Assembly: GCF_963921235.1 (NCBI RefSeq)
Contig: NC_086108.1
Span: 45,262,001-45,326,000, forward strand
Length of the DNA: 64,000 nucleotides
Origin: Mobula hypostoma
Taxonomy: Eukaryota
Reading direction: 5' to 3'
The notes beneath the pieces were generated by a model. The model did no database searches. It saw nothing but the letters and a program-made list of their open reading frames with translations, and was not told the DNA's origin. Both the position numbers and the translations under genes were made by a program. Of this stretch, positions 1 through 64,000 are shown piece after piece. Within the stretch, counting starts at the first letter, position 1. Every line of letters begins with the position of its first letter.

Positions 1-1969
1 CCTGGCAGTTCAAATCCTATTTCAGTTTCTCCCACTGTCAGTTACCTTAGTTTTGATCCAGTCTTGACTCCAAGAAGTCTAGAATATAGGACCAGGTGTA
101 GGACATCTGTCCCCTCACCACCTCCATCATTTAATATTATCATGGCTGTTCTTTGCAAACCTCAACTCCTCTCCTGTGACAGTTCTCCAAAATCACCATT
201 TCCTGATCTTCAAATATTTCTCTATCTCCTTCTTACTCTTGCATAACTGTATGTGGTGAGTGACATGAAAGTGTTTCACAGTGGCTCCCATGAGCTAGTG
301 TAGTAGCTATTGTGAGTTGGTGTGCTGCCAATAGTGTTGAAATCAGTGATCATTTTAAAGGTATATTTGTCATCCAGAACTGAGAATGTCCTGTTTTCTT
401 CCAGTGATATCATATGCTTTAAATTTAAATATAATCTTAAGTATAAGGCAAGTAGTGTTCAACGTAGAAAATGTCGCTGACTGGAACATCAGTGTCATGG
501 GTCTGGTTGGCGTGAATTCACCACCAGCGCACTCAGCCAGGCTTAGTTGTATATATCATTCTTTCCATTGGGAAATGTGGCTCATTTCATCCAGTTAATT
601 AGTTGTTTGAAAGTGAGATGTCTGAGGTTCCTCACCAGATTTTTATTTGCCTGTCATTAATTTTTTTGATCAAGAGTTGGGTGGTCAGCAGTTGAAATTC
701 CTTCCCCCCTCCAGTGGTAATCTCGTTGAAGATTTCAAAGATACTTAAGATGTTAACAATTGAGAAAAGAAATGAGGCACAAATTAAAAACTAGGATATG
801 AAAAATAGAAAAAGTTAGGTGGAATGTTTTCACCCAAATGATAGTCGACTTACAGAATAAATTACCAAAGAGTTGACAACATAAATGGACTCAAGATAAT
901 CTGTGTTTTCCTGAAGAGAAACAGATGGAGAGATACGGTTAGACATCAGATAAATACGGGTTTGAGATCTCTGAAAAGCGTACAGTCTTATTTTGCTGGC
1001 TTTCTGTAGTTATTAAAATTCTGTTCTTTCGACATACAAACAAATGCAATTTCTAGCAGGAGTGATTGGATTGAAGTCAGCAGCAGTAAGTAAGATTTTA
1101 CTTCTCCCTACCCATCTATCCCCCTGTAACCTCAGGGGTTTGGTGGCCACCACTCCTATCATTCTCCAATAATCAAGCTCTGTACAACAGGGCTAAATTG
1201 GGATTAAATTTAGTTGCTTGTTAGGATTTTAGCATTTTGAAGCAACTCCTGCCTCTCTTTTCCTACCTTAATTTACCTAAAAAAAAATAGGCTTAAGAAG
1301 ATCTCCTCTTCCTTTATACTTGTACAAATTTGGGCACTTAACTTGAGTACTTAAATGTGCAGAATTGGAGCTCAGAACCTGCTAATAAAAAAACTTTAAC
1401 AGATTCCATTATATTGTCCAGTTGACTAAAAGTCTTTGAATTGGCTTTTGTTTTCATGCACATATGAAAGCTGTTTTTTTTTCATTCAGGAAAGGTTAAA
1501 GCTTTCCTGTGAGAAAAGTTATAAAAGAGGCTTTTTAAATACATTTTTTTTGCATTTGTTTTGGAGTGTTAGAATTCATTTTAGAATATTTATAAACTAG
1601 ATTTTGGAAACAAGCATGCTTCGCAGAATTCTCGCTTTTAAAAATAGATCTCTTTAAAAGATTCTAACCCCCCTCCCCCATGCCTGAATTTCTGCTAGAA
1701 GTTCTCACTTAGCAAAACTCCGTGATAAAGTTCAACCCTTTGGATCATAAAAGGAAGGGAGTTTTGAATTTATCATGGGATATTTATTACTATTCCGTCC
1801 CACTTCCTTGAAAATTCAGATGTGTGAGGTGTTAGTGTTAGCAGGGAAGGGTGGTGGTTCTGTTGCAAGGTTAATACAAAGGTAGTGTAGTAATGATTTA
1901 TCTCCGCATAACATCCTGTCACTTTCCGGGGTAGATCATTCACGATAGAAAATCAAATGGCAATAAAAA

Positions 1970-2503
1970 TACTTGTGTTTCTCAACTGGTCACTTGTGTG
2001 TTGAATCCGGCAATGACAGAAACTTGTGTGGGAGGTTTTTTCAAGTGAGAAAGTTGTTGCACTGGGGCAGTTCCACTCTCTCAACTTCAGAAGTCCTGTG
2101 GTTTGCGTAATCATCACAACTGGAGTCTTTCTTGGTTGCAGTGGATAACCATGACTTCTTCTGCACCTTGTCATGCCCGTTGCTCTCCATGAAGAATTGC
2201 AGAACCACCTTCCTGGCCGTGGGATCTCACAGTTGATCCCATCCACCCAGTCTTACGGAGCTGACTTCACATGCTGGGACATGCATGGCCCTATCTCACT
2301 GGGGTATGAAGCTCGACAGCTACCCTCACCTGGTTTAGCCCTCTTGTCAAAGCAGTGTACTGGGGTGTGGCTGCTGTTGCATCCAAACAACTATTTGGAA
2401 CTGCAGGTGAGAGCTGAGTGTTTGGTGGGGACCAAAGGTGAGTGAACTGCCCCAGAATGGACATGACAAGCCCCTTCTCTAAGAGTACTACCCCAGGCAC
2501 CCC
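1970..2503 (-). mobile_element. RTE-clade LINE 5' end / 5' UTR fragment
   Basis: Minus strand reads GGGGTGCCTGGGGTAGTACTCTTAGAGAAGGGGCTTGTC...CACCTTTGGTCCCCACC...CTCTCACCTG...GCCACACCCC...GGCTAAACCAGGTGAGGGTAGC, resembling RTE-1-type 5' ends as I recall them. No coding domain, and the left boundary is approximate. Confidence 0.6.
2323..2503 (-). ncRNA. Degenerate HDV-like self-cleaving ribozyme candidate
   Basis: P1 GGGGTG (2498-2503) pairs with CACCCC (2362-2367). P2 CTCTCACCTG (2404-2413) pairs with CAGGTGAGGG (2323-2332). A J4/2-like GCTAAAC (2333-2339) sits directly before P2'. P3 and P1.1 are mutated. Confidence 0.45.
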
Positions 2504-2813
2504 ATCTAGCTCATTTGAATCATTCTCACTACAATGATGCTGCTTGACTTTGATCCAGCAGTCTCTGTTCTTGTTAAAAATAAATCAATGCTGGAATGTT
2601 GCTGTTTTAAATGGCAGAGTCAATTTTGCAATGCATTTGGACTCTCAATGATTGGAAGCATCTTAATCTATTATAGTTCTTATGCTCCCACAGTCAAATC
2701 ATTGTTTTGTGGCAGCTTCTGCAAGTATTTAGACTATATGATAATGAGCTGAAATCACACCTGACATGTGCTGATTGGAGTCTTTTCTACTTTATCTTCC
2801 TTTTTATTTGAAG

Positions 2814-2955
2814 TTACGCTCAGGCACTGAACTTGAACAAGATATGATGAATGATTGCCAAACTATTCAAGCTCTTCAACCAGCAACTTCTCCGTGCAGT
2901 GTAACAAACAACACAATTGGAAGAACTTTGGTGGTCAATTATGAGCTATATCCAG
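2814..2955 (+). CDS. Candidate internal exon of an unidentified host gene (LRSGTELEQD...VVNYELYP)
   Basis: Long polypyrimidine tract plus AG (tcttttctactttatcttcctttttatttgaag) and donor CAG|gtatag. Only one frame is open; 142 nt, ends in phase 1. Confidence 0.35.
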
Positions 2956-3943
2956 GTATAGTTTAAATATTTAAAATAAAATTGTTGCATTCACATAAAT
3001 TATTCTCATACTAGATTGTAGCATCCATCACAGCTGTTTTGTCTAAAATGAGAAACCTTCTATTACATCCTTGTCTGTTGGAACTCATGGCTTGATACTT
3101 TTAGCTTCCCAAAACTCTCCTTTATTTCAACAATAACATCAACATCTATTCCATTACTTCCCTCTATGCAAACATGCCTTTTCCTGACTTTGTCTTTTAC
3201 TCTTGCTCTTGTCTGGTGACTTTACTTATTCTGTTTGTGTATATAGAATTTCATTTACTTTTGTGTGCAGATACGGGAGTTACATGATAGTTACAAAAGA
3301 AGACAAGACACAGACCAGGAAAGTATGAGTAGTGAAAGCTGGCACTTTGAAATAGGTTGTATACCGAAGGGAGGCAAACATGTGATTGGAATGCTGGGCT
3401 GGGAATTGGGAAGAAATGGTTGGGCACACTATTGTAAGAGTAGAAGTAAGACATTTCACAGTTTGAGAAAGGCTAGTCAATATATTTTATGAGCTGGTCC
3501 AGAAAAAGTTTAGTCACTAGAGTTTATCATCTAAGTTGTTAGGGAACTCCTGTTGCAGATTATATGAACTTGGAGACGTGAAGGTAGAAAAGATAAAAAA
3601 AAAAGAAAATAAGATTCTGCTTTATAAAATTTAACTCTGTGTAAGAAAAATAAGAAGACATCTACATATTTGTGGAAGGAAGAGCAAGTGGCAAAATAAG
3701 ACCATGATGTTGATTAACACATAGCTGTATTGTGTTTCCATCATTGCTGATAATCGAATAATATAACTGGACCCAGAACACACGTACATTTACAACTCAA
3801 TCACACTTTATTTGTGCACAAGAAGAAGAACATGGCCCTTGTTACCACACTGAGCAGAGAAATGCCATTTTATACATAATTGGCTTAGCAATTATGGATA
3901 TTGACTATTTGGCTATGTGTGTTTGAATTCCTTTCTTGCAAGA

Positions 3944-5079
3944 GCAAGGCAATTGATAAGGTACCCCATGCAAGACTTATTGAGAAAGTAAGGAGGCATG
4001 GGATCCTAGGGGACATTGCTTTGCAGATCCAGAATTGGCTTGCCCACAGAAGATAAAGAGTGGTTGTAGATGGGTCATGTGCTGCAGGGAGGCTGGTGAC
4101 CAGGGATCTGTTCTGGGACCCCTACCCTTTGTGATTTTTATAAATGACCTGGATGAGGAAGTGGAGGAATGGGTAAGTAAATTTGCTGATGACACAAAGG
4201 TTGGGGGTTTTGTGGATAGTGTGGAGGGCTGTCAGAGGTTACAACGGGACATTGATAGGATGCAAAACTGGGCTGAGAAGTGGCAGATGGAGTTCAACCC
4301 AGATAAGTGTGAGGTGGTTCATTTTGGTAGGTCAAATATGATGGCAGAATATAGCATTAATGGTAAGACTCTTGGCAGTGTGGAGGATCAGAGGGATCTT
4401 GAGGTCCGAGTCCATAGGACGCTCAAAGCTGCTGCACAGGTTGACTCTGTGGTTAAGAAGGCATATGGTGCATTGGCCTTAATCAATCGTGGAATTGAGT
4501 TTAGAGCCAAATGTTGCAGCTATATAGGACCCTGGTCAGACCCCACTTGGAGTACTGTGCTCAGTTCTGGTCGCCTCACCACAGGAAGGACGTGGAAACC
4601 ATAGAAAGAGTGCAGAGAAGATTTACAAGGATGTTGCCTGGATTGGGGAGCATGCCTTATGAGAATAAGCTGAGTGAACTCGGCCTTTTCTCCTTGGAGC
4701 GATGGAGGATGAGAAGTGACCTGATAGAAGTGTACATGACAATGAGAGGCATTGATCGTGTGGATAGTCAGAGGCTTTTCCTCAGGGCTGAAATGGCTAG
4801 CACAAGAGGCCATAGTTTTAAGGTGCGTGGAAGCAGGTATAGAGGAGATGTCAGGGGTAAGTTTTTTACGCAGAGAGTGGTAAGTGCGTGGAATGGGCTA
4901 CCGGTGGTGGCAGTGGAGGCGGAAACGATAGGGTCTTTTAGGAGACTCCTGGATGGCTACATGGAGCTTAGAAAAATACAGGGCTATGGGTAAAGCCTAG
5001 GTAGTTCTAAGGTAGGGTCATGTTTGGCACAGCTTTGTGGGCTGAAGGGCCTGTATTGTGCTGTATGTTTTCTATGCTT
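3944..5079 (+). mobile_element. CR1-type LINE, 5'-truncated RT/3' end
   Basis: ORFs 4035-4604 and 4511-4993 contain QGSVLGP, KFADDTK, LVRPHLEYC and FFTQRVV; frameshifted; ends in a TTTCTATG-type tail. Confidence 0.95.
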
Positions 5080-7066
5080 CTAATCATCATTTGCAGTACA
5101 AGTGTTAAAAGTTATTCGGAACCACAAGCTGACAATCAATAATACTTTGAAGTCAGTAAAACAATTGTCCCTAAGTTAGTGTGTGTGTGCCTTGTGTTTT
5201 GCTTATCTCATCTTCATACCCCTGGTGTGCATTGGGAAGCTATGCTCTTTCAAAGACCTTTCTTGTCATGGCTGTCTGCACTCTGTTTAAAATCTATCCT
5301 TGCCCAGAGATTATGTTAATCCTTGCCTTACTGCAACTTTCATAATTCTGCCTTACTGCAATTTCCATAATTCTTCAAGATTGTGATCATCAGGATCTGT
5401 GATTACCTCAGGATTGAGAATGATGTGCTTCCACTCCAATTTTGTGGTTTCTCGGAACACTCTTGAGGCCATTGTGAAAACAGCAGACACTTCTGCAGAT
5501 GGGGCATGGTACCTGAGAGGTTGGGCAGATGGGTAGTCCTGTGTGATGGTGCACTCTTTCTGATGTTTGTGGATGGATTTGAGGTTCTCCTTACCAACCC
5601 ATATTTTCAATTTCAAGGAGTCAGGGGTCATACCTTCCTGGGAATCAGTCAAGATATTGCATTTTCTAAAGAAGGTGTACTGCAACTTATTTTATGTAAA
5701 AGGATCACATTTTTCACTTTGCTTAGTTTTCTATCCCCACAACAGATCTTGGAATACAGTATTTGTTTCCAGAGTCTGGTGTCAAATATGCAAATGACGT
5801 GACCCTCCCAATAGAGTTGACTGAGTTTAATTAGGGTCTCTGTGCTGTTGCTGTTGCTTGGTTGGCATGGACTAGTTGAGCTGAAGGGTTGTATCTGTGC
5901 TACGTGCTACATTGTTCTGTAACTTGCTATTTGCCTGAGACCAGACGCTGAGACAATGGTTCACTTGTCCTTCCAGGGAACTCAGATAATTGTTGATATC
6001 TTCAAGTGCCTTGCAGTGCCTGTGGTAGGTAGTCTAGGCCTCAGAAGGAAGAAACCAAGCAATGTTGTTCAAGAGTGTAAGGTTTATGCCATGTCTGACA
6101 TCGCAGTCGTCAAACATACCTTTCATCATTTGACCAAGGGCTATGCTGGTGCATTTTAAAGTGATGGTGAATTTTATTACTGATGACATCCTTTGTCAAG
6201 AAATAGCTCCAAATTCATGGAAAGTGGTCTACCTGTTCCATATCTCCTAATGAATGTTTATTGATGGAGCGCAGTGTTGTGGAATGGGGACAGATTGGTA
6301 GAAAGCCATTGTTTTGTGGATGTAGAGAGTTAGGTTCATTTCCTCATGTATTTTAGTGAGAAGTCGTTGTTGGCTTTGAACCCTGCCTCTGTGTGCATGC
6401 AAGCACAAGTGCCCTTTGCATATGACAGCTTTACAATTGAAGTTGTAGTGATTGCAGTGGCCATAGATTGAACAGTTTTCCATTAAATCTAAAGATTAGC
6501 TGAGATCAGAGTTTGTCAGAGATTAAATGCTACATTGCAATGAAAAACACAGATGAAAGCCTGCTTCCTTACACTTAATAGAAACTGAAGGATTGATAAT
6601 GTGAATTTTAAATATTTTGAAGTTTATTGGGAAAACTTATTCATATCTCCACACTACAATTAATGTGACTTCCACTTGGTGCCAGGATGTCTCTGATCCA
6701 GTTTTTAGACCTTGCTTTCTAAACTTGGCAGATATTATGGCGATAATCACAGGCATTAAGTTAGCCAACTTTTTCACAATTGGGGCCAACAGTGAGCTAT
6801 TATATTCTTGATTGATGATGCAAGTGTATTACTGTGATGTTAAATACTTGCACATACAGAAATCTTCCCAGAGTTGAGAAACACAGTCAAAAAATATTAA
6901 CAAGAGTTTCAACACTTACTAGCAGATGTTATCGTCTGTTGAGAATACCTTTGTTCAAATTCCTGTTGTCTATTGATAAAAGTATCTGATTTTAAGCAAG
7001 CCTATTTTAGAGGAGATGATATTCATGTCAAATCTCCCTGCTAATGGTGAAGTTCACAAAAACAAC

Positions 7067-7224
7067 TCCTTTGATTGCAAACAAGAGAAAATCTGTAGAT
7101 GCTGGAAATCCAAGCAACACACACAAAATGCTGGAGGAACTCAGCAGGGCAGGCAGCATCTATGGAAAAAAGTACAGTCGACATTTCGGGTCGAGGGATC
7201 CTCTGTACTTTGTTCCTTTGATTG
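7067..7224 (-). mobile_element. Short Penelope-derived terminal fragment flanked by an 11-bp direct repeat
   Basis: Contains the gatgctggaaatcc...tgctggaggaactcagcag module shared with 12760-12850, 19990 and 42780. TCCTTTGATTG occurs at 7067-7077 and 7214-7224. Confidence 0.7.
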
Positions 7225-7986
7225 TAAGTGAGTTGTGATCTTAGAACCACTTTAAAGCCAGGAAGGAAGCTGCTATAAACTGATATATCAAATATTTTTC
7301 CTAGGATCATGTTTTCCATAGGTCAGGGTCTGGATTAGATGACAGGTGGTTTTGGAGTTGTGGCCTTTACTGAAGTCATTGAAAATGTATTGAAGTGCAA
7401 CAAAACTTCTTCATTAGTGGCATCCCAGGATGACGGCTGAAGATCTGAAAGAAATGCACGTTTTAAAATTGGATGCATTTATAATATCCAAGCACATCTG
7501 CTGTAGCCTTAATTTTGCTAAGGAAAACATTCGGTTTATGAGGGCAAGGGTATTATGATGAGTCAGATTGTACTATCATGAAACCTAAATTTTGTAAATT
7601 CTCTGACCAAGCAAAACCTAATTACTTTTTCTTCATTCATGCTTTTTCCAATATGCTGCAAGCTTACCTACAGATTTATGAATGTTTGATTCAATCTATG
7701 TATGACAACTTCAAGTATAATAGAAATGTGAGATGCAGATTATGTTCTTCATAATTTAGTTTCAATATTGCCTTCATTTGAGATTAAGATTATACTTAGC
7801 TAACATTTGATCCATTTTAAGTCAAGTCTATCTTCGGAAATTAATATGTTTTAATTACATCGCAGGCAATTTTAACTTTCAAGCATAGTTAACGAAATTA
7901 ACTAGGCAAATTAATTTGTGAAGAAAATAGGGTAGCAGTATTTTTAACTTGATGAGCTGAGACAATTCTTTTACTTGTTCACTTAG

Positions 7987-8155
7987 GGATGTACAGTTGC
8001 TCACCCACAAGGCACAATGGGCCAGCGGCATCTATTTTATCATCTCCACAGCTCACCCGGAGTTCATCCTCTGACTGCCATTCCCTTGAAGGGGACTTAC
8101 ACAGCCCACATGGTCATCTTGCACAGCTGTCTAAAGTGGAAGACTCAAAACTAGG
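7987..8155 (+). CDS. Candidate internal exon (G-MYSCSPTRHNG...LSKVEDSKL-G)
   Basis: Acceptor ttcttttacttgttcacttag and donor GG|gtaaga. 169 nt with a single open frame (phase 1 in, phase 2 out), compatible with the 2814-2955 candidate. Confidence 0.4.
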
Positions 8156-8335
8156 GTAAGATTGACGAGTTTAAGATTTAATAGATCCTAGATATCTACC
8201 TCTGGACTGCAATTATGAAAGTGAAAATAAATGAACGGAGTTAATGTGCCTCAGTGATAATTGAGAAGGAAAAGCAGCCTGAACAGCCAGCCACAGAATT
8301 CACCACTGGCTTTGATAGCTGCACTATTGGTTGTT

Positions 8336-9770
8336 AGTCAAGTCAAGCCAAGTCGCTTTTTATTGTCATTTCGACCATAAACTGCTGGTACAGTACACAG
8401 TAAAAACGAAACAACATTCTTCCAGGACCTTGGTGCTACATAAAACAACACAAAAACTACACTAGACTACAGACTTACACAGGACTACATAAAGTGCACA
8501 AAACAGTACAGGCAGTACAATAAATAATTAACAAGACAATAGGCACAGTAGAGGACAAATTACAATATAATAATAAATGATGTAGATGTCAGTCTAGTCT
8601 CTGGGTATTGAGGAGTCTGATGGCTTGGGGGAAGAAACTGTTACATAGTCTAGTCGTAAGAGCCCGAATGCTTTGGTGCCTTTTGCCAGATGGCAGGAGG
8701 GAGAAGAGTTTGTATGAGGGGTGCGTGGGGTCCTTCACAATGCTGTCGGCTTTACGGGTGCAGCGTGTAGTGTAAATGTCTGTAGTGGCGGGAAGAGAGA
8801 TCCCGATGATCTTCTCAGCTGACCTCACTATCCGCTGCAGGGTTTTGCGATCTGAGATGGTGCAATTTCCGAACCAGGCAGTGATGCAGCTGCTCAGGAT
8901 GCTCTCAATACAACCTCTGTAGAATGTGGTGAGGATGGGGGGTGGGAGATGGACTTCTCTCTGCCTTCGCAGAAGGTAGAGACGCTGCTGGGCTTTCTTT
9001 GCTATGGAGCTGGTGTTGAGGGACCAGGTGAGATTCTCCGCCAGGTGAACACCAAGAAATTTGGTGCTGTTAACGATCTCTATGGAGGAGTCGTCGATGT
9101 TCAGCAGAGAGTGATCATTCCATGTCCTCCTGAAGTCAACAACCATCTCTTTTGTTTTGTTCACATTCAGAGACAGGTTGTTGGCTCTGCACCAGTCCAT
9201 TAGCCGCTACACCTCCTCTCTGTATGCTGACTCGTCATTCTTGCTGATGAGACCCACCACGGTTGTGTCATCTGCGAACTTGATGATGTGATTCAAGCTG
9301 TGTGTTGCAGCACAGTGTGGGACAGCAGAGTGAACAGCAGTGGACTGAGCACACAGCCCTGGGGGGCCCCCGTGCTCAGTGTGATGGTGTTGGAGATGCT
9401 GCTCCCGATCCGGACTGACTGAGGTTTCCCAGTCAGGAAGTCTAGGATCCAGTTGCAGAGGGAGGTGTTCAGCAGTTTCAGCTTTCCAATCAGTCTCTGA
9501 GGAATGATTGTTTTGAATGCTGAACTGAAGTCTATGAACAGCATTCAAACGTATGAGTCTTTTTTGTCCAGGTGGGTTAGGGCCAGGTGGAGGGTGATGG
9601 CAATGGCATCGTCTGTTGAGCAGTTGGGACGGTACGCGAACTGCAGGGGGTCCAGTGAGGGGGGCAGCAGGGTCCTGATGTGCATTATGACGAGCCTCTC
9701 GAAACACTTCATGATGATGGATGTGAGTGCAACAGGACAGTAGTCGTTGAGCAGCTAGGGTAGCAGCAGA
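8336..9770 (-). mobile_element. Rex1/Babar-type LINE RT and 3' end
   Basis: ORFs with [54 protein letters not shown] and NSFFPQAIRLLN; (TTGAC)n-type tail at 8336-8354. Confidence 0.93.
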
Positions 9771-9774
9771 CATT

Positions 9775-9840
9775 CAGTACTGTGCAAAAGTCTTAGGCAC
9801 ATATATGTAGCTCGGGTGCCTTAGACTTTTGCACCATTCT
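9775..9840. repeat. Miniature inverted repeat (Tc1/mariner-like TIR pair)
   Basis: cagtactgtgcaaaagtcttaggcac ... gtgccttagacttttgcaccattct, imperfect inverted arms around a short spacer. Confidence 0.55.
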
Positions 9841-12009
9841 TTAGTAATTTTATGTATTGCACTACTTTTGCTGCAAAAAAAACACAAATTTCACGACATA
9901 TATGAATGATGATAAACCTGATTCTGATATTGTGGACTGAGTGAGTAGGAAAGGGGCAGGGAGAGGGGAATCGGGTTTGGGAAAAGGGGAAGGGAGAGGG
10001 GAGGGAGTGGGAAGCACCAGAGATGCATTCTGTCATGATCAATAGACCAATCGTTTGGAATCGTTTCGGGCACCCATGCCACAACCCTCCTCTGGGACTC
10101 CTTTTGTTCCACCTGTGCTGTACCATGACTAATAGGTGAAAATAAACATCCAACTTTTACATCCTGATGGCTTTCCAATTACAATAGTTAAAATGTGTGC
10201 ATCAGCTTTATTGATATGATAAAAGAGGAACAAAGGACATGTCTTCACTGCTTAAATGTGAACATTCCTATCTTCCACTGCATTGCTCTTAACAGAAGTC
10301 TGCCGTCACTGGAACCATTCCGGCACATCTTTTCTGCACAATTGATTTACAGTGTTTATTTAGAGATACAGCACAGTGAGAGGCCTTTCTGGCCTACAAA
10401 CCCATGCTGCCCAATTATACCTATTAAGCAATTAACCTGCTAACCTGTATGCCATTGGAATGTGGGAGGAAAACAGAGCACCTGCAGAAAGCCCATGTGG
10501 TCTTGGGGAGAATGTACAAACTCCTTACAGACAGCAGTGGGAATTGAACTGGTCACTGAAGCTGTAATAGCGTAACGCTAATCACTAGACCACTTTGCCT
10601 CACCAAAGATGAGCTTTATTTGTCACACGCACATCGAAACATCAAAACATACAGTGAAAAATGTCATTTGCATAAACAACCAACACAGTCTGACCATATG
10701 CTGGGAGCAGCTCCCAAGTGTCACCATGCTTCTGGCACAACACAGTGTGCCCACAACTTACTCACCCTCGCCTCTAAGTATTTGGAAAGTTGGGGGATAC
10801 TGGAGCAGCCTGAGGAAACCCGTGCAGTCACAGGGAGAATGTAGGAGCTCCTTAAAAACAGGAATGGCAATCAAATACTTGCACTTTAATAAAGCATTAT
10901 GCTAACCACTATGCTCCTGTGCTAACCCAGAAGTACTCAACATCATTGATAAAATACAATTATCAGAATTGTATGTTTTCCCCAATTACTGTCACCACAG
11001 TTTTGCTAAATTTGTTCATAGCTTCATCACTTTTCCAGGCAGTACCTCTTTAATATTTTTCTGTGTTAAATTTAATTTGCTTTTCTGATCAGTCTACATC
11101 TTCTTGAAGTCCATCATCCTATCTTTAAGTAACACAGCCAAGTTGTTATTATATTATTCATAGATATTGACTGTGTCTTCTGTACACCCTTTATGTATCA
11201 GGACAAGCACTTGCCCCAGTACCAACACCAGACAAAAGCACTGTATACCTTAATCTAGTCTGAGAAACAGCAGCTCACTGTGACTTAGCTTTCTGTCCTA
11301 TCCAATATCTTATCCATGTGTCAATGCTTTATTTAATTCCAGACACTTCAACCTTATTGACATGCTAAATTTTGTGGCAGTTTCTGTGGATGCCTGTGTT
11401 TATATCAACCTCATTATCTCGTTCAACCTTTTGCTAGGTCTTCAGACAATTCTTTCAAATAGATAAACAAGTTTGCCTTTTTTAAATTCAAGCTAGCTTC
11501 TGTTAATTATTCAGCTGATCTGAGTGATGTTAATTTATTCCTGTATTACTGAAAAATCATCTCTTGTGAATTGATTTGGTTGTAGTTGCTGACTTTATCC
11601 TTGCATCTACTTATCAAAAATAATGTAACAGTTCCACAACTCCTGTCCCAATATTTCCACCCTCAACAGTCCTTTCCTCCCCCTCACCCCATCTCTAATC
11701 AAATATCAAAAAGACAAATCTTCCCTTTAATTTCACATTTGGAACTGCAGACTTACTTAATTTTAATTATAGGTGCATGGGTGACCCCTGCCTGGTTTTA
11801 ATTTTATTAGATTTTAATTCATCCAGCTTTACAAACATCTCTTAATTTACTATGATGACAGCAGGAGTTTCTTTTTTAGTTAAAACAAATTTAAAGTGAT
11901 CATTTAGTACCTCAGTCATGCCCTCCTCCTCCAGGGTATTGATCTTGATCCCTATTTGTCCCCATCCTTAGGAAAGGTATAAGCAAACTCTGCCCGTATT
12001 GTTCAGTTC

Positions 12010-12850
12010 AACAGGTCAAGCAGCATCTGTGGAAAAGTGTAAACGGTCGACGTTTTGGGTTGAGATCTTTCATCAGGACTGGAGAAAAAAAGATGAGTCA
12101 GTGTAAGAAGGTGGGGGAGGGGAGGAAGAAGTACAAGGTGGTAGGTGATAGGTGAAAGCGGGAGAGGGGAAGAGGGTGAGGTAAAGAGCTGGGAAGTTGA
12201 TTGATGAAAGAGATAAAGGGCTGGAGGAGAGAGAATCTGACAGGGGAGGACAGAAGGGCCATGGAAGAAAGAAAAGGGGGAGGAGCAGCAATGGGAGGTG
12301 TTGGGCAGTTAAGGAGATAAGGTGAGAGAGGGAAATGGGAATGAGGAATGGTGAAGTTGGGTGGGGGGGGGGACATTACCAGAAGTTCGAGAAATTGAAG
12401 TTCATGCCACAGGTTGGAGGCTCCCCAAATGGAACATCAGGTGTTGCTCCTCCAACCTGAATGTGGCCTCATTGCGGCAGTAGACTGACATGTCAGAGTG
12501 TGAATGGGAATTGGAATTAAAATGGGCGCTCACTGGGAGATCCCCCATTTTCTGGCAGACGGAATATGGGTGCTCAGTGAAACAGTCACCCAATCATCTT
12601 CTCAGCTCTTTACTTCACCCCACCCCTCCTCCTGGTTTCACCTATCACCTACTCCCTTGTATTTCTTCCTCCCCTCCCCCACCTTCTTACTCTGACTTCT
12701 GATCCTTTTTTCTCCAGTCCTAGTGAAGGTTTTCAGCCCTAAACATTGATTGTTTACTCTTTTCCATAGATGCTACCTGGCCTGCTGAGTTTCTCCAGCA
12801 TTTTGTGTATGTTGCTTGGATTTCTAGCATCTGCAGATTTTCTCTTGTTT
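12010..12850. mobile_element. Penelope-like 3' fragments in inverted arrangement
   Basis: 12010-12590 minus strand encodes a GIY-YIG C-terminal remnant (RLEEQHLMFHLGSLQP) plus tail. 12596-12850 repeats the same tail on the plus strand. Confidence 0.8.
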
Positions 12851-15039
12851 GCCTTCAAAGAAATTTCTAGTTCTTAATGTTTTCCTAAACTGTTGGAGCA
12901 CTCAGAATCAAATTTACCTCTTTAATTTGTATTCCAGTCCCTCGTTAATCTTTTTAATTTGAACTGCACTGAACAGAGTTAATATTCTTAATTCACCTGC
13001 ATCATCTTGTTGCTTTCCTGCATCTTTAGTATTAGAATAAGAACGATTAATGAAATCATGTTCTTGCTCAGATCAAAATTATGGAGCTTTACTCAGAAAT
13101 CTGCTTGCTTCATTCATAAAGTGCTCAGTCTGTAAGAAGTTCTGCTCATTATTACTTGTTTCTTGGTGCTATGGGAGATGATTAGAGATCAAAATGGCTT
13201 CTGCTCATCTGGCAAAATTTTGCTGTGAATCATTCTGTAACACCATTCTTGTAAAAGTGATTGTGCCAATGAGAATAACTCCCCCCCCCCCCACAAATAA
13301 TCAACATGCAGTGTTCATTTGAAATTATCTCAGCTATTTTAGAGTTCTAGCCTCCAGTTGATGCCATCTTTAAGTCTTGCACAGTTGCCAATACACTCAG
13401 CAGCATTGTGGCATCAGCAACATACTGAAAAGTAGCATCAATGTTACATAGGGTGATCAGCAATTGCTTACAGGTTAGTTGCCAAGTGATTTCTTCTAGT
13501 TGGTAGTAAGATTGCTCTTAACACAGTTAAGATACAAGCTACAAAAATCCAGGGGAAGCATTGTGGCAGTGACTGAAGGACTTTTTGATGACTTCACGGA
13601 ATTTGGATTTTGAATTTGTTGCCAGACATGGGTGCCTAAGGGGAAGAAGGAAATGTGAAAATGAAATAAAGGCAGCCCTCAGGCACCTACACCATGCATG
13701 AACAACTAATTTGAGTGTAGTGCCAATAACTGAAGTCTAAACTCCCTCCGATTGGCAATCCTTACCTTCCCTTTGTCACTGACATTAAAACATTCTCTTG
13801 GCCAAAATGTGAAAATAAATGCAACTATGAAGTTTGAATTTCCAAACCAAATATAGAAGGAAACCATGACAGATGTTAACTAATCTCTCTTGTGTGTTCA
13901 CATATTCCTTAGGCCTTTGTTTGTCTGGTGTCCCCATAAAGTACATCTCTTGGCAACAGCATACCTGGCAGAAGGCTATTGAGATTATTGGTGGAGACTC
14001 CCGTTGCCCTTGGCCAATGATCACGTGCAACTCTAGAACTAGCTGTTTCAAACTGCATTATATTGGCATGAGTTCAGCAATTTGAGCTGGCCTGTATGTG
14101 AGCAATGGTAAAAGCAGTAACAGAATAGTGGAGATAAAAGTGTGCATGCAATAATCCATAGAAAGGCCGTCAGGCTCATGCTGCTTGGAACTGCAGACAC
14201 TTTTCCTGGGTTGATGTTTCAGTAATCCAACAAATTGGATGGTGACACTTTCCACCTCTGGTTTCTACGGCCATGATAACTGTGATCACGCATGCCTTCC
14301 ACCGCAACACACACATTCCTGGCAGAGCTGCTTCTGAAGCGAAGTAAAATGCCACAAGCACTGGAGTGCTTGTGAAGCTGGCCTTCACCTCTATGTTGGA
14401 AAAGATGGACTTTAAGCTCTGCACAAACTACTGTGCCAAGTTCAGTTTCCCTCATGCTGATTAACATGATTTCTGGCATCTATGTCTATTTATTTAGAGA
14501 TTATTTAGAGATTTGAGTTTCTCCGTATGTTCGTCCACCACCTTTAGTGTAACTTGTCCCAGCAAACCCTCAGTTGAGTCCTGTGCTGACATCAGTCTTG
14601 ACACCCGAATTGCCGTCTTCCTGTGCCAGGCCACAAGTCACTCATGATCATTGACACCCCAGATCCTGGGCTAACCTCTAATTAGCTGCAGCCAGTGATG
14701 GTTTCTAAGCTAATGATTGTTAGTGTGAAATTAATAGACGGTGTGCTTTCATTACTCTTGTTCCTCGCTGCCAAGCCACAATATTTTTCTTGGGTAACTA
14801 AAAAGAGAAAGTTGCAATGAGGGATATCCATAAAATAATTGCAATATACAAGCATGAAAGAGTTGTGAATAAGAAGGAAGATTGAGAGAGTGTCATCTTT
14901 GATTGACTTGGCTTGTCACTAGGCTAGCCAGGGATATTCCGAAATATTTTTAATATTGTCTCTATTGCCAAGGATAGATTCTGTGGTGCCTTATCCTGCA
15001 ATAAAGAAGGGAATAAGTTGTGCGATATATTTAAGGCAA

Positions 15040-15500
15040 TAAGACCATAAGATGCTGGAGCAGAATTAGGTCATTTGGCCTACTGAGTCTGTTCTGCCAC
15101 TTTATCATGGTTAATCCATTTCCCTCTCAGCCCCATCTCCTGCTTTCTTCCTGTATCCCTTCATGCTCTGACTAATCAAGAATCTATCAACCTCTGCCTT
15201 TCATATACCCAATGACTTGGCCTCCACAGCCATCTGTGGCATTGAATTCCACAGATTCACCACTCCCTGGTTAAAGAAATTACTCCTTATCTCCATTCTA
15301 AATGGACATCCCTCTATTCTGAAGCTGCATTCTCTGGTCCTAGACTCCCCATCATAGGAAACATCCTCTCCAAGTCCACTCTACTGAGGCCCTTCAACAT
15401 TCAATAGTTTTCAATGAGATCTCCCCTCATTCTTCTGAATTCTATTGAGTACAGGCCCAGAGCCATCAAAAGCTCCTCTTATGATAAGCCTCTTAATTGT
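15040..15500 (-). mobile_element. CR1 3' fragment, decayed
   Basis: Matches the CR1 3' ends at 53715 and 55010 (taagaccataaga...gcagaattagg; gaattccacagattcaccac). Confidence 0.8.
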
Positions 15501-16415
15501 GGATGTTACCAGTGGTTAATGATGAATTGTTGGAAGTTTTGAAGCTGAGTCTGCATGTCTGAGGAGGAGAATTTTCAAGTACGAGCTTCAGTTGATAGGG
15601 ATTGTTGGTGTCCAAAGAATGGAGTTGTGGTAAACTGCATAGTCTTTGAAGATTATGATGCATTTGGAATATGCACTTGATATGTATCCCTTTCTGTCTG
15701 AGATTATTGACTTTATTTGTCCAAGTCCTTGGAATTTACCTGTGATTAACTGATCCCATAGTCTTTTGAATAACTAGTTAGAAGGCTTTATGGCCACCAA
15801 TTTATTTTAGATACCGTTCACTTTTTCCCCTCCAACAAGACCACCACCATGGTATCCAAAGTTCTTGCAGTTCTCTTTCTCCAATGTCGTTCCACCCTTA
15901 GTGTTTCCTATATTATGTTCATTTGCTACAAGACTTTCAATTCTCAACAAGACTTTCAATTCGCAACACATTTCAGATTAATGAACTACCAGCCATCTTT
16001 AGCTGGTGCTTGCCATTGATGTTTTGGATCTCCTTGCTGATACAGTGGTTATTGTTGACTCCATGCAATCAAATGTGTTGATCAGTAGATAACAAAACAA
16101 TGACACCATTTACATCTCAATAAACAGCCATTGTGATCCTTGTTTTTTGGTAGTTATCCAATTGAGCCATCTTTTACATTTCAAGAAGCTACAGTGAACT
16201 CCATGCATTATTCTCATCTAACAGTATCTCATGAAAGATGCAGGTTGTTCAAAGCATGGAAGAAACTTCACAGAAGCTCCTAAATTTTGTTTTCAAAGTT
16301 CACTAAAGGTATTGTGAAACAGTGAAATGTGCCAGGTTTGTTGCTTCTCCACTCTGTGTGTCAATCGAGCGGTCTGAAATACACAGTTTTCCTTTGTGTT
16401 ACTTTTTTATTGCAG

Positions 16416-16470
16416 CTACAAAGAAGCTGTATGGGCAACCTATTGTTTTCAGTGTGAAGCTTTTTGCTAA
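16416..16470 (+). CDS. Candidate terminal coding exon portion (G-YKEAVWATYCFQCEAFC*)
   Basis: Strong acceptor ttttcctttgtgttacttttttattgcag. The phase-2 reading continues the 7987-8155 candidate to TAA at 16468-16470. Confidence 0.25.
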
Positions 16471-19179
16471 AAAATGTTTATCGTTAACTCTGCAACTCAC
16501 GATTTTACACAAAGGAGCGTATTTTCTACTACCATGCGCATGCTGGGCCATGCTATTTCTTCTGACATTGCAGTCTTCCACGGGGAGATCTGTAGGGATG
16601 GCATGCATTGAGATACTACAGTAAGTGAAGGCTGAGTAAGGTGTTACAGTTACAGAGAAAGTGCAGTGCAACCAGACAGTAAAGTGCAGCAAGTGCCGTA
16701 ACGAAGTAGATTGTGAAGTCAATAATCCATTTTATAGTTCACCATTCGGTAGTCCATTCACTAGGAATAGAAGCTGTCCTCTTGAGCCTGGTGATAGGTA
16801 TTGAGCACAAAACACCAGGCAGTCAAGATATATTTTTATTAGTGTTGAGGACTGACTTCTGGATGTACAAACAGCCAGAACATTTGCAAACAGATATATC
16901 CTAAACTATGTATCAAATGGCAGAAATCTGTTTTTAATTATGTGTCAGTTCATTAGATGACCACTTAATACCTTCATTGATGTCATGGGGGAGGGGGTTT
17001 CAATGAAAGTCAATTTATTTGTCCTCCCCTGTGTAGCTCTAATGGTACAGAATCAGAATATGCCAGGCTACATAATTGGTTTTGATGGCCTTAAAATATT
17101 ATTGGATGTTAGAGTATAATGTGTTGTTATACAAGTATTAGTAAAGGTGATTGCCTTGTTAATTTCCTAATAGAATCTGTTAGCGGATCTCCCATGTTAA
17201 ACTGGCAATCTACAAACTTAACAGACAGTTGTGCAGGGAGGTTACATGTAAACAATATTTTTTTATAGACTGTTTCTTGCTTTTTATTAATTGACTGCGC
17301 CCCCTATCATTTTTAACTCCTGAAAGATGCCCCATGTCTGACAAACCCTCCCAGGATTTTCCTTCCTAGCATGACAAAGTTATTGCATGTATTTAATTAA
17401 ATACAAATAATTTTGTCAAGCTCTGGTGGTATCGGATTTTTCATGGAAGAGATCTCATGGAACTTACTGTGATTTACTGTTGCCAGTTAAATCATTTAAA
17501 ATAACACTTCAATTTGACCAGGAGAAATCTCAGGTCAGATTCTTGTTCCGCACCAGATGAACTGATCTCAACTGGAACAATGTGCTGCGATTGAATTGGA
17601 CCCAGATCCAGATTTAATTATCGTGTGTATATTGAAACATACAGCAAAATGCATCATTTGTGTTAACAACCAACACAAGCTAAGGATGGGCTGGGGGGTG
17701 GGGGTGGTAGCCCACAAGCGTCACCATTCACTCCTGCACCAACAATCAACAAAACCTTTCCTCCCTCCCACCCATATGTTAAAGCTAACGTAGTTGGTTA
17801 TGAGAATGGTGCAGGTGTGGGGTGAGAATGTGGAAGTTACAGGGGAGAAAGAAGTAGTTTATGTCAAGGTATCCTTCAGCATTGTTATCCTTTTCAGTTT
17901 GGTTGACCTCAGGTGAAATTAGATTGAAGCTAAATCGTCATCCTACTTCAAGGCAAGAAAGAGTCATTTGAGGAAGGGTTGAAAGGCTAGTAAAGAGAAA
18001 TGGAAGAGGAATCCAAAACTAAAGCAGGGGTGTAGAATTCATAAATGTCTGACACAGGTTCCAACATTGATTCAATAGTGTAAGGTACTATGGTGCATTG
18101 CTTTGCCAAAGTTAATATGGTCTGAAGGACTTCTTGCTCTGAAATAGTTATTGGAAAGACAAATCTAACATTTTTATAAAATCATTGAGTTTAACACAAC
18201 ACCAGGATCCAGCCTGCATTACAAAATGTGTTTACCCTGGCAGGATCAAGAAGCTTACAGTGAGGCTGTTCATGCTGCATTCATATGAATACTGCAACAG
18301 GGAGCCAAGAATGCCAAACAGATGATGCTAATGAAAATGAAAAGGATTGCATGATTTGAGGACATTTTATTTAGTGGCATTTATTTACAGTCATATAATT
18401 ATAGAGCTATACAGTATAGAAACGTCTCCTTCAACTGAACTATTTTGTGCTATCCAAGGGGCCTGTCTGAGTTGGTCTCAAGTGCCTGTATTTGGCCCAA
18501 ATCCCTCTAAACATTTCTTAAACATGTACCTGTCTAAATATCTTTTAAATGTTGTCATTTTACCTGCCTCCACCACTTTCTCTGGCAGCTCATTGCATTT
18601 CACCATCACCCTCTGTATGAAAAGCAAGTGAATTCAGTCCCCTTTCATTTTTTCCCATCAACTTAATCATCGGCCCTCTAGTTTTAGACTTCCTTATCCT
18701 GGGGAAAAGACTGTGATCATTCACCTTATCTCTGCCCCTTATGATTTAATATAACTCCATATGGTCACCCCTCAGCCTTCTATACTCCAAGAGAAACAGA
18801 CCCAGCCTTTCCATTCTCTACTTGTAACCCAAGCCATCGTTGTGAACCCTTTCTGCACCTGCACCCTTTCCAGCTTAATGACGCGCTTCCTATAGCTAGG
18901 TGGCCGGAGCTCCTCACAATACTCCAAGTGCAGATTTACTAATGTCCTAACTTTTCTTTTCAAACCCAGACTGATGAAGTCATCAATGCCAAATACTTTC
19001 TTCACTACTCTAACACCTGTGTTGCCACTTTTAGGGAACTGTGTACTTGTACCTCTGGGTCTCTGTTCTATTCTGCTCTTCAGGGCTGTGCCATTAACTG
19101 TATAAGTCCTGTCCTGATTTAACTTCCCAAAATGCAACACTTCACACTTGTTTGCATTAAATTCCATCTGCCGTTCTTT

Positions 19180-19763
19180 CATGGAGGCATCTTGTCCAGT
19201 TCTGTTTTCTCTGGCTGTTGTGGGGTGCGATGAATTGCTGAGTCTTGGACCATGTGGTTGGCACTGAAGAGAGTCTGGAAATGTTCTGACCACCGGTTAA
19301 GGAGGGACGCCTAGTCTGTGAAGAGACCTACCTGATGGCATGAACATTGACTTCTCTAACTTCCGCTAATGCCCCACCTCCCCCTCGTACCCCATCCGTT
19401 ATTTATTTATATACACACATTCTTTCTCTCTCTGTCCTTTTTCTCCCTCTGTCCCTCTGATTATACCCCTTGCCCATCCTCTGGGTTTTCCCTCCTCCCC
19501 CTTTTTCTTCTCCCTGGGCCTCCTGTCCCATGATCCTCTCATATCCCTTTTGTCAATCACCTGTCCAGCTCTCGGCTCCACCCCTCCCCCTCCTGTCTTC
19601 TCCTATCCTTTTGGATCTCCCCCTCCCCCTCCCACTTTCAAATCTCTTACTAACTCTTCCTTCAGTTAGTCCTGATGAAGGGTCTCGGCCTGAAACGTCG
19701 ACTGTACTTCTTCCTAGAGATGCTGCCTGGCCTGCTGCGTTCACCAGCAACTTTGATGTGTGT
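19180..19763. mobile_element. Chimeric insertion: RTE internal fragment plus Penelope-like tail, with 11-bp TSD
   Basis: About 19189-19325 closely matches RTE 22118-22254. 19340-19763 is a Penelope-like tail. Flanks are TGCCGTTCTTT (19169-19179) and TGCCATTCTTT (19764-19774). Confidence 0.8.
19667..19704 (+). ncRNA. Minimal hammerhead ribozyme motif (Penelope-associated)
   Basis: TAGTC-CTGATGA-AGG gtctcgg CCT-GAAA-CGTC-GACTG: intact CUGAUGA and GAAA core, stem I TAGTC/GACTG, stem II AGG/CCT, palindromic ACGT in place of stem III, GUC triplet ending at 19699. Confidence 0.75.
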
Positions 19764-19989
19764 TGCCATTCTTTAGCCTACTTTCCCAGTTGATTAAGAT
19801 CCTGTTGTAACCTTAGATAACCTTTTATTTCTATCCACTGTACCACCAACTTTGGAGTTAACTTACTAATTATTGCCACATACATTCTCATCTCAGTCAT
19901 TAAACAGATGACGAACAAGATAGAACCTAGCGCAGATCCATTTGAAACACAAACAGGAGGCAATCTTCAGATGTTGGAAATTCAACATT

Positions 19990-20126
19990 ACACACAAAAA
20001 TGCTGGAGGAACTCAGCAGGCCGGACAGCATCTATGGAAAAGAGTACAGTCGACATTTCAGGACTGCAGGGTCTTTTCCATAGATGCTGCCTGGCCTGCT
20101 GAGTTCCTCCAGCATTTTCTGTGTGT
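19990..20126. repeat. Fold-back of Penelope-like terminal module (arms about 54 bp)
   Basis: acacacaaaaatgctggaggaactcagcaggccggacagcatctatggaaaaga (19990-20043) is inverted at 20072-20126. Confidence 0.85.
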
Positions 20127-20345
20127 GTTGCTTTCCATTTGAAATACGACTGGCTACAGGCCTCCATTCAGGAAAACACCTCTGCACTACCACTCTCAGA
20201 CTCTGGCCACCAAGACAATTTTGTATCCAATTGACCAGTTCACTCTGGATCCCATATGATATAGCTTTCAGTTAGCAGGACCTTATCAAAGGCTTTCCCA
20301 AAGTCTATGTATCACTCTGCCTTCTTCCCATATCAATCCATTTGG

Positions 20346-22845
20346 CTCTCTCTTCATCATCATGGCTTGGCTTCACGAACGAAGGTTTAGGAAGGGGGCT
20401 GCCCACATCTACTGCAGGCTCGCTGGTGGCTGACGTGGCCAATATGGGACAGGCAGGTCTGGCCACAGTGGCTGCAAGGGAAATTCTGTTCTGGGTTTGG
20501 TGCTGCTGTGTCACCATTCTTCCTCCTTCTCCTTTTGTCCTCAATGCCAGCCCTGCGTGTGTTCTCGAAGGAGGAGATAGACAGGTGAATGGTGTGCCGC
20601 CAGGCCTCGTGATTGGAGGCTAGATTAGACCACTGGCGATGGTCAATGTGACAAGCACCAAGGGATTTCTTCAGAGAGTCCTTGTACCTCTTCTTCGGTG
20701 CCCCTCTGTCATGGTGGCATGTGGAGAGTTCGCCATACAACACAATCTTGGCCAGGCGATGATCCTCCATCATGTACCCTGCCCAGCACAGCTGCATCTT
20801 CAACAGCATGGCCTCGATGCTGGTGACCCCTGCCTGTTCGAGGACTTCGATGTTGGTGACGAAGTCACTGTTGAGAATGGTGCAGAGGCAGCACTGGTGG
20901 AAACGCTCGAGTTGTAGTTGGAGACGGTAGGTGACCCAGGACTCGGAGCCATACAGAGGGTGGTCAGTACAACGGCTCTGTACACACTGATCTTTGTGCC
21001 TTTCTTCAAATGCCTGTTGTTCCAGACTCTTTCCCTGCCGAATGCGCTGTTTGCCTTTGCCAGTCTGTTGTCAATCTCTTTGTCGATTTTGGCATCTGAC
21101 GAGATGGTGCACCCCAGGTAGCTGAACCGGTGGACTGTCTTCAGCTCTACCTCACCGATGGTGATGTGGGGAGGGTGGTAATCTTCCTGAGGTGCGGGCT
21201 GATGGAGAACTTCTGTCTTCTTCAAGCTGACTTCCAGTCCGAAGAGCTCGGCAGCCTCTGCGAAGCAGGATGTTATACGCTGCAGGGCTGTCTCTGTGTG
21301 GGCAACAAGGGCAGCATCATCAGCGAAGAGTAGCTCTCGGATGAGTTGCTCCAATGTCTTGGTGTGGAACTGTAGTTGCCTCAGGTTGAATAGGCTGCCA
21401 TCGGTGTGGTATTGGATGTAGACACCGTCCTCGTCATCAAGGTCTTCTGTGGCCCTTTCAAGCATCATGCTGAAGAAGATGGTGAAGAGAGTCTGCGTGA
21501 GGAAGCAGCCTTGCTTTACTCCGTTGCCTATTGGGAAGGTTTCTGAGAGGTCGTTGGCCACTCTGATCTTCATGTAGCTGGATGACCAAGCTGAGGAACT
21601 TTGGGGGGCATCCCAGTCGTTCTATGATTTGCGCAGACCTTCCCTGCTCACGGTGTCGAACGCTTTGGTAAGGTTGACGAATGTCACGTACAATCCCTTG
21701 TTCTGTTCCCTACATTTCTCTTGGAGCTGCCTGAGAACAAATAACATGTCGGTGGTGCTCCTGTTGGCTCTGAAGCCACACTGGCTCTCTGGGAGGTGTT
21801 CTTCTACAATGATGGGCACCAATCTGTTCAGGAGTACTCTTGCGAGGATTTTTCCTGCGATAGAGAGCAGAGTTATCCCCTGGTAGTTGGAGCAGTCGTA
21901 CTTTTCCTCCTTGTTCTTATACAGGGTGATGAAGACTGCATCACGAAGGTCCTGTGGTTGTTTACCTTGTTCCCAGCAGCAGACAAAGAACTCATGGAGT
22001 TTGGTGTGTAACGCTGGGCCCCATGCTTCCAAATCTCAGGTGAGATTCCATCAACTCCTGCTGCCTTGCCACTTTTCAGCTGCTCTGTGGCCTTGACTGT
22101 CTCTTCTAGGGTTGGAATCTTGTCCAGTTCTGTTTTCTTTGGCTGTTGTGGGATGCGATGAATTGCTGAGTCTTGGACCATGCGGTTGGCACTGAAGAGA
22201 GTCTGGAAATGTTCTGACCACCGGTTAAGGATGGACGCCTAGTCTGCGAAGAGCGCCTGACTGCACTGCGCAAGGGACTCTGGACCTGGTGCGAAGGGCC
22301 GTACATCGCTCTCAGGGCTTCATAAAACCCTCTGTAGTCATTGGTGTCTGCACAAAGCTGAGTTCTCTTTGCGAGGTTGGTTCACCAGACATTCTGAATC
22401 TCTTGAAACTTGCGCTGGAGGTTGCTGCATACAAGACAGAAGGCTGCTTTCTTATCAGGACAAGTCAGCTGAGCAAGATGCGCCTGGTGGGCGGATGTCT
22501 TCTTTGCCAGCAATTCTTGGATCTCCTGGTTGTTTTCATTGAGCCAGTCCTTGTTCTTCCTTGTGGAAAACCCTAGGACTTCTTCAGAGGTTTGCAGGAT
22601 GGTGGTTTTTAGGTGTTCCCAAAGCACTTCTGGAGAGGAGTCTGTAGGGAAACTGGGATCCTGAAGCCTAGACTGAAGATTCGTCTGGAAGTCAGTTTTC
22701 ACTTCAGCTGACTGGAGATTGCCAACCTGAAACTTCTTCCTTGGAGCGCCTCCTCTCTCTGGCTTGGGTTTGAAATAGAGACTGAGTTTGCAGCGGACAA
22801 GACGATGGTCCATATGACACTGCACTGGGCATCACTCGGGTGAGT
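20346..22845 (-). mobile_element. RTE-clade LINE, 5'-truncated, frameshifted (APE end + RT + C-terminus)
   Basis: DHRLVRCKL, NYQGITLLSIAGKILAR, ESQCGFRANRST, GVKQGC, LLFADDAAL and FPCSHCGQTC; 3' end GAAGCCAAGCCATGATGATGAAGAGAGAG. Confidence 0.93.
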
Positions 22846-24974
22846 AAGACATCCCGAATTCGGCTACCTCTTCAAGATACTCTATTGAATTCATGGGGTA
22901 CCATTTCTCACACACTAAGGCATGCTGATTATCCTAGTCAGTCATTCTCTTTCCAAGTGCTGGTAGAGTCTGTCTCTCAGAATCCCTTTCAATCCCACCT
23001 GTCATTCTCCAGTCTTCCAGTACTTCACATGTGGCTAATGTTACAGGGAAGTCTGAATTGCAACTATTAGTCAATATCTTGCATATAGCTATCACCACCT
23101 CTGGCATGCTTATGGGCTCAGCAGGATAGATCCATAGCTTTAGATATACGAAGGAAGGTAGCCCTGGTGGGGGTGGGGGGTGTATTCAAAATTTACTCTT
23201 ATTGCTTGGAATTTCACCAGACAGATAAGGCGAAGGAAATTTGGTGATTGTCACTTACAGTTCACCCTCAACTGATGAATGAGATCTTTCATATTTAGCA
23301 TTCTTTGTAGATACAGTCAGGAAAGAAAAGGTATAGTTTTAGTTTACTTTGAACACTAAGTAACCACCACTAAGAATGATTCGACAGTATCACCAACAGT
23401 GCTTCATCATATGATGAAAATTCATTATATCATAGGATTGATCTAAAGGACTGTCAAGTATTTACTATTGTTTCAAAATACGATCTGTATCAAGTCTTTT
23501 GGTTACATACTCGATAGTGTGATACAACACTTCCACTAATGAAAATGGATCAAACCTGGTAATAAGGAATGATTCTGCAGACGCTGGAATCGGGAGCAAC
23601 AAGCACTCTGCTGGAGGAGCTCGGTGGGTCAAGCAGCATCTGTGGGAGGAAAGAAATGTTGACTTTTCCGGTCAAAGCCTTGCATCAGTGATAGATGGTA
23701 GTACGGACTGATGAACTATGAGACATGTGAATGTCAGGTATATATCAGCACCATCTATTATTTCATATTCAGCAGTATCTAGTCAGTTACATTTTGGTAG
23801 TGGAAATCTTTTAGAAACTTCAATACAGGGTCATCACCTAGAGGAAAATGGCTTAATAAGGACAGGCCAGTATTGAATTCTTCAGGGTAAATTGTATTTA
23901 AAGAATGAGGTAATTTAATTTTTTTAGCAAATTGAGCCATCTTTTGCATGCATGATTGTTTCACAAAGGCCCACCTATTTTTAGACTATGTAATTTACTT
24001 CTGGACTCCGTACCTACCAGAGCTTTCCTATCAGTCTTAACTGCTTTCCTTATCAAATCATCCATGAAACCTTCTAAATAATTTGGAAAAATCTCTTACT
24101 ATCTCTATTATTTAATGCATACTATTCGGATATCTTTGATTTCATCAAAACGAAATGAGTTTTTTTCAAAGATATGGTAACTCTTTTCAGTATTCCATTT
24201 GTGGTCCAACTGCTGTCTTGTAGAATATTTCAAATGAGTTTATGTTCTGTGTACATAGACCCAAACTCTCTTTAAACTGCTAAAATAAAAGCAGAAAATG
24301 CTGCAAATTCCCATCAGGTTCGGCTGCATCTTTTGGAAAAGAAATTGTGTTAGCATTTTGTCAGAACTGGGAAGGAGATTTTAAAAAATGCTAATTAAAC
24401 TATAGGGTGGATGGAGAATGTCTCTGTTGTGGTTAAACCAGGTGAACATTTCCTCTTTCTCTTCCCACGAGTTGTACTTCACACTGACCTACTTGATATT
24501 TCCCAGCATTTTCAATTTTTATTTTAGATTTTCATCATGTGCAGTTTTTCTTTTGGATTTTCACTTAACGGACCATTTTTACTTCCCTGTCTTAGAAATT
24601 ATACTACAAGTTTTCCAGGTACCTAAGGCAATAAACACATTTGCCATCATTGAAATCCTGGTTTGTTGCAGTTTGACCTATTCCTTTAATCTATTAATAA
24701 TACAATAATAATTTTACATGGTCCTGCATGGTAGTTTGGTCCCAAAGGTGAGATCACTTGGGATCCAGGATGAACTGGACAATTACATTTAAAGTTGTCT
24801 TGGTGGTAGAAGTCAGAGATTGGTACTGGAAGATTTTTGTTTGATTGGATGCCTGTGACTAGCTGTGTGCTGCAGAGATCTGTGGGCTTGGTCCCCTCTT
24901 GTTGGTTTGGATGGAATGTATGTAGCATAGTAAGTTTGGGGGTGACACCAAAGAGAACAGTGAAGAAGGTTATC

Positions 24975-25720
24975 AGGGTGCCCACCTGACGTAGTTCCAT
25001 TTGCTTGAACTTTGCCTATATCCTGATAAACCCTTCAAATTCATGTGCCTGTCCAAATGTCTCTTAAATGTTGTAATTGTACCCACCTCCATCATTTTCT
25101 TTAGCAGCTCATTTCACATACACTCATGATTATATAAACCTCTATAAGATCACCTCTCAGCCTCCTTTATTCCAGGGAAAACATTTCCCACCTATCCAGC
25201 CTGAAATCCTCAAATCACAGCAACATCCTTGCAAACTTCTTCTGCATCCTCTCTACTTTAATCACAACCTTACTATAGCTAGGCAACCAGAGCTGCACAT
25301 GATGCTGCAAGTGTGATTTCACCAACATGTTGTATACCTGAAATACAAGATTCCAACTCTTGTACACAGTGGCCCAGCTGGAAACCAAGCATGCCATATG
25401 CTTTCTTTACCATCCTGTCAACCTGTGTCACTTTCAGGGAACTGTATACTTATACCCCTGAGTCTCTGTAGTACAATAATCCTTGGCCATCATATTTATT
25501 TTTTATGTCTTACCCTAGTACATCATTTCAGATTTTTATGAGGTAAGTTTCTTCTGTCATTCCCTTGCCCACTTTTCCCATTGATCTAGATCTTCTTGTA
25601 CAATTAGACAACCTTCTTCACTGTTCACTATATTACTATTACTGGTGTCACCTGAAAGCTTACTAGACATGTCACCTGCATTGTTATCCAGATTGTTAAT
25701 ATACATGACTCTTGCCAAAT
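24975..25720 (-). mobile_element. Old CR1 fragment
   Basis: Degenerate LVKSHLQHHVQLW and VERMQKKFARML; SKLSGDT (a KFADDT remnant). Confidence 0.7.
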
Positions 25721-28369
25721 ATGGATGTAAAATGGATCTACATAACATTGAAACTGTATGTGAATAACTCCCATTGCTCTACCATCATTTACCTAATTTA
25801 CCAAATTTATTCTGTTTGTTGTTGCTGATCTCTGTTTTACTTTCACTGAATATGACACTGGCCCAAAGAGATTGGGCTGAACCTTGGTGGGAAACAATGG
25901 TTCCATACCTAACTCCCAGCATTCCTCAGTATGTTTGGGGTTTTCATGCAAAGGCAAGTGCTCAATTTTGGTGGAAACTCTTCATTCGTATTTGTTGACT
26001 GCTGTTTGATGTTGGACTTTTCATGGAGGTTGGGAATGGTGGACAAACTTGCTGCAGTTCCTCAGCACTTAGGCATGAGGTTCTGTCTGCTGAATGTGTG
26101 CCAGGTTAGAACTGGCACTGGAACAGCAAGTCCATTCATCCCATTCGAAGCGAATGGCTGCACAGGACTGGGATTAGTAATAGTTCATTTACATTTTTAA
26201 ACTGACTTCATTTGGTTAATGTGCTTTAAAATCTTTTAATTTTTAACCTTGTTAGTTTTCATTTTTCTTTAACTTTTGAATTTCAAGAACATTGAGAAGT
26301 TTTCAGAGTTTACCTCTCATTATATCTGTCAACATGTTTACAGCTCTTCCTGTATCATTTTCTCTTGATGTGTTTGGTTTACATTCTGGCTGTCTTGCAG
26401 CCATATCTGGGTAATGGTTTCCATGTCAATCCTTCCAAGCTGAATTTGCATTTGTAAGTTACTATGCCTTTCCCATTCTTGCGTGTTTGTACAGCAACCT
26501 TTACTTGAGCCTATACTTTAACTTGTTGTAAGGTGTTTACTTGCACATTTCTTCTTTCCTGAGTACTGGTGTAATTACCTTAACCTCTTGGTCTTCCAGC
26601 TGCCCATCTGACTAAAGTGTGGTGATCCTTCCTGAAAGTGTGATAGCCAGAATTGTACACCAAACTTGGTTTGCTTTGTAAATCTTTAACATTTTTACTA
26701 TAAATTCTATGCTTTAGGATGTCATATGCTTCACTAACTGCTTTGTTACTCCATCCTGCCTCCGTCAGCAAAGATACGTGCACATTTACCCCACATTTCT
26801 CTGTACATACACTTCTTTAAGCTTGTGCAATCTAGTTTTCATTGTCCTTTGCCATTATATCTTCAAAAAAATCACCTCAGACTTTTCTGTGTTGAACTTT
26901 ATCTGCCATATGTTGCTCACTCCACAGCCCTCCCCCCCCCCACCCCACCCAACCCCAATTGGAAGTCCAAGTCATTCATATTGGAACACCAGCAGTTGTA
27001 GTATTGAACTTTAGTGAAGTGGGAATATCTCTTTCCCGTCCTAAGGTTATCTATTCCCTTCTATTTTTGACCCCTTGAACAGTAAAATGTTCACAGTGAT
27101 ACTACTCCATCATCCAGAGGGCTTCAGTTTCACCAATATCTGATCAGTGGTGTTTTGTCTAATCTTATTTGAATTCCTATAACCATAATATTAACTGCAC
27201 TGCCTGGATACCCTCACTGTTCTTTCATCAAAAAAATAGAATCATTTTCTCAATTGTGACTTTTTTTCAGCAGATACATGCTGACTCTCTTTTATAAACG
27301 TTTATATTTGTCATTTGTTACACCAAAAACTGAAAATGTTACTTGTGAAATCTGGTCCAGTTTTGGGCTTTCTATTAATAGCTTTTCCACATGGTTAAGA
27401 TATTTGATTATTTTCTGTTTTATGAGTGCATGATGTGCATAATTGGCTGTAAGATATTTGCACATAAGAAAATAAATGTGATGCTAAAGTATGACGAATC
27501 TTCCATGACACAACACGTGGTGAGCTGGATGATATAGCAGTAGCAGGGATAAGAAATATTTTCATAATATTGATGAAGGTAAATAATTAGGAGTTCGCCT
27601 GAAGCTCAAAAGGAAAGTTTGTTGGGGTGTTTCAATAAAAAGTGAAAGGGAAATCACAGGATTGGGCTGATTTAGAAGTGTAGATTAAGACTCTGGTTAC
27701 CTTGATGAGGCAAGATATCTTGGAATTTGGCAGCACGGGAAACAAAAGAAATTGAGGTTTGGCAGGTTGAAGATGGGAATTTTGCAGCAGTGTGGAAGAC
27801 ATTTTGTGGTTTGCTCTTGTGACACCCATATTAGCATTGTTTACATAGTTGAGTCTTTATGTAAGCCACATTGATTTAAGAATTTTAAGAGGCACTCAGC
27901 ATATTTTTTGTCCCATATTTAACTACTTTTAAAACATATGGAATTTTTGAAGCAAAAGATTATTGCTCAAATGAATTTTCACCTTGTAATGCTTTACATC
28001 TGTCATAAAAGGAGCAAAAAGTAAATTGAATGAAGAAATTATTTGATTTCTCCGATTCTGAAAATGATTAATTTTGCAAAAGCAAATATTGTGTACCCAT
28101 TTTCAGTAGAAAGAGAATAATTTCTGTAAACTTCTTTCTTTAAAGTCAATATTGAAATTTTGATAATACTTTACAGATGAAACTTTACTTGAAAAGAATT
28201 GAGTTGTGATTAATCTTTTCAAATAATTTAGCTAAGTAAAACCTCAGTAAACACTTTGTTCTTTTTTTTTTAGCTTTTTTTAGATTCGACTTTATTGTCA
28301 TTGTGCTGAGTACAGATACAAAGCCAATGAAATGCATTTAGCATCTGACCAGAAATGCACCTCTATTTT

Positions 28370-30290
28370 GTGCATGGTAGGTCACGTGTAGCCAACTTTA
28401 TAGAGTTTTTTGAGGAAAGTTGATCAAGGCAAGTCAGTGGTCTCCTTGATCTCCTTTTAAGGAATGAGACAGGGTAGGTGACAGAAGTTGTTGTAGAGGA
28501 ACACTTTGATCATAATGCCAATAGTTTCAGTATTGCAAGGAACAAGACTGGTCCTCTCGAAGATCAGTAAGGTAATCTATGCATGGGGGAAATGTTAAAT
28601 AGATTTTTTACATCTGTATTTACTTGGGAGATGGACACAGAGTCTATACAAGTAAGGTAAAGCAGCAACAAGTTCATGGACTTGATACAGATTACAGAGG
28701 ACAAGCTGTTTTCTGTCTTGGAGCAAATTAGGGTGGACAAATCCCCAGGGCCTGACAAGGTGATGCTTCGGACCCTATGGGAGGCAAGTGCAGACATTGC
28801 AAGGGCCGTAGCAGAAGTATTTAAATAATCCTTAATAACGTGTGAAGTCCCGGAAGTTTGGAGGAAAGCTAATTTTGTTCCGCTGTTTAAGAAAAGCTCT
28901 AAAAATACACCAGGAAATTATAAGCTAATGAGCCTGACATCAGTAATGGTAAAATTAGTGGAAGTTATTCTAAGGGACCAGATATAGGAGTATTTGGTTC
29001 AACAGGGATTGATTAGGGATAGTCAGCATGGCTTTGTATGTAGTAGGTCATGTCTAACCAATCTTATAGAATTTTTCAAGGGTGTTACCAGGAAAGTTGA
29101 CGAAGGCAAGTCTGTGGATGTTGTCTACATGGGCTTCAACAAGGCACTTGACAAGGTCCCATATGGGAAGTTGGTCAAGGAAGTTCAGTCGCTCGTCATT
29201 CAAGATGAGGTAGTAAATTAGATTACTCACTCGCTTTGTGGGAGAAGCCAGAGAGTGGTAGTAGATGGTTGTCGCTTTGACTTCATGCCTATGACTTCTG
29301 GAGTGCGGCAGGGATCGGTGCTGGGTCCTTTGTTGTTTGTCATCTCTATCAGCGATCTAGGTGATAATGCGGTTAATCATATCAGCAGATTTGCAGATTA
29401 CATCAAGATTGTGGGTGTAGTGGATAGTGAGTAAGATTATCAAAGCTTGTAGCCTGATCTGAACCAGATGGGAAAATAGGCTGAAAAATGGCAGATGGAA
29501 TCTAATACAAACAAGTGTGAGGTGTTGTACTTTGGGAGGACCAACCAGGGTAGGTCTTGTATAGTGAGTGGAAGGACAGTATGGTAGAACAACTAGGAAA
29601 TCAGGTCCATAATTCATTGAAAGTGGCATCACAGGTGGATAGGGTTGTAAAGAAAGCTTTTGGCACATTGGCCCTTCCTGAATCAAAGTATTGAGTCCAG
29701 GAATTGGGATGTTATGTTTAAATTGTGTAAGACGTTGGTGAGGCCTAATCTGGAGTATTGTGTTCAGCTTTTGCCACCTCCCTACAGGAAAGTTGTAAAT
29801 AAGATTGAAAGAGTACAGAGGAAACTTATAAGGATATTGCAGGATCTGGAGGACCTGAGTTATAAGGAAAGATTGAAGGAGTTAGGACTTTATTGCCTAG
29901 AACATAGAAGAATGAGGGGAGATTTGATAGTTATACAAAATTATAAGGGATATTGATAGCGTAAATGAAACAGATCTTTTTCCACTGAGGTTGGGCGAGA
30001 CTACAACTAGAGGTCATAGGTTAAGAGTGAAAGGTGAAATGTTTAAGGAGAACATGAGGGGAAACTTCTTCACTCAGAGAGCCATGAGAGTGTTGAAGAA
30101 GCTGCCAGCACAAGTGGTGAATGCAATTTTGATTTCAACATTTAAGAGAAGTTTGGATAGGTACCTGAATGGGAGGGGTATGGAAGGCTGTGTTCTGGGT
30201 GCATGTCGATGGGATTAGGGAATTTAAATGGTTTGACATGGACTAAATGAGTCGAAGGACCTGCTTCTGTGCTGTAGTTTTCTGTGACTA
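28370..30290 (+). mobile_element. Decayed CR1 ORF2 and 3' end
   Basis: SQHGF..RSCLTNLIEFF, DVVYMGFNKALDKVP, LVRPNLEYCVQ and GNFFTQR; many stops. Confidence 0.9.
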
Positions 30291-30294
30291 AAAA

Positions 30295-33026
30295 GATAAA
30301 ATGTCAACTTGCAGTTTCAAAAAGAACACTAGTATACTGTTGATGAAAAATCTGATAATGATGAGATTTACAAACTTAACAAGAGACAGACGATATGGCT
30401 TACACCAGAAGTGAACAGTAAATTAATTGAAATGGAATTGGACACTGGCTCGGCTGTTTTAGTCATTTCACAAAATAAGTTTGAATGGCATTTCAAAGAC
30501 ACTGAATTGAAGTCTCCAGATATCCAGCTAAGAACTTAAGCTGGACAAGAGATAACTCCTGTGGGAATTACGTTTGTAACAGTGAGATACAATGACTAAA
30601 AGCTACATTGGGCTTGTATGTGGTAAAAACAGAAGGGCTAGTGTTGTGGAGACATGATTGGCTGAGACAACTACAACTTGATTGGAGATCCATCCACCAG
30701 TTGCATGCCACATCTTCAACAAAAGAGTCAAGTGAAAGAATTAGGAAAGGAGCCGGATGGTGCCACAGAAATGTTCATGGATGGCATTGGAAAACTCAGA
30801 CATATCAGGGTAAAATAAGGTTAAATGACAATGCTACGCAGAAGTTGTACAAAACCCGTCCAGTTCCTTTTACCATCTGTGATAAGGTAGCCAGTGAGCT
30901 AGATCATGTGAAGGCTGAAGGAACTCTTTCCAAGGTTGAATGGACCCCATAGCAATGCTAATGGTCCCAGTCACCAATAAGATGGGTCTGTTTGGAGCTG
31001 TGAAGTTGTTAAGGTACTGAAAGTAGATAAATACCCTCTGCCCAGGATAGAGGATATCTTTGCAAACCTTTCTGGATGGAAATTTACACAAATGCGCTGA
31101 AAAAGTTCAAGCAGCGGTGGATGTCCAAGGGCCAAAGGATGTCTCACAGTTCTGGTCCTCTTTAGGATTTGTCAATTACTCTAACTGCTTCCTGCCAAAC
31201 CTGTGTGCTGTGCTCAACCCCTTGAACTTGTTACTATAGATTGGGAAGAAATTGCAATGGTGCAAAGCAGTGTGAGGTGGTTTTCAAAAAGCTAAAGGAA
31301 ATGGTGACGTCAGACTCTGTGCTCATACATTATGATCCACATTGTCCAGTGAAGCTTGCCTGTGATACCTCGCCTTACCTTATAGATGCAGTCATGTCAC
31401 ATGTTATGAGTGATGGAAGTGAACACTCCATAGCATTTGCATCACATTCTCGCTACAGAGAAAGATTACACATCAATTGGCAGAGGGGTCTTGAGCCTGG
31501 TTTGGGGTGTAAAATGCTTCGCCCAGAGAGTGCTTCCCCTTGTTACTGATCATCAACCCATGGTGTCTGTTTCCAGTCCATAGAAGGGTGTCCCATTAAT
31601 GGCAGCAGTGTGAATGCAGAGATGGGCTCTGTCTCCTGCAGGACACAATTACAAGATTTATTTCAAGAGGACAACTAGTCATTGAAATGCTGATGCATTG
31701 TCCCATTTATCCTTGGAAAAGGAAATACCTGAAAAATTTTCAAAGAGAACACTCCTCTTGACATATTCTCCCTGATGCAAATCAAGAGTCTCCATTACAG
31801 CAGAGATGATCCAAAGGGAAACCAGAAAGACCCGACACTGTCTCAAGTCTACATGGCCAGAAAATGGCTGGAATATGCAGCAGAAACTCCAGTTCCCCAT
31901 ATTAATCAGCATCAGGATGAGCCTCCCTTATGTGGGGATTGAGAGTTGTTGTACCATTCAAGCTAGGAGATAAAGTGTTGGAGGAGCTATATACCGTCCC
32001 TCTAGGTGTGTTCAAATTGAAGGCGTAGGCTCGATGTCTTATCTGGTGGCCTGGGATAGATCAGCAGATCGAGCAGCATGCCATACACTGTGCGGAATGC
32101 CAACACATCCAGAAGATGCCAGGAGCAGCACCTCTTCACCCTGGGCATAGCCTGCATTGCCCTGGCAGAGGATTCATGTCGATTTTGCCAGACCATTCAT
32201 GGGCACTATTTTCTTGTTTGTTGTTGCGGATGCAGCTACAAATTTGCCTGAAGTGTTCACAATGGCCTCCAATACAGCCTCACACACGAGAGATGTACTG
32301 AGGAGCCTCTTCTCAAAGACTGGTGCTCCAGAACTCTTAGTGACAATGGACTATAGCTTGTTGTGGAACGGTTTCAATTATTCCTGAAAATGCATAGAAT
32401 AAGACATATTACATCTGCGTTGTACCACCCAGCTACAACTGGCTTGGTAGAAAGGTATGTCCAGAATTTAAAGAATGCACTGCAACCAATGTCAGCAGAA
32501 CACACTACACTCATACTGAATCAGAAGCTTGCATATTTCCTCCTTGGATATTGCAATGTAGTACACTCCATAATCCACAACTCACCAGCTATGTTATTCC
32601 TGGGTCCTCCCTTGCGCTCTCTCCTCAAACCCAATCTCGGAAGGGGTATGCAGGAAATACAACTGACACAAATTGAAGGCTCCTCAAATCTGCTGGTTCG
32701 ATGTTTCACTCCTGGACAAGCAGTCCTAGTGAGGGATTACTGAGGTGATCTGAAGAGGGTACTCAGAAAGATTAAGAACAGAACTGGAAAACCCCTCTGC
32801 ACAGTGGAGATTGCATCTGATATCCTCTGGAGAAGATGCAACGATCAGTTGAGGAGAGCAGAGTCAATTGCTGGAGAAGAAAGATGTAGAGAGCTATTAG
32901 ATCCACTTCCTGTAGTCCCAGAGTCAACCCCTACAACCACCACGGAGGAGGCATCAGAACCTGAGATTGTTTCACTGCCGACACTGGAGTGTTGTGTATT
33001 TCATATTTCAGTAAGCTGAATAATAT

Positions 33027-33068
<42 letters not shown>

Positions 33069-33273
33069 TATATATATAGAGTTTGATTAAGCATTCCTTG
33101 TTGTTTACATAATTCATTGCAGGTTACATGTAAAAATATGTGAACGGTATACATCATTATGCCACCATGTCATTCATGTGCACCTTGCGTAAAAAACAAG
33201 TTAGACTCACATTCATGGTTCTCTTGTTTTCCTTTCAATTAGTTTTTATGTTTTAGAGTTACAAAACATAACA
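30295..33273 (+). mobile_element. Decayed Gypsy/Ty3 LTR retrotransposon (protease, RT/RNase H remnants, integrase, 3' LTR)
   Basis: MELDTGSA at about 30432, YPLPRIED, LACDTSPY (RNase H), PWQRIHVDFARPF and YHPATTGLVER (integrase). LTR 32990-33273 starts TGTTG and ends TAACA. Confidence 0.9.
33033..33067. repeat. (TG)n microsatellite inside the Gypsy LTR
   Basis: Direct reading. Confidence 0.95.
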
Positions 33274-33564
33274 ATATCTATCTTTTCAAGGTCTCCACGG
33301 AATGCAGAGCATGGAATGTGTCCCTGCCATTCCTTTCTGTCCCTGTAACCTTTGTACATTGGAACTTAACAGTCAGTAGGATTCAAGATACAGTGCCCAT
33401 AAGTTTGTCCAAACATCCTCTCAACTTTTTCTAAAGGCACAGACATTATATAATGAATGCCTGATTGTCAGTTTGATGCATTCTTCTTTGATAGATCCTA
33501 ACTTTGGCCTCATACTTGAGATTCTTGAACCTCTTCCAGTCTGGGTAGTTTCTCTGCAACCTTG

Positions 33565-34030
33565 AAGTTCAAAGTAAATTTATTATCAAAGTACATGTAT
33601 GTATAACCACGAGATTCATTTTCTTACACAGTAAATGCAAGAAACACAATGGAATCCATGAAAGACTGCACCCAACAGAATGGACAATAACCAATGTGCA
33701 AAACAGGAAACAACGCTGTGTAAATACAAAAAGAAAGAAATAATAGAGATAATAATAATTAAGCAATAGATATTAAGAACATGAGATCAAGAGTCTTTGA
33801 AAGTGAGTCCATAGGTTCTGGGACAGTTCAGTGATGGGGCAAATGAAGTTGGGTGAAGTTACCCCCACTGGTTCAAGAGCCTGATGGTTGAGGAGTATTA
33901 ACTGTTTCTGACCTGGTGTTGTGAGTCCTGAGGCTCCTGTACCTTCTTCCTGATGGCAGCAGCAAAAAGGGAGCATTGTGTAGATGCTGGGGGTCCTTGA
34001 TAATGGATGCTGCGTTCCAGCGACAGCACT
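33565..34030 (-). mobile_element. Rex1-type 3' fragment
   Basis: aagttcaaagtaaatttattatcaaag tail and cttcctgatggcagcag motif, also seen at 41350-41800 and 46945-47545. Confidence 0.75.
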
Positions 34031-34509
34031 CCCTCCACGTAGATCTGCTCAGTAGTACTTATGTGCTCATTTTGTTTGACTATGGTCTCACTTCTCCAAG
34101 GCTAAATAACACCACCCATCTTCTAGGAAAAGGGAGTGAAGAGAGGACTGACTACAAGAAGTCACATACAATTGATCTACATTCTTTGAAATTAAGAAAG
34201 AAGTTCAGAATGAGAAAAACTAAATTCTGTTGGATTACTTAGTTTGTCAGTCATGATCTGTAGAGAGAGAAATAGAGTTATTTTTTCAGGCTAGTGATTC
34301 TTTGCCGAAACTGGAGAACCAAGGAAACAAGTGGATTTTAAGTTGTGGAGGCGAGGGGCAATGGTGATGAGAAAAAAATTAATATCTGTAGAGACCAAGG
34401 AGCTCTCCAGTTAATCACAGTAAAATTGTCTGAGGGAGTATAAATGGGGGGAGATGAATAAAAGAAGCTGGGAAGAGAAACATCCAATCAGCTTGTCAGG
34501 CAGAGCCCA

Positions 34510-37500
34510 GTGTAACGCAAACAAAACACTGCAGGCTCTCAGCATGTCAGGCAGCATCTATGGAAGTGAATAAAGAATCAATGTTTCAGGTCATTTTTAT
34601 CACTGTTAAGGCAGCGGAAAGTGCGGATGTCTGGGAAATGGAGGAAATGCGGGTGAGGGTAGCATCTATGGTGGAGGAAGGAAAATCGTGCTCTGTGATA
34701 TCAATAGACAATAGACAATAGACAATAGGTGCAGAAGTAGACCATTCAGCCCTTCGAGCCTGCACCGCCATTCTGAGATCATGGCTGCTCATCTACTATC
34801 AATACCCGGTTCCTGCCTTGTCCCCATAACCCTTCATTCCCCTATCCATACCTATCTAGCTCCTTCTTGAAAGCATCCAGAGAATTGCCCTCCACTGCCT
34901 TCTGAGGCAGCGCGTTCCACACCTCCACACTCTCTGGGAGAAGAAGTTCCTCCTCAACTCTGTCCTAAATGACCTACCACTTATTCTTAAACCATGCCCT
35001 CTGGTACTGGACTCTCCCAGCATCTGGAACATATTTCCTGCCTCTATCTTGTCCAATCCCTTAATAATCTTATATGTCTCAATCAGATCCCCCCTCAATC
35101 TCCTTAATTCCAACGTGTACAAGCCCAGTCTCTCTAACCTCTCTGCGTAAGACAGTCCGGACATCCCAGGAATTAACCTAGTGAACCTATGCTGCACCTC
35201 CTCCACAGCCAGGATGTCCTTCCTTAACCCTGGAGACCAAAACTGCAAACAATACTCCAGGTGTGGTCTCACCAGGGCCCTGTACAAAAGCAAAAGGATT
35301 TCCTTGCTCTTGTACTCAATTCCCTTTGTAATAAAGACCAACATTCCATTAGCCTTCTTCACTGCCTGCTGCACTTGCTCATTCACCTTCAGAGACTGAT
35401 GAACAAGTACTCCTAGATCTCTTTGTATTTCTCCCTTACCTAACTCCACACCATTCAGATAATAATCTGCCTTCCTGTTCTTGCTCCCAAAGTGAATAAC
35501 CTCACACTTATTCACATTAAACGCCATCTGCCAAGTTTCTGCCCACTCACCCAGCCTATCCAAGTCACCTTGAATTCTCCTAACATCCTCATCACATGTC
35601 ACACTGCCACCCAGCTTAGTATCATCAGCAAACTTGCTGATGTTATTCACAATGCCTTCCTCTAAATCATTGACGTAAATCGTAAACAGCAGTGGTCCCA
35701 ATACCGAGACCTGTGGCACTCCACGAGTCACCACCTGCCATTCCGAGAAACACCCATTCACTGCTACCCTTTGCTTTCTATCGGCCAACCAATTTTCTAT
35801 CCATGTCAATATCCTCCCCTCAATGCCATGAGCTCTGATTTTACCCACCAATCTCCTATGTGATACCTTATCAAATGCCTTCTGAAAGTCAAGGTACACC
35901 ACATCCACTAGATCTCCCGCGTCTATCTTCCTGGTTACATCCTCGAAAAACTCCAATAGAGTAGTCAAGCATGATTCGCCCTTGGTAAATCCATGCTGGC
36001 TCGGCCCAATCCTATCACTGCTATCAAGATATGCCGCTATTTCATCTTTAATAATGGACTCTAGCATCTTCCCCACTACTGATGTTAGGCTAACAGGGCG
36101 ATAGTTCTCTATTTTCTCCCTCCCTCCTTTCTTAAAAAGTGGGATAACATTAGCCATTCGCCAATCCTCAGGAACTGATCCTGAATCTAAGGAACATTGG
36201 AAAATGATCACCAATGCATCTGCAATTTCCAGAGCCACCTCCTTTAGTACCCTAGGATGCAGACCATCTGGACCTGGGGATTTGTTAGCCTTCAGTCCCA
36301 TCAGTCTACTCATCACCGTTTCCTTCCTAATGTCAATCTGTTTCAGTTCCTCTGTTACCCTATGTCCTTGGCCCATCCATACATCTGGGAGATTGCTTGT
36401 GTCTTCCCTAGTGAAGACAGATCCAAAGTACTTATTAAATTCGTCTGCCATTTCTATGTTTCCCATAACAATTTCTCCGAATTCATTCTTCAAGGGCCCA
36501 ACATTGTTCTTAACTATCTTCCTTCTCTTCACATACCTAAAAAAACTTTTGCTATCCTCCTTTATATTCCTAGCTAGCTTGCGTTCATACCTCATTTTTT
36601 CTCCCCATATTGCCTTTTTAGTTAAGTTCTGTTGCGCCTTAAAAATTTCCCAATCATCCGTCTTCCCACTCACCTTAGCTCTGTTATACTTCTTTTTTAA
36701 TGCTATGCTATCTCTGACTTCGTTTGTCAACCACTGTGGCGAACTGATTTTGCACCTTGTGCATTATTCCCAAGAATACCTGCCATTGCTGTTCCACTGT
36801 CTTTTCTGCTAGGATTTCCGACCAGTCAACTTTGGCCAGCTCCTTCCTCATGGCTCCATAGTCTCCTTTGTTCAACTGCAATACTGACACTTCTGATCTG
36901 CCCTTATCCCTCTCAACTTGCAGATAAAAACTTATCATATTATGGTCACTACCTCCTAATGGCTCCTTTACTTCAAGATCACTTATCAAATCCTGTTCAT
37001 TGCACAACACTAAATCCAGAATAGCCTTATCCATGGTCGGCTCTCGTACAAGCTGCTCCATAAATGCATCCCATAGGCACTCTACAAACTCCCTATCCTG
37101 GGATCCAGTACCAACCTGATTTTCCCAGTTCACCTGCATGTTGAAATCCCCCATAATTACTGCGACATTTCCTTTGCCACATGCCATTGTTAACTCCCTA
37201 TTCAACTTGCACCCAATATCCATGCTACTGTTTGGGGGCCTGTAGATAACACCTATTAGGGTCTTTTTGCCCTTACTGTTCCTCAGTTCTACCCACACTG
37301 ATTCTACTTCTCCTGATTCTATGTCCCCCCCTTGCAAGGGACTGAATCTCATTCCTCACCAACAGGCCCACCCCACCCCCTCTGCCCACCTTTCTGTCCC
37401 TTCGATAGCACGTATACCCTTGTACATTCAATTTCCAGGTCTGATCCCCCTGCAGCCATGTCTCGGTTATCCCAACAACATCATAGTTACCCATTCGCAC

Positions 37501-39165
37501 CTGAGCTTCAAGCTCATCCGCCTTATTTCTGACACTTCGTGCATTCAGATATAGAATTTTTAACCCATTTCTCCTCTCTCTGTTTAAATCGCTGCCTATT
37601 GTGCACAACCCAGCTCCCCGAACTCTCACCAGGCTATCCGCCCCTTGAATTTTGTTGTCCTTCTTAAATTTACTTACTCTTTCTGCACATTTAACTCCAT
37701 GCTCCGTCAGACCATCCCTCTGCACATGTATCCTCCTTATCACTTGTTCCACCTCACCTTTCTCTACTTCACACTTAATATTCCGGAACCGTGTAGTCCC
37801 CACCTGTCCTTTATGCTTCATCCCGCTATCCTCTCTCACATTCTGGATCCCTGCCCCCTGCAAATTTAGTTTAAACCCCGCCCCCCCCCCAAGCAGCACT
37901 AGCAAACTTTCCTGCAAGAATGTTAGTACCCCTCCAGTTCAGGTGTAAACCGTCCCGTCGGAACAGATCCCACCTTCCCTGGAACAAAGCCCAATTATCT
38001 AAAACCTGAAGCCCTCCCTCCTGCACCATCCTCTCAGCCACGTATTGATCTGTTTAATCCTTCTGTTCCTCGCCTCACTCGCACGTGGCACAGGTAGCAA
38101 TCCTGAGATTGTTATCCTGGAGGTCCTGCCCTTCAGCTTCACACCTAACTCCCTGAACTCACTACGCAGGACTCCCTCACTCTTCCTACCCACGTCATTG
38201 GTCCCTACATGGACCACAACATCTGGATTCTTGCCCTCCCACTCGAGAATAACCTGCACCCGATCTGAGATGTCCTGGACCCTGGCACCAGGGAGGCAAC
38301 ATACCATCCGAGACTCCTGATCTCCCCCACAAAATCTCCTATCTGCCCCCCTGACTATAGAATCCCTTATGTCATAGAAGGGAAAGCTGTATCCTGGAAA
38401 CTGATGCAGTAGAGATGGAGGAACCGAGAAGAGGCATTTTTACAGGAGACAGAGTGGGAAGAAGTATAGTTAAGATAACTGTGGGAATTGGTAGTTTTAT
38501 AAAAGATGCCAGTCGACAGTTTGTCTCCAGAGATGGAGATAGGGAGATTGAGAAAGGGGACAGAGGTGTCAAAAAAGGACCAAGTGGACTTAAGGGCAGG
38601 GTGAAAGTTAGAGGCAAAGTTGTTGAAATTGATGAGCTCAGCATGGGTGCATGAAGCAGCACCAATGCAGTAGTCAATGTAGCGGAGGAAGAGGTTGGGG
38701 AGCATTATCGGGGAAGGCTTGGAACATGGACAGTTCTACGTAGCCAATGAAGAGGCAGGCATAGCTAGGGCCCATGCAGGTGCACATAGCTACCCCTGAA
38801 GTTTGGAGAAAGTTGGAGGAGCTGAAGGAAAATTTGTTGAGGGCAAGGACCAGCTCTGCCAGATGGAGGAGGGTGGTGTTGGAGGGGAACTGTTTGGTTC
38901 TTTTATTGAGAAAGAAATGGAGAGCTTTAAGTCCTCCTTGATAGTGAATAGAAGTCTATCAGGACTGGACTGAAAATGATGCAGTCAGAACCAAGGATTT
39001 GAAAGTTAGTGAGGAGATTGAGAGCATGAGAAATGTCACGTATGTAGGTGGGGAGGGACTGAACCAAGGGGGATAGAATGGAATTGAGACATGAGGACAT
39101 GAGTTCAGTGGGGCAGGAGCAGGCAGAGACAATAGGCCTACCCAGACAGTCAGGTCCAGGTAACA
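34510..39165 (-). mobile_element. Penelope-like element (RT fragments) split by a CR1 insertion at 34702-38366
   Basis: 38367-39165 gives GRPIVSACSCPTE, MGPSYACLF and FLRYIDYCIG (YIDD-like RT motif). The sequence continues at 34510-34700. Confidence 0.85.
34702..38366 (-). mobile_element. Long CR1 LINE: ORF1 esterase (SGNH/GDSL) C-half, ORF2 APE + RT, (CTATTGT)n tail
   Basis: DSIVRG...VVVHVGTNDV (ORF1); LYLNARS, GITETW, VIYRPP, MGDFN and SDHN (APE); 624-aa RT ORF 34856-36730. A few frameshifts and a short deletion near 36740. Tail at 34702-34728. Confidence 0.96.
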
Positions 39166-41349
39166 TTTAGAATGAGAAAAATTTTCATTGGCGGATACTT
39201 CTCATGGCTGGATAGTCCAAATTTAATACTCATGGTTTCATGTTTGAGGATTGGCTGTTTTAATATTTAAATGGGGTGAAATGTTACGGGTGTTGTGCAT
39301 TGTGAATCTTAAATTTCTTTACCTAAGAAGGCTGTAGATGCAGGGGAAGAGTAAGTTTGAGATTGAGTGATATTTTGGTAAATTGCTTTATTGCTATTAT
39401 ATACCAACATACAGTGTAAAACTTGTTTTGCATGTCATCCATGCAGATAATTTTATTACAACAGTGGAACAAAGCAGTACAAGGGAAAACAATAATAGAG
39501 TGCAGAGTAAAGTGGTATAGCTACAGAGAAAGTGCAGTACAGGTAGACAGCAAGGCACAAGGTGATAACGAGGTAGATCGTGAGGTCAAGAGTCCATCTT
39601 ATCGTACTAGGAGACCGTTCATCAGCGTTATAAGGGAAATATGGGCTATGGGGATGAAGTAGGAAAATAAAGTTAAATTGAAAATCAGCCATTGAATTTA
39701 TAAATTATATATTTAATTTTGTTTGGGTATTGGTTGGGCCAGAATGGTCCCATTTTTGAGTGCTCGACTTAGACTGACGTTAGGAATCATTTTAATAACT
39801 GCTTGGAATTCCACAGCTTCTGTATATTCTGCATGCTACATTCTTAAGTAGAATAATTAGAATACCCAATGGGAAAATTATGTTAAAAATGAAATTGTCA
39901 TCAGTAAGGAATTTCATTCTTTTTGGAGCTCTTTAAACCCTAACAAGAAACAGATATTGCTAACAGCTAAAATACATTTCCACTGAAGACTGCCAAGAGG
40001 CAGGCATGTTTTATCATTAAAGTTTAAACATAGGCACACGGAGAAAACTATTGGCCAGATAAGTCCAGGCCAGTTAATGTAAAACAACTGAGGACAGGTT
40101 AGCTGCCACATTCAAAATAAGCTGGAATGATAAATATTTTTTGTATTTAACATCCATACCACCTTATGACTTTTATTGGTCAACTTTGCTGGGTGTCAAG
40201 ATTCAACTCAGTGGGTACTCACGTTTACAAATAAATAGGGTGTTGTAAAGGAGAAATTGTACAATTACTGAAAATCATCTAGACATTGAGGGAGTACATG
40301 CATTATTCTGTTAATTACTGAGTGTGAGCATGAAAGTCCCAGGCTTTCTATTCAAAGTTAATTGATCTTAGCCCAGATAGTGGTGGGGAACTGTAATTGA
40401 TATGAGTATAGCTGAGCTTGGAATGTTAAAAGATTCCTAAGTTTCCTACTATAAATTTCTTTCACTGCATGGCCCTATGATAGAATAGCCTTCCCACAGT
40501 TACTGATTGGGTAAGTATAAAGAAAAGCGGTCATGATTAAATATTGTGGGGCACTTTATACCGACATGAATCATCACTTTTAGGGCAGATGAGCAGTAAA
40601 GAAATAAAATAATACTTGATCATTTCAAATTAAAAAAGAAAATTAAAGACTTCATGGAAATCATAGACAACACAGGGGACTTTGCTGCATTGTCTATCAA
40701 AAAGATGGTTCTGAACTGGCATGCCTATTAAATAGTTGACTTTTACACAAAGATTTATAATGTTTTTTAAATATTCTGCACATTCCACAATACAAGGGAA
40801 AGAATCACCTGGCAGCAATTAGTCTATGATACATTTTAAACTATAATAAAGGAGAATTTGGGTGCTTAATTCAAAACGTTCCCTGGAAGTGAAAAGCATA
40901 ACTGTTTCCTGAGTATGTACTGACAGTGAGTTCCCTGGAGATAGGATCTCATAAAGCAGCAAGGGGCCAGAAACTGTGCTGTGCTCAAACTTCATATTAA
41001 CACAGCTTCAGCGCTAAATGACAACTTTAATGGAATTCAGTCATATGACAAAGGTAATCAGGTTAGATAGCTTGAAAGTTTTAAATCACCTCATCTCTGA
41101 TTTGTTCAAAAGATGAAAAGAATGAGGTGGATATACATTTATACTTCATCCCAAGTAAGACTAAATAAAACTGTTGGTGAAGAGCTATAACTGCTGCCAG
41201 ACTGCAGATCTACTGTATCTACAGAGCTGGCAGGAATTAAACATAATTCCAAGCTGGACTTGTTTCGTAACTGTGCCCAATTCACATCAGTGCCTTTTGA
41301 CAGTGAACACAAGAATATTTGCCTATACAACGTTGGGTAAGATTAGAAT

Positions 41350-41800
41350 GATGAAAGCAGCATCCATCATCAAGGACCTCCACCACCCAGAGCATGCTCT
41401 CTTCTCACTGCTGTCATCAGGAAGAAGGTACAGGAGCCTCAGGACTTACACCACCAAGTTCAGGAACAGTTATTACTCCTCAACCATCGGGCTCTTCAAC
41501 CAGCAGGGGTAACTTCACTTGCCCCTGTCACTGAACAGCTCCTACAACCTATGGATCACCTTCAAGGACTCTTCATCTCATGTTCTTGATATCTATTGCT
41601 TATTTATTCATCATTATTATTTTTTATTTTCTATTTAGATAGTTTGTTACCTTTCGCACATTGGTCATTTGTCCATCCTGCTGGGTGTGGTCTTTCATTG
41701 ATTTTATTATGTTTGTTGGATTTACTGGGTATGCCACAAGAAAATGAACTTTGGGATTGTATATGGTGACATACATTCACTTGACTCTGAACTTTGATAT
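41350..41800 (+). mobile_element. Rex1-type 3' fragment
   Basis: KAASIIKDLHHPEHALFSLLSSGRRYRSL..FRNSYY followed by the typical 3' UTR. Confidence 0.85.
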
Positions 41801-42179
41801 TAGCTTCAAAGTTAGTTCAAGAAGTTGTGGATTGAAACCTTTAAATGCTTCCCTGCTACCTATACCATCAGGATAGAATAATAGCAGAAGCGTTCGGAAG
41901 TGTCAGAGAAATATTCCAATTGCATCTTCATTAGATTGTTTAAAATGCAGTATGTACATTTGTAAGCAATACAAAGTCAGATACTTAGCCTCCAAATTAA
42001 TAATTATGGGCTGAGACCAGTGCAGGAGAAGGTGTTAAATGATTTGGATGCATGAGAATCAAGTAGTTTTGCAAAGCCCTGCTCATTCCTGGGAGTGCCT
42101 CAACCTGTGCTTGATTTCCATTGGACCAGTCCACACCTTAACCAGTCTGATGATGCAGTGTCCCAGTTATTCCTTGCAT

Positions 42180-42862
42180 CTATTCATCTATTGCATCCGG
42201 TGCGGCCTTCTCTACATCGGTGAAACCCGACGCAGATAGGGGGAACGCTTCGTCGAGCACCTCCGCTCCATCCGCCACAACAGTCAGGATCTCCCGGTTG
42301 CCACCCACTTCAACTCTACTTCACATTCCCATTCGGATATGTCCATACATGGCCTCCTCTATTGCCATGATGAGGCTAAACTCAGGTTGGAGGAGCAACA
42401 CCTCATATACCGTCTAGGTAGTCTCTAGCCCCTTGGTATGAACATAGAATTCTCCAATTTACGGTAATTCCCTCTCCCTCCCTTCCCCTATCCCTATTTC
42501 AATCTGCCCCCTCCCCCAGCTGCCTATCACCTCCCTCATGGTTCCACCTCCTTCTACTACCCATTGTGTTTTCCCCTATTCCTTCTTCACCTTTCCTGCC
42601 TATCACCTCCCTGCTTCCCCTCCCCCACCCCTTTATCTTTCCCCTTACTGGTTTTTCACCTGGAACCTACCAGCCTTCTCCTTCCCACCCTCCCCCCACC
42701 TTCTTTATAGGGCCTCTGCCCCTTCCCTCTTCAGTCCTGACGAAGGGTTCCGGCTCGAAACATCGACCGATCTTTTCCACGGATGCTGCCCGACCTGCTG
42801 AGTTCTTCCAGCATGTTGTGAGTGTTGCTTTGACCCCAGCATCTGCAGAGTATTTTGTGTTT
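42180..42862 (+). mobile_element. Penelope-like element 3' portion with GIY-YIG endonuclease remnant
   Basis: IYCIRCGLLYIGETRRR*GERFVEHLRSI...RLEEQHLIYRLGSL, then a pyrimidine-rich tail and terminal module. Confidence 0.9.
42731..42770 (+). ncRNA. Minimal hammerhead ribozyme motif, slightly decayed
   Basis: TCAGTC-CTGACGA-AGGG ttccgg CTC-GAAA-CATC-GACCGA; core intact, ACGT palindrome changed to ACAT. Confidence 0.6.
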
Positions 42863-43426
42863 ACCATCCAGTTAGTCAACCTGGATTTACGAAAGGAATT
42901 TCTGTTTGACAATATTTTCCATTAATCTTTGTTTGTACATTTATTCAATGAATGTGGACTTTGCTGGTTGAGCCAGCATTTCATTGTCCTTATTGCCCTT
43001 GAGAAGAAGATGGTGAACTGCCTTCTTGAAGGCTACAGTTCTTAAGGTGTGGGTATACCCACAATGTTATATGGGACAGAGTTCTGGGATTTTGACCCAG
43101 CAATGGTGAAGGAACTGTGATGTATTTCCAAGTCAGGGTAGTGCATGACTTGGAGGACAACATCCAGGTGGAGATGTTCTGATACTTTTGTTGATGTTAT
43201 TCTACTCGTTGGTAGAGGTTGAGGCTTGGAAGATACTAGGTAGTATATAGATGAGTTGCTGCAGTGCATCATGTAGATGGTAGAAACTGCTAATACTGTG
43301 TGTCAGTGGTGGAGTTGAGTGGATAGTTGTGGATGGGATGCCTTTCAAACAGGCTGCTCTGTCCTGTACGATTTTCAACTTCTTGAGTGTTGAAGCTGCA
43401 CTTTTCCAGACAAGTAGTGCGTATTC

Positions 43427-44546
43427 GGTAGGCTCATTCAGAAAGTTAGAAGGCATGGGATCCAGGGAAGTTTGGCCAGGTGGATTCAGAATTGACTTGC
43501 CTGCAGAAGGCAGAGAGTCGTGGTGGAGGGAGTACATTCAGATTGGAGGATTGTGACTAGTGGTGTCCCACAAGGATCTGTTCTGGGACCTCTACTTTTC
43601 GTGATTCTTATTAATGACCTGGATGTGGGGGTAGAAGGGTGGGTTGGCAAGTTTGCAGATGACACAAAGGTTGGTGGTGTTGTAGATAGTATAGAGGATT
43701 GTCAAAGATTGCAGAGAGACATTGATAGGATGCAGAAGTGGGCTGAGAAGTGGCAGATGGAGTTCAACCCGGAGAAGTGTGAGGTGGTACACTTTGGAAG
43801 GACAAACTCCAAGGCAGAGTACAAAGTAAATGGCAGGATACTTGGTAGTGTGGAGGAGCAGAGGGATCTGGGGGTACATGTCCACAGATCCCTGAAAGTT
43901 GCCTCACAGGTGGATAGGGTAGTTAAGAAAGTTTATGGGGTGTTAGCTTTCATAAGTCGAGGGATAGAGTTTAAGAGTCACGATGTAATGATGCAGCTCT
44001 ATAAAACTCTGGTTAGGCCACACTTGGAGTACTGTGTCCAGTTCTGGTCACCTCACTATAGGAAGGACGTGGAAGCATTGGAAAGTGTACAGAGGAGATT
44101 TACCAGGATGCTGCCTGGTTTAGAGAGTATGCATTATGATCAGAGATTAAGGGAGCTAGGGCTTTACTCTTTGGAGAGAAGGAGGATGAGAGGAGACATG
44201 ATAGAGGTGTACAAGATAATAAGAGGAATAGATAGAGTGGATAGCCAGCGCCTCTTCCCCAGGGCACCACTGCTCAATACAAGAGGACATGGCTTTAAGG
44301 TAAGGGGTGGGAAGTTCAAGGCGGATATTAGAGGAAGGTTTTTTACTCAGAGAGTGGTTGGTGCATGGAATGCACTGCCAGAGTCAGTGGTGGAGGCAGA
44401 TACACTGGTGAAGTTTAAGAGACTACTAGACAGGTATATGGAGGAATTTAAGGTGGGGGGCTATATGGGAGGCAGGATTTGAGGGTCGGCACAACATTAT
44501 GGGCCAAAGGGCCTGTACTGTGTTGTACTATTCTATGTTCTATGTT
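43427..44546 (+). mobile_element. Young 5'-truncated CR1 with uninterrupted 320-aa RT C-half, inserted in an older LINE
   Basis: ORF 43520-44482 (SGVPQGSVLGPLLF, KFADDTK); TTCTATG tail; GTATTC duplicated at 43421-43426 and 44547-44552. Confidence 0.95.
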
Positions 44547-46944
44547 GTATTCCGTCACACTCCTGACTGAACAATGTACTGTGGATAGTGGACAGGTTTG
44601 GGGAGGGGGAAGGGCTGAAGAGGTGAGTTACTCATGCAGAATTCCTGACCTCTGACCTACTCTTGCCATTTTTTTGCATATAGCTACTCCAGTTTAGATT
44701 CTGATCAAAGATAACCCCTAGGATATTGATAGTGGGACATTCAATGATAGTAATGCCATTGAACATCAGGAATAATAGCTGGATTTTCTCATGTTGTATA
44801 TCATTATTGCTTGGCTCATGTGCAGCATAAATGTTACTCGCCAACCCACAGCCCAGGCCTGGATATTGTCCAGGTTTTCCTTCACTTGTTTATGGAATGC
44901 TTTATTACTTAGGGAGTTATGAATGCTGTTGAATATTGTGCAATCATCAATGGAAAATCTCTACTTGAGACCTATGAATCTAACAGAATAGATAAAAGGA
45001 ACCTGTAGATATAATGTATTTGGATTTCCAGAAAGCCTTTGGGGAGAAATGGCAGAATGGTGTAGTAGTTAGTGCCCCTGCCACACAGCTTTGGGGATTG
45101 TATTCGACCCTGATCTCTGGTGTTGTCCTTGTGAAGTCTGCATATTCACCCTGTGACTGTGTGAATGTCCCACTGGAATGCTCAAGATTCTTCCCATGTG
45201 GCTGGTTAACTGCATACTGTAAATTGCCCCTAGTGCATGCGTTGCAGGAGAATCAGGAGTTGGTGGGGACTTGAGAGCACAAATGGATTAGTGTAGTTGG
45301 GTGATTGATGTTTAACATGGCCATAATGAGCTGAAAGGCCTGTGTCTATATTGAATGACTCTAACCTGTCATATATGTAAGCAGTTATTAAAAAACACCT
45401 GAGATTGGTGATATACACTGGGATGGATCAAGGATTATTTAATAGTTAGAGGCAGAGAGTATGAATACAAAAATAGGGTGCACAGCTGTAACAAATGGGA
45501 TGCCATGGGAAATGGGGTGGTGCCCACAACTATTTATAATCATTCTCAGCGATATGAAAGGTAGGAACTGTTTGAACGAACCTTCTGCATGAATCACGTA
45601 AAGTTACAGTGCAGATGTAGCAAGCAGTTCAGAAGGCAAGCTCTATAGGCAGTCATCAGGTTACCACCGGGTCCTGTTGCTGAGAACTCTTCCTAAGTGA
45701 GAAATAAACAAAAACAGTGTGTGACAGAGGATTAGAGAGACCGCTGAGACGGAAGAGTGAACAAGCATAGGAAGAGTGGCAGCAAATCGGCCTCACTGAC
45801 TCAGTGAATCAGCAAGTGAGTCTGCTCAACGCACCCAGCTCTGCCTGGCTCATTCCTTTCCCTGATCGTGTGGCTCAGGGGCAGGGAGTGGGGAGCGAAG
45901 ACATTCCCACCCACAGAAGGTGCCCACAATCCCACAACAGCTGGCAAATACATCCCCATCAATTCTGCCAGTCTCTCAAATACTAATTTGTATGGCTGGA
46001 GCATCAGGCGTTTGTAACCTGTGCAGGGCCTGTTCTGGCCTGTATTTCAAGAATATAAGAATAAAAACAGATTTTCTGGACATATATAGAGTCCAGATGA
46101 AATTGTATATAGAATATTGTGTACTGATACCTAAAGAAGGATATATTTGTGGTAAGGGAATGCCCCAACAGTCCACCAGATAAATTTGAGCAGCTGTCCT
46201 ATGAAGAGAGACTAAACACACTGGATCTATAATTCAGAAGATGAGAAATAACCTCATTGAAATTTACAAAATTCTTGCAGGGTTTGACGGGATAGATACA
46301 GAGGTGATGTTTCTATTGATGAGAGCTAGTGGTTCGAATTCAATGGAAGCTCCATTCAAATTTTCCAAGGTCAGTCTGAGCAGCAGCTTGACCTCTCATG
46401 CCCACTAACACATTGATCAAATAGGATCATCATGTATGTAATGGACACATGTATATGCTGCATGTTTTCTCACTTCCACTGAAAAAATACAGATCGAGAA
46501 GGAGGCCGTAGTTTATCCTCTGACCAAATTCAACTCTTCAGATATTGGCATCTTCCTGAGTACAATGTTAGACTTTGTAGCTCTCTTAGCATAATTATTC
46601 TATATGGCACAGAATCTCATGATCGAATGCTATGGCTGATGCACTCTAGAATGCCAAGTGAGAAAGTGATCATTTGGTTGGCACTAAAAGTGTTCATGCG
46701 GGAGGATTTCACAGTTAATGCTGATGATGTTCTTAGGGCCACCTAGTGAGATATTCTGCTTAGAGACGTCCACAAGTACAGCCTGTTAGACAATTACTGT
46801 ATAATTTTGAGTTGGATATCAACAATGTCACTTAGCCTTCCTGAAGGCAGTGGCAAAAAAACTAAACGTAGTTATTCCAAAGGTATTGCAGGGTGTATTA
46901 CCACTAATGTTCATATTCAAAACAAGGGGATGTTGTACATGTAA

Positions 46945-47545
46945 GTTCAAAGTAAATTTATGATCAAAGTACATATACGTTGCCATGTACTACCTGCAGA
47001 TTCATTTTCTTGCAATCATTTACAGTAGACCAAAGAAATACAATATAACCAATGAAAAGCCACAAATTAAGACTGACAATCAATGTGAAGAAGTAGGCAA
47101 TCTTTGCATATAGAAGTAGTAATAAAAATAATAAATAATTAATACTGAGAACAGGAGTTGGGGAGTCCTTGAAAGTGAGTCCATAGATTGTGGAGTCAGT
47201 TCAGAGTTGCCGTGAGTGAAATTATCCATACTGATTCAGGAGTTTAAGGGTTGAAGGGTAAAAGCTGTTCCTGAACTTGGTGGTGGGACCTAAGGATCCT
47301 ATACCTCCTTCCTGATGGCAGCAGCAAGAAGATGGATGTTGGGCATCCTTGATGATGTATGCTGCTTTCTTGTGACAGCTCCTTGTCGATGTGCTCAGTG
47401 GTGGGCGGGTTTTGCCTGTGACGAACTGGGCCATATCCACCACTCTTTGTAGGTTTTTCCATTCTTGGGCATTGCTGATTCCACACCAGGATGTGATACT
47501 CTCTGCTGGGCATCTATAGAAGATTGACAAAGTATTAGTTGACAA
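46945..47545 (-). mobile_element. Rex1-type 3' fragment
   Basis: FYRC..SITSW, KKAAYIIKD and KFRNSFYPSTLKLLN plus tail. Confidence 0.85.
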
Positions 47546-47559
47546 GCCAGATCTGTATA

Positions 47560-49323
47560 TTTTTCTGAGAAATGAACAGACAAACCGAGCCTAAAATGCA
47601 AGGCTCCAGAAATTAAGACAACTAAGAGGTGGTCATGGGCAGCAGAGGAATGGCTACAGAATTCCTTTGAGTCATTGGATTGGACCCTGTTCAAGAACTC
47701 ATCAAAGGATCTGAATGACTACACTTTATTAAATCAGCTACAGATCAGTGTGTCCCCACGAAATCATTCAGGGTCTAAGCTGGATGAAATCTGGAACTCG
47801 TTGAGGGCCAGATTAGAGGTATTCAAGTCTGGAGATGAAGAATGCTACAAGGTATGATCAATGGAAAGCCATTTGATGGGTGAAGTGGAGAGTTCAGACT
47901 AGAATGGAATCAATGAGGGATGCTCGACAGCTGTGGCAGAGTTTGAATGCCATAACCTCCTACAAAGCTAAATCTTGCGATATAGGGTACACTTCCTGAG
48001 GAGCTCAATGCCTTCTATGCTTGATTTAATCACCAGAACAGGAAGAGTGTGGTAACCTTCATCAATGACTATCACACAGTGGCATTTATATCCACAGTAA
48101 GGACGTGTTTTGAGAGGCTGGTGTTGAAACATATCAGCTGCTGTCTGAGCAGTGACTTGGATCCGCTCCAATTTACCTACCGGAGCAACAGATCCACAGC
48201 AGGTGCCATTTCATTGGCTCTTCACACAATCCTGGAACATCTGGACAGCAAAGATGCACATTTCAGGATGCTCTTTATCAATTACAGTTCAGTATTTAAT
48301 ACCATCATCCCCTCAAAGCTAATCAGTAAACTCCGAGACCCGGGCCTCAATCCCTCCTTGTGCAATTGGATCCTGGATTTCCTCACTTGCAGACCCCAGC
48401 CAGTTCAAATTGGCAAAAACATCTCCTCCACAATCTCCATCAGCACAGGTGCACCACAGGGATGTGTACCTTAGCCCCCTGTTCTACTTGCTCCACACCA
48501 ATGATTGACGGGCTAAGTACAGGTCCAACACCATATTCAATTTTGCTGATGACACCACTGTTGTGGGCTGTATCAAAGGTGGTGATGAATCAGCATACAG
48601 GAGGGAGATTGAAAATCTGGCTGAGTGGTGTCATAACAACAACCTCTCACTCAAATGTCAGCAAGACCAAAAATCTGATAGTAGACTTCATGAGAGGAAA
48701 ACCAGAAGTCCATGAGCCAGTCCTCACTGGAGGATCAGAGGTGGAGAGGGTCAATAACTTTAAATTCCTGGGTGTCACTATCTCAGATGACCTGTCCCGG
48801 ACCCATCATATCAATATTATTGCCAAGAAAGCACAACAGCGCCTCTACTTCCTTAAGAGTCTGTGGAGATTCAGCATGTCATCGAAAACCTTGGCAAACT
48901 TCTATAGATGTGTGGTGAAAAGTGAATTGACTGGCTGCATTATGGCCTGGTATGGGAACACTAACGCTTTTGAATGGAAAATCCTACAAAGGTCGTGAAT
49001 TTAGCCCACTGCATCACGGATAAAGTCCTCCCAACCATTGAGCACACCTACATCAAACTCTGTTGTAGAAAAGCAGCATCCATCTTCAAAGATCCTCACC
49101 ACCCAGGCCATGCTCTTTTCTCACTGCTGCCATCAGGTAGAAGGCAAAAGTGCCTCAGGACTTGCACCATCAGGCTCGAGGACAGTTACTACCCCTCAAC
49201 CATCAGGCTTTTGAACAAAAGATGATAACTACACTCATCTATTGAGATGCTCCCACAATCAATGATCTCACCTTAAGGAGTCTATCTTGTTATTTCAGGC
49301 TCTCATTATTTATTTCTATTTGC
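47560..49323 (+). mobile_element. Rex1/Babar-type LINE, decayed; 3' UTR cut off at the Gypsy LTR
   Basis: [32 protein letters not shown] and SYYPSTIRLLN. Confidence 0.9.
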
Positions 49324-49542
49324 TGTGTATGTGGCCCGGTTACACAACAATGCTATTAATAAAAACATGGGAGACGGGAGCTAAGTTTCATGGTTCTTTA
49401 CTGGCATAATCTGAACTCAGCACACAGGTACAGATCAATACGCACCTAATAGCGCATGCTCAATATGCACCCAATAGCGCATTCAACGATGTGTTACTAA
49501 AACATAAAGTAGTCCCTTATATAGTGTAGGCTATATGGTACA
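49324..49542 (-). repeat. 3' LTR (about 219 bp)
   Basis: Begins TGTACC directly after the PPT and ends ...CATACACA at the Rex1 junction. Contains TATATAAG and an internal duplication of about 25 bp (49436-49486). Confidence 0.8.
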
Positions 49543-49560
49543 CTCCTCCCCTTTTATTTT
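49543..49560 (-). promoter_or_regulatory. Polypurine tract
   Basis: AAAATAAAAGGGGAGGAG immediately 5' of the LTR TG. Confidence 0.85.
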
Positions 49561-50118
49561 AATAGTGTATCAACTGTTTTTTTTTTACTGGGGCACTATG
49601 CTAAACAAATATGTTTACCCTTAACATACAAACGCCTACCATTTGTTTACTTAGTAACTTAATAATATCAAATTATAACAAAGTAACGTAATAATTTCAA
49701 ATTATAACAAGCCTTTTTTTTTACTTTTGGTCTAAGACCCATTTATAACTCAAGTCTCTGGGGGTGGAGGGTCTGCTCTAGATTGTCCGGCACTGAAGCA
49801 AATAGGTCTTCACTCTATTGTCTGGAATAAATTGAACAATCCACAATTTGGCAGGTTCCAGCCATAAAGAGTAGGCATGTCAATCTTGCAAAGATGGCAA
49901 AAGCAAAGTGAAATCGATGAAAAGGTGAATGTTATTCTTAAAAATATGTACAATCATCAAAACTGAGATGGCATTGGAAAGTGTCTTCAAATAGTGTGTT
50001 CTTCAGTCTGTCAATAAACTTGTTTGTTTTAATACAGATTGCCATATAAAAGTCATGAAAAGTTGACTTCTGAGCATAGGGAGTTAAAAAGATATGCGCC
50101 TCCAACTTGCTAAGAGTT

Positions 50119-51055
50119 CTAGGCAGCAGATTGCCTCTGTATAATGAAGACTCCTCTATGCAGCTGTCCTAGATATATACGTATCTTTGTGCTATCACTT
50201 GTCTTCCTTACCCATATCTCATTTGTTCCAGCTGAGCTAATTACACAGCCAATCTTCGTATTCTCCTGAGATTCCAAATAGATAGCCTGACCTTTATGAT
50301 ACCATCTCTTATCGTAATATAACTTTCCATCTTCTATTCATGCTTCATATCTTTGTGCTGGTGATTCAGCACAAGTGCTGGGAAGATGCTCAAGAGAAGA
50401 CAGAGATGCTGGTCTTTTCGGAGATTTAAACTTATTGAGAGTTCGCAGATCTTCCATTATCTGTTCATCTGTTAACAAGTAATTTAACTGTGCAAGTGCA
50501 GGTTTTCGTCTTTTGTCTGTAATTGGAACAGGGTCATTAGGTCTCTTCCAGAGTTTCCTAGTCATTATTGGCTTTACCTCCATAGAATCTCCTGTGAGTT
50601 CCATTATTAGCCTCTCAATCTCAATCATCTTTTTTCTTTTCTTCTAACTCAATTTTTTTATCTTCAAATTCCTTCACTGCTGCTTTGTTCTGTTTAATAT
50701 AATTCCTTTCCACTCGTTCTGTCTCCAGTTGCAGAAAAAGCTCTGCATTTCATATTCCTTCCTTGAATTGTTGATCTAGTTTCTTCATCCTTTTCTGATA
50801 CTCCTGCAAAGTGCCTTCCTGTAACTGCTGTAGCTGTCGTTTGAGAGATGTCAATTTCTCCTGGTACATCTGCTCTTTTACTTCCAGGTAGTCTTCATCA
50901 TCCTGCTTATTGGCAGTATCTGTCTCCCTTGCATCCTCTGTATCTTCATCTGAGTCGTGGCCACGGATACTGTGTTCGTCCTCATCGTCGACGCTGTCTA
51001 GCTCCTCCTTGTCATTGTAATAGTTGACAATGGGTGAGAGGAGAGCTGCGGACAT
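50119..51055 (-). pseudogene. SUDS3: Intronless retrocopy of SUDS3/SDS3 (Sin3-HDAC complex subunit), full CDS span, disabled
   Basis: MSAALL...DSDEDTED...[37 protein letters not shown]...[11 protein letters not shown]...[51 protein letters not shown]...[15 protein letters not shown]...SAA*. TGA stops at 50750-50752 and 50338-50340, a +1 frameshift in the A-run near 50630, and an apparent 8-codon deletion near 50645. Confidence 0.97.
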
Positions 51056-51074
51056 CTTCCCCGCTGAGCTGCCC

Positions 51075-51408
51075 TCCTTTGTTGACACATCTAGTGCCTT
51101 GACGGTGTGCCAAACCAACTGGATTTTCCTGAGCCGTTCACGTCCCATTCACGTCTTCCATTTTTCAGTACATAGAGGTTCAGTTGCTGTATTTTGTCTC
51201 CGTAGGTCACTGTCACTTTAACTTTACCTTTGGGATGCACTTTCTGTCCTGTGTAAGTCTCTAGCTGTAGTTTAGTTCGTTTCAGAGGTGTGTGAGATAC
51301 AGTCGTTTGTTGTCGTGTACAGAGATCACTGTTAAAGCTGAGCCTGTGTCCAACTCCATTTTCAGTCTCACGCCTGCCACTTGTGGAGTGATCCTTATTA
51401 CTCTTCAA
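51075..51408 (-). pseudogene. Retropepsin (aspartic protease) region of Gypsy pol, frameshifted
   Basis: LKMELDTGSALTVIS (DTG at 51342-51350), LETYTG and LYVLKNG, then [12 protein letters not shown]. Colinear with the Gypsy at 30430-30730. Confidence 0.9.
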
Positions 51409-52251
51409 TCATCTGTCTCTTTCACACTGTGAAGTTGTAGACAAGACAACTTCGTCTGAGTCATTTTCATCAGAACTGCCTTCTTTCATTTTGTGTACAT
51501 TGCTGTGTTTTCCTTTCTGGGGTTTCTTGTTTCTCTGTATTTTGTCCTTTTTCTGCTGTTGACTAGCTTTGCATACTCTGCCAATGTGGCCCTGTTTGCC
51601 ACAGTTTCTGCATTCCTTGTCTTTAAACCAACAGTCATCCGGGTCATGTGACCTGTTCCCACAACGGTAACATTTCTTTCCATCATTCCTGTTCAGTGAC
51701 ATTTTATTTGTGGCATATTCCAGATTTTTTTGTTGTATCTCTGAAGCACCCGGTGCCGCTGTTTCCATTGATATTGCAATGTTTAGCGCTTTCTCCAATG
51801 TAAGGTCTCTTTTACACAGAAGCTTCTTCTGGATGGTTTCACAGTGCATGCCACACACTAACCTGTCCCTCAATGCGTCTGATAGACCAGCTCCAAATTG
51901 ACAATGTTCTGATAATTTGCACAGTTCAGCACAATATTCAGAAATGTTTTCATTTTTGCTCTGAGTCCGATTGTGAAATTTAAATCTTTCAGCAATGACC
52001 AGTGGTTTGGGGTTTAAATGCTGTTGGAGAGTGTCTACTATTTGCTTGAACGTTTTGTCAGCTAGCTTTTCAGGGGTTAACAAGCTTCGTAGCAGGCTGT
52101 ATGTTTTTGCTCCCGTGATACTGAGTAAGACGCTGGCTTTCTTTTCATCCTTAACACCGTTAGCCTCACAATGTAACTCCACTCTTTCAATGTAAGTTGC
52201 CTGGTCTTCAATGCCACTAGCAAATGCTGTAAGGGTTCCAGTCATTGCCAT
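51409..52251 (-). CDS. gag: Gypsy Gag (two CCHC zinc knuckles), open from ATG 52251
   Basis: YIERVELHC..N, PLVIAERFKFHNR, LRDRLVCG, CYRCGNRSHDPDDC and CRNCGKQGHIGRVC. Confidence 0.9.
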   Translation of the reverse strand: MAMTGTLTAFASGIEDQATYIERVELHCEANGVKDEKKASVLLSITGAKTYSLLRSLLTPEKLADKTFKQIVDTLQQHLNPKPLVIAERFKFHNRTQSKNENISEYCAELCKLSEHCQFGAGLSDALRDRLVCGMHCETIQKKLLCKRDLTLEKALNIAISMETAAPGASEIQQKNLEYATNKMSLNRNDGKKCYRCGNRSHDPDDCWFKDKECRNCGKQGHIGRVCKASQQQKKDKIQRNKKPQKGKHSNVHKMKEGSSDENDSDEVVLSTTSQCERDR

Positions 52252-52365
52252 CTTTGTTATGTTAATTAAGCCCCATTCTCCCCTTATTTTCCTTTTTGAC
52301 TCACGTGTCCTTTTTGCTAGTGCCACGAGCGCACTCCGTCTAGATGTGTGTGTTTCACTGCTTTT

Positions 52366-52640
52366 TACATGCTGGTCCCAGGACAGATCCTCTGATATAT
52401 CACCGAGGAATTTAAAGTTACTGACCCTCTCCACCTCCGATCTCCTAATGAGGACTGATGTATGGACCTCTGGTTTCCTCCTCTTATAATCAATAATCAG
52501 CTCTTTAGTTTTGCTGACAATGAGTGAGAGATTGTTGTTGTGCCAAAACTCAACCATTTTTTCAGTCTCTCTCCTACACGCTGTTTCATCACCACTTTTG
52601 ATTCGGCCAACAACTATGGTGCCATCAGCTACTTAGCCAT
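52366..52640 (-). mobile_element. Rex1 RT internal fragment abutting the Gypsy leader
   Basis: NNNLSLIVSKTKELIIDY...FKFLGDISEDLSWDQHV; forms the artefactual N-terminus of ORF 51409-52557. Confidence 0.85.
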
Positions 52641-53714
52641 GAAGCTCATGGCTTGAAGTTTTTATCTTAGTCAATAACTGGCCAAGAGACAAGTGTGCTT
52701 GTTGTGTCAGGACTGCAGGATACAGCCATATCTGATTCTTAAATATATGTACATAAGAATTAGAAGCAGAAGCAGGAAATTTGGCCATTTAAATCTGTTC
52801 TACTTCAACTCCACTTTTTCCACACTGTCGCAATATCCTTGAAACCTTTTAATATCCAGGCGTCAGTCAGTTCCTTTTCTGAATGAATTCAATGACTGAG
52901 CCTTCACAGCTCAGAATTCCAAAAAAATTCTCCTCATCTGGGTACTAAATGGCCTACACCTTAATCTGAGACAGAGATCTCTGGTTTGAAACTCTGCACC
53001 AGATAAAGCTTCCTTCTGAATAGACACTATAAGAAATTCATCTTTCATTGAAATCATCTCTTATAAGCTCAGCTTTTCAAGAGAGATTGATTTGTTAATT
53101 TTCAGCAAGGCTGCATTTTTTCCTCATTTTGAGGATAGCCACTTAAAATGGGACCCTCCAAAACTGAAGAAAAAACAAATCGAAATTGTGAGTTTTTTTC
53201 CCATGCATACCTGATTTAAGAGTTGGTCTTGGATAATGAAAATGCCTGACTTGCTTTAAAGCTGGTCTAACAGTTCTTTTGAGTACAAGTTACAGCTTTT
53301 ATGTATATTGGTAACAAAGTGTGGTATTGGTTTGAAGTGTAATTGACTCCTGGTTAAGCAATAGCTCAGTTTTACAATTATTGTCCTTGTTTTTCAATGC
53401 TTCCATGATCTCACCCCTTCCTATCCCCATTAACTCCTCTAAAATATCTGTCCTCCTTTAAATCAGCCTTTATTCTACAATTCTGCATCTGCCAAGATCC
53501 AAGATCCAAATCTCTGGAAGTCACTTCCTAACTCCTTCCACCTTACAATTTTATTTCCCTCTTTAAAAAAGCTCCTTAAAACCTTTCTATTTGATTGTTT
53601 TTAGTCTTTTATATGATGGCATTAATTCAATGTCAAAGTCGATGTCAATGCCAATGTCATATTTGTCCTATGCACAAATACATGTGTGCACAGGTACAAT
53701 GAGAAACTAATTTA

Positions 53715-54955
53715 AGATCATAAGACCATAAGATATAGGGGCAGAAGTAGGCCATTTGGCCCATTGAGTCTGCTCTGCCATTCAATCATGGGCTGATCCA
53801 ATTCTTCCAGTTATTCCCATTCCCCTGCCTTCTCCCCATAGCCTTTGATGCCCTGGCTAATCAAGAGCCTGTCTATCTCTGTCTCTGCCTTAAATGCACC
53901 CAATGGCTTGGCCTCCACAGCTGCTGGTGGCAACAAATTCCACAGATTTACCATGCTCTGACTAAAGTAATTTCTTTGCATCTCTGTTCTAAATGCACGT
54001 CCTTCAATCCTGAAGTCATGCCCTCTTGCCCTAGACTCCCCTACCATGGGAAATAACTTTGCCATATTAGATTAGATTAGATTATGAGGACACTCAGTCC
54101 TCGTTTATTGTCATTTAGAAATGCATGCATTAAAATGATACAATGTCCCTCCAGAAAGATATCACAGAAACACAGGACAAACCAAGACTAAAACTGACAA
54201 AACCACATAATTATAACATATAGTTACAACAGTGCAAAGCGATACCGTAACTTGATAAAGAGCAGACCATGGGCACGGTAAAAAAAAAGTCTCAAGTCCC
54301 GATAGCCCCATCATCTCACACAGACGGTAGAAGGGAGAAACTCTCCCTGCCATGAACTCCAAGTGCCGCAAACTTGCTGATGCATTGGAAGCACCCGACC
54401 ACAGCCGACTCTGAGTCCGTCCGAAAACTTCGAGCCTCCGACCAGCCTTCCGACACCGAGCACCGAGCACCATCTCTGCAGAGCGCTTTGACGCCAGCCC
54501 CGGCCGCCAAGCAACAAGCAAAGCCGAGGACTCAGGGCCTTCCCCTCCAGAGATTCTGGATCGCACAGTAGCAGCGGCAGTGAAGAAGGCATTTCAGAAG
54601 TTTCACAGATGTTCCTCCATGCTCTCACGTCTGTCTCCATCAAATCAGGATTGTGCACGGCACCCTACTTGACAGATAACAGGTATCACTCACCGGTGTG
54701 GCCGCTGCAAGCTGCGTCGCGCCGCCATCTTCTCCCTTATCTAACCTGTTTCAGAATGTTTCTATGAAATCCCCCTTCATTCTCCTGAAGTCCAGGGAAT
54801 ACACCCCAAGAGCTGCCAGACGTTCCTTATATGGTAACTCTTTCATTCCTGGAATCTTTCTTGTGAATCTTCTCTGAACCCTCTCCAATGTCTGTATATC
54901 CTTTCTAAAATAAGGAACCCAAAACTGCACACGATACTCCAAGTGTGGTCACACG
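53715..54955 (-). mobile_element. CR1 3' fragment interrupted at 54067-54736
   Basis: EYRVQFW..RKDI..LERVQRRFTR and ESRARGH..NYFSQ..NLWN; taagaccataaga tail. Confidence 0.9.
54067..54736 (-). mobile_element. Apparently full-length non-autonomous retroelement (about 670 bp) with (CTAAT)n tail
   Basis: 5' end GGGAGAAGATGGCGGCGCGACGC, CpG-rich body, AATAAA, then (CTAAT)n; splits the CR1 sequence gccata|tctaa. Confidence 0.75.
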
Positions 54956-55248
54956 ATTGATAAATGAAAGATGAAGTTGTTATTTGCCTTGGCAGGGGTG
55001 TCTAGAATCATAGGACATAGGAACAAAATTACGTCATTCATACCATTGAGTCTGCTCTGCCATTCGATAATGGCTGGTTTATTATTCCCTCTCAACCCCA
55101 TTCTCCTATCCTGTCATTGTAACCTTTGACATCTTGGCTAGTCAACAGCCTATCAACCTCCAGTTTACTTGACCTCCACAGCTGTCTGTGGCAATTAATC
55201 CTGCAGCATCACCACCACCTATTGGCTACAGAAATACTTACTTATCTC

Positions 55249-56087
55249 ATAGTCATAGTCATAGTCATACTTTATTGATCCTGGGGGAAAATGGTTTTCG
55301 TTACAGTTGCACCATAAATAATAAATAGTAATAAAACCATAAATAGTTGAATAGTAATATGTAAATTATGCCAGGAAATAAGTCCAGGACCAGCCTATTG
55401 GCTCAGGGTGTCTGACCCTCCAAGGGAGGAGTTGTAAAGTTTGATGGCCACAGGCAGGAATGACTTCCTATGACGCTCAGTGTTGCATCTCGGTGGAATG
55501 AGTCTCTGGCTGAATGTACTCCTGTGCCCAACCAGTACATTATATAGTGGATGGGAGACATTAACCAAGATGGCATGCAACTTAGACAGCATCCTCTTTT
55601 CAGACACCACCGTGAGAGAGTCCAGTTCCGTCACCACAACATCACTGGCCTTACGAATGAGTTTGTTGATTCTGTTGGTGTCTGCTACCCTCAGCCTGCT
55701 GCCCCAGCACACCACAGCAAACATGATAGCACTGGCCACCACAGACTCGTAGAACATCCTCAACATCGTCCGGCAGATGTTAAAGGACCTCAGTCTCCTC
55801 AGGAAATAGAGACGGCTCTGACCCTTCTTGTAGACAGCCTCAGTGTTCTTTGACCAGTCCAGTTCATTGTCAATTCGTATCCCCAGGTATTTGTAATCAT
55901 CCACCATGTCCACACTGACCCCCTGGATGGAAACAGGGGTCACCCGTACCTTAACTCTCCTCAGGTTTACCACCAGCTTCTTAGTCTTTTTCACATCAAG
56001 CTGCAGATAATTCTGCTCACACCATGTGACAAAGTTTCCTACCGTAGCCTTGTATTCAACCTCATCTCCCTTGCTGATGCATCCAAC
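55249..56087 (-). mobile_element. Rex1/Babar-type 3' portion with (GACTAT)n tail, nested in CR1 (55010-56340)
   Basis: KKGQSRLYFLRRLRSF and SFLPVAIKLYN; TATCTC duplicated at 55243-55248 and 56088-56093. Confidence 0.9.
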
Positions 56088-56910
56088 TATCTCTGTTCTA
56101 AAGTGGCATCCTTTTATTCTGAGGCTGTGCCGTCTAGTCCTAGACTCTCCCACTATTGGAAACTTGCTCTCCATCTCCACTCTGTATAGGCCTTTCAATA
56201 TTTGGTAGGTTTCAACGAGAGCCTTCTCATCCTTATAAACTCCAGTAGATACAAGCCCAGAGCCGTTAAATGCTCCTCTCGTTTCAATGAACCCTTTCAT
56301 CCCCAGCATTATTCTCGTAAATAGCCTCTGGATTCATCAACACCAGCAGATTCTTCCTTAGATATGAGGGCAAAAACTGCACACAGTACTCCAAAATGAT
56401 CCTGCACCTTCCGAAATAATCTCAGAAGCATCTGCCATTGCTGCTGTGCCATTCATCCCATCTAGAGTCTCTTTCCAATCAACCTTGGCTAGCTCCTGTC
56501 TCCTGCCTCTGTAATTATCTTTACACAACAGTATTTCCAGTACATCTGATTTTTATCCTCTCCCTCTCAAACTGCAGGATAAATTCTATCATATTATTAT
56601 CACCATCTCCTAAGGGCTCCTTTAATCTCCCTAATCAAACCTAGTTCATTACAAAACACTAAATCTAGAATTGCCTTTTTCCCGAGTGGGCTCGTCTACG
56701 AGCTGGTCTAAAATGCCATCTCACCGGCATTCTACAAATCCTTCTCTTGGGATCCAGTGTCAACCTGATTTTTCCAGTCTACCTGCATATTGAATTTCTC
56801 CATGATCACCATAACATTGCCTTTCTTACATGTCTTTTCTGTCTTCTTTGTACCCCATATCCTGGCTACTATTAGATGGCTTGTATGTAACTCCAAACAG
56901 CATCTTTTTA

Positions 56911-58683
56911 GAAACATAGAAAACCTACAGCACAATACAGGCCCTTCGGCCCACAAAGCGGTGCCGAACATGTCCTTACCTTAGAACTACCTAGGCTTAC
57001 CCATAGCCGTCTATTTTTCTAAGCTCCATGTATCCATCCAGCAGGCTCTTGAAGGACCCTATCACTTCCGCCTCCACCGCCGCTGCCGGCAGCCCATTCC
57101 TTGCACTCTCCACTCTCTGCATAAAAAAACTTACCCCGACATCTCCTCTGTACCTACTTCCAAGCACCTTAAAACTGTACCCTCTCGTGCTAGCCATTTC
57201 AACCCTGTAAAAAAGCCTCTGACTATCCACATGATTAATGCCTCTCACTATTGTGTACAGCTCTATCAGCTCACCTCTCATCCTCCGTCACTCCGAAGAG
57301 AAAAGGCCAAGTTCACTCAACCTATTCTCATAAGGCATGCTCCCCAATCCAGGTAACATCCTTGTAAATCTCCTCTGCACACTTTCTATGGCTTTCACGT
57401 CCTTCCTGTAGTGAGGCGACCAGAATTGAGCACAGTACTCCTAGTGGGGTCTGACCAGGGTCCTATATAGCTGCAAAATTACCTCTGGGCTCTTAAACTC
57501 AATCCCACGATTTATGAAGGCCAATGCACTGTATGCCTTCTTAACCACAGAGTCAACCTGCGTAGCAGCTTTGAGTGTCCTATGGACTCGGACCCCAAGA
57601 TCCCACTGATCCTCCACACTGCCAAGATCTTACCATTAATGCTATATTCTGCCATTATATTTGACCTACCAAAATGAACCACCTCATACTTATCTGTGTT
57701 GAACTCCATCTGCCACTTCTCAGCCAGTTTTGCATCCCATCAATGTCCTGCTGCAACCTCTGACAGCCCTCCAGACTATCCACAACACCCCCAATCTTTG
57801 TGTCATCAGCAAATTTACTAACCAATCCCTCCACTTCCTCATCCAGGTCATTTAAAAAAAATCACAAAAAGTAAGGGTCCCAGAACAGATCCCTGAGACA
57901 CTCTACTGGTCACCGACCTCTATGCAGAATATGACTCGTCTACAACCACTCTTTGCCTTCTGTGGGCAAACCAGTTCTGGATCCACAAAGCAATTTCCCC
58001 TTGGATCCCATGCCTCCTTAACTTTCTCAGTAAGCCTTGCATAGGGTACTTTATCAAATGCCTTGCTAAAATCTATATACACTACATCTACGGCTCTACC
58101 TTCGTCAATGTGTTTAGTCACATCCTCAAAAAATTCAATCAGGCTCATAAGGCACAAGCTGCCTTTGACAAAGCCATGCTGACTATTCCTAATCATATTA
58201 TGCCTCTCCAAATGTTCATAAATCTTGTCTCACAGGATCTTCTCCTTCAACTTACCAACCACTGAAGTAAAATTCACTGATCTATAATTTTCTGGGCTAT
58301 CCCTACTCCCTTTATTGGATAAGGGAACAACATCCGCAACCCTCCAATCCTCTGGAACCTCTCCCTTCCTCATTGATGATGCAAAGATCATCGCCAGAGG
58401 CTCAACAATCTCCTCCCTCGCTTCCCACAGTAGCCTGGGGTACATCCTGTCCGGTCCTGGTGACTTATCCAATTTGATGCTTTTCAAAAACTCCAGCACA
58501 TCCTCTTCCTTAATATCTACATGCTCAAGCTTTTCAGTCCGCTGCAAGTCATCCCTACAGCCCTTTTCCGGAGTGAATACTGAAGCAAAGTATTCATTAA
58601 TTACCTCTGCCATCTCCTCCGGTTCCGTACACACTTTTCCACTGTCACACTTGATTGGTCCTATTCTCTCATGTCTTATCACG
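56911..58683 (-). mobile_element. CR1 RT/3' end nested in an older CR1 APE region (about 56400-59040)
   Basis: KSPGPD..YPRLL, SQHGFVKG and DFSKAFDKVP; same subfamily as 3944-5079; TCTTTTTA duplicated at 56903-56910 and 58684-58691. Confidence 0.9.
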
Positions 58684-59047
58684 TCTTTTTACCTTGCAGT
58701 TTCTTAACTCTACCCACAAAGATTCTACATCTCATCCTACGTCACTTCTTGCTTAGGATTTGATGGTTTTTTTAATCAACTGAGCCACCCTGTCCCCTCT
58801 GCCCACGTGCCTTTCTTTTTGAGAGAATGTGTGTTTCTGGACATTTAGCTCCCAGCTGTGATCTTCTATCCATGACTCTGTGATGCCCATGACATTGCAC
58901 CTGCTAATTTCTAACTGCTATAAGCTCATCTACTTTGTTTTAATATGCTGTGTGCATTCAAATATAATGCTTTCAGTCCTGTACTCGCCAACCGTCTTCT
59001 CAGATTTGTCTACATGTTGCCTGAAGTTAAATTCTTATACCCTTATA

Positions 59048-59770
59048 AACATAGAACATAGAACAGTACAGCCCAGTACAGGACCTTCGGCCCACAACGT
59101 TGTGCCGACCCTCAAACCCTGCCTCCCATATAATTCCCTACCTTAAATTCCTCCATATACCTGTCTAGTAGTCTCTTAAATTTCACTAATGTATCTGCCT
59201 CCACCACTGACTCAGGCAGTGCATTCCACGTACCAACCACTCTCTGAGTAAAAAACCTTCCTCTAATATCCCCCTTGAACTTCCCACCCCTTACCTTAAA
59301 GCCATGTCCTCTTGTATTGAGCAGTGGTGCCCTGGGGAAGAGGCGCTGGCTATCCACTCTATCTATTCCTCTTAATATCTTGTATACCTCTATCACGTCT
59401 TCTCTCATCATCCTTCTCTCTAAAGAGTAAAGCCCTAGCTCCTTTAATCTCTGATCATAATCCATACTCTCTAAACCAGGCAGCATCCTCTGTACCCTTT
59501 CCATAGTGAGGCGACCAGAACTAGACACAATACTCCAAGTGTGGCCTAACCAGAGTTTTATAGAGCTGCATCATTACATCACGACTCTTAAACTCTATCC
59601 CTTGACTTTTGAAAGCTAACACCCCATAAGCTTTCTTAACTACCCTACCTACCTGTGAGGCAACTTTCAGGGATCTGTGGACATGTACCCCCAGATCCCT
59701 CTGCTCCTCCACACTACCAAGTATCCTGCCATTTACTTTGTACTCTGCATTGGAGTTTGTCCTTCCAAAC
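59048..59770 (-). mobile_element. CR1 3' fragment, same subfamily as 43427-44546
   Basis: Near-identical peptides (VDSQRLFPRAPLLNTRGHGFKVRGGKFK); (TTCTATG)n tail. Confidence 0.92.
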
Positions 59771-61008
59771 TTTCTGACGTAGCAGCCTTGCAATAAGGGT
59801 TTGGACATTTAGGTCAGGCACGAGAAATTCTTTGAAATTCTCTGCCCTAAGGAGATGTACTGGCTTTTATAGCTGAGTACCTTTAAGACAAAGTTTGATT
59901 TTGTTTTTGGATGTAAGCAGATTCAAGGTAAAGGGGATTCATGCAGGAAGGTGTCCTGAATGGAAAAATCAGCCATGACCTTGTTGAATAGTGGATCAGG
60001 CACGATGGGATGAAGGGATGCTTCCCACTTGTAATTCATTTGTTATGTTCATATGTTTTTAAGCATTTCAGATATGGATAGACACTGTTCAATAGCTCAC
60101 TGGATGAATTTTGATAGCATCTTTGAACAATTTGATTCTGGAGACTTCCAGGAGACAATATTTACAAGGTATCTGGCCGAGTATTTGGATTGAATAGCAG
60201 TGGAGAGATGCAGGTCTAATGCAGGCTAATGGAATTACCATAGATTGGCATCACAGTTGGCATGTTTGCCCACAAAATCCTTGGCTGATTGTACTCTCCC
60301 CCAAGCTTGCTGATACATATCAGTGTTCCTATTGAATTTCATGTTGAAGTTAGCCAAGCCAACATGAGAGTCATAGTCAAACTTAGGACCGCCGATCTCT
60401 GCCAAATGTATGGGTAGAGTTTAAACTTGCTCCATTGTAAGCATTCTGGATTGCTGTCTTGGAAATCAAAAACAGCTTTCATTTACTTAATGCTCACTGT
60501 AACACTGTGAAATATCTCAAGGTGCTTCTACAAGCATTATGTAACAAGGAACATTATTTTCTATGACAAGTTTCATTCTGAAATAATGATCAAATATTCT
60601 ACCTTTGCAAATTCATGTGGAGGTTAGAACCTGAATGCAGTTTCTGGGAAGTTAATGATAGAATTAGGACAAAATGTTTAGCAAATGTTAGATGTTTTCA
60701 ATTCACACAGAGCCAAGCCTTGCTGAGCCAAACCCACACGTGGAATCATCCCACATGTTTACCTGGTATGAATCCAAAGTGCTTATCACACTGGACCAAA
60801 GCATCCCAAGCTTACTACATGGTCTGGTTGGCATTAGGACTTCTGTCAGTGCAGCAAGGAAGACCTGCCCTGAAAATTCACTGAAAACTTTGAGAGACAT
60901 CAGAGCGCTGCCCCTACTGTTGTTAGCATTTAGAGGTGTAAATGCAATTTAACAGATTTTAAATGTCTCTGAATGTCAGACATTTTAAGATCTATTGAAA
61001 TGGAAATG

Positions 61009-61393
61009 CACTCAGTGGCCACTTTATTAGGTTCCTCCTGTACCTAATAAAGTGGCCACTGAGTGTATGATTATGGTCTTCTGCTGCTGTAGCCCATCCA
61101 CTTCCAGATTCGATATGTTGTGCCTTCAGACATGTTCTTCTGCACACCTCCGTTGTAATGCGTGTTCATCTGAGTTACTGTCGCCTCCCTGTCAGCTTGA
61201 ACCAGTCTGACATTCTACCCTGACTTCTCTCATTAACAAGGCATTTTCACCCACAGAGCTGCTGCTCACCAGGTGTTTTTTGTTCTTTTTTCACAATTTT
61301 CTGTAAACTCTAAAGACTGGACCTCTTGGTTGTTTATGTATTTGCATTAACAAACAAGTGTTGAGGTGTACCTAATAATGTGGCTATTGAGTG
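61009..61393. mobile_element. Tc1/mariner-type non-autonomous DNA transposon with triple TIR
   Basis: cactcagtggccactttattagg at 61009, its inverse at 61043-61065 and again (degenerate) at 61371-61393 followed by TA; Tc1-like internal sequence. Confidence 0.8.
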
Positions 61394-61556
61394 TAAACAT
61401 TGCTTAGAAAAGAAAGTTAACTAAAACAGAAGTAACTACATCGGCTGTGGTAATGGAAACATTACCAGTACATTCGGCATGAGGGAGATTGCAGAGCTTC
61501 TACGCAAGGCCAGGTTTTGTTGGGAATCTGTTTTACCAGTTAGAAAGGATCGTATC

Positions 61557-62245
61557 TCAGAGTCAGGATCAGAATCAGAATCCTTTATTATCGCCAAGTA
61601 TGTGGACACATAACAGGGAATTTGATGCCAGTTTCCCTGAGCTCTCGCTGTACAGAATCAAAAAGCAAACAAAACAATAGTGCAAATAATCGTGAACTAT
61701 ATACAGTGAGGTATACCTGTGTATGTACAGGTGGACTTGGTTTATAATAGACTAAAATTCAAGTGTTCATAAGACCGATGGCATACGGAAAGAAACTGTT
61801 CTTGTACCTATTTGTCCTGACATATAGTGATCTAAAGCGCCTACCAGAAGGAAGGAGTTGGAACGGGTGATGTCCGGGGTGTGATGGGTCTACAGTGATG
61901 CTGCTTGCTCACTTCCTGACTCTAGATGCATATAAGTCCTGGATCGAGGGCAGCTTCACACCAATAATCCTTTCCACAGCCCTGATGGTTCTTTGGAGTC
62001 TATTCTTGTCTTGTTTGGTAGTTGATCCAAACCAGACAGTGATGGACGAACAAAGAACGGACTGGATTATTCCTGAATAGAATTGAATCAGCAGCTCCTG
62101 AGGCAGGTTGTACTTCCTGAGTTGACGTAGGAAATACAACCTCTGCTGAGCCTTTTTGATAAAAGTGTCCACATTGGGTGTCCACTTCAAGTCCTGGGAG
62201 ATTGTGACACCCAGAAACCTGAAGGTCTCCACAGCAGACACAATA
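61557..62245 (-). mobile_element. Rex1/Babar-type 3' portion
   Basis: FRFLGVTISQDLKW, KKAQQRLYFLRQLRK and SSITVWFG; (ATTCTG)n-like tail. Confidence 0.9.
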
Positions 62246-62689
62246 CTATTGAGCTTGCAAGTTTTTCTGGTGGTTGCAAATGGAATTTTGCACTAAGCTA
62301 TTTGATTGGCCATGAGTCCTTCGTGTGCTTTGAATCACAAAAGTCTGAGACTGGCAGCATAGATGCCCTGTCTCTGATAGCAAAAACGTAGAACTCAGCC
62401 TTGTTGGGATTCCCCAGCACAAGAATGAGGAAAACACCTTTCAAATCCTATGCTGATTAAAATTTAGGGCTGTAGTTTTGGAGAAAAAGTTATGTTTTAA
62501 ATTATTTCTACAAAGCTTCACCCATAGATTTGCCTATCAGAGGGATTTTCAGCAGTGCCTTCTGCAGTATGCCATCTGGACTCATGGTCTGAATATGAGC
62601 CAGGTAAATGTAGGAAGAGTCCATGCCTTGACGCTGACTGGGAGCTTGGTCCAATGCAATACAGTTAATGTGATTCTGGTCGTGCATGC

Positions 62690-63492
62690 AGCCTGGTACA
62701 GCCGTTCCGATCTATTATTTTACTTACTTCTTCTTACTTTTAATTTACATTATTTTTTGTATTTTTTTCTCACGGTAACATGTCGAAGCTGCACCCTCTC
62801 TAATATGCTGTTAGAGAGAGTTTTATTTGGGTTTCCTTTAGCGCTGGAAATGGTTACATCCTGACATGTGGGACAGAAGCAAGGTCGCATTGTGTATTCC
62901 ACAGACCAGCAAATTCCGGTCGGCTTAGTGAACAGAGTGGCAGACACCCCTGCTGAAATCCGGAGGAAAACGCACAGAGGGGGATCACAAAGCCGAGGAA
63001 AGAGGACCGGGTTGAGACAACAGAGACTTTTGGAGAAGAGGAGTTCAGTGAGTAATACCGTTCCGCCTGACCGGAAGTGCACCGAGAGTGGTAAGCGGCG
63101 TGAAGGATTGGGGTGCTTACTGATCTGGCTAACAACGGATGGTGCAATCCGGGGTATATTACGATCGAGGAACGTGTTTGCAGACTGAATATTGAACTTC
63201 TTACTGTTGGACCTCGGCCACATTCCACCATGATACAACACTTGGCGGCACGGGAGGTCGTTCCTGCCTGTGGCCATCGAACGTGCAGCTCCTCCCGTGG
63301 AGGGTCAGGCACCCTGAGCCAATAGACTGGTCCTGGACTTATTTTCCATCTGACATAGTTTTGCATTTTGTTGTTTGATTGTTGGGGTTTTTTGTATTGC
63401 TATATTTATGCTCTATTCTTAGTTGGCGCGTCTGTAACGAAACCAAATTTCCCTCGGGATTTATAAAGTGTATCTATCTATCTATCTATCTA
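62690..63492 (+). mobile_element. Internally deleted non-autonomous derivative of the Rex1 family at 55249
   Basis: LINE-like N-terminal leader (GRIVYS.DQ..PAEIRRKTHRG) joined to a 3' end matching the reverse complement of 55266-55490; (TATC)n tail at 63470-63492. Confidence 0.75.
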
Positions 63493-64000
63493 TTTATCTC
63501 TTTACCCAAAACTGACCCGCAAAAACCTTAATATTTGCTTCAAGTTTAAACATATATTCCCATTGGACAGCATAGACAACTCAATAAACCTAATTAATCT
63601 CTGTGCTCTGCACCATGGAGTGAAAAAACATAATAGCTCCCCAACAGTGCAATACCTGAGATAGAGTCACTGAGTTTTTTCTGCTTCTGTACCTGGAAAC
63701 CAAAGTATTTTGTGCAACATCACAAAATGGTTGGGAATCATTGATGTTAAATCCAGTCTTTGATACTGCCACATAATTTTCTTCAAAATGAGTGTGGACC
63801 ACAAGGTGCTTCCAAACTTATAACAAGGTCATTTAGCAAAGAATAGCCATTGATTCCCCTCCAATTATCTCCCTCTACAAGATTCATTTCTTGTGGAGCG
63901 GATAAATATCTATCAAGCGGAGACCAATTATGAATGAATAAATAAACTTTTTTCAGGCTTCCAGCTGGGTATAGGTGTCGGTTTTAACCAACATTTCATT

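Follow-up and report, generated by a model that had tools for sequence, protein, structure and literature searches.

A Ty3/Gypsy family in Mobula hypostoma that carries a spliced host SUDS3 cDNA in place of its reverse transcriptase, RNase H and integrase

Host mRNAs captured by LTR elements

Host mRNAs can be captured by LTR retrotransposons, and Tan et al. (2016, Genome Res; PMC5131818) describe such LTR-mediated retrocopies, or pseudo-LTR retrotransposons, in animals, so that the mechanism is a known one. The SUDS3 carriers analysed here share with the cases taken from that paper an intronless copy of a host mRNA standing in for part of an LTR element's internal sequence, together with the lack of a poly(A) tail, an mRNA cut at its 3′ end, LTRs on both sides and, for some, further retroposition. 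The fusion points are also alike, with a median microsimilarity of 6 bp in Tan et al. and 7 nt at two of the three junctions here. As those cases are presented, however, they are single copies or occupy few insertion sites, whereas the several hundred SUDS3 carrier candidates include at least 150 scored copies. Furthermore, unlike the cases taken from the same paper, the carriers hold the whole SUDS3 coding sequence, have it fused in frame to gag and protease, and include a second subfamily with its own 3′ junction.

Three other systems, as cited in Tan et al. (PMC5131818), invite comparison. Maize Bs1 and the retrocopies found in rice LTR retrotransposons are, like the SUDS3 carriers, non-autonomous, mobile and laden with pieces of cellular genes, although Bs1 is a plant element with pieces of three genes. 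In acute transforming retroviruses, as in the carriers, spliced host cDNA has taken the place of replication genes, frequently fused to gag, which leaves a replication-defective product that needs a helper; capture of v-onc sequences is attributed there to recombination during reverse transcription, either non-homologous or at microhomology (Swain and Coffin 1992; Goodrich and Duesberg 1990). The human HERV-K/FAM8A1 locus (Jamain et al. 2001) likewise joins a vertebrate LTR element to a captured host mRNA with microsimilarity, but is a single untranscribed locus, whereas the SUDS3 carriers form an amplified family. The carriers further differ from the transforming retroviruses in being germline Ty3/Gypsy elements that have no env, no link to cell transformation and the status of a high-copy genomic repeat.

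We found no published report of such an element in rays in the open-access literature. A 2026 preprint ranks SUDS3 as one of the top five parental genes of retrocopies in cartilaginous fishes and, in the part of its text used here, explains its lists of retrocopy parents by non-LTR activity and selective filtering; the carrier family described below probably explains the rank of SUDS3. The mechanism itself is known; what is unusual is the scale, which in this vertebrate reaches hundreds of copies. The record of the capture is also unusually complete, since one genome preserves hundreds of descendants along with the host gene, the parent, the product and three junctions. It illustrates that, through one capture, a chromatin gene present as a single copy can become a high-copy repeat, and that one hitch-hiking event can dominate counts of retrocopies per parental gene.

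Organisation of the carrier copy in the window

The window, the whole 64,000-nt stretch of Mobula hypostoma DNA that was analysed (contig NC_086108.1, positions 45,262,001 to 45,326,000), very probably contains one dead, 5′-truncated copy of a non-autonomous Ty3/Gypsy family whose elements measure about 3.5 kb. This confidence is a single, joint one that covers the nature of the window copy together with the founding capture, the spread and the decay of the family. The copy extends from 49321 to 52367 on the minus strand, to which all features below belong. It begins with a remnant of the leader (52252-52367), recognised by comparison with full copies, in which it is cut off: the 5′ LTR and about 260 nt of leader are missing, likeness to other copies ends at 52365-52367, and no direct repeat of the LTR was detected within positions 46000-58000 of the window. 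Contigs of the family assembled from sequencing runs continue into the leader where the window does not, leaving loose ends at 52353. The sequence past the cut-off end is an unrelated reverse-transcriptase-like fragment, and LINE reverse-transcriptase fragments adjoin the copy.

The leader is followed by gag (51409-52251), an open frame with its ATG at 52251 and two CCHC knuckles, and by the protease region (51075-51408) with its D-T-G at 51350-51342; both lie where a preliminary description, made from the sequence alone, had placed them on the minus strand. The Pfam zf-CCHC match in gag is weak (E 0.0079, below the cut-off), and a gag-protease query from another copy of the same family (L004) matches Gypsy polyproteins of about 1310 aa at 58-62% identity over 93% coverage. 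In the window the protease is frameshifted and ends ...GRE.LRKIQL.W..., and other copies are in frame here, reading LKMELDTGSALTVIS; its match to the parent elements reaches to 51068. The 7 nt GGGCAGC at 51068-51074, which occur both in the parent element and in the host 5′ UTR, constitute the 5′ junction, and 12 nt of host SUDS3 5′ UTR (51056-51067), delimited by the junction alignment, lead to the SUDS3 coding sequence.

This coding sequence occupies 50119-51055 (ATG at 51055-51053, TAG at 50121-50119) and is identified by exon-by-exon alignment to the host gene and by a Pfam Sds3 match of 26.2 bits against a cut-off of 25.4. It had been described as a complete intronless CDS; it is indeed spliced and complete in extent, but its frame is not intact, being broken by two in-frame stops and a 1-nt insertion, with 24 nt deleted. 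The first 339 nt of the host SUDS3 3′ UTR follow (49780-50118), contiguous with the CDS end in the last host exon, which agrees well with the roughly 330 nt of probable 3′ UTR estimated beforehand. This UTR is cut internally, with no poly(A) or A-run at its end, and beyond the cut the host sequence continues differently from the element.

Alignment of 12 carriers, eight parents and the host gene identifies 49743-49779 as the last 12 codons and TAA (49745-49743) of the parent pol frame (...RRPPQRLEL*), so that a motif noted as merely resembling a pol terminus, PQRLEL*, is the real one of the parent family. An untranslated tail derived from the parent (49561-49742), which matches the tails of the parents L027, L028 and L030, runs from the pol stop to the polypurine tract AAAATAAAAGGGGAGGAG; this tract was found at the expected position (49543-49560), directly before the LTR, as it also is in copy L002. 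Finally, the 222-nt 3′ LTR (TG...CA; 49321-49542) aligns to both LTRs of full copies. Its TG start at 49542 had been placed correctly, but its end was moved from 49324 to 49321 (...ACACAGCA) by comparison with 11 other copies (12 in total). The window LTR contains an internal duplication of about 25 nt that many other copies lack.

Host gene, parent family and junctions

Searches for the host gene with one protein and two DNA queries returned carrier copies only. The gene was located by the pattern KENLIAELEEK, 11 residues that include the eight missing from the cargo, which has one match in 3.5 Gb. It encodes 319 aa in 12 exons, in keeping with the multi-exon structure expected of a vertebrate SUDS3, and has 11 introns, 10 of them GT-AG and one AT-AC. 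Exon-by-exon alignment to this locus confirmed the proposed intron loss, as the cargo has cleanly lost 11 of the 11 introns. Capture began 19 nt ahead of the ATG and took in 339 nt beyond the stop codon. Across 37 copies the cargo, UTRs included, is 92.3-95.1% identical to the spliced host mRNA, and this difference from the host (4.9-7.7%) is less than that between carriers (mean 8.0%). All 37 copies have in common a 24-nt in-frame deletion in exon 6; the 6-nt repeat TGAGTT that flanks it suggests a slip of the polymerase.

The carriers derive from a parent family of about 4.9 kb with which they share everything except a segment of about 2.7 kb that encodes reverse transcriptase, RNase H and integrase. 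In line with the replacement seen in the preliminary description, these autonomous Gypsy relatives agree with the carriers on the outer side of both junctions and hold the segment between them. The gag-protease stretch of the carriers is matched at 85-92% by all 10 fetched parents, and each of these matches stops at the 5′ junction (element position 1796) or, in a single copy, 36 nt short of it; nine of these parents match once more in the tail and 3′ LTR, with reverse transcriptase, RNase H and integrase in between. The parents also match a 1315-aa polyprotein over residues 2-1315, in the order protease-RT-RNase H-integrase. Because the carriers keep gag and protease only, without any of these three other domains, they represent a non-autonomous derivative and not a complete Ty3/Gypsy member. 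The 3′ LTR and polypurine tract, a foreign origin of which would have spoken against the initial reading, belong to the same family as the gag.

Each of the 10 fetched parent copies has between 2 and 17 stops in the matched stretch, and no competent copy was seen among them. Gag-protease distances are much the same within and between the two groups (carrier-carrier 9.6%, carrier-parent 10.2%, parent-parent 10.1%) and carriers and parents are interleaved in the gag-protease tree; the parent family was active in the same period as the carriers. In addition, a conserved TGGCGAYGAGG, located 3 nt after the 5′ LTR in seven carriers and one parent, is a PBS-like, candidate primer-binding site.

At the 5′ junction, GGGCAGC is present in 12 of 12 carriers, in the host and in six of eight parents, the other two differing at one base; past it, all 12 carriers agree and all eight parents diverge. 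The 3′ junction of the main form falls at 49780|49779 and is identical in 12 of 12 carriers. A second subfamily (three fetched copies) has a different 3′ junction with a 7-nt match, GACAGAC, and both subfamilies use one 5′ junction. The chance of a microhomology of at least 7 nt is 0.00055 per junction. Of the microhomology looked for at the two ends of the cDNA, then, the 5′ part was borne out with 7 nt, while the main 3′ junction has only 0-3 nt. Parent sequence breaks off at the 5′ junction and is picked up again with the last 12 codons of pol, which upholds the earlier view of a replacement and not a simple insertion.

These junction alignments refute one alternative, in which a processed SUDS3 pseudogene made by a LINE was inserted into a Gypsy element that later lost its pol. 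Such an origin would suit the LINE fragments beside the window copy, and the 2026 preprint, as far as its text is used here, ascribes cartilaginous-fish retrocopies in general to non-LTR elements. The cDNA, however, has neither a poly(A) nor a duplication around it; its 3′ UTR breaks off internally, at 339 nt past the stop codon, where the pol end takes over; 12 of 12 copies agree at both junctions and are flanked by LTRs with 5-bp duplications of their own; and two junctions lie within 7-nt microhomologies. Nor does pol continue across the SUDS3 copy, an arrangement that had been named in advance, along with a poly(A) and a target-site duplication, as the mark of a LINE-mediated insertion. 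We consequently give this origin virtually no credence.

In the founder, reverse transcriptase, RNase H and integrase of an autonomous Gypsy element were swapped for a fully spliced host SUDS3 mRNA, and the most likely route, we infer, is a double template switch. A virus-like particle would have taken up SUDS3 mRNA alongside element RNA. The reverse transcriptase, while making the minus strand, would have jumped from the pol end to the SUDS3 3′ UTR, slipped once over the 6-nt repeat while copying the mRNA, with the loss of 24 nt, and returned at GGGCAGC to the element RNA just after the protease. The resulting chimera retained the LTRs, the PBS-like site, leader, gag, protease and polypurine tract, with SUDS3 placed in frame behind gag-protease. 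The second subfamily probably arose later through another 3′ switch at GACAGAC, and the copies have decayed neutrally ever since.

The 5′ junction could instead have formed first at the DNA or read-through level. In such a scheme, which resembles oncogene transduction, a parent element upstream of SUDS3 was fused at its protease end to exon 1 by a genomic deletion (or by read-through plus deletion), the fused RNA was spliced and packaged, and template switching, onto parent RNA in the same particle, accounts for the 3′ junction alone. The pairing of a single 5′ junction with two alternative 3′ junctions, which bears on the mechanism of such captures, is what repeated rescue of a single 5′-fused RNA would be expected to yield, although one further switch of the first form with parent RNA explains the second form equally well. 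The 7-nt microhomology also fits a microhomology-mediated deletion, and similarity-independent 3′ transduction is named as an alternative in the passages of Tan et al. 2016 (PMC5131818) drawn on here. The 100 kb around the host gene, however, hold no parent relic, but unrelated dispersed repeats and a single fragment, 68% identical, that comes from another element. Splicing itself did not make the 5′ junction, since this junction falls 19 nt ahead of the ATG, within exon 1 and away from its splice site. We regard a fusion at the host locus as unlikely, and prefer the double template switch.

Dispersal of the family and decay of its cargo

At least 150 dispersed copies of the carrier are present in the genome. 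All 150 scored matches to the C-terminal 211 aa of SUDS3 (the best 150 of 861 candidates) are contiguous, and they are spread over 31 contigs. Likewise, every one of the 40 scored DNA matches, the best 40 of 3210 first-look candidates, is a copy of the same chimera, far more than chance would give, and 14 cover at least query positions 13-3042, with 88-90% identity; the first-look totals are rough and should not be read as copy numbers. In another DNA search, 40 of 40 matches cross the 3′ junction. As copies were drawn from the best-scoring matches, members that have diverged furthest and any odd forms are under-sampled.

The 400-nt flanks of 12 fetched copies are unrelated, save for three short repeat matches. 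Among eight copies with both LTR ends, a 5-bp target-site duplication is perfect in four, has one mismatch in two and is absent from one; a fifth perfect 5-bp duplication is obtained if the mutated LTR end of the copy concerned is placed 3 nt earlier. LTR-LTR distances within six copies range from 6.6 to 13.1%. Copies with the same junctions but different flanks, as anticipated, were thus found at unrelated places and with 5-bp duplications. Hundreds of dispersed copies with no reverse transcriptase or integrase of their own also bear out the proposal of a non-autonomous, gene-carrying LTR element mobilised in trans. The chimera was copied into the genome hundreds of times, and the proteins of the parent family must have been used for this spread because the chimera lacks reverse transcriptase and integrase. 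Maize Bs1, for its part, has a low copy number. Neither SLU7 (five matches, all of them host exons) nor the PWI domain (three matches) is expanded in the Mobula genome.

Of 37 sampled cargoes, 36 are interrupted and one keeps an uninterrupted 311-aa frame. The cargo shows no sign of selection and decays neutrally, and nothing in the sequences indicates that it is of service to the element or the host. Selection had been considered when 12 copies hinted that shared changes were poor in amino-acid changes, but with 37 copies and wrong-frame controls the effect was not specific to the frame: for changes found in 2-29 copies, the odds ratio relative to singletons comes to 0.65 when the true frame is read, against 0.64 and 0.86 for the two wrong ones. 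Since the apparent deficit is also seen in a wrong frame, we attribute it to recurrent transitions rather than selection.

These data weigh on a further possibility, namely that the cargo was useful, with either a Gag-protease-SDS3 fusion or a free SDS3-like protein aiding the spread of the element or serving the host as a retrogene; such a protein might act by disturbing Sin3/HDAC silencing. SUDS3 does stand in frame with gag-protease, and one copy has a 560-aa uninterrupted frame that runs from gag into Sds3. Family numbers are also of the same order as those of the parent (510 against 1835 first-look candidates with equal-length queries, both counts being loose), and, besides the one 311-aa frame, four SDS3-like gene models in Mobula species bear the marks of the family. 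Against this, the deficit of amino-acid changes among shared changes is not specific to the frame, singletons have an N/S of 3.0, the 36 broken copies out of 37 are close to what a rough estimate of neutral decay predicts, and all three amino-acid changes shared by 12 carriers fall on residues that are conserved in other cartilaginous fishes. We therefore think a useful cargo highly improbable. It is a similarly long shot that the founder's Gag-protease-SDS3 fusion interfered with or recruited Sin3/HDAC silencing and so gave a defective element the edge that carried it to hundreds of copies. On this same improbable reading, the few open SDS3-like frames that annotation pipelines call genes may still be expressed.

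A survey of sequencing runs listed no RNA run as holding the element, and none of the runs contains as much as half of the words sampled. Runs guessed to be RNA, which are possibly DNA, gave contigs across most of the stretch, and such contigs cannot show chimera transcripts. Annotation pipelines label decayed carriers as ‘SDS3-like’ genes.

Layout and state of the copy in the window

The carrier copy was read from the sequence on the minus strand, at 52367-49321. From its upstream end, it consists of a leader remnant, a gag with two CCHC knuckles (ATG at 52251), a protease D-T-G motif (51350-51342), 19 nt of SUDS3 5' UTR directly before the SUDS3 coding sequence (51055-50119), a 339-nt SUDS3 3' UTR lacking poly(A), 12 codons that end in ...PPQRLEL* (TAA at 49745-49743), an AT-rich tail between this pol stop and the polypurine tract (49560-49543), and an LTR (49542-49321). 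When the sequence was re-read, the coordinates of the preliminary description proved off by a few bases at most; for the LTR end, 49321 replaces 49324. The same description took the coding sequence to be complete, which holds for its extent but not for its frame, which two stops and a 1-nt insertion disrupt. In Pfam comparisons, Sds3 is found above the cut-off in the N-terminal piece of this cargo, and the gag gives only a weak zinc knuckle match.

The 5' LTR is absent from this copy, and no second LTR copy was found within 46000-58000 of the window. Similarity to other carriers stops at 52365-52367, a point past which full carriers continue with a leader of ~260 nt and a 5' LTR. Reverse-transcriptase-like fragments of another retroelement flank the copy in opposite orientation, at 48025-49225 (plus strand, matching Pfam RVT_1) and at 52368-52632 (minus strand). 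Since the minus-strand fragment is cut inside its frame exactly at the cut point of the carrier, a single deletion or rearrangement probably removed the ends of both.

Host gene, parent element and junctions

Ordinary genome searches for the host SUDS3 gene yielded carriers only. The eight residues KENLIAEL are present in named SDS3 proteins of cartilaginous fishes and missing from the cargo, and a degenerate pattern for these and the next three residues gave one match in the whole genome. The host gene spans ~59 kb; its 12 exons, separated by ten GT-AG introns and one AT-AC intron, code for an intact 319-aa protein. Its exon alignments are 84-100% identical to a Mobula birostris protein named SDS3 by its source, with mismatches at exon edges and in one alternative exon. 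The AT-AC intron is intron 7 (contig C78 of the window's own assembly, G000; host loci L014-L021), and with the U12-type donor ATATCCTTTT and CTTAAC 9 nt before the acceptor it resembles a U12-type intron; its removal from the cargo is as clean as that of the other introns. Exon-by-exon alignment of cargo and host locus bears out the proposed intron loss, all 11 introns being gone. In addition, 24 nt that lie within exon 6 and are flanked on each side by TGAGTT are missing in 37/37 copies. Across 37 cargoes, divergence is 4.9-7.7% from the host mRNA and averages 8.0% between cargoes, as expected if the host gene stayed near the captured sequence while the copies decayed independently.

The gag-protease of carrier L004 is 58-62% identical to fish Gypsy polyproteins of ~1310 aa. 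One of these, ordered protease, RT, RNase H, integrase, was used as a genome query and retrieved decayed full-length elements, referred to here as parents. All ten parents fetched match the carrier gag-protease stretch (85-92%), the match stopping at carrier position 1796 in nine and 36 nt before it in one; in nine of the ten, the tail and 3' LTR match again, with pol in between. As parents thus match both sides of the cargo with pol between them, the claim that central pol was replaced, and not interrupted by an insertion, is upheld. As loose first-look counts, the parent pol region gave 1835 candidates versus 510 for a cargo query of equal length.

Gag-protease distances are similar within and between the two groups (carrier-carrier 9.6%, carrier-parent 10.2%, parent-parent 10.1%), and carriers (L001-L012) and parents (L022-L031) interleave in a gag-protease tree in which several nodes have support of 0.8-0.98. 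Either recurrent recombination between carrier and parent RNAs packaged together or simply a poorly resolved tree could account for this interleaving. Together with the LTR-LTR divergence reported below, the similar distances and the interleaving place the activity of carrier and parent in one and the same distant period.

At the 5' junction, the parent reads ...CAAAGGAGGGCAGC|AAGGCTACATC... and the host 5' UTR ...GGGGGCGGGCAGC|TCGGCGGGGAAGATG.... The microhomology for which a search had been proposed is found here: all 12 carriers follow the parent sequence through the shared 7 nt GGGCAGC (window 51074-51068), and then the host. In 300,000 random parent-host pairings, microhomology of at least 7 nt had a chance of 0.00055. 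SUDS3 stays in the gag-protease frame across this junction, and one carrier retains a 560-aa frame with gag-like and Sds3 matches. At the main 3' junction, where the host reads ...CAATCT|GGAACATTTTTT... and the parents ...GGC|AGAGAAGACC..., carriers join CAATCT to AGAGAAGACC, so that only 0-3 nt of microhomology are possible. Just after it lies a run of 2 to ~20 C, depending on the copy (window 49761-49773; same place in L002-L012), which appears to be an expansion of CCTCCCC in the parent.

A second 3' junction was first met as skipped stretches in genome matches and sequencing-run contigs, and was verified in three copies (L059, L060 and L061, on G000 contigs C68, C12 and C58) whose 5' junction is as in the main form. 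In this form only ~113 nt of 3' UTR follow the SUDS3 stop, and the pol end begins 28 nt further upstream than in the main form, the two meeting at a shared 7-nt GACAGAC. At least three of the 40 scored candidates of the whole-stretch genome search are of this form. As the two sequences read, neither 3' form can be derived from the other by deletion.

Copies, insertions and the state of the cargo

That whole-stretch search, run against the 3.5-Gb assembly from which the window comes, gave 3210 first-look candidates; all 40 scored were copies, and in 14 the alignment (88-90% identity) starts no later than query position 13 and reaches the query end. With a 211-residue cargo query, 150/150 scored matches (861 candidates), on 31 contigs, were contiguous intronless copies, and 40/40 matches to a 601-nt query crossed the 3' junction. 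Eleven further carriers were fetched with flanks (n=12 with the window's copy); frames are broken in all 12, and their 400-nt flanks are unrelated except for three short repeat matches. Both LTR ends are visible in eight. Of these, four have an exact 5-bp target-site duplication, two have one that differs at a single base, and one has none; in the remaining carrier the duplication is exact only if its mutated LTR end is placed 3 nt earlier. In a ninth copy, L002, a polypurine tract precedes the upstream LTR, indicating that it abuts another element. Within single copies, the two LTRs differ by 6.6-13.1%. The host introns, the parent family, the junctions and the copies together confirm the observation of a Gypsy element with a captured spliced SUDS3 and support its interpretation.

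The LTR has a long form of ~222 nt, with a ~25-nt tandem duplication GCGCTATTRGGTGCRTATTGA (window 49420-49480; LTRs of L002-L012), and a short form of ~198 nt, and a single copy often has one LTR of each form. L011 and L012, which are unrelated insertions, both have the target duplication CTATC and a preceding GAAAT, which may point to a preferred target or to a small repeat common to both sites.

The cargo is interrupted in 36/37 copies. Twenty-six sites set at least nine of the 12 carriers apart from the host: 12 synonymous, three amino-acid changing, ten in the 3' UTR and one in the 5' UTR. The three amino-acid changes fall on residues conserved in other cartilaginous fishes, and therefore arose on the element's side. 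An excess of synonymous changes is seen in the true frame alone (10 to 2, versus 2 to 10 and 0 to 12 in the shifted frames; n=37), and is accounted for by purifying selection acting on the host gene since the capture. Changes common to 2-29 copies were taken as a record of the amplifying lineages and compared with singletons, giving an odds ratio of 0.65 in the true frame and 0.64 and 0.86 in the wrong frames. Given these similar wrong-frame values, this comparison (n=37) yields no evidence of constraint on the cargo.

Known systems, annotated models and sequencing runs

The SUDS3 carrier is well documented and dead, and its kind is already known. LTR-mediated retroposition as set out by Tan et al. 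2016 (PMC5131818) agrees with the carriers in mechanism and structure: internal element sequence is replaced, microsimilarity lies at the switch points, and 3' truncation and occasional further retroposition occur. The carriers stand out by their scale and by having taken up an entire coding sequence in frame, and further because parent, host and two 3' forms can all be read. In a 2026 vertebrate retrocopy preprint (10.64898/2026.06.26.734816), SUDS3 is one of five top parental genes of cartilaginous fishes, SLU7 is also among the top parents, and retrocopy numbers are linked to non-LTR elements. For that SUDS3 entry, the carrier family offers a different cause. No SLU7 retrocopies were found in the whole genome G000, only exons of one gene.

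Four SDS3-like gene models in two Mobula species (P0002, P0004, P0006, P0026) bear marks of the carrier family: they lack the 8 residues and have T and G at two conserved sites. One of them opens with residues from the end of the protease. By these marks the four look like annotated carrier cargoes rather than paralogues. Finally, contigs of four sequencing runs, labelled as four coded organisms, were compared with the carrier stretch, and many carrier-family members were present in all four. The main 3' junction is bridged by one contig of run X9, and the second form occurs in four contigs. Contigs of runs X16 and X20 match the cargo as far as 49780; past this position, the X20 sequence reads as host 3' UTR.
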